Shown here: positions 1-64,000 of the stretch, one piece after another
Layout: every line of letters begins with the position of its first letter
How positions within the stretch are numbered: the first letter of the stretch is position 1
Source of the DNA: Mytilus trossulus
Taxonomy: Eukaryota
NCBI RefSeq assembly: GCF_036588685.1
Contig: NC_086382.1
Location: forward strand, 73,470,001 to 73,534,000
Length of the DNA stretch: 64,000 nt
Direction: 5' to 3'
Position numbers and translations under genes: made by a program
Notes under the pieces: generated by a model
What the model saw: the letters and a program-made list of their open reading frames with translations, nothing else
What the model was told of the DNA's origin: nothing
Database searches by the model: none

Positions 1-357
1 AAATAAAAAAATAACTGAACATAACACATATATTTATTCTTGATATAAATCTTTCCATTCATAAATTTTAGATTAACATGCAAACCATGCACTTTTCCTA
101 GAAATGAACAATGTTATGTATTTATACAACTTATGTACATTATACATTGAAAAAGATGATATAAAACAATTGAAGGGCCCAACTTAATTTAATTCTAAGG
201 AACATATATATACATGAATTATTTTTTTTGTGTGGACATGTACTTGAAAGAAAAGTACATTGTACATCCGTTTTTGTCATGTTATATCATAATTTTTTTT
301 TATCCATGTAATGTAAAAATTACATTATTTTTGTTTGTATTTTATTCATATACTTAC

Positions 358-3300
358 TTGGACGCTGACAAAATATTGGTGACTTAATACCATAAAACTT
401 CATACTGCGCCCTGGAGGAGGTAATGGTACTTCATATAAAACATTGTAAATATACGATTCTAATGATAACTCTATTTCTGTTGGATTTAATACAGCACTA
501 TGTAACTGTTGTAAAAACTGCTGAGTCGGCTGAACAAATGGTTGCTGAGTAATTAAACAAAAACATTTTGTCACATACAGTCTATCCTTGTTGGATTTGT
601 AAATTTTCAAATCGTCAATTGTCCTTTTCTTTGTAGTACCAGGACTAAATCTAAGATTCCCTCCTACTTGTTCAATATGTAGAGTGTCTGACACATCAGT
701 TTCAACCTCTGCTAGGAACATGTGTTGTAATGTCTGCATGGCAGCCAAGATTTTGTCATCTGTAACTTCCTCGTAATAAATAAATGCAGACCCATATGTT
801 CTGGTTCCATCTTCCCTAGTAATGATAAACGAATGAAAGTCTGGCTGTCTGTCAGCTTTCTGTATACAAAAGGATAAACCTCTTGGGAAACTGAGCTAAA
901 AATTAAACAGACAAAAAATAAACTATATTGAACATGTTGAAGAAACTTAATTACTTAAAATGAAACAAATGTTAATTAAAAGAATTTATTAAAGAAATCT
1001 TCACAAATTTCCTCAAGTCATTTTACATTTTTATGTGTAATAGTGTGTGATATCTTTATGTGTAACAGTGTGTGATATCTTTAATATGCAGATATTTGCT
1101 GAGACACACTGTTTATATGACTTAGTTACATGTATTTTATTTACTGGATTATATTACCATTTTACAGACAAGTTCGTCACCAACATGTATCTATTCTTTC
1201 AAATTATATTTTGAATAAACATTATAAAAATTATAATCATACTAAATAACTATTGATGAATCTTTCCCTTTTAATTTACAAGTATGAGTAAAAAGATTGT
1301 TATTACATTCAAAGACGACATGTACAAATGCATCATGGCTTAGAATTTCAATTATTGCCCTTCAAAATATTTAAAACTAATTTAAATTTTCATTATGAAC
1401 ATAGACTCATAGTTTTAAAGATTTTATTTCCAAAGTAACATAATTCCAAGTCAATATGATGTTTTATTTAGTTGAATACCAGAACACATTACCAAATAAC
1501 TAATTTCAGATGGTAAAGTTACTATATATATATTGGATTTATGCTGTCTCTTTATAGAGATTATAAAACACCAGCTTGGCAGTTTGTTAAGTAAATATTA
1601 GGATCACAGGACTGAAGTTTAATTTAACACTGGTTTCAGCTAAACCTCTTAGCAATGTAAACTACTTTTCTTCAGAGCGATAATTTTCAAAACAATTATC
1701 TACAACATGTACAAGTAGTATTGCAAACTGTATGATTTAATTTTGTGTCATGAACAGCAATGTTTAATTGTATATATCATTACCATCCCAACAGCTACTT
1801 TGTCGAATGCATTCCATGGCACTGATTCAGGATAATGATCCAATACCTTGGACTTATAAGGACGATCTAAAGGAGGACACTGCAAATGTTCACCTAAAAA
1901 TATATTAAAAAAATCATTTTAAATTCCTTCCTTCATACATGTATATGTCTATATCAAAACAAACCTTGAATGTAGTATTCCTTCCTACATATATGTCAAG
2001 TATTTCACTCAATAAGTGTAAAATATGACAGTTGTCATTTCCTGGCCTGTATATCAGAGGTTTAGGCAAATGACAGTCAGGGGTACTACTTGTACAAATA
2101 TTTCTTCATTTGGATTTGTACTGATTGAAAATTTAGTCTTAGATGCATGATTTTTTTTTATTAGTCATGAACTAGTTGTCAGTAACTGTGAGTACTCTCT
2201 GATCAGTACTAATCGTCTTTTTGTTGTTGGGAAATATATACAAGTACGTGGCCATGTTCACTCTGTGCTATTGTTAGATGTATTTCTATTTGTATCCATC
2301 TGATGAATTAACCCTTTTGCAACTGTTTTTTTTTAGTAATAGTTTGTTCTTATGTTGTACTGTTATACCACTGTCCCAGGTTAGGGGGAGGGTTGGAATC
2401 CCGCTTACATGTTTAACCCAGCAACATTCTTTATGTATGCAGCCTCTAATTCAGCGATTGTCTTTTGTTGATATGTTACATATTTGTTTTTTCTTTCGTT
2501 TTTTTGTGCATAAATAAGGCTGTTTAATAGTTTTCTCGTTTGAATTGTTATACATTTGACATTTTATTTCCTTTTAAAGCTGACTATGTGGTATTGGCTT
2601 TGATCAGTGGCCGTACAGTGACCTATAGTTGTAAATTTCTGTGTTATTTGGACTCTTGTGAATAGTTGTCATTGACAATCAGGGTTTCCGCTGGCGGTCG
2701 CCATTTTCGCAATTTGCGAAAAAATAATAATTGTGGCGATTAAAATTCGTCATTGGCGAAAGAATTTGGCGAAAGAAATATATATAACGATTTATTTTCA
2801 GCCATCTTGTTTATTTACTTTTTTCGGGTTTCTCTGACTTTCAATGACTTTTCCGATCAGACAATACTCGGAATTCACCTTGAACTCGTTAAGATTTTGA
2901 CAGAAAATCAATAATCAGCTGATTGCATTCAAAGCTGTCGACATCAAAGGACGAATTAATAAAGGTGTTGATTGTATGATGTGACAAAATTATATGATTA
3001 AATGGCTTCTGTCACATGTCACAAAAGGGATTTATTGACCACTTTGCAACGCACATGTTTGAAGCAAAATTTTTACGCTTCCTCTCCTTCTTTTAATGAT
3101 AGTGCAGAAAGGTCTCTGATTTAAAACTTTATCATTTAACTTTCATGTAGATCATTGATTTTAGTGGGTACTTCAAAGTCGTTTCAGTTACACACGTGTT
3201 TCAAAGCATATAGTTTTACTTATGAATTTATGTACGATGGTCTAGAAAAGAAAACTGTTGTTATGAAGAAATCTATTTAAAAGGTTGGCATGAGAGTAAC

Positions 3301-5348
3301 CCTTCCATGTAATGACTACACCTTACTCGAGGGATCAATTCCAAGTGATAAGATGCATCGTTTTGTTGAAAAAACACTTCTTATTTAGGGGGGGGGGGGG
3401 GGGGCTGGAAAAAAGGAAAATTTTAAATGAAAAATATATTTGTGTTACTTGGCGAAAAAAATAATAAAGTGGCGAAAAATATATTGTTTTGGCGAAAGAG
3501 GTGGCGAAAAAAATAATTGACCCAGGGGAAACCCTGTTGACAATCATATACCACATCTTCTTTTTTATATACATAAAGAAGGTTCAAGTTTCATAAATTT
3601 AACACATTTAAAGTACTAATAATTTAACATAACCATAGACACTATTATTATATATTGAATAGACCTATCCAGATGAAGGACCCTCCACCCCACCCCCACT
3701 CCAAAATTTGTGGGGAAAATCTAGTTGAATATAAAGGGAATCGCTGAAGCATGACTGAAGCAGGCCCAATCTTATTGTAGACAGTGGGCCCCCTCCAACT
3801 AATTAAATTTTTGCATCCCCCACTGTATTTTTACACTTGACCATGTTGACATTAATTAGTTCCTTACTCAACCTTGCATTCCGGCATTTATTATTGTAAC
3901 ATTTTATTTTTTTAAATGTTTAATGTACCGATATAACTGTAGCCAATGTGTTTGATTTGCTCTTGTGTGTAACAAATCTTATAATTACTGAAAAAGTTTA
4001 CATTAGGAATTTCGATACCAATAAGTAGTCAAAACATTTACTAAAATTAATCATCGGTACAAGGAAATCATTTATAAATATGAATCAACATGCAGACATT
4101 ATAAATGGTCAGGTATTTCACATCCAATATTTTATGGTAATATCATTTACAAAGCGCAGAAATGTCAGCATTCACCAAAATAGGGAAACCAAACCTTTAA
4201 ACTGACTTATTCCGCAAGGATATAGCTACAATACCTATGACAGGTCATGGAGGATTGCATATTTTGGAATTACTATTGGTTCACTCATATGGTCTTTGCA
4301 TTTGAAAAAAAACACCTTTTCTTTCTGAAACCAGTTGTTGGCTTGATACATATACAAGTTATGTTTTTTTCTTGTATAACTTATGACAGTATGATACTTA
4401 ATATGCATGCTTAAGGTCTGATGCTGGTACATTTATGTAAGTTATTATATATCTACTAACAGGCCTTTGTTAATTTATGTATCATTGTTAATTTTTCAGT
4501 TTCTTTTATTCTCTTTCCTGACATTAGACTTCTAATCGACTGAGTTTTACTGTGCATATGCTATGTGTTTCTTATTCTACATTGGCCATGTTGGCTAGAG
4601 GTATAGAATTTATAGGGGAAGGGTTGAGGTCTCACAAAACTTATTCAACCCTGCCACATTGTGGTGCCTGTTTTAAGTCTGGATCTTCTGGCCTTTGTTT
4701 GTATTGTATTTTTTTATAATTTGAGTTCATGTAAAATGTATCATTGTTCATGTTGTTTACTCGTATGTTTAGGAGTTTAGTGTGTTGTCCATTTTCACTG
4801 ACTGAACTAGTACACAATTTTTATAAAAGGGACCAACTGAGGGCCACCTCTGGGTGTTGTGTTTTCTCACTGTGTTATTAACACCCATTGGTGGACTTCG
4901 GTTGTTGTCTGCTCTTTGCCTTAGGCCAGGTTGTTGTCTGTAGATGGTTGTCTGAGGGGGGATAGGACCTTTATCGGGACTCCAGGATCGGGTGTTTTTA
5001 AGCTCAGGATTTCCAGATTGACCCTTTCGGGATACGGTAATTCTTTTTTCAAATTTCGTGTTTTTAAGCCCGGGATTTCGGGATCAGGACCCCTCCTAGC
5101 CCATTTCCTTTCTCAATTTCAGTGAATGCCTATATCACACTATAACTGTAACAAGGGACAACAGTGGGGAACTTAGACTCATTCAGTTTTACTTATTGCG
5201 TTTTTCTTATTTCCCAAAGAAAGTGTTTATAAAAAGTAGACAAAATTATCTAACCAGACAGTTGATCTGGTTCCAAGCCAGACTTCACATCCAAGCCACA
5301 TACGACGAAATAGTCCGCAAATCGGGTTGACTGAGACTGAAATGTCAT
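358..5348 (-). CDS. DENND5: DENN domain-containing protein 5 (Rab GEF, Rab6IP1), first three coding exons; gene continues off the left edge
   Basis: Exons 5348-5255, 1893-1784 and 895-358, all GT-AG and frame-consistent. They give [77 protein letters not shown]...[16 protein letters not shown]...[14 protein letters not shown], which matches the uDENN/DENN N-terminus of DENND5A/B. Confidence 0.95.
2680..3536. mobile_element. Non-autonomous hAT-type DNA transposon (MITE)
   Basis: TIRs CAGGGTTTCC...GGAAACCCTG. Perfect 8-bp TSD TTGACAAT at 2672-2679 and 3537-3544. Subterminal TGGCGAAA repeats. Inserted into the end of another interspersed repeat. Confidence 0.85.
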
Positions 5349-5459
5349 TGCTTGGCATTATTTCCCCCTGATCTCTGTTAAGTAATCGTCATATAATAAA
5401 TATATTGTCATATTGCGATGGGTAAAGTTTTGGACAATGAATCGAATGATCTGTGTTGT

Positions 5460-5536
5460 TGATCTGACCACTTCCTGTGTAAATCTACTTCCGGTAGGTG
5501 TCAAATTATCTCCCTTGAGGTAAACAAAGTGTAAGT
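5460..5536. promoter_or_regulatory. Putative bidirectional promoter DENND5/HINT2 and probable non-coding HINT2 exon 1
   Basis: Two ETS/GABP-type motifs (ACTTCCTG ~5470, ACTTCCGG ~5487) lie 120-140 bp upstream of the DENND5 ATG. A + strand GTAAGT donor is at 5531. The HINT2 ATG exon is preceded by an acceptor, so it needs an upstream exon. Confidence 0.55.
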
Positions 5537-5715
5537 GGGCCTAAAACCGTTTGTTATATCTTATATTCTATGGTTAATTTGGCTATTCTTAAATATGCAC
5601 ACCAAACTATCTTAAAATTTATGCCTTATTTGCATGTTTATTTGGGTTGTCATTGTGCATCATGCTTTAGAAAATTAGTTTTTTTTTTTTATCAGCCCTT
5701 TCCTTTATAGTCCAA

Positions 5716-6115
5716 ATAATAGACCACTTTCGAGTTCATCCGTCACCTGAAAAAACTCGTCAATTACACGCGCCTTGATCACCGTCATTTGTGCGTTTAG
5801 GGGCGTCGTCACTTCCTTCCAATGTTGAGCGAGTGGTTGGAAAACTATAATTCTATATTGTACGAATTATTCGGCAAATTGAATTGTCAAAATTGACAAT
5901 CAACACTGCTGTCATTAGGGAATTGTCAGTAAGTACCTACAGAGCAACCATTATTTCTAGTTTATCCTGCACAAAGACGATCACTAAGACGCTTGATGAA
6001 CGTAAATAGTGCAGGGATACAGGCGAGCCCCTCTATCTGGTAAATGACGTCATAAAGGCGTACATAATTGACGAGTTTTTGCCGGTGACGGATGAACTCG
6101 AAAGTGGTCTATTAT
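5716..6115. mobile_element. MITE with ~70-bp terminal inverted repeats
   Basis: ATAATAGACCACTTTCGAGTTCATCCGTCACC... at the left and ...GGTGACGGATGAACTCGAAAGTGGTCTATTAT at the right; no ORF. Confidence 0.85.
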
Positions 6116-6129
6116 GACAATTTGAATTG

Positions 6130-6284
6130 GGGGTCTCATTGGGGGGTTACAATTCTCAAATTTTTGTCATTTTCCGAGTCCCGCAAGTCCTCATTTCCAG
6201 TTTTCACGCCACAAGAATTTGACTTTCACGTGTCACGCTTACAAAAAATCAGTACCACGTCACACTTAGACCCCAATGAGACTA
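6130..6284. mobile_element. Small MITE-like element
   Basis: Inverted termini GTCTCATTGGGG...CCCCAATGAGAC. Confidence 0.55.
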
Positions 6285-7404
6285 TGACCATAATTATTAA
6301 TTTCATAAGGACATCAAGTTTGAGTATGTAATTAACCAACCAAAACACAATCAACACAATTTATTGTCCCTAAGGTAAACTGACCACATACCTAAAACAT
6401 TCTAGTTTATCTACGTATGAAGTCAAACAGTGTTCTTAGACAACAATTCTGTATTTCGGTAATTCAGTCAGATATTAATTATGCCATAACTGCCACAAGT
6501 ATATATAGGCTATCCATCAAACCTTCATTATTTATATTTAACTTAATAATTACATTAGATGTATGTTTCATTATAATACATTATTCTGTTCAATTGGCTA
6601 ACTGCACATCACATGCTATTCCTGAAACAATTGCATTAGACAATGAAATTTATCATTTATGATGACCCGAAGTCCCACAATAAAAACAGGTGAATTAAAT
6701 GAAAACTTGATAAAAATTGTGTTTTCATGATCTTAGCTAAAAAAATGTAATTCTAAGTATTAAATGCTTCTTTTTGTAGGGTCATACAAAATGTACTTTG
6801 GTCAACACTTTTACACCCCAATAAATTTAAAAAAAGCAGCATTCAATTCCTAAATATAAAACAGTGACTGAAGATATGAAAAGTGATGTTGTTTAGGGCT
6901 GGAATGGAATCTCCCTGGAAGTACAGCAGCTGATATGTAGAATTGTGGAATGCCCTGGTTGGTGCAAGTTTTGTTAATCTAAAATCGATTTTACATATAT
7001 CCCTATTGGTCAATAAATTTTTCCCAAATTAAGTTAAGAGGGGGGGGGGGGGGGGGGGGGGTCAGTGAAAAAACTATGTGAACTAAGTTTTTTACCCTTC
7101 ATTGAACTTTTGATGTTGTCCTTTAGGATATCACTCTTGAAATTGATCTATATTATAAAAACAAACAAACATGGAAATCAGTGACAATAATATATGTTAC
7201 AGGCAATTTCTAAATTTAGGCATTTTGTAAAATGATGAAACTGAAATTTTTAGGCATTTTCTAAAATGCCTGCATGATTTAGGCATTTTACAAATTGACT
7301 AATTTTTTCAGGCATTTTGTAAAATGCCTAAAAATATCATAAGGCATTTTACAAAATGCCTAAAAGACTAAAACTAAATGGAATGTACTCAAAATTTAAC
7401 ATTT

Positions 7405-8199
7405 TGACATTCCGTCGGCGGCGGCGTCCACAAATATTCACTCTGTGGTTAAAGTTTTTGAAATTTTAATAACTTTCTTAAACTATACTGGATTACTTCC
7501 AAACATGGACAGAAGCTTGTTTATGATCACAAGATAGTATTCAGAATTGAATTTTGTAAAAATAAAATTCAATTTTTTCCGTATTTTACTTATAAATGGA
7601 CTTAGTTTTTCTGCAGGGAAACATTACATTCACTCTGTAGTTTTTTAAATTTTAATAACTTTCTTGAACTATCCTGGGTTTGTACCAAACATGGACAGAA
7701 GCTTGTTTATGATCAAAAGATAATATGCAGAAGTAAATTTTGTAAAAAAATAAATCTGTTTTTTCCGTATTTTACTTTTAAATGGACTTAGATTTTCTGC
7801 CAAAAAACAACACATTTACTCTGTGGTTAAATTTAAAAAAAAAATAGTAACTTTCTTATACTACTTTTAATTTGTACCAAACTTAGATAGAAGCTTGTTT
7901 ATGATCAAAAGTTAGTATTTAGAAGAAAATTTTGTTTATATTTTGTACCTGTGTATCTGTATTTTACTTATAAATGGACTTAGTTTTTCTTCCAGTTAAC
8001 ATTACATACTGTCTGCAGTTAAAGATTTTAAACATTTATTAGATTCATAAACTATCCTGGATTTTTACCAAACTTGGACAGAAGCTTCTTACAATGTAAA
8101 GATAGTATCAAGAAGAATATTTTTATTTTTTTTGTTGAGCCTGTGATTTCAGCAAAAGTAGGCGAGACACTGGGTTCTGCGGAACCCTTACAAATTTTT
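7405..8199 (+). mobile_element. Helentron-associated (HINE/DINE-like) element with internal ~180-bp tandem units
   Basis: (CGG)n microsatellite, repeated AAAC(A/T)TGGACAGAAGCTTGTTTATGATC units, subterminal GGCGAGAC, and a 3' palindrome GGGTTCTGCGGAACCC followed by a T-run. An inverted copy lies at 16985-18025. Confidence 0.7.
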
Positions 8200-8295
8200 C
8201 TATCATTAAATATAGCATTCAATTTAAACAGTTACAGTTTTATCATTGTAATTAAATCATTTACATTAACACTGAATATGACAATTATTTTTGCT

Positions 8296-8715
8296 TCATG
8301 TAATGATTGGATGACAGCAACTGTTGCACATTTTTTCTGTCTTTTTGCAAAGACAACATTTAGTGTTACAGCTAGTCTTACCACTAGCACTACGGCCACA
8401 TTTTGTGTAACCCTGACCTTCGCACAAAGAAACTTTACTGACAGCTTTACTGAAGGATATTTCATTATCATAATTTACGGATTGAATAGCAATAAAGTTA
8501 CTGTCAGACCGTACAAACTGATTCCTGATGTAAAGTCCACGTAGTATTCGAACTTTAATTCCCAGTTGATAACCATGCTCTTCCTTTCCGGTAACAACAT
8601 CCTTAAGGTTACACAGGTCTCCTTTCTCTCCATCTACATGGGGAATTGTTACTAATACATTCACTCCAATATCTACCTCTGTCAAAACTCTTTCCAAATA
8701 TGGCAAATATTTCAT
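8296..8715 (-). pseudogene. C-terminal remnant of KRBA2/SCAND3-like (Ginger-type) integrase/transposase
   Basis: IGVNVLVTIPHVD...DLCNL...GYQLG...GLYIRNQF followed by a Cys-rich tail CNTKCCLCKKTEKMCNSCCH. No catalytic core is present. Confidence 0.7.
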
Positions 8716-8754
8716 GCATATTCAATAGGCCTATGAGTCAACTTAATGGTAACA

Positions 8755-9477
8755 TAAGTCGTTGACCAAGTGTTGTTACTTTGTAGCTGATCCATTATCC
8801 CAGATGACCGCCAGCAAGGGACTTAGTTTAACATAGGACCCTATGGGAAATGCATACAAATGACTTATTTTAGAGAACCACTGAATGGAATGAAACCAAA
8901 CATGGCATGAATGTTCCTTATGAGGTGCTGACCAGGTGTTGTTACTTTGTAGCTGATCCATTATCCAACTGCGGATGGCCGCCAGCTGGGGACTTAGTTT
9001 AACATAGGACCCTATGGGAAATGCATACAAATGACTTATTTTAGAGAACCACGGAATGAAGTGAAACCAAACATGGCATGAATGTTCCTTATGAGGTGCT
9101 GACCAAGTGTTGTTACTTTGTAGCCGATACATCATCTAAGATGGCCGCCAGCAGGGGACTTAGTTTAACATAGGACCCAAGGGAAATGCATACAAATGAC
9201 TTCTTTTAGAGAACCACTGAATGGAATAAAACCAAACATGGCATGAATGTTTCTTATGAGGTGCTGACCATTCCAAGTGTTGTTACTGTGTATTCAATCC
9301 GTCATCCAAGATGGCCGCCAGTGGGGGACTTTTGAATGAAATTAAACATACCCTGAATGTTCCTTTCCTTATGAGGTTGTGTTGTCACTTTTAGCCAAAT
9401 TTTATGTTTTTTTTATATGATTTTAAAAACCCAAGTAGAATCAGGTGAGCGATACAGGCTCTTGAGAGCATCTAGTT
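8755..9477 (+). mobile_element. HINE-like element with ~166-bp internal tandem repeats
   Basis: About 3.5 copies of GTGTTGTTACTTTGTAGC...ATGGCCGCC...GGGACTTAGTTTAACATAGGACCC. The 3' end is CAGGTGAGCGATACAGGCTCTTGAGAGCATCTAGTT. Confidence 0.7.
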
Positions 9478-9698
9478 AAAGAATAATCTTAAATTTATTT
9501 AACTCAACCCTTTTTGTAGCTTTACAATATAGTTTTTATCAGCTATTTCATGTATTTAAAAATTACATAATTTGCCTGAAACAGACCAGGCAATTTGTAA
9601 AATTTTCATTAAAAATTTCAGGCATTTTACAATATGACTAGGTTTTTTTAGGCATTTTATAAAATGCCTGTCAACTTAAGGCATTTTTAGAAAAACCT

Positions 9699-11759
9699 AA
9701 ACCAGATGCTCTGCAGGGCGCAGCTTTATACGACCGCAGAGGTTGAACCCTGAACAGTTGGGGCAAGTATGGACACAACATTCAAGCTGGATTCAGCTCT
9801 AAATTTGGATTGTGATTAAATAGTTGACACAGCATAGGTTTCTGACACAGAATGAATGTGGTCTAATGAATTTAAAAAAATTTGTTTGCCTTTGAGCAAT
9901 TCACTATGCTGTTGAATATTAATCCTCTCAAAAAAATGTTTGAAGAAATTTTCTTTTAAATTATGAAATCTGAAATGAAAAAAATTGACCCCCCCCCCCC
10001 CCCCCCCCCCCCCAATTTTATTTTCACATCCCCCTTTCCCTTATTTCAAAACTGTTCTTAATTCAAATTTCTAATGAAGTTTGCAACAATAACTACTCAT
10101 TTAAATACATCATAAAATATTAAAATGTAAAAAAAGTGCTTGTTATCACTGACAATGACTGAATGGTAAAGATTGTTTTAATTTATCAGTTGGTAGTAAA
10201 AGTGAATATACATTGTATATTGTATAAAACAATGATTTAAGTTGATTCAACTACTATTCTGGACAAAGAAAGATAACTCCAATTGAAATCCAATTGGAAT
10301 TTCTTGCTATTGCACAATATTGTGCAATTAGATATTTCTTGCTATTGTGCAATACTGTGCAATTGAAAATATTTGCTATTGCACAATACTGTGCAATTGA
10401 AGATTTCTCGCTATTGCACAATACTGTGCAATTAAAGATTTCTTGCTATTGCTGAATTTATAACTGTGCAATTGAAAATTCTTGCTATTGCACAATACTT
10501 AATATAATAATTTTGGATCCTGATTTGGACCAACTTGAAAACTGGGCCCATAATCAGAAATCTAAGTACATGTTTAGATTCAGCATATCAAAGAGGCCCA
10601 AGAATTCAATTTTTGTTAAAATCAAACTTAGTTTAATTTTGGACCCTTTGGACTTTAATGTAGACCAATTTTAAAATGGGACCAAAAATTAAGAATCTAC
10701 ATACACAGTTAGATTTGGCATATCAAAGAACCCCAATTATTCAATTTTTGATGAAATCAAACAAAGTTTAATTTTGGACCCCAATTTGGATCAACTCGAA
10801 AACTGGGCCAATTTCCAAAAATCTAAGTACATTTTTAGATTCAGCATATCAAAGAACCTGAAGGATTCAATTTTTGTTAAAATCAAACTAAGTTTAATTT
10901 TGGACCCTTTGGACCTTAATGTAGACCAATTTGAAAACTGGACCAAAAATTAAGAATCTACATACATAGTTAGATTCGGCATATCAAAGAACCCCAATTT
11001 TTCAATTTTTGATGAAATCAAACAGTTTTATTTTGGACCCTTTGGGCCCTTTATTCCTAAACTGTTGGGACAAAAACTCCCAAAATCAATACCAACCTTC
11101 CTTTTATGGTCATAAACCTTATGTTTAAATTTCATAGATTTCTATTGATAAATACTAAAGTTGTGGTGCGAAAACCAAGAAAAATGCTTATTTGGGTCCC
11201 TTATTGGCCCCTAATTCCTAAACTGTTAGGACCTAAACTCCGAAAATCAATACCAACCTTCCTTTTTCTGGTCATAAACATTGTGTTTAAATTTCATTGA
11301 TTTCTATTTACTTAAACTAAAGTTATTGTGCGAAAACCAAGAATAATGCTTATTTGGGCCCTTTTTTGGCCCCTAATTCCTAAACTGTTGGAACCAAAAC
11401 TCCCAAAATCAATCCCAACCTTTCTTTTGTGGTCATTAACCTTGTGTCAACATTTCATAGATTTCTATTAACTTAAACTAAAGTTATAGTGCGAAAACTA
11501 AGAAAATGCTTATTTGGGCCCTTTTTGGCCCCTAATTCCTAAAATGTTGGGACCAAAACTCCCAAAATCAATTCCAACCTTCCTTTTGTGGTCATAAACT
11601 TTGTGTTAAAATTTCATAGATTTCTATTAACTTTTACTAAAGTTAGAGTGCGAAAACTTAAAGTATTCGACGACAACGACGACGACGACGCAGACGACGA
11701 CGCCAACGTGATAGCAATATACGACAATTTTTTTTTCAAATTTTGCTGTTGTATAAAAA
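9699..11759 (-). mobile_element. HINE-like element with several internal tandem arrays
   Basis: Termini AAACCAGATGCTCTGCAGGGCGCAGCTTTATACGAC... and ...(GAC)n...ATACGAC...GTATAAAAA. Internal ~35-bp, ~120-bp and ~160-bp repeat units. Confidence 0.65.
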
Positions 11760-11984
11760 TCAGTCATTTTACAAAATGCCTAAATTTAGAAAATGCCAGT
11801 AACATATATAAATATACTTATTACATTTTATATTCTTTTATATTGATAAAACTTACATTTTAGTAAATAAAAAAATAAGAAGAATCTAATTGTACTACAA
11901 AGTTTTATTATAATTCAAGTTTTGTCATTAATATTTATAAAAACTATACAGTCTTAACTGGAAAAATAAGATGCAATGTGTTTG

Positions 11985-12432
11985 TTTTTATGCCCCACCT
12001 ATGATAGTAGAGTGGCATTATGTTTTCTGGTGTGGCTCTGTTCGATCGTCTGTGCGTCTGTTCGTTCAGGTTAAAGTTTTTGGTCAAGGGAGTTTTTGAT
12101 GAAGCTGAAGTCCAAACAACTTGAAACTTAGTACACTTGTTGCTTATGATATAATCTTTCTAATTTTAAAGCCAAATTAGACTTTTGACTTCAATTTCAC
12201 GGTCCACTGAACATAGAAAATGAAAGTGGGAGTTTCAGGTTAAAGTTTTTGGTCAAGGTAGTTTGGGATGAAATGGAAGTCCAATCAACTTGAAACTTAC
12301 TACATATGTTCTCTATAGAACAATCTTTCTTATTTTAATGCCAAATTAGATTATTACCCAATTTCACGGTCCATGGAACTTGAAAAGGAAGGTGCGAGTG
12401 GGGCATTCGTGTACTTTGGATACATTCTTGTT
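11985..12432 (+). mobile_element. Short HINE-like repeat; inverted copy at 19780-20045
   Basis: TTTTTATGCCCC...GGCATTATG start, (GTCT/GTTC) microsatellite, and GGGGCATTCGTGTAC...ACATTCTTGTT end. Confidence 0.6.
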
Positions 12433-12572
12433 AAGTCATAAGTCAAGTTCTCTTCAATTTTCTAGGAAAAATGGAAAACTAAGTTGCATATTTTTAACTC
12501 AACTCTTTTATTTAATAGAATGTAGTGAATTTACATCTTATTTTATGAATAGATATGTTTGTAGAATACAGC

Positions 12573-16427
<3,855 letters not shown>

Positions 16428-16984
16428 AGTATCAACTGATTGACTTTTATATATATCATTGTGGTGCTAAATATTTAACACTAAAAGTGCTTGTGCTTTT
16501 TATATTACATTTACAACAATGTCTAAATACATGAATTTAAACAGATAAAGTGATACTTTAAATTGATACAGGCTGTTTTTTGTTGTTTTTAGCTTTTTAA
16601 TGAGGAGCATCTAAGCATTAGAAAAAAAAAGTGATAAATATGTTGGTGTGTGTTATTGTTAAGAAGGAAGTTGTAAACATTTTAAGATCTGAGTCTCTGA
16701 GTCTTTGGAGCATACTGAATCTGCTTGCACTCAAACAGGTTAAATTTATACCTTTCAGCACTTGTACATCAAATATATAATTTCTGACAAAAGCACTTTT
16801 ACTTCATTTTTAACTTCTTAAAAAGGTGTGCTTAGTGGAAAAGCAACAACTTCTTTTTTACAAGTCTTTGGTTTTGATTTTTCTGGGATTGAATACACCA
16901 CATCTCACACTAAAGGAAAGAGACCAACAAAATGGTTGCCAATGAGTTATCTTTTGTTTGTGTAATTGAGGCTACATATAAAAA

Positions 16985-18025
16985 AAATTCTTAAGGGTTC
17001 CTCGGAACCCAGTGTCTCGCCTACTTTTGCTGTAACTCCCAGGCTCAACAAAAATGAGGAAAACAATCAATACAAATATTCCCCTTGATACTATCTTTTG
17101 ATTGTAAGAAGCTTCTGTCCAAGTTTGGTAAAAATTTCAGGATAGTTGATGAATTGAATAAATGTTTTAAAAACTTTAACTGCAGACTGTATGTAATGTT
17201 AACTGGAAGAAAAACTAAGTCCATTTATAAGTAAAATACAGATACACAGGTACAAAATATTAACAAAATTTCCTTTCTAGATACTAGCTTTTGATCATAA
17301 ACAAGCTTCTGTCAAAGTTTGGTACAAATTTAAAATAGTATAAGAAAGTTAAATTTAAAAAAAATTAACCAGAGTGAATGTGTAACGTTCCCTGGCAGAA
17401 AAACTAAGTCTATTTAAAAGTATAATACGGAAAAAATGGATTTATTTTTTTACAAAATTTATTTTGTTATTATAAACAAGCTTCTGTCCAAGTTTGGTAC
17501 AAACCCAGGATACTTAAAGAAAGTTATTAAAATTTTAAAAACTTTAACCACAGAGTGAATGTAATGTTTCCCAGCAGAAAAACTAAGTCCATTTATAAGT
17601 AAAAAACAGAAAAAATGGAATTTTATTTTTGCAAACTTTACTTCTGGATACTATCTTATGATTATAAACAATCTTCTGTCCAAGTTTGGTAGAAATCCAG
17701 TATAGTTTAAGAAAGTTATTTAAATATTAAAAACTTTAACCAGAGTGAATGTAATGTTTCCCTGCAGAAAAACTAAGTCCATTTATAAATAAATTAATAG
17801 AAAAAATGGAATTTTATTTTTACAAAATTTACTTCTGGATACTATCTAATGATCATAAACAAGCTTCTGTCCAAGTTTGGAAGACATCCAGTATAGCTTA
17901 AGAAAGTTATTCAATTTTCAAAAACTTTAACCACATAGTGAATATTTGTGGACGCCGCCGCCGCCGCCGACGGAATGTAGTCTCACTTAGTCTCGCTTTT
18001 TCGACTAAAGTCGAAGGCTCGACAA
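16985..18025 (-). mobile_element. HINE-like element (same family as 7405-8199)
   Basis: Reverse-complement copy with ~5 internal units, a GGGTTCCTCGGAACCC palindrome and a (GCC)n microsatellite. Confidence 0.7.
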
Positions 18026-20557
18026 TAAGGAAAAGTGGTATGAATGCCATTGAGACAACTACCCACCAGTGTTCAAGTGAAGTGGACATAAAGAATTTAA
18101 TCACTTCACTCTGTGTTCATGAACTATAAAAGGGGGTGGTAACTTGAAAGATATTAATATTAAGTTTCTTGCAATCTATACACCAACAACCCATACCTTA
18201 TAGTTGACCATGAAAGACCAAGAGATTGCACTTTGTAAAAACAGCTGTTTCTCAAACCATGCCTCTTTTGGGGAGATTTAGAATATTCATAGAAAATTAA
18301 TTTTGATAACATACTGTTTCCCAGTTATGCTCTCTGTGTTCCATCTCATTAAGACATAACTTGGGAATGTTGCCAGTAAATAAACATGTGAATATTGTTT
18401 ACATTGAAATATGTGGTACAACCTTTTATTCAAGGTAGGGGTAGATAAGAAAATTAGTGTTAGTTTAAACTCTGAATAGTTCAGGGCATGCAAACATTGA
18501 AAATATGCCACACAGTCCTATATATTTTAACCTTTGAAAAAAATTGTAGTGCATATGAACTTTCAATTCTAGGATAAGATTTTTTTCAAAACTTCATAGT
18601 AAAAGTGGAACAGTTTTAGCCGTAAAAGGAGTTCCTATGGGAAATTGCATTGTCAATATTTACAGAAATGCAACCTATAGGCACCTGACTGGTTTAATAG
18701 TTGTTCAAACATTGTTTACATGCATGCTATGTAAAGAAACTGAATAGACCGGTGTACTTGAGCTTGAAAAGATTTTCATGACCATTGTCAAAGAGACAAA
18801 CTCTTTGGAAAACATAGTATATTTATTACCAGCAATATGCTTTGACCTAGCCTTCAGTAACTTTTGAGTACTCTTTATTCTTAGGTTGGATCTTTGAACC
18901 AATCTGAGAAGTAATTTTAAAGTATGTTGTTGAAGACCCATTGGTTGACCTCAGCTGTTATTGGACTTTGGTTGGCAATGTTGGGTTGTTTTTCTCTTTG
19001 ACCTATTCTCCATTTCCATTTTAAATTTTTCTCTTGTTGGTGTGTTACACCACATTATCAATGGTTAGTAGTGAAAGGTTGAGTGTTTACAAACATGTTA
19101 AACATGGCCACATTCTACTGGTATATGTACCTGTTCAAAGTCAAAAGCCTGTGAGCCAGCACTTGTCAAACTCTTGTGGTCTGCCCATATCAGTCTTTAC
19201 CAATAACTCATTATTTACAGCAGAACTCAGACTTGGTTTTTCTTTGATAAAATGTTTCTCAATTTGTCATTGGTGGCCTTTTATTGCTTATCAGAAGGAG
19301 AGGCTTTTGCTCTTTGTTGAAAGCCTTACTTTGATCTGTCCACATGCTAGTCTTTGTGTCCAATGCAAAAAGTATTCTCAACTGGAATTTTACCAAATGT
19401 ATTTATTTCTACACAAACTTCTTACCTATACTTAATATTTGCATGTCCTGTGTAATATCAGAGGAATAATCACAAATCTTAAAATTGAACCAAGTGTAAA
19501 AATGAGGTCAAGGCCATGTATTACAATTACTGCCTAAAAAGATCTCAACATGAAAAATACATGATTTTTTTACCTAAAGGAAAGGGAATAAGATATGGAG
19601 GTATTTTAATTGTAAGTGCCATTGCTTATCATATCTCCCCTGTAACTTTATCGAATGGGATACAAAAACTGAAATAGACTCACCACTTGATTTCTAGAAT
19701 AATAGAATACTTTGATTGATCTTGAATAAGTTATTAATGAAATTGTGATGTCGAAAATGACATGAAAATTAATAGCGATAGAATGTGCCCCCAGTACACG
19801 GATGCCTCATATGCACTATCATTTTCTATGTTCAGTGGACCGTGAAAATGGGGTTAAATCTCTAATTTGGCATTAAAATTAGAAAGATTATATCATAGGG
19901 AACATATTTACTAAGTTTCAAGTTGATTGGACTTCAACTTCATCAAAAACTACCTTGACCAAAAACTTTAACAAGAAGCGGGACAGACAGACGAACAGAC
20001 GGAGGCACTGACCAGAAATTATAATCCCCATAAATGGGGCATAATAATAAGTCGGTTTTCTTTTGTATATTTATTTTACATACAGACAATAAACAATTAA
20101 TTTTTTTTCTACCAGAGAAATGATCACATGATTAAAATATCTATATAAACTTGATTACATATAACTTAACATACTTCACTATACGTCTTAAATAGCGTAA
20201 AACATAAGAATTTAGCTACTTATTATTTTGAGACTTTATCCATGCATAGAACTTAGACTTTGTCAACATCCTGTTTGGTAGTTGAAACATTTTTACTTTT
20301 TCTAATTATTAACAACAAAACATAATGTATTATTTTCTAAAGATATAGTAGATATTCCTAAAGTTCTAAGCCTTTATGTTTCTATTGCAATGTGACTAGA
20401 ATAATGACTTGCAAGACAATAATTTCTGAATAAAATGTTTCGAGTAAATGACATAAGATTTACAATGTAAATTTAGTGTAGAAGTGTTGATACTAATATT
20501 CATTACTCAATCTAGCCTAAGATAACAGTCATGGAATGTTGTATAAGATCTGTATCC

Positions 20558-27871
<7,314 letters not shown>

Positions 27872-28230
27872 TTTTACCAGCAATAAACTAAGAAATTCAG
27901 TTCTTTTTTGGTTAATGTGTCGTCTAAAATCTCGTGATTGCAGTCGACCTCAAAAACTATGACGTATTTCACATTTTGGAACTTCCGCTTTAGAACAGAC
28001 GAAAGTTTTTGTCGAAAGAGAAGTATTCTGCTTGATATGACGATAAGAATGGAGACTGTTACAAACTAAAATCACCGGTAAAGATAATAAATCAAATACC
28101 GCTAGATATTTATCGCAAATTTGCATATAAAAAAAAGTTTCTAAATGGGTCGCACACACTGCTGATAATGATTGGAATCAACACAGTAACACTATATAAA
28201 TTTTGCTGGTAAAACTTGTTTCCGGGTAAC
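27872..28230. promoter_or_regulatory. Putative bidirectional promoter ATP6V1E/BCL2L13
   Basis: CpG-richer segment between the divergent genes, with TCTCGTGA, a TGACGT half-CRE (~27960) and ETS-like ACTTCCG (~27981). The BCL2L13 ATG exon has an acceptor at 29818, so a non-coding first exon is expected here. Confidence 0.55.
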
Positions 28231-28343
28231 AAACATACATGATTATAATCACCAGGACAACTCAAAGGTTCCCCTAACATGACTTTCACATTTATAAGTG
28301 AAAATATTTTGTGTCACAATGAAATAGAGGTTGTTGTATATAC

Positions 28344-28681
28344 ATGACATCAATACACCTTATTGCTAATCCTGGCTGACCTGGCCGCTTGAACTTTTGA
28401 TGCATACAACAATCACTTTTCCAGATATTTTGTTTTATGACGTCAAAATTTTACGGGAACCTGTGTGATATCCAGTAATGGCGGACAAATAGCGATAAGG
28501 TGTATACACCTGATCCCTTTTCCCAGCTGACCAGGCCGCTTGACATGCTTGAAGTTTGACGCATACAACAATCACTTTTCCATTGTGGTGTGAGCTATTT
28601 TGTTTTATGACATCAAAATTTTACGGGAACCTGTGTAATATCCACTCCAGTAATGGCGGACAAATAGCGATAAGGTGTATA
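28344..28681. mobile_element. Tandemly duplicated MITE-like element; related copies at ~26970-27180, ~27290-27364 and ~29160-29400
   Basis: TIR TACACCTTATTGCTA...TAGCGATAAGGTGTA. The core TGACGTCAAAATTTTACGGGAACCTGTGT...GGCGGACAAA occurs twice (the second copy has TGACATCA). Confidence 0.65.
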
Positions 28682-29839
28682 GTTCAAGAGGTACAGATTC
28701 TTTGGTCAAATGGTAATATCCAGTGTTTCAAAACTAATAGTCTTAAGGCTTTTATATGAGTAAAGGAATTAGAACAAAAATCACCAAATCACCCCACACC
28801 AAATCGCCCCACTTTTTCACCAACTCGACCCACTTTTAAAAAAATTGCCTTACTCTGGTTTACCAACTCGCCCCAAAGAAAGGCAAATTTTCTACAGCAG
28901 ACAGCATACTGAACTATCTAATGACATTCTATGTTATACCATTCTATTCATTAGGGTTTGAATTTATATTGAATCTTCCACCATTTGGCTGTTATGCTAA
29001 ATATTTTGTCATGAACAGTAATGCGATTGGTAAATAATGGTAAGGTATCAGCATTTTGAAAAATACTATTATAATGATTATAGCCCTATTTTACTTCATA
29101 TCATAGTATTCATGGAATTTGGGAATCTAAGAAACTTCAAGTCTTGAACATGTTGAATTATTGACGTCATATATGACAATCACTTTTCCTTTGTGGCTTC
29201 GCACATTCTCTATTGCAACATCTAAATGTTTAGATAACCTTTGTAATGTCCAGTAATTACAATCAAATATTGATAAGGTTGCCTTCAACAAAAGACCTTA
29301 TCACTATTTTGAAATCTGCTACTGTTAACTGAGAATCTGCATCTCTTGAACAATTGATATCATACAAAAATCACTTTTCCATTGTGGTGTCAGATGTTTA
29401 ATTATAGCCAGCATTTAAAGGCACTGACATAAAAAATGTGAGGCTATATATTTAAACAAGAAAACCATGAAAACTAATGATTTGATTTATAGCAATTCAA
29501 TTTACAAAACTATAAAGTATGACACATGTGACAGACATGAACCAAAGACAAGCACTCAATTACAGGTTGCAATAATTGCTTTTGGGGTTCAAAAATTAAA
29601 CAGCATACTTTTTCAGGATCTATAGATAAAGGATTTATGGCATTTAAAAGGATAATTGATCCATCATGGAAAAAAAAAAAATTCATGAGATTATAGTGTC
29701 AGATGATGATTAGTCATTAAAAGGCCCATTTTAATTACCTAAAGACAAAATTATTCAAAAACTTTTTTTATACAATCAAGTAATTTTACATTGATAATAT
29801 GTATGTCTATTTTTACAGGATTAGAATGATGATAAGACG

Positions 29840-32800
29840 ATGGCAAGCAAGGAACTACATCATTCCAACAAATCATTCAGTCCATCAACAGATACCTCCA
29901 GTCCTTCACCCGAAAGTTTTGCGTTTGAAACCAAATTTATTGTCCTGAATTTTATTGGTCAGAATCCACACGAAAGACATCCTGGCTGTGTTTATTCATC
30001 TACCACATCAAGTGCTGCATCAGACTCGAATCCATTTCCTTTCCATTCTAAGAAAGGTCATCAGTCCTTTCCAACATCACCACGGAAACTAGTTAAAACA
30101 CATAAACTAGGTCATTTAGATTCATCATTTCATGCCTCAGAGGACAATGTAAATTATAAATATAAAAAAGAACACAAGAAGTTAAATGAGCCATCTGTAG
30201 AACCATTCCAAGGACATTTAGGTGACAGCCAACCTACTAAATCATCATCTGCTGATAAAATTCATGATAAAAGACATTTTAAATCAGTCTCCCTTGATCA
30301 TGGTTTAAACCAGGGCAGATACTTTCAGGAATCTGATAGTTCCCCAGTTACTGATGTTGATAAGCCATTTGTTTCTGGAAGTACCCCCTTCTTGAACTAC
30401 AGACGATCTAGAGTAGAAAGCGAGTTGAGTAGTGAAGTAGGTAATTTGAGTTACACTAGTGATGCTGATGATGAGTATGAGTCCACTACATCCAGTTTGT
30501 TTAGCAGTTTTACTGAGCCAGGTGGACGTGGCAGCAGAGATCAAAGGTTGTCTATTGTGAAGAGTGAGAGTGAATTAGAAACTGATGTTAGCACAGTGGC
30601 TGGAGACATTTCTACTGATGGAGTTGGTCTGGAAGACGATATCTTTCATGAAGAACAACCTATGTTTAGAGAAGTACAATATTGCATAGCACAGACTGGA
30701 AATGAGGGAAAATTATCTACGCATTCCAATCATGCAACTGAAAATTTACAGTCACCTACAGAAAATCTTCCATCCAGTAATGAAAAGTTAGGAGTAACTG
30801 AATCAGAGAGTGTATCCTTAGATATTGGAAGCAGTAGTGGTACAACAGATCGATCAGCCGATCGTAGCAAGTTACGCTTAGTTATTAGAGACCAGCAGGA
30901 ATGGGAAGAAGAACAGAGAACAGAGATTCGTCAAGTCCTTTCCACTGTACAAGATGAAGTCAATACACAGATGCTGTTTCTGGAATCAGAAGTTGATGAG
31001 GGTAATTACTAAATAGTCTGAAGCACATCCTTTATTTTAAGTTTATGCTGATAAAAGATGATCATGATGATACTTGATGAAGGATGCACAAAAAATATTC
31101 ACCATTTCGTCTTCTAGTATTGTCTAGTCCAAATTGAGAATGAATTTTTCAGATCATTGTAATAAGATTAAACAAGATAAAATAGTTCTTAAAAGTTGTG
31201 TATTTCTATTAATTTTCATTTCTTAATTTTTTGAGGAAAATAAAACCAGTTTTATTTCTCTTATGACTTTTGAAATTTAACTTGAAACAACAATTTGAAC
31301 ATAACATTGCATGATATTTTGACTATAGAAATGATATCATAGATGACTTTATTTAAGTATTACAATGTATTATGAATTCCAAATATGTTTGAATTTTTAA
31401 ACAATTCAATGACCTTTCTTTTATTGTCATACTTAATAACTCTTACACTGTTTCTCTCTGATATATAACCAATCATAACTGTTTTTCTTCAGCTATAAGA
31501 AGACATCTGATTACTCCTGGAGAATCCCCTTTTATTGCCCCATTGTCTCCCCATACTGAAGCAGCCATGACCTTAGCCAGAATTGGTGACGAGATAAAGG
31601 ATTTCTATGGTGATCGTTTGACTACAGCAGTGGCAGGTCTGTGTACAGAAGAACAAACTGTTGTCTCCTATGAAAATTTCAGATGTGTTGCTTGTTCTGT
31701 GATTGACCAAGAAGTTCCAGGCTGGAGACAAGTATGTTTAACTATGGCAAACAACAACAAAAAGCACTACCAGTAGAAATATATTATTTAGCATGAAATA
31801 GGTCTTTGTTAGTCTTGTATTATTTTAGTTTTAGTTTCTTGTGTACAATTTGGAAATTAGTATGACGTTCATTATCACTGAACTACCGGTAGTATATATT
31901 TGTTAAGGGGCCAGCTGAAGGACGCCTCTGGGTGCGGGAATTTCTCGCTACATTGAAAACCTGTTGGTGACCTCCTGCTGTTGTTTTTTCTATGGTTGGG
32001 TTGTTGTCTCTTTTACACATTCCCCATTTCCATTCTCAATTTTATTTAAACAACACACACTGTTTGTTAGTCTCTTTAAAGATTGATTACTTTATTAAAG
32101 TGTATTACATACTGTCAGGGGTACTACTTGTACCTGAGGAAAATTGATAAAGGCATGTTTTTACATCTAAAAACTTGAGAATTTTTGTGGGATTTTTGTA
32201 AAAAAAAAATTAAGAAAATTAATTATATAAGGGGAGATTATTCAAACATTATAATTAAGTTAATATATAAGTTTATTTTATTTACGGGTAATTCTTGAAG
32301 TAAATAAAAAATACTTGTACACATAGTACCCCTGACTGACATACCTGTATAGTAGTTGGCTTAATTTACTTTAGACATGTTTAAGTTCAAAATCTGTTTT
32401 ATTGCTTTCAACAAAAATCTTTTTACCTGTTTGCCCTTATTCTCAGTTATATTATTTTTACTTTATATATTTACTTTATTTTTACTTTATATATTTAAGA
32501 AATTATTGATGCAAGCTATACTTTATTGTAGTTTTAACATGGGCAAATGATGGGTAGGCATTATATTCATGATTATTATTGCCCAATTAGCAATAGTGAG
32601 GGCTAAAATAACTCAAATGTAATGCCTACCCATGTTAAAACTACATAAGTATAGCTTGCATCAGTTATTTTGATTCAGATTAGGACAATTAAGGTAATTT
32701 CTATGTCAAATGTGTATAAGTGTAAACATAAAATATTTGCCACTCATATTATGCAAACCGCAATCACACAATAACTTTTTGAAATATTTTATTTAAACAT

Positions 32801-34813
32801 GATATCAAACGATTTTTTTTTTATAAGAGTTGAATGCTTATTGTTTGATTAACAAACACAATTACTGTTTTGTCTATATAACAGTACAAACTTTTGCATT
32901 TTTTAGGTAGCTTTACTGTTGGTGTATGGACAAAGTGTAGCCTGGAGAGTAGCAGAGTTTGGGTACACTGAGTTTGGACATCTGGTAAACAACACAGTCA
33001 GATTGATCTCAGAATTATACTCAGACTTTATCACATCACAAGGAGGATGGGTAAGGGGAAATAACCACCATAGGATAAGGTCTTTCATGTTCTTTAACAT
33101 TGAATATGTAAATATCCACCCTAAAGGTGACATGTATAAAACACACCACATTTTTAAAGTTGGCAAACTCATTTTTATAGAAGTAAAGGTATATGAACAT
33201 GTAAGGAGATGTAATAGTATTGCCGATAAGATAATTATCCACCAAAGTTCAAATGAAGTGGATTTTAGCAAATAAAGGCAACCTTATAGCCTTAAAAAAT
33301 GAGAAAAAGCATTCCCTATAGTCAGCAAAAATATGTAGCAACTCGATTGAAGAAACTAATAAACTACATCAACCACTGAAAAACAGCCTCCTTAATTGAG
33401 ACAGGGTTGTATATGTTTGTGAGCGCTCAACCCTCCCCATAATTGGGAAAATGGTGTTACAGCACAACAACAAAAAAACACCACTAAGTTGAGATCTGAG
33501 AGTACTCACAGTTACTGACAGCTAGTCAAAAGCCAATATCTACAATTAAAAACAGTTATGAATCTTATACTAAACTATCAATCAGTACACATCCAATATC
33601 CAATTGATTTAGGTTAAAGATGTCATTAACAGTCAAGAGAAAAACATGACCTTGGGCAATGCCAAAATATAGGTAACAACAGATTGTAGTACCATGACAG
33701 TGAATATGTTTATATACTATTCTGTTTGAAAGTAGTTTTCTATAGGTACATGTAATAAAAAATATAAAAATATAATGAATTTTCCTTAACATTCATCTTC
33801 TATCATGTTTAATGTTTAATGTTCTTCAGGGAGCTGTAATGCAGTATGATTCCAGCCTGTCATCCTCTATCAGTCCACATAATAGTTCCTCAGAAAACAC
33901 TTCACCTCGAGAAGAGCTTGATCAAATTACTGAAGACATAAAATTTGTAACTTTTGGACAAGACAAAGCATCTGTAAATCACAAGATTTCTATACAAGAT
34001 AAATCTTCTGGAGATCACATGACTTTTGTACCCCCACCAGATGAGTCTGCTTGCGATCAAATCATTAATGAAAATCATCATTCTCATGATGAACACAAAA
34101 CAATATCATTGGCTGATATACTTATGACCTTTTCAGCTTCTGAAAATAATCAAATAAATGGTGAATCATCAGATAAATCAGCTGACTGTCATGTGACATT
34201 TAAACCACCCATGGACGAGTGTGCACAATTCAGGATCACTGATGATACAGAAAACAATAATTCATTAAAACCATTAGCAGAAGAAGATAATCATACAGTT
34301 TCTAGTCCTGATGAAAGCCAAGGGAGCGAATCAGACCACAATATTAATCAAAGTACTTGTTTACCTCCAAAAAATGATCAATTTATTTCTCAGCATAATG
34401 CATGTAATGGCAGTTGTTCTTCTAGTGATCTCCCTCCCAGCAGCAATCATAATGATGCCAGTAACATTAGTATTTCTGACAATGATTCTCATGAGGGATC
34501 AGAGAGAGGAGACTCTGATAGTACTGTCTTATTTGTTCAGAGAAATAGTTCGTCTAACAATAACACATCTCACCAGGAGACTGTAGAAAGTCAAACTCAG
34601 CATGGGGATATACCTCCAGACCAGATGATAGAATATGAAGAGACTTCAGACATATCACTCAATGGTGACCATCACGCACACTTTCATTATAAGACACAGT
34701 CGAGTGATGAGAGTTCTGACATCTTCGCAAGATTTTTCAGCATCAGAACTCTTGCTACTTTAGGAGTGTGTGCTGTTGGTATCATTGTTACTATCGCTAC
34801 TTCTCGAAGATAG
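29840..34813 (+). CDS. BCL2L13: Bcl-2-like protein 13 (Bcl-rambo)-type Bcl-2 family protein, ~842 aa
   Basis: Exons 29840-31001, 31493-31731, 32907-33050 and 33830-34813, 2529 nt in frame. BH4-like FAFETKFIVLNFIG (cf. vertebrate FHYETKYVVLSYLG), BH3 LARIGDEI, BH1-like PGWRQVALLL, and BH2 FITSQGGW with the family-typical intron right after W. A long acidic insert separates BH2 from the C-terminal tail anchor TLATLGVCAVGIIVTIATSRR. The gene lies head-to-head with ATP6V1E. Confidence 0.85.
32506..32663. mobile_element. Fold-back MITE in BCL2L13 intron
   Basis: TGATGCAAGCTATACTT..TGTAGTTTTAACATGGG...CCCATGTTAAAACTACATAAGTATAGCTTGCATCA. Confidence 0.7.
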
Positions 34814-35864
34814 CTATTCCACATTCCATATTTATATTTGATCAAAAGTTTGATTATTTTTCATATACCGTATATTAGAAAGAAAAAACTTTGTGCATAA
34901 GAAAGGAGGTTAGAATTTATACCAAATCCCTAATGGTTTTTTATATTTATCATTTTGCACTAAATAAAAAAATAAAACAGCATTTTAACATTTGCCCTTT
35001 TACCATGTTTACACGTCTAAACTGTTTTTTTCAATATTTTCATTTTTTTTAGGCTAACCATATAAATGATTATAAAGTAAAAAAATGCCTGAATTTGTTA
35101 TCAATGTACAGTTCAGTAGTTTCTTTGGTTTTAAAGCAAATCATAGCTTGAGCTGCACCAAAAAAAAACAACAATTGTTTGCCAAATGATATCTTGAAAT
35201 TATTTGATCATTTTCTATATGGATATCACAACACATATTTTTTTTTTCAGCAGAAAGCATATCTAAAAACTGCATCCCAGTCCAGTATGTTGTTTAAATC
35301 AAAGTTTTCCACCTGTGATGCTATTGAATTCTTATTGGACTTAAAACTTAAAATGTTTGTAAAATAAAATGATCACTGATTATTTTTTATTTTTTTTTCA
35401 TTACCTTAATTATTTTGTTTACATAACTTATGGACAAGGTTGTGAACAGTTTGTAAAGCTTTAAAACATCAAAAAATTGAACAAAAATTATGATCTTGAT
35501 AAAGAAAGTAATTTTGTTGATGATCTATTAGCCAGAAATAAAAATCAAATAGTTTCAGTTAAGTGATATATTATTCGGATATAGTTTAGTCACTTCCCTT
35601 TGAGCTTTGGAATTTGATGATTGCTTTAAATGTGCATTGTTTTCTGCTTTGCTGTGTACAGTTTAGTAATTTGTTAACTTTTCTCTTATTCATGTTATTC
35701 TTGACATTTACATGTTTTGTTTAATATGTGAGCATTCCAAAATGAGCATTAAGTGTTTTACTCTGTTGAGTATTTATCAATATGTTATTTTGTTATATTT
35801 GTTAAATATATTTATATATTATGTAAAAACTTATTCGTGTAAATTTAGCTAGATTAAGTTTTAA

Positions 35865-36237
35865 GGATATACTTAGGTCAGATTTTGGAATTTGTGTCAG
35901 ATTTTTGGACTCCTTAGTTCTTTCCTCCATACATGGTAAAATATTTTGCCCCAAAAACCCCATTTATATTTTTATAAGACTTTTTTCATACAAGACATGT
36001 AAGACCTGATTTCTCTTCCTTTGATTTGAGACCCAAATGAAACGAATTTTGCAAATATAAGGTCAGTAAAAGTCAGAGTTAGTCTTTTCCTGCCATTTAA
36101 AAAACCCCCAAATACCTTGAAAAGGAGCTCCATGACCTATCAATATTTTTAGCTTATTTGTTCTTTAACTGATGCTCTTCTGGCTTGAAGCATCAATATT
36201 AAAACTTTCTTTTTGATATTTTCACCTAAGTTCATCC
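35865..36237. mobile_element. Kolobok-type MITE (TTAA TSD)
   Basis: TTAA|GGATATACTTAGGT...ACCTAAGTTCATCC|TTAA. Confidence 0.65.
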
Positions 36238-38914
36238 TTAAATCTGCTAAAGTTTTGCACTCTTAGTTAGTGAAAATAAATGTTTGAATTGCATTTCATA
36301 TTTTTGGTACCTTGTCTCAGTTTTTTTGTGAAGATTACACTAAGTGCAATAAAATCCCTATAGTCACTTAAGGGTTACATACTGCTCCTGCTCGAAACAG
36401 AAATTAACTGTATAAAACATTGGGAAAGATACTATTTGTACGCATCTTTCGATATTAATCAGTATAAAATGGTAATAGTTAACAGCCAATTCATTCAAGA
36501 AGTAAAAAAGAAAAAGGAAAAGTCAAATCTCCTTCCTAGTGCCATCAACAGTGATGCATGACTGTATCCATACATTTTCATAAAAGTCAGATATATGTTT
36601 TTGGGTTTGTAAAATTTTAGCCATCTTCTGATGGTCCTGTTTTTGTAACTACTCACTTGTACTGCATATATGCTTAAGATGATATTTATCCCGATATGAA
36701 GTAGTTTATTACAAATTCTAGATACATGTATGTGTTTAAACATAATACAATGTCATATTTATTTCACAGTGTACAATCTATTAAGCAATATTTACCACCA
36801 TAAGTGTTAATAAGCACTTTAAATGATTAAAATGTAATATGATCTGTATCATGCATTGCTTTAAATTCTTATCTTGAGTAAACTGGTATAAGTATGTAAA
36901 AATAAAATGGAAACAACAAATCTATTTATATTTTCAAAATTGTAGTTTATCATATGATTATACTGCATAATTATAAAATTAATACTGCAGATATCTTTCA
37001 GGTTTGGGTAACAAATTGATATGGATTAATCTGTATATATACATGATATATGAAATGAAAATGTTCACATTTGTGTTGTTTAAGTATTTTGGTCTGAAAA
37101 AAAGTATTTCACTCTAATACTATTATGATCTGAAGCAAACCTTGATTTAATTGATGTATTGCTAATTTTAAACATCTCAAATATGTTTGTTATAGGATAA
37201 AACAATTTCCTTCATAAGCCATATTCTTTCTCATGATCAAAATCTCTATTTTTATGATAATATAAACCATTCAATGGACAAGTTATACCAAGTTAAAACC
37301 AAAGTTTATATTTTATTTCTGTGTTTTATATATTAATTTGTTATGTTTATATGTTGCTCAACTGATTTATTACTGGTTCAATAAAATATGTGTTAATTTA
37401 TTTTCTTTTTTAATATCAGGCATTTTATAGCCTACCACTAAAGGAGGATATTTTACTGTTATAACCAATGGTCCTCAAAGGCTATGTTAAATGTTAAAAA
37501 TACAAATGTATAAATTGACTTGTGTGGCAACATCAATGAGACAGCAAACAGATTACACAATAAAGTCAGAAATGAGGCTAACAACAAACAAGAGTATACA
37601 TTATTTGCAAAAACAAAAATTGCCAAAATCCAAACAAGATAAGAAGAAAGTTTACAGATACTACTTATATATAGTACCACCCATCACCACTGAATTTCTT
37701 TTAAAAAAATCTTAAAAATAAAGAATTGTAGGTTGAACTACAATCTGGACATACTAGAAATTACGAGAAGACAATTCACAAAAAAAACCACCAAAATTGA
37801 CTGTTATTTCAGGTACTTCAGAAAAAGTGACATCTACTAGTTGCTACTGGTAAAGTGGCTCTCATAATGAAAAACTTGAAGTATGCATAGGTCTTATTCA
37901 TTGACACATTATAAAAGACGAAAGGAGGAATTGATCATACCTACAAAGAATTCCACATTATCATTGTTGCCTGTGACACATATGTTCATTAATGGTCACC
38001 CTAGTCTTTGAATTTAAGGTGAATCCCTACAGATATAGCACATTTTTTTTTCACCATTGAATTGTTCTTAAAATGTGCATACATATACTATGCATTGGCC
38101 TCTATAAAAATTTGAGGTAAAAATAGTATATAACCAGACTCATTTCCATGGTAACGGTCACCAAAGGTGGTACATCACGTGTATGCATAAATATGTAGCT
38201 GATGTAGAAACTGGATTTTTTCAAGCCTCTGAAAGTATTCATCAACACTGCTCTACACAAAAAACACAGATTTTGTAAAAAAGAATTCTATTTTTCCTAA
38301 AATTCCTCAAAAATGGTCCAATGAATATTTTTATGAATTTGACACAAGATGGTCAAAACAATGAGCTTTAAAAAAAACCAATATGGGTCACCAGACTAGT
38401 TTTTGACCAAAAAACGTTTTTGTGACCCCTTACTACACAGTGATCAACATCAGTTTTTTTGTACAAACTAACTAAATAGGTGCCAAACCTTCTGTTGTGG
38501 AAATCTGAATCAACTAAATATACACCATTAAAATTCCAGACATCTGTTTAAAGAGCATGTACAATTGTATAAAATATTTCGACTTTTCTTTTTTGAGAAA
38601 GATATTGAAAAATTGGGCATTTCATTTCATAAAAACATGGATACACATATAAGGTTTAACTTGTTTAAGGAATGAACACACATTACCAGAAAGCTGACTT
38701 ATTCTACGAAAAGCTGCTTTGAAACTGACATCACCAAGATAGTTGATCTTCATTGTCAACATATTTGTGAACTGTTAAACAGGTTTTTTTATAAAGACAT
38801 TTGGCATTCCGGTGAGAACGAAATGTGCTTTTCTTGTCCCCTTTTATTATAAATTAGGATAAAGCATATGCCATACTGGGACTAAAATAAAAACAAAAAT
38901 AGTTGGCATCCTAT

Positions 38915-39206
38915 AAATAGTTATCAAAAGTACCAGCATTATAATTTAGTGTGCCAGACGCGCGTTTCGTCTACATAAAAATTCATCAGTGACGCTCAAA
39001 TCGAAATATTAATAAAGCCAAACAAGTACAAAGTTGAAGAGCATTGAGGATCCAAAATTCCAAAAAGTTTTGCCAAATATGGCTAAGGTAATCTATGTCT
39101 GGAATAAGAAAACCCTTAGTTTTTCGAAAAATTCAAAGTTTTGTAAACAGGAAATTTATAAAAATGACCACATGATTGATATTCATGTCAACACCGAAAT
39201 GTTGAC
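38915..39206 (-). repeat. Hammerhead-ribozyme-bearing interspersed repeat
   Basis: Same family as 51400-51676 and 50749-50882. HHR core at 38951-38995 with a weakened stem II. Confidence 0.75.
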
Positions 39207-39208
39207 CT

Positions 39209-40502
39209 TAAAAGAGGGACGAAAGATACCAGAGGGACAGTCAAACTCATAAATCGAAAATAAACTGACAACGCCATGGCTAAAAATGAAAAAGACAAAC
39301 AGACAAACAATAGTACACATGACATAACATAGAAAACTAAAGAATAAACAAAACGAACCCACAAAAAACAAGGGGTGATCTCAGGTGCTCCGGAAGGGTA
39401 AGCAGACCCTGCTCCACATGTGGCACCCGTCGTGTTACTTATGTGATAAATCATCCGGTAAATAGTCTAATTCGGTAGGTCACATTCATGAAAGGGAAGA
39501 GGTTTGTAGTTACGACGTAAGGAACATATCCGATATCATTTGTGAAACGGTTATTCAATAACGGTCAACCAACTCGTGATGGCGTCCGTAAAATTTACGA
39601 AGTGATGATTTCAACTTCACCATTTGGAACTCTTGGTTTAATAGCTTCCTTGTGATCAGCGACCCTCTATCAAGGAAATCATGGTAGGAAATGCAAGCAC
39701 GGGAATATCGTATCAATTGGGAGATATATACACCGTATGCAGGTGCTGCTGGAATGTTGCTACTTAGAAATGGAAAGTTCACAATTGGAAAGCTGAAATC
39801 ATCTCTATTGTCGTTAAGTTTTGTTTTCAACCGACCCTCATTGTCAATTTTTTAGATGTAAGTCAAGATATTAGGCCGACGTAACTGTATTTGTAGTATC
39901 CTTTATATCTAGTTCGATGGAATAGATGCGTTAGTCATCAAATTTTGAATTATTTAGTGAAAGAACATCATCTATATAGCGGAAAGTAGAGTTAAAGGAT
40001 ATTGCTAACTTCTTATCTTTCTTCCTAAAAAGTTCCTGTATGAAGTCAGCCTCATAATAATATAGAAACAAGTCGGCAAGAAGAGGGACACAATTTGTTC
40101 CCATTGGAATGCCAACAGTCTGCTGAAAAACACGTCCTCCCAACGTAACAAATATGTTGTCAATCAAGAAATCAAGCATTTTGATAATGTCAGTTTCAGA
40201 GAATTTTTTTGTTTGAATCAGAGTGATCTTTTACAAAGTAAGATATATCCCTCCTTAAGACAATATACTTGTATCTACGTTGGCCATTCTTTTTTATGAA
40301 ACAAAGCAATACCAACTCTTTCAATTTGTATTTTAGTTTGGAATGTTGAATACTTGCGTAAAGTGTAAAAAAGTCAAATATTTTAATACTATTACATGAT
40401 GAAAGAGAGTTAGATTGTATGTACTCTTAAAGATCTTTGGAAATTTTGAGTATCCCAATCTGATTCACGTCACCTCTAGAATAGGAAGTTTCACAATAAC
40501 TA
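39209..40502 (-). mobile_element. Decayed Penelope-like retroelement (RT core, thumb, 3' tail)
   Basis: RT motifs FDFYTLYASI, QTVGIPMGTNCVPLLADLFL and FRYIDDVLS, followed by the DDFSFPIVNFPFLSSNIP thumb. Contains frameshifts and stops. Confidence 0.85.
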
Positions 40503-40855
40503 ACTGTTCTGCTATATGGATGATGTCCTCTCTTAGAAAAATTTAAAGATCGATCAATATGTTTAATGCGTCCACCAAGATGAACTTCAAGTAAGGTAAA
40601 CATGCATGCAAATTACCGAAATTACTTTTGACAGTCTGAAGGAAGACACACCACCTTATCTAGACATACACATAATTATGCTTATGTGCCAACAAGTTTT
40701 GCCTAATAACTAAGGATTTGTTGAAAAGCAGTAACAATACTATCAATTTTGCACTCTTTGGTTGACCCTGCAGGAGACTGAACCTTTATTCGAGACTAGT
40801 ACAATTCCTACAATTCCAGGCCATCTAGTCTTATATAGTTGAATCCTTTGTATGT

Positions 40856-41064
40856 ATCTAATTACACAATTTATCAAATAAACAGTCACCATGGTAACAG
40901 TCTAAATTTGTACACAATTTTAAAAGAAAATAAAGGCCTTACTTTGCCTGATTTATTTTGATATACTAGTAACTTAAACCGGTAAAGTCAGGCCAATCTT
41001 TCCTGTCAAAATTGTGTACAAATTTAGACTTGCTGTTTTTTTTGATAAATTGTGTAATTAGATC
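40856..41064. mobile_element. Fold-back MITE
   Basis: ATCTAATTACACAATTTATCAAA...TTTGATAAATTGTGTAATTAGAT, plus inner inverted repeats. Confidence 0.65.
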
Positions 41065-41867
41065 GTTAGACTCGTTTGTTGTGTTTGAGCTTTTGATTTT
41101 GCCATTTAATTTGGGATTTTTATTTTTTTTCCTTGGCGTATTATATTTTTGCGTTTTACTTTATAGCATATGGTTTTATAAAGTCTTCCCAAATATCGAA
41201 AATAAAGTTGTTTTGGATATAATGGGATTGAAAAATGACTCACCACTCACTCACGTCTATCCTTAAGTGTCTAGAATGTTTATATATGTCATATTATATC
41301 TTCAGTGGACATTTTCAGCTAACTTGAAAGAGCCAAATCTATCTTTAAGTTGTGAATAATTTATTATTGTTTTTGTCTTGTTGTATTCATCAAGCTCTCA
41401 GCATTACTTCGCCTGAATGTACTAAACATTGGTATGGACAAAACTGTATCATGTATATGACAATGCCACATGTGGATCAAGATATTCTTACCATTCCGGA
41501 ATAGGAATATAAAAAAAAATATTTATAATATTAAGCCTAGGCGACTTGCAAAAACCCTATTTGACCTTTCTAACTGACCTTAAAGTTCATCTTTCTCCTA
41601 CTACTTATCAAGTCCATTTTTTAAAGTATTTCATATCTCTTATTGTGTGATTTAAATATTAATTGTCTATACAGAGGTTCAATTCTACAGTTTATATAAT
41701 TTTCTGACTCAACACTGCCAGCATAGTGGAATGGATTAATAATTAGTTGCAAAATGTCTAGAAGTTATTGTTCTTTTTTAGTCATATGATATTCCGCATC
41801 ACACACATATGACAAAAGCCTGCATACGGTATAGCTTGAAAACTGAACAAAAGGATATTCCCAAATG

Positions 41868-53501
<11,634 letters not shown>

Positions 53502-56500
53502 TATAATTTCTGCAAAATTACTAGGTCAGGCCACCTCAACTTTATTTTGATATATATTGTGTATATGGACAGGAAGTCAATGCATATTTGTTTAGAACAC
53601 TACACATCAAGTAAGAAAGGTTCCGGAAGTATTTGTTGTATACATTATCATATATCTATACGTAACTTACCTCACTATTAAAAGTAGTGTGACACACGTA
53701 GCTATCTCATTGTATCAATGAAATGTTATATATGTTTTTGTCTAAACATAGCATAGATTGTCCGACCTTTACATTAGTGGTTCAAATGTAAAACGTCGAT
53801 GACAGGAAGATGATGTTGTCATGAAATTTTTCAGGCTTGATAATTACGTATTGGTATATGAATATTCACATATTTATGACAAATAGACAATAAACAAAGA
53901 CAATATCTATAAAAACTAACATGTTTACAATAAATAGTTATGATAACACAGTTATAATCCTGGTACCTTTGATTACTAATTACAACACAACAATATAAAA
54001 AATAAGAATTAGCTTATAGAAAACATATTGAAATGTCTGTTGTGTTTCCATATGTTTAAGTGCTGTATTCATATTGTTAAGTTATAATAATAAATTTTGA
54101 ATCTAGTTTTAGTTGTTATTGCTGAACTAAGCCTTGCATGATTCAGATACTCCGTATTTCATATGTTTCACTTATATCGTCTATTTTTGTTTGGTATTGA
54201 TTGATTTCGTTATTGTCTAAATATACTATTTACCGAGGTTGTAATAACGTAAGCAACACGACGGGTGCCACACGTGGAGTAAAATCTGCTTACCCTTCCG
54301 GAGCACCTGAGGTCATTTTTAGTTTATGGTAGGATTTATGTTGCTATGTCTTTAGTTATCTGTTTATTTTGTTTCTTGTATTTTATCATTTGTCTGTTTT
54401 TTTTATTCTATTTTAGCCAGGGATTTGTATATTTAATTTCGATCTATGAGTGTTAATGTCCCTTTGGTATATTTCGCTCCTCTTTTTAAAAAACTCAGTA
54501 AATGCAACTCATATCCAGTGTCCTGTAAAATTTATAAATTTGTAAATGAATAATTGGTCAGCAATGACATACCGACAATATGATTGGTACCAACATTTAT
54601 CGTCCGATACTTTTTATTGTTTTTCTTTTTCTACACATGTGTGACATTAATATTCCATTAAACAAATCTTTAACAAAACTAAATGCGGTCCAAAGCCATG
54701 CCATGACATTTATCAAAATTGCAACCAAAATACCGTCTTAGATAATTCTTTGTATCCGTCTAAAATTAATTGATATATCTTATGATGATTATCAAGGAAG
54801 TTGCATGTTTAAGAAAAATCTGAATGATGCAATTGATTTATTAATATAATCAATACACCATATTTTTTAAATATTCTTGTTGAACGTAATTGATGTTTAT
54901 GCTTTGGGTTGCGTCGGTTTGCCATCTCACATTCTTACATTTAATAAAGCATTAAAAATATAGCAATTGCACCATTTGGCGTCATCGCAATAGTTTTAAC
55001 ATAATTTCAGTTGTCGTTAAGTCATGTACTTCAATTTCGAAATATCAAAATCACATTTTTGTAAACTTTTATCAGGAAATTTGTACGGTTCATATCTTTG
55101 AGTTACCGAGTAAAGTACAAAATAAATTGTAAGATTGACGGCCGCAGCAGATAAAATAAACTATCAAATGTTAAAAACACTTCAATTTCAAAGGCAAATG
55201 CATTTGTCTGTAATTGTTTTCAGAATGAAATAAAGATATATATTTGTATTTAGCTAAATTTGATATGTAGGTGAACTTTTCAAATTTTCTCACATTCATG
55301 CAATCTTTTCACCGCATTTCTTATCTATATTTATGAATAAAACACATCACATTAACATCTTTTTGTGCAGTGTACGATGGTAAAATTTATTGCACTACAA
55401 TAGGTACATGTATTATAACACAGACACCAATACATACGAAATAGTAAAACAGGGAAACTTAATATCCAATTGAATTCACCGTAGTGACAGCAGGTAATCC
55501 CTGGAAAAGATAAAAGGATCGTGAAAAGTGAACAGTGTTTTTCATCAGTTTAATTAGTTAGTTGTTTGCGGTTGAACGTTTTACGGCAAATGCTACATAA
55601 AAAACTCTGCTTTGTACTAGACCGACACGACTTCAAACTGCATCTCACACACAACTAACCGTTGCTCCTAACCGTTATGGCTTGAACAAGTTGAATATCA
55701 AATCGTACTCAAGGTTTAACAACACAATACGTATATCAAACAGAAACAAACCAAAACCAAATGCTAACAAAAGAAAACATAAATCTCCATGTTTCTGGAA
55801 TAACCCTCACCGTGTAGAAAAAAATCTCGAAACAAACATCGGGATGCTGCCTCTGAAGAGGATACCTTGTTCCCATAGGATTAACATTAGACAAAGTGGC
55901 CCAGAACCCCCACTTTCCCCACTACTAACATAAAAAGAATCAGGACAAACGATTTATACGAAATATCCAAACCGTCTAAGTCAACTTTTCAATGATCTAA
56001 TTCGTGAGTTTGATCAATTGGAGTTTTTTATATGTTATTTACCTAACGAAATAAAAGTGCAGAATGACAAGTTATATGATAGATTGGTTTAACGTTCCTT
56101 TCAAAACACTTGCCTACATCACAGTGGTCAGTTTTATAGGTGGGGTAGTAGGAGTGTCATACAGAACCACTGACCTGCGGTAGGAAAACTGACAATCTTA
56201 ATTAATTATAACAAGAGACAACCACTAAGATCTAAAGATATTGTTAGATATTGACTTTAATAATTTGTCGAAATCGAAATGAAATTTCACCGTCTTTCCA
56301 TAGTAAGGTGTTCGTCAATTTCTAGGTAGATATTAAAGTTCTGTTATTGAGTGTAAAAGTGTACATATTATTGATTAGTTTCGAAATTTGTGTAATATAT
56401 AACCGTCTAATTGGTTGTATATAAAGATCCTTGTTTAGCTTTTGCTTTACAGAAGTAAATAATACTGCAAACGGAGAAATAAAAAGGGGGAGGGTAAAGT

Positions 56501-58724
56501 TATGAAAACAAAACGTCTGTTACAAACAGGTAAAACACCCCATCATAAATATATACAGATGACTAAATGAGCAACAATTGGCTATTATGTTTACAAGTAT
56601 TCAAAAAAGATAATCAGGGATAGGGTTATGTACAGCGCCGATGTATTTTACAAACAATTGCAAACAAAATAAGGCATATGCATTCAGCTGCAGGTATTCG
56701 TTCATAGTGTGTTAATCTACGTTTTTTTTATTGTGTTACATTTATAAGCCTTCCAATTGATATTTTATCGTGTGTTTTCTAAGTTGTGATGTTATACTAT
56801 TGTCTCAATAAATGGGAGAAGGTTTGGTACCATTTAAACATTTAATCCCGCTGCAAATGTTAATTTGCACCTGTCAGGTATCTATAGTTGTCGTTTGTTT
56901 ATGTAATTTATACGTGTTTCTCGTTTCTCGTTTTTTTTATATATAGACTATAGACCGTTGGTTTTCCCGTTTGAATGGTTTTACACTTATAATTTTGGGG
57001 CCCTTTATAGCTTGTTGTTCGGTGTGACCCAAGACTCCGTGAAGAAGGTCGTACCGTGACCTATAATTGTTTACTTTTATAAATTGTTTTTTGGATGGAG
57101 TTGTCTCATTGGCACTCATACCACATCTTCCTATACCTATGAGATACCAAAGGGACATTAAAAACTTTGAATAAATTGAAGACTAGCGACAACAGGACAT
57201 TACATGTTGATAACTGTTGAGATAGAGTTGCCGTGTCATATCTACATGTCCTTATATTTATGACAAACATCATTTGATAGAACTTCCCCCCCACCCCCCC
57301 AAAAAAAAAAATTGACAGCATGCTAAAGTAGAAAATAAAACCGTTTTGATTTTTTCTTTCGAAACGATTTTGAATTCACACGTTAATCCTAGTTATCATA
57401 GTGACAAGAACTGGCTTTTACCAGAGTAATTTTCTCCATTATTCAATATTTTAGAAACTGTGATCTAAAAATTCCTAAAACGCGATGCAAAATCAATTCT
57501 AGCTCTCATACAAACTTTCCTGCAACCGTCAAAGAATGTTAAACAACCATTGGATTTATTCAGCCAGTGTAGTGCAGGGATGTGCTTTTTGATATTTTGT
57601 TACCATTTAATCTTCATAAGATTTGTTTTGGAAGATGTGTCTCTATGAAAAGACCGACATTTTCCAGTCAACTTTTGTCGTGGTTAAAACGTTTAAAAAT
57701 GAGCTGCATTTAAGGCAATTTTAGTTTATTACATTTGTTTGAAATCTGAAATCTAGATAAAACTATGAGTAGATCTTTATTTACCAAAAAAAGTTATTAT
57801 AATACCTTCGAATAATTTTTGTAAAACTTGTGGTATATTGATGTTTGTCATTTTTGTTTTGTTTATAAATCAGGTCGTTAGTTTTCTTGTTTGAAATATT
57901 TTCCATTTGGCATTTCGGTGACTTTTTAAAGCTGACAATGTGGTATGGAATTAACTCATTGTCGAAAGCCGTATGACGACCTTTAGTTGATAACGTCTCT
58001 GTCGTTTGGTCTCTTGTGACGAATGGTCCCATTGGCAATCATACCTCTTCTTTTTATTTTTTTTACATTACCAAGATATTCCAAGTGATTTGAATCATGT
58101 GTTGTTCAAGCATTTTTTGGTTACAGATTACGAATAGATTTGCATGGATTAAACTTTCAAATTACAGACAAACTCGAACTGCATATTTCAGAGAGAAAAA
58201 AGTAAAACGCACATCAAAACTACGGAGAAGCGTATCTGCTTATATACATATGTATTAAATTATGTCTTTTGGAAACACGGCAAAAACCACACTTTGTGTG
58301 ATAAAACTTCTCTTTGAATATTAATTTACAAGTATGTGTTCTGTGATGTGTTACTGCAATCAAATCTTCAATAAATAATTATCGGCAGCAGCATGAATGA
58401 AACCAATTATCATTATTATATACAGAGAACCGGTATATCATAGCAATTGGAATATACATAAACAATTGATAACGATCTGGCAGAGAAAGAGAAAGGAAGA
58501 AATTACTTAATTATTATTTTTATTCATTAAACTGTATAGATGGAAATAATTAATTGGATCTGAAAACAACATAAATAATACACTGATCGACATGATCTAT
58601 ATATAAATAAGATAATTGTCTAAGAAGTGTATTCAATATGTTCAATGAATGTACATTAAGGAATTACTACGTACAAGTTCTGTTTTGTGTCAGCTGATGA
58701 TGTAAACACCGGATTTAACGCGTA

Positions 58725-58860
58725 ATGACTTCGGGAGGGGGACTTAGTGACCCCTCAACAGGAGGAAGTTCTACTCTTAGGCCTTACATAAAAAGGAAGA
58801 AGTCATCGTTTGGAGATACTAAAATCGCCGTCCTAGGACAACATGGTGTTGGAAAGAGTG
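58725..58860 (+). CDS. First coding exon of a Ras-like small GTPase (RERG/RASL11/RASL12-type); the rest is presumably beyond the window
   Basis: MTSGGGLSDPSTGGSSTLRPYIKRKKSSFGDTKIAVLGQHGVGKS, with a P-loop GxxGVGKS followed by a phase-1 GTGAGT donor. TATATATAAA at ~58598. No downstream exon was found in the window. Confidence 0.75.
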
Positions 58861-59974
58861 GTGAGTCGATATATTTCTTATAATTATATACAATTACTGG
58901 CAACTCTAGTTTGAAGAATAAAAGAAAACAAGTAAGAATTTATCACTTTTTAAGGAGAGAAAAGTTCCTCATTAATTCAAAAATGTCTAAACTCGACGAC
59001 CTCTAAGTGAAGGACAAACGGATGTCTCCGACAAGCTTCTGTTATTAGTTTTAGTTTTTGTAAATTGCAATGAAAATTCAATTTTATTTAACTGGAAATT
59101 ATACGCTTGAATATGAGTTTAATAAGTTGATGGATATAGTCTATTTACTATGCAGTATGGGCTTTGCTCATTTTTGAAGGCCGTACGGTGACCAATATAG
59201 TTGTTAATGTCTGTGTCATTTTGGTCTTTTGTGGATAGTTGTCTCATTGGCAGTCATACCACATCTTCTTTTTTTTTTTTATATTTGATGTTTATTAAAG
59301 AAAACAATGCAAAATCAAGTTGATTTACACTGTCCCGATTTTTATAAACGATGGACACCCGAATGCGAAAATTGCAAGTTCGTACGAAGTTGGTCCTGAT
59401 CTCGTCAAAATACCAAAAAGTGACCGAAGCAAGGACGATGAATATCGAAGTCTATACGATGGTGCCGAAATTATATACGATAGCAAAAGATGGACATACG
59501 AGGTTAACCGAAGACAGGTATTTAAGCTTCATATCTCAGCCGAAGCCTACACGATGGATCACGAAGGCTACGCGATGGATTACGAAGGATACACGATGGA
59601 TTACGATGATGGCGCGATGGCCATACGATGTCTAATAGACATAGTGTACAGCTTGCGATGCATTTAAATTATATGTCGAAGGCATCACGCGTTTTAAACA
59701 AGATAAATACAGGTTAAATACATGTATATAGATATAGGAAGATGTGGTGTGAGTGCCAATGAGACAACTCTCCATCCAAATAACAATTTAAAAAAAAAGT
59801 AAACCATTAAAGGTTACATAATACAAGTATACAAACGATCTAAAAAAGCGTTCTACCTGTTTGTTACTTTTTTATGATACGAACAGAATTTCGACAACCT
59901 ATCGTGTATGTACAAGTCTGCCATGCATGGCGGAAAATCGATCTTTTTGTCTAATTCTTATAAAACTTTGTTTA

Positions 59975-60415
59975 GAATCATATTCGAAACAGTGTGGTCC
60001 TGGCCATTGATTGACAACCTAAATAATCCCATTGACTGGGACAGATTAGATGAACGTTTGTCGGTAACAATCACTGCTCACTGTGTACTTGTTAAAGACA
60101 CTGAATCTGTGGTGTCACCAAAGGTTCTCAACACCTAAATAAAGCAATTCGAAAAACTAATTCGGAATAATTCGATGTGTTGATTTATATCAATAATATA
60201 AATCAAAACATAAAGGTTATTCCTGAATAATTTTTCGAATTATTTTATCATTAAAGGCGTTAAGAACCTTTGGTGACCCCACAGTTTAAATTCTATAATA
60301 AGTAAGAAGTGAGCAATAGTCGTTACCGACAAACGTTCATCTAATCTGTCCCAGTCAATGGGATAATTTAGGTTGTCAATCAATGGCCAGGACCACACTG
60401 TTTCGAATATGATTC
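59975..60415. mobile_element. Near-perfect ~440-bp fold-back MITE, TA TSD
   Basis: TA|GAATCATATTCGAAACAGTGTGGTCCTGGCC...GGCCAGGACCACACTGTTTCGAATATGATTC|TA; arms are almost identical over ~95 bp. Confidence 0.85.
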
Positions 60416-60417
60416 TA

Positions 60418-60979
60418 TTATCCCCTCGCCTACTACATGTAAGTTGCGTGTAGAATAAATTGTAATGGACACTCTAGAACCAAAATGCTCAAAACTTGGT
60501 ATGGTGTTACTCGTTAAGAATATCTTAAGCGCTATTGACTTTAAAGTTCAAAGGTCAAGGTCACAGTGGCAGTTGTTATACAAGGCAATATCACCCTTGT
60601 GGACACTCTAAAACAAATATGCTTTAAAAGATTTTAACCACATTTGGTATACTGTTCCTCCATTCAATGATCTGACATTTTTTACGTTCAAGGCAAAAGG
60701 TCAAGGTCATGCAGATGGACTTGTTTTTTCTCCTTGAAATAGCATAATACATAGGAAATTGCATGGTTGCTCATTTTTTTACCTGCTGGTTCTAAAGACA
60801 ATATTAAAGGTATTTCCAGTTACTGCATGTTTTGGTTGATTTCTAAAAAAATAGTTTATGCATCAAATATGCATATTCAATTTAGCATTTACTGCATGTG
60901 TCATATACAAATAAAGTGTCCATATTTGTCCCCAATATGTTACATACGAGGGGATGCCACGCTCGGCATTGCCTTGTTT
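60418..60979 (+). mobile_element. HINE-like element
   Basis: TTATCCCCTCG...CGAGGGGAT subterminal inverted repeat, AAAGGTCAAGGTCA internal units, and a 3' ...GCATTGCCTTGTT end. Confidence 0.5.
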
Positions 60980-62615
60980 GAACTGTAAAATGTGTGCACT
61001 AGTCTGAATAATCACCAATAATTATGCCCATGTTTATTGATCTATCTTAAAGGTAAGGTAATGGGTTCGTTGATCCCTTTTATTCAAAAAGAGCTCTTTC
61101 CAGGTGAATATCATTATAATATAGACAAAAGGAAGGGTGTGGGGAAAGCAACAAATGCGGCAAAACAAAATGGTTATGGAGTAAACATTCGTGTGACAAC
61201 AACACAGACGATACATAAAAAATCAGAATAATGAAGAAAAAGTAGGTTTCCCTATATACGTGTACCTGCAGTCTTGGTGTACGAGGCGCGTTTATGATTT
61301 TCATTATGTTACTTGATAAGAAAAATTGACAAAAAATAATATTTTACTTGTAAAAGTAAATCCTGAGCCTGTATTAGCTGCTCTTCTTGTTCCATTTGAA
61401 TCAATAGAAACAACGCTGTCGCCTTTCTTGTTCTCATTGAGTCATATGATATGAACTCCATGTTTTGTGAACGTCTTCCTTAACTGTCGTTTTAGACTGA
61501 CCAGTGCATATCGCGCATGGCACTTTAAATGTATTTAAGCGAGAAAATTAACTTACATTTAGCTGGATTTATTGCCGTCGTAGTTCCATCTTGTCGCCTT
61601 CGTACTTTTATTCGATGGCAACACGACGGGATTACCAGGTCTTCACGAAGTCGTGTTGCCATCGTTAGACCTTCGGGTAGCTTCGTGATTCATTCGTGTA
61701 GACATCGTAATGTCAAATCTGCCCGATGGAAACGATGGAAACACGAATGCAATACGATGTTTAAAGATTCATTCCCGGTGACATTACGATGGTGAGGATG
61801 GTGATACGAACTCAATACGAACCCTCAACATCGGACGCACCTTCGGGGATTTTTTAACATGTTAAAAGATTTAGAACCCTTCCCGAAGTTGTCCCTGAAG
61901 GCTAGAACAAGTGGCCGATGGTTTAAGATGGTACTACGAATAGCCCGATCTGGATACGATCAGTCCCGATTTTGAAAATTTCCATAATCGTGTTGTCATC
62001 GGCGTTAAAATCGGGACAGTGTGACGCGGGCATTAGCAAAATTCATTTAGATGACATTCTTAGTCTATTTATTTTTAATTTGAAATAAAATATTCAAAGT
62101 ATAGTAATCATTTCATATTCTAGTCAGAGTTCATAAATTTTGATAAACTAGAAATTAGGGAGTTAGTCAACACGAAATTCTTTCCATAATATATAAAACA
62201 TAAATCAAATTAATAAATGAAGGTTTATTTGGTATGAAGCTTTATTTTCGTTTAAAAATTCAACACTTGAAGTTGTGCAGCAAACTTGAAATAAGAAAAT
62301 TTCAAAACGTTTTTTCCTTATTTTGCTACGTTTCAAACAATATGTTTTGAATACATGTTTTTATAAACCAAATATCCACCAATATTCCATACAAAAAACT
62401 ACCGACTTTAATTTCAAGTTAGAATTTTTAGCCAATAGTTAATGTCTTAATGAAAGAAATACTATATTCTGTGATTGTTTGAACCTTATCTTAATGCTTA
62501 TAGAAAGGATATAGTTTGATGTATATAAATTGTTGAAAATTTTCCGTAGTCACTTTTTATTGCAATGCTCCTTTTAATTTCATGTGTGTTCACATACGAG
62601 CTTTCAAAGTTACTA

Positions 62616-62898
62616 CCAGAGAGCATACAATAGAGCTAGAGAGCATACAATAGAGCTAGAGAGCATACAATAGAGCCAGAGAGCATACAATAGAGCTAGA
62701 GAGCATACAATAGAGCTAGAGAGCATACAATAGAGCTAGAGAGCATACAATAGAGCCAGAGAGCATACAATAGAGCTAGAGAGCATACAATAGAGCTAGA
62801 GAGCATACAATAGAGCTAGAGAGCATACAATAGAGCCAGAGAGCATACAATAGAGCTAGAGAGCATACAATAGAGCCAGAGAGCATACAATAGAGCCA
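62616..62898. repeat. 20-bp minisatellite, 14 copies
   Basis: GAGCATACAATAGAGC(T/C)AGA repeated 14 times. Confidence 0.97.
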
Positions 62899-64000
62899 TT
62901 CCATTCCAATATGCCACATTACAAAAGTAGTACACAAAACTTGCGATTTCTTAACAAAAATCAACTACTAACATTCTTTTTTGTCCACACATATACACGT
63001 ATTAATTATCTGTTAAAATCTGTTTTATTTGGTCTCTTGCGGAGAGTTGTCTCATTGGCAATCATACCACACCTTCTTTTTTTTTATATTATTTGACCAC
63101 TTTTAGAGTGTCATTACTTGTATTTTATATCTTCTCCGTTTCCTCTGTCAAGTCGTAGCTTAGTTTCCTGAAAAGGCAAGTGGGAGTTTTTGAAATTATT
63201 TGACAATTTATATACTATGTCCCGTTGTCGACTTTTTCGTCATGCCTACACATCTACAAAAAAGTCTTGTAACCTTCTGATACATGTGATCTTAGTGTCG
63301 GATTATTTGTGTTAATTAGTATTGAATTACATCACATGTTAGCGGTAATGTTGCGTTGAATGACAGACAGGCTCTTGAGATCAATATCCGTTAGTGAAGC
63401 ACGCATCTAAATAGATAACCATCTGGAAAATATAACATATTCTCCTCTCTTTCATTGCACTTCTATGTTGATTTTGACATCTGTAGACTCTTATTCGCCA
63501 AGGAAAGACATTGTACAATGTACGTTATACAAACCATTATGTTTTTTATTTGTCCAATTCATTCATCACAGGTGTTGTGAAAAATAATAACGTTAGATCT
63601 AAAGCTAGAAATCATCAAAGTGCTATTTCTTACATTTGTACAATAAGTTTGTATGTATTATACGATGCATTACTTGTTCAACCGTACGGTTCTATATCCT
63701 AGTGTAAATTGTCTTACCAGTCTTAGTTACACCTACGGGCAAAAATTAATCGATAGGCTTGTTTTTCATTTTTATTTTGTTTTTGTAAAATATTTTCAAA
63801 AAATAAGCTATCGTTTGTCAAACATTGTATGCTCTATAGGTATCAAAGAAAAGTTTAGAATAATGTATATGCTGATAACATATAGGTAAATTGATAAAAC
63901 CGTTTCACTAGTGATGACTATTAAAACCATTCTTATCTTTAATAAGAACTGATTGCTTCTTTTTTCATAATTTTATTGGGTTGTAAAAGCGTTATCCGAA

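What the first reader, a model, noticed from the sequence alone, without database searches (positions are those of the whole stretch)
29840..33050. Mollusc Bcl-rambo carries BID-like features: a candidate pre-duplication BCL2L13/BID ancestor linking caspase-8 to mitochondria
Seen in sequence: between the BH4-like helix (FETKFIVLNFIG) and the Bcl-2 core there is a ~300-aa Ser/acidic low-complexity loop. It contains ESELETD|V (30572-30586) and DISTD|G (30605-30622), followed by a strong BH3, TLARIGDEI (31573-31596). Established knowledge: vertebrate BID is activated by caspase-8 cleavage at an ELQTD|G-type site in a loop upstream of its BH3 (mouse BH3 LAQIGDEM). Human BCL2L13 has a degenerate BH3 (LAHLGEKV) and no such long loop, and BID lies next to BCL2L13 and ATP6V1E1 in mammals. 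Inference: this tail-anchored protein may be a caspase-8-cleavable BH3 activator doing the BID job in a lineage where BID is generally regarded as absent, and it may resemble the ancestor of both genes.
Basis: partly seen in the sequence, partly recalled or inferred. Interest (0 to 1): 0.85.

Follow-up and report, generated by a model that had tools for sequence, protein, structure and literature searches.

The report
Mussel BCL2L13 gene with long loop
This is the mussel copy of the mitochondrial Bcl-2-family gene BCL2L13 (Bcl-rambo), with an unusually long floppy loop and an intact BH3 "death" helix. The two caspase-like cut sites that suggested a BID-like role are real, but they occur only in mussels and one freshwater mussel, so the BID-ancestor idea is not supported.

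Summary
A single-copy, four-exon gene (29840-34813, + strand, 842 aa) encodes a BH4-like helix, a 300-aa Ser/acidic disordered loop containing LETD|V and ISTD|G, a canonical BH3 (LARIGDEI), a Bcl-2 core, a 307-aa BHNo-like region and a tail anchor. It lies head-to-head with ATP6V1E, as BCL2L13 is placed in human. Source databases already name mollusc orthologues BCL2L13.

The BID reading does not hold up:
- **BH3.** It matches BAX, BIM and BAK (6 of 8 residues) better than human BID (4 of 8).
- **Sequence.** A profile of 20 mollusc sequences hits BAK (E 1.7e-9) and never BID, even at E up to 10.
- **Fold.** The predicted core matches BAK at Z 15.8 and BID at Z 5.3.
- **Conservation.** LETD occurs only in mytilids (LETD, METD, LDTD) and one unionid (FETD). 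Scallops, oysters, venerids, Solemya and gastropods lack it. The conserved block (RLxTVxSESE-hydrophobic) ends at the P4 residue.

Other lineages carry DExD|G-type sites near the same place. [quoted passage not shown] A complex model supports BH3 docking into a mussel Bcl-2-like groove (0.67; best control 0.23). I could not retrieve vertebrate BCL2L13 or BID sequences, so no phylogeny was built.

The parts
29840..31001 (+). Coding exon 1 (aa 1-387, phase 1 at its end): start codon, BH4-like helix, 300-aa disordered loop, and the start of a long helix before the BH3.
   Evidence: ORF and splice donor GG|gtaatt. P0024 residues 1-388 match here at 97% identity.
29924..29959 (+). BH4-like helix FETKFIVLNFIG (aa 29-40). 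It is helix alpha-1 of the Bcl-2 fold.
   Evidence: F, E, T, K, L and F are invariant in 20-22 mollusc sequences. AF2 predicts a helix at 24-39 with pLDDT 68-83. Structural alignments to BAK, BOK and Bcl-xL start at model residues 21-27.
30065..30088 (+). SFPTSPRK (aa 76-83), a conserved S-x-P-x-SP-x-K block. It looks like a proline-directed kinase site (inference).
   Evidence: The alignment consensus reads SxPxSPxxR/K.
30452..30481 (+). YTSDADDEYE (aa 205-214), the best conserved short motif in the loop.
   Evidence: Mean column conservation is 0.69. D, A and D are nearly invariant.
30545..30586 (+). RLSIVKSESELETD (aa 236-249): the conserved block RL-x-T-V-x-SESE-hydrophobic, followed by the mytilid-specific ETD. 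This is candidate caspase site 1, LETD|V.
   Evidence: Conservation stops at L246, the P4 residue. The aligned residues are METD and LDTD in other mytilid-like sequences, FETD in Potamilus, MENE in scallops, MESE in Solemya, TEQE in Gigantopelta and PEPD in Haliotis. Oysters have no counterpart.
30605..30622 (+). DISTDG (aa 256-261), candidate caspase site 2, ISTD|G.
   Evidence: It is present in Mytilus spp. P0015 has FSSD|G and P0002 has lost it. Many other lineages have DxxD|G in the same part of the loop, but the homology is uncertain.
30860..30880 (+). DRSKLRL (aa 341-347), a conserved block that ends the disordered loop. A long helix follows.
   Evidence: D, R, L and L are invariant. AF2 predicts a helix at 352-391.
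31493..31731 (+). Coding exon 2 (aa 388-467): the BH3 helix and the region up to PGWRQ, the BH1 position.
   Evidence: Acceptor ttcag|CT and donor CAA|gtatgt. P0024 residues 386-473 match at 92% identity.
31573..31596 (+). BH3 core LARIGDEI (aa 415-422).
   Evidence: A, L, A, I, G and D are invariant in all aligned mollusc sequences. The BH3 helix is modelled into the groove of a mussel Bcl-2-like protein, with G/D touching the G/R of NWGR.
32907..33050 (+). Coding exon 3 (aa 468-515): the central helices up to the BH2 motif QGGW. The intron follows directly after the Trp codon.
   Evidence: Pfam Bcl-2 matches profile positions 52-100 on this exon alone. The same GGW|GT intron position is seen in five other Bcl-2-family loci of this genome.
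33830..34813 (+). Coding exon 4 (aa 516-842 plus stop): a 307-aa BHNo-like disordered region (S 17.9%, D 10.1%, N 8.5%), the tail anchor, and the final SRR.
   Evidence: ORF, composition, AF2 pLDDT below 50 over 521-813.
34010..34237 (+). Two copies of an internal repeat in the BHNo-like region (aa 576-593 and 633-651), of the form H-x-TF-x-PP-x-DE-x-A.
   Evidence: Read from the translation. Function unknown.
34748..34804 (+). C-terminal transmembrane anchor (aa 822-840), flanked by R before it and RR after it.
   Evidence: AF2 predicts a helix at 812-843 with pLDDT 72-86. Sequence.
21458..27949 (-). V-ATPase subunit E gene (ATP6V1E), head-to-head with the Bcl-rambo-like gene. Its start codon ([11 protein letters not shown]) is near 27870.
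   Evidence: Pfam vATP-synt_E hits fall at window 21530-21625, 23570-23680 and 25265-25378 on the minus strand. Exon ORFs were read.

Best explanation
The gene is the single-copy mussel orthologue of BCL2L13 (Bcl-rambo). It encodes a protein anchored by its C-terminal helix, most likely in the mitochondrial outer membrane as shown for the mammalian protein, with the rest facing the cytosol.

Its folded part is a canonical multi-motif Bcl-2 bundle of BAK/BOK type. That bundle is built from an N-terminal helix (aa 24-39) and helices spanning aa 352-520. The two parts are separated by a 300-aa disordered loop that is present in all sampled molluscs.

The loop most likely acts as a regulatory tether. 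It carries several short conserved acidic/Ser and Ser-Pro motifs that look like phosphorylation or docking sites. [quoted passage not shown]

Unlike human BCL2L13, the BH3 is canonical and strictly conserved. It is predicted to fit the groove of a mussel pro-survival Bcl-2 protein. The mollusc protein is therefore probably still an active partner in Bcl-2-family BH3-in-groove interactions at the membrane.

LETD|V and ISTD|G are elaborations specific to the mussel lineage, placed just after a conserved SESE block. They may be caspase sites whose cleavage would remove helix alpha-1. They are not ancestral, not specific to caspase-8 and not a BID signature.

Shown here: gene structure, single copy, fold class, conservation pattern, synteny. 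Inferred: membrane location, phospho-regulation, BH3 activity, any cleavage.
For: **Gene model and copy number**
- Four GT-AG exons, each matched by P0024 and nowhere else in the genome.
- Uninterrupted 842-857-aa products on 2.7-3.3-kb Logan contigs imply spliced transcripts in related mussels.

**Family**
- Pfam Bcl-2 matches 1-100/100 at or above the curated cut-off in five orthologues.
- The BH2 intron follows GGW, as in the genome's other Bcl-2 genes.

**BCL2L13 identity**
- The order is BH4-like, BH3, BH1, BH2, then a 307-aa Ser/acidic region, then the TM. This is the architecture described for BCL-RAMBO (PMC9800997).
- Sources name the M. coruscus protein 'BCL2L13' and the Mizuhopecten protein 'Bcl-2-like protein 13'.
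- ATP6V1E lies head-to-head with it, beside the human order ATP6V1E1-BCL2L13-BID (PMC11472575).
- Bcl-RAMBO orthologues are already reported in a coral (PMC4715348) and Bcl2L13 in a squid (PMC9389742).

**Fold**
- VIA-align gives BAK Z 15.8 (rmsd 2.4, 140 residues aligned), BOK 15.5 and Bcl-xL 14.6. Foldseek ranks BAK first at E 2e-4.
- The genome has its own BAK elsewhere.

**Loop**
- pLDDT is below 50 over residues 45-340, with conserved blocks at aa 76-83, 100-108, 205-218, 236-246 and 340-348.

**BH3**
- Six positions are invariant in 22 sequences.
- The complex model scored 0.67 against a best control of 0.23. That mark was reached by 51 of 78 solved complexes and 2 of 108 mismatched pairs. 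The three runs agree in at least 80% of contacts, and the partner's pLDDT is at least 68.
Against: - Orthology to vertebrate BCL2L13 was not tested by alignment or tree. Three database searches returned only molluscs.
- Among solved structures the best sequence match is BAK, so a BAK-derived paralogue is not formally excluded.
- The BHNo-like region of the Mytilus protein contains no [WFY]xx[LIV] motif, so the mammalian LIR has no counterpart.
- The BH1 NWGR motif is replaced by PGWRQ.
- The complex score may reflect memory of the many solved BH3-in-groove complexes. In the folded protein the BH3 is part of the bundle and may never be exposed.
- The ESM Atlas put BCL2L15/BID clusters nearest to the core, at 0.76-0.78. 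That is below the level random sequences often reach.
- No expression or localisation data exist for this species.
Confidence: 0.6

Rival explanations
1. The protein does BID's job in molluscs. A DED-caspase (caspase-8-like) cuts the loop at LETD|V or ISTD|G. This frees a tail-anchored fragment whose BH3 activates BAX/BAK. The protein would resemble the common ancestor of BCL2L13 and BID.
For: - LETD is the textbook caspase-8 optimum (my own knowledge) and is rare by chance in this loop (P about 0.011).
- Both sites lie in a disordered stretch, upstream of a canonical BH3 that models into a Bcl-2 groove.
- Molluscs have FADD and DED-caspases (PMC11463336), but no BID or other BH3-only protein has been found (PMC5550854, PMC9389742). 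BID first appears in jawed vertebrates (PMC8998228), next to BCL2L13 (PMC11472575).
- Pfam BID found nothing in this genome.
- The ESM Atlas's nearest clusters carry the BID family label, though at a weak 0.76-0.78.
Against: - LETD and its variants are confined to mytilids plus Potamilus. At the same place scallops have MENE, Solemya has MESE, Gigantopelta has TEQE, and oysters have nothing. The conserved block ends at P4.
- ISTD|G is found in mytilids only.
- P1' is Val at site 1, which is less favourable than Gly, Ser or Ala (my own knowledge).
- The BH3 is closer to BAX, BIM and BAK than to human BID (6 of 8 against 4 of 8 residues; motifs from PMC9171138).
- No BID hit appeared by profile search even at E up to 10 or by Pfam.
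- BID scores only Z 5.3 against 15.8 for BAK.
- Cleavage at D249 would still leave about 100 aa of loop and a 40-residue helix in front of the BH3.
- The Pfam BID genome search had no positive control, so it cannot show absence.
Confidence: 0.1
2. The loop is a substrate of executioner (caspase-3/7-like) caspases. Removing helix alpha-1 (BH4-like) would convert the protein into a more active pro-death form. [quoted passage not shown]
For: - Close to or downstream of the SESE block many lineages carry DxxD followed by a small residue. Examples: DEPD|G and DEAD|G (venerids), DEVD|G (P0033, Mactra), DEVD|S (P0011), DEVD|A (Saccostrea), DDVD|G (Solemya), DVVD|G (Haliotis) and DDID|G (Gigantopelta).
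- After masking the conserved SDADDE block, DxxD[GSA] occurs 15 times against 4 for its mirror image in 17 loops.
- The position between alpha-1 and the BH3 is where Bcl-2 and Bcl-xL are cut (my own knowledge).
Against: - The lineages are related, so 15 against 4 overstates independence. Several venerid sites are a single event.
- The sites do not fall in one alignment column.
- Acidic patches generate such strings easily. Before masking, the mirror pattern was as frequent as the forward one.
- Mytilus, scallops and Potamilus have no DxxD[GSA] in the loop.
- The D-G-hydrophobic-hydrophobic context could instead be a docking motif.
Confidence: 0.2
3. It acts mainly as a mitophagy and mitochondrial-fragmentation receptor like mammalian BCL2L13. 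The disordered regions would recruit ATG8 or ULK1-complex proteins, and the Bcl-2 core would have no apoptotic partner.
For: - Orthology and shared architecture with BCL-RAMBO, which is a mitophagy receptor and was reported not to bind 13 other Bcl-2-family proteins (PMC9800997).
- The acidic/Ser motifs (SDADDE[YF]E and SESE-hydrophobic-E) resemble the phospho-regulated acidic stretches around LIR- and FIP200-binding motifs. This is inference only.
Against: - The BHNo-like region of the Mytilus protein has no [WFY]xx[LIV] core at all. No acidic-context LIR candidate is conserved among 13 orthologues.
- The strict conservation of a canonical BH3, which is degenerate in human, argues that BH3-dependent contacts are kept.
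Confidence: 0.25
4. It is a divergent BAK-type pore-forming effector rather than a BCL2L13 orthologue.
For: - BAK is the best match both by sequence profile (E 1.7e-9) and by structure (Z 15.8; Foldseek rank 1).
- It has a canonical BH3 and a tail anchor.
Against: - The genome has a separate true BAK whose BH3 stretch is identical to human BAK in VGRQLAIIGDDI (human motif from PMC9171138).
- 307 aa separate BH2 from the TM.
- NWGR is not conserved.
- The intron inside BH1 differs from the BAK locus.
- The gene shows ATP6V1E synteny and is named BCL2L13 by sources.
- No BCL2L13 structure exists in the PDB to compete with BAK in these searches.
Confidence: 0.07

Closest known systems
Vertebrate BCL2L13 / BCL-RAMBO (human Q9BXK5, 485 aa)
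   Same: - BH4-like N-terminal helix, then BH3, BH1 and BH2, then a long Ser/acidic region with no BH motifs, then a C-terminal TM with basic flanks (PMC9800997).
- The neighbour is ATP6V1E(1).
- The BH3 position shares the L-A-x-x-G skeleton with human LAHLGEKV (PMC9171138).
   Different: - About 300 extra disordered residues sit between the BH4-like helix and the rest of the core. The human BH3 is at residues 100-111; here it is at 415-422.
- The BH3 is canonical (GDE instead of GEK) and invariant across molluscs.
- No WxxI-type LIR is present in the BHNo-like region.
- Direct sequence comparison with the vertebrate protein could not be run.
BAK (BAK1)
   Same: It is the best sequence-profile and structural match. 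The BH3 is LAIIGDDI against LARIGDEI here. It is also a tail-anchored mitochondrial protein.
   Different: - In BAK the TM follows BH2 directly, the loop is short, and BH1 is NWGR.
- The mussel genome has its own BAK 12 Mb away on the same contig.
BID
   Same: - A flexible loop with an (L/I)xTD-type site lies upstream of a BH3. In BID this is LQTD|G (my own knowledge).
- It is the genomic neighbour of BCL2L13 in human.
- Weak ESM Atlas proximity (0.76-0.78).
   Different: - BID has no TM, BH1, BH2 or BH4.
- No Pfam BID or HMM similarity was found.
- Structural Z is 5.3 against 15.8 for BAK.
- The site is not conserved outside mussels.
- Human BID's BH3 (LAQVGDSM) shares only 4 of 8 residues.
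[quoted passage not shown]
   Same: These are disordered loops between helix alpha-1 (BH4) and the BH3 helix. They carry Ser/Thr-Pro phosphosites (PMC9171138) and caspase sites whose cleavage removes BH4 (my own knowledge).
   Different: Those loops are about 30-60 aa long (or a PEST region in Mcl-1). Here the loop is 300 aa and has its own conserved motifs.
Coral AmBcl-RAMBO (Acropora millepora)
   Same: It is an invertebrate Bcl-2-family protein that groups with vertebrate BCL2L13 (PMC4715348).

Membership tests
BCL2L13 / Bcl-rambo | Bcl-2 family domain (Pfam PF00452) covering BH3-BH1-BH2 | tested here: met
   The domain matches 1-100/100 at 31.4-48 bits (cut-off 31.4) in P0001, P0008, P0010, P0006 and P0015. 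Exon 3 of the window alone matches profile positions 52-100.
BCL2L13 / Bcl-rambo | Long region without BH motifs (BHNo, Ser/Glu-rich) between BH2 and the C-terminal TM anchor | tested here: met
   There are 307 aa between GGW and the TM (S 17.9%, D 10.1%, E 7.5%). The region is disordered in AF2, and the TM helix spans 812-843. Definition taken from PMC9800997.
BCL2L13 / Bcl-rambo | Groups with vertebrate BCL2L13 in a phylogeny or as a reciprocal best hit | not testable with these tools
   Three homologous-protein searches and one full HMMER scan returned molluscs only. The PDB holds no BCL2L13 core. The only support is the names given by source databases.
BCL2L13 / Bcl-rambo | Adjacent to ATP6V1E1 (microsynteny) | tested here: met
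   V-ATPase E exons lie at 21.5-27.9 kb on the minus strand, divergent from the gene. The human order ATP6V1E1-BCL2L13-BID comes from PMC11472575. The human head-to-head orientation is from my own knowledge.
BCL2L13 / Bcl-rambo | LIR motif (WQQI in human) in the BHNo domain | tested here: not met
   No [WFY]xx[LIV] occurs in aa 521-812 of the Mytilus protein. No candidate is conserved in 13 orthologues.
BID | Match to the BID family profile (Pfam PF06393) | tested here: not met
   No BID hit at E up to 1 on five orthologues or on the four exons. The profile search against the PDB at E up to 10 lists no BID chain.
BID | BID-type fold: helical bundle without BH1/BH2 signatures and without a TM | tested here: not met
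   Mouse BID 1ddb scores Z 5.3 with rmsd 8.5 at rank 44. BAK scores 15.8, BOK 15.5 and Bcl-xL 14.6. The protein has the BH2 GGW motif and a TM.
BID | Conserved caspase-8 site in the loop upstream of the BH3 | tested here: not met
   LETD, METD, LDTD and FETD occur only in mytilids and Potamilus. Scallops, oysters, venerids, Solemya and gastropods lack it. Actual cleavage cannot be tested here.
BAK | TM directly after BH2, NWGR in BH1, and a single orthologue per genome | tested here: not met
   There are 307 aa between BH2 and the TM, and BH1 reads PGWRQ. A separate BAK lies at G000:C10:61461203-61462402.

The most novel reading that the evidence does not exclude
No BH3-only protein has been found in molluscs. 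In this phylum the tail-anchored BCL2L13 orthologue may be a caspase-activated BH3 donor. Cleavage in the giant loop would strip helix alpha-1 and expose a canonical BH3 at the mitochondrial surface. The sites would be LETD/ISTD in mussels and DExD|G in clams. The protein would then couple caspase activity to BAX/BAK, a functional analogue of BID. It might also reflect the state from which vertebrate BID arose next door.
Probability: 0.1. Interest if true: 0.75.

Novelty: new member of a known kind. Interest (0 to 1): 0.35.

Why it matters
How death-receptor or caspase signals reach mitochondria in molluscs is an open question. Molluscs have FADD, DED-caspases, BAX and BAK. No BID or other BH3-only protein has been found (PMC5550854, PMC9389742, PMC11463336).

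This gene shows that the mollusc BCL2L13 orthologue keeps a canonical, strictly conserved BH3 and a BAK-like core. The human protein has a degenerate BH3 and no known Bcl-2-family partners. That suggests ancestral BCL2L13 took part in BH3-in-groove interactions and that the vertebrate protein lost this ability.

The 300-aa loop, with its five conserved short motifs, gives concrete and mutable targets for experiments. The specific BID-ancestor claim, which would have been the exciting part, is not borne out by conservation, sequence or fold.

Tried and rejected
**Retrieving vertebrate BCL2L13 and BID**
With the full HMMER scan using exon 1, they gave molluscs only.
- No tree, hhalign or intron-phase comparison with BID or BCL2L13 was therefore possible.
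- I remember the human N-terminus as very like FxxETK[YF]xVLx[FY], but I did not type it into any tool. It is a lead, not a test.

**Joined model**
- The joined 842-aa model was built only inside scripts, for coordinates and motif counts. It was not sent to any search or fold tool.
- Exons were searched by reference. The near-identical database proteins P0024 (93.8% identical) and P0001 served as proxies.

**Tools unavailable**
There is no direct read evidence for splicing in this species.

I re-ran it reading the locus file instead.

**Weak or uninformative results**
- The Pfam BID six-frame search of the genome found nothing. Its control rang nowhere, so it does not show absence.
- The ESM Atlas put BCL2L15/BID clusters nearest at 0.76-0.78. 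With those clusters excluded there was no usable hit. This is below the noise level quoted by the tool, so I treat it as a weak lead only.
- [ILVD]ExD looked enriched against uniform shuffles (20 observed against 6.8 expected). The enrichment largely vanished against the mirror-pattern control (20 against 12).
- DxxD[GSA] stays asymmetric (15 against 4) only after masking the conserved SDADDE block.

**Other checks**
- The downstream 29 kb has no BID-like or Bcl-2-like ORF. It holds only a reverse-transcriptase fragment.
- The N-myristoylation consensus after ISTD|G fails, because Glu sits at position 5 of GVGLED (checked by eye).

Full report
**What is there**

The window is AT-rich animal DNA (GC about 0.32). 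It lies at G000:C10:73.47 Mb of a 1.30-Gb assembly.

Reading 29700-35000 and the ORF list gives a four-exon coding model on the + strand: 29840-31001, 31493-31731, 32907-33050 and 33830-34813. All borders are GT-AG, and the product is 842 aa. An acceptor at 29818 shows that a 5' UTR exon lies further upstream.

The M. galloprovincialis protein P0024 (844 aa) matches exactly these four pieces at 97, 92, 96 and 89% identity, and matches nothing else in the genome. The gene is therefore single-copy and the model is sound. Overall identity of the model is 93.8% to P0024 and 87% to M. californianus P0001. The source is a Mytilus-group mussel.

Uninterrupted 842-857-aa products on 2.7-3.3-kb Logan contigs imply spliced mRNAs in related mussels.

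All searches used exon references or the database proteins P0024 and P0001.

**The observation**

- FETKFIVLNFIG at aa 29-40
- ELETD|V at aa 245-249 (30572-30586)
- DISTD|G at aa 256-261 (30605-30622)
- LARIGDEI at aa 415-422 (31573-31596)

The loop between the first helix and the DRSKLRL block is 300 aa, rich in S, E, T and D. AlphaFold2 predicts it disordered. The finding's end at 33050 is the GGW|gt intron. A fourth exon adds a 307-aa Ser/Asp/Asn-rich region and a tail anchor.

Shuffling the loop gives [LI]ETD in 1.1% of trials. A broad caspase-like pattern reaches the observed count in 20%.

**Which family**

Pfam Bcl-2 covers its whole profile in five orthologues, at or above the curated cut-off.

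The intron right after the BH2 Trp codon is shared with the genome's other Bcl-2 genes. Their open frames all read GGW followed by a GT codon.

The AlphaFold2 model of P0024, built with 22 aligned mollusc sequences, has confident helices at 24-39, 352-391, 407-437, 447-457, 464-484, 491-511, 515-520 and 812-843. Everything else has pLDDT below 50.

VIA-align against 48,161 PDB representatives gave these matches:

| Match | Z | Detail |
|---|---|---|
| BAK | 15.8 | rmsd 2.4, 140 residues aligned, 25% identity |
| BOK | 15.5 | |
| Trichoplax Bcl-2L2 | 14.7 | |
| Bcl-xL | 14.6 | |
| Mcl-1 | 14.2 | |
| BFK (BCL2L15) | 13.1 | |
| mouse BID | 5.3 | rmsd 8.5, rank 44 |

Foldseek likewise ranks BAK first and Mcl-1 next. 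The alignments start at model residues 21-27. The N-terminal BH4-like helix is therefore helix alpha-1 of the bundle, and the 300 aa form an expanded alpha1-alpha2 loop.

**BCL2L13 rather than BAK**

A profile of 20 mollusc sequences hits BAK chains in the PDB (E 1.7e-9). It hits no BID chain even at E up to 10.

The genome nevertheless has a true BAK at C10:61.46 Mb, whose BH3 stretch is identical to human BAK. It also has BAX-like, Bcl-2-like and Mcl-1-like loci.

The gene in the window differs from BAK in three ways. BH2 and the TM are separated by 307 aa, BH1 reads PGWRQ, and the protein has the BHNo-type architecture that defines BCL-RAMBO (PMC9800997).

Sources already call the M. coruscus protein BCL2L13 and the Mizuhopecten protein Bcl-2-like protein 13. 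Bcl2L13 has been listed in a squid transcriptome (PMC9389742), and a Bcl-RAMBO orthologue has been described in a coral (PMC4715348).

The V-ATPase E gene lies divergently upstream. Pfam hits fall at window 21.5-25.4 kb and the start codon is near 27870. The human order is ATP6V1E1-BCL2L13-BID-MICAL3 (PMC11472575).

I could not obtain any vertebrate BCL2L13 sequence. Orthology therefore rests on architecture, synteny and database names, not on a tree.

**Are the BID-like features BID-like?**

BH3. Motifs tabulated in PMC9171138 compare with LARIGDEI as follows:

| Protein | BH3 core | Identity to LARIGDEI |
|---|---|---|
| BAX | LKRIGDEL | 6/8 |
| BIM | LRRIGDEF | 6/8 |
| BAK | LAIIGDDI | 6/8 |
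| BOK | LLRLGDEL | 5/8 |
| human BID | LAQVGDSM | 4/8 |
| human BCL2L13 | LAHLGEKV | 3/8 |

The motif is simply canonical. It is invariant at six positions in 22 mollusc sequences.

A complex model of the BH3 stretch (exon 2 residues 15-46) with a mussel Bcl-2-like protein (L005:4056-4526, residues 10-150) supports binding:
- Score 0.67, best of 3 controls 0.23.
- The mark was reached by 51 of 78 solved complexes and 2 of 108 mismatched pairs.
- On eukaryotes it was reached by 39 of 65 solved pairs with no like older complex, and by 2 of 126 unrelated pairs.
- The three runs agree in at least 80% of contacts, and the partner's pLDDT is at least 68.
- The Gly and Asp of the BH3 touch the G and R of NWGR.

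BH3-in-groove complexes are abundant in the PDB, so this may show likeness rather than binding.

Cut sites. Alignments of bivalve and gastropod orthologues (A1, A2 and a local E-INS-i alignment) show that LETD sits at the end of a conserved block, RL-x-T-V-x-SESE-hydrophobic-E. Conservation stops at the P4 residue. The residues after the block are:
- ETD in Mytilus
- METD and LDTD in two other mytilid-like sequences
- FETD in the unionid Potamilus
- MENE in three scallops
- MESE in Solemya
- TEQE in Gigantopelta
- PEPD in Haliotis
- DMDE-type strings in venerids
- nothing comparable in oysters

ISTD|G is found in mytilids only.

A new point came out of this work. Many lineages carry DxxD followed by a small residue close to or downstream of the same block:
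- DEPD|G and DEAD|G in venerids
- DEVD|G in P0033 and Mactra
- DEVD|S in P0011
- DEVD|A in Saccostrea
- DDVD|G in Solemya
- DVVD|G in Haliotis
- DDID|G in Gigantopelta

After masking the conserved SDADDE block, the pattern occurs 15 times against 4 for its mirror image. Relatedness and the acidic composition weaken this, and the sites do not share one alignment column.

It still leaves room for the loop being a caspase substrate in several lineages. That would be of the executioner type, as in the alpha1-alpha2 loops of Bcl-2 and Bcl-xL (my own knowledge), rather than a caspase-8 to BID-type link.

BID elsewhere. Pfam BID found nothing in six frames of the genome, but the control rang nowhere, so this is not proof of absence. 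The 29 kb downstream, where BID sits in human, shows only a reverse-transcriptase fragment. The literature places the origin of BID in jawed vertebrates (PMC8998228).

The ESM Atlas put BCL2L15/BID-labelled clusters nearest to the core, at 0.76-0.78. Nothing usable remained when those clusters were excluded. The tool states that random sequences reach 0.8 a third of the time, so this is only a faint lead.

**Most likely mechanism**

The protein is a tail-anchored outer-membrane Bcl-2-fold protein. Its alpha-1 helix is tethered to the bundle by a long regulatory disordered loop. The conserved loop motifs are:
- S-x-P-x-SP-x-K (aa 76-83)
- SEDNxxY.Y (aa 100-108)
- Y-x-SDADDE-[YF]-E (aa 205-214)
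- the SESE block (aa 236-246)
- DRSKLRL (aa 341-347)

These look like kinase and docking sites (inference).

The strictly conserved canonical BH3 suggests that mollusc BCL2L13 still engages Bcl-2-family grooves. The human protein does not: it has no reported partners among 13 family members (PMC9800997).

The mammalian LIR has no counterpart, because no [WFY]xx[LIV] occurs in the BHNo-like region. A mitophagy-receptor role would therefore need other motifs.

**Verdict**

This is a real, correctly read gene and a reasonable hypothesis. The BID-specific parts fail the tests that could be run. It is a mollusc member of the known BCL2L13 family, with a lineage-specific giant loop and an intact BH3. 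Interest is moderate. The caspase-activated BH3-donor reading keeps a probability of about 0.1.

**Tools unavailable**

Noticed in passing
window 21458-27949 (-): The V-ATPase subunit E gene (ATP6V1E) lies head-to-head with the BCL2L13-like gene. The two start codons are about 2 kb apart (near 27870 and at 29840), which suggests a shared bidirectional promoter. This is the same pairing as human ATP6V1E1-BCL2L13.
   Followed up: partly
window 30065-30088, 30137-30163, 30452-30481, 30545-30577, 30860-30880: Five short motifs in the otherwise fast-evolving 300-aa loop are conserved from protobranch bivalves to gastropods: S-x-P-x-SP-x-K, SEDNxxY.Y, Y-x-SDADDE-[YF]-E, RL-x-T-V-x-SESE-hydrophobic-E and DRSKLRL. 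Their partners are unknown.
   Followed up: partly
orthologues P0029, P0035, P0042, P0033, P0039, P0011, P0036, P0027, P0031, P0010 (loop, after the SESE block): DExD|G-type strings recur in clams, an oyster, Solemya and gastropods (DEPD|G, DEAD|G, DEVD|G, DEVD|S, DEVD|A, DDVD|G, DVVD|G, DDID|G). They are often followed by two hydrophobic residues. They could be executioner-caspase sites or a docking motif.
   Followed up: partly
window 34010-34063 and 34181-34237 (+): There are two copies of an 18-19-aa repeat (H-x-TF-x-PP-x-DE-x-A...) in the BHNo-like region. From my own memory, human Bcl-rambo also has a tandem repeat in its BHNo domain, with a different sequence.
   Followed up: no
G000:C10:52875654-52875881 (L002:401-706): A divergent Bcl-2-family exon on the same contig lacks NWGR (it reads IGWQQLAM) and ends in NQGGW|GT. 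It is 25% identical to the BCL2L13-like core over 75 aa. Its best PDB match is Bcl-xL, at only E 5e-4. The subfamily is unassigned.
   Followed up: partly
G000:C10:61461203-61462402 (L001): This is the mussel BAK orthologue. Its BH3 stretch QVGRQLAIIGDDINRRY is identical to human BAK over the tabulated 12-mer. It lies on the same contig, 12 Mb from the BCL2L13-like gene.
   Followed up: partly
G000:C2:19905608-19909704 (L005): Two Bcl-2/Bcl-xL-like genes sit in tandem, 3.8 kb apart. Each has its BH4-to-BH2 region in one exon.
   Followed up: no
window 320-748 (-): An exon encodes the start of a DENN domain (Pfam PF02141, E 1.9e-13). It belongs to a neighbouring gene at the left edge of the window.
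   Followed up: no
window 39555-40179 (-): These are reverse-transcriptase-like ORF fragments (RVT_1, weak at E 0.0024) from a degraded retroelement downstream of the gene. Similar short hydrophobic ORFs recur at 39188-39454 and 48793-49020.
   Followed up: no
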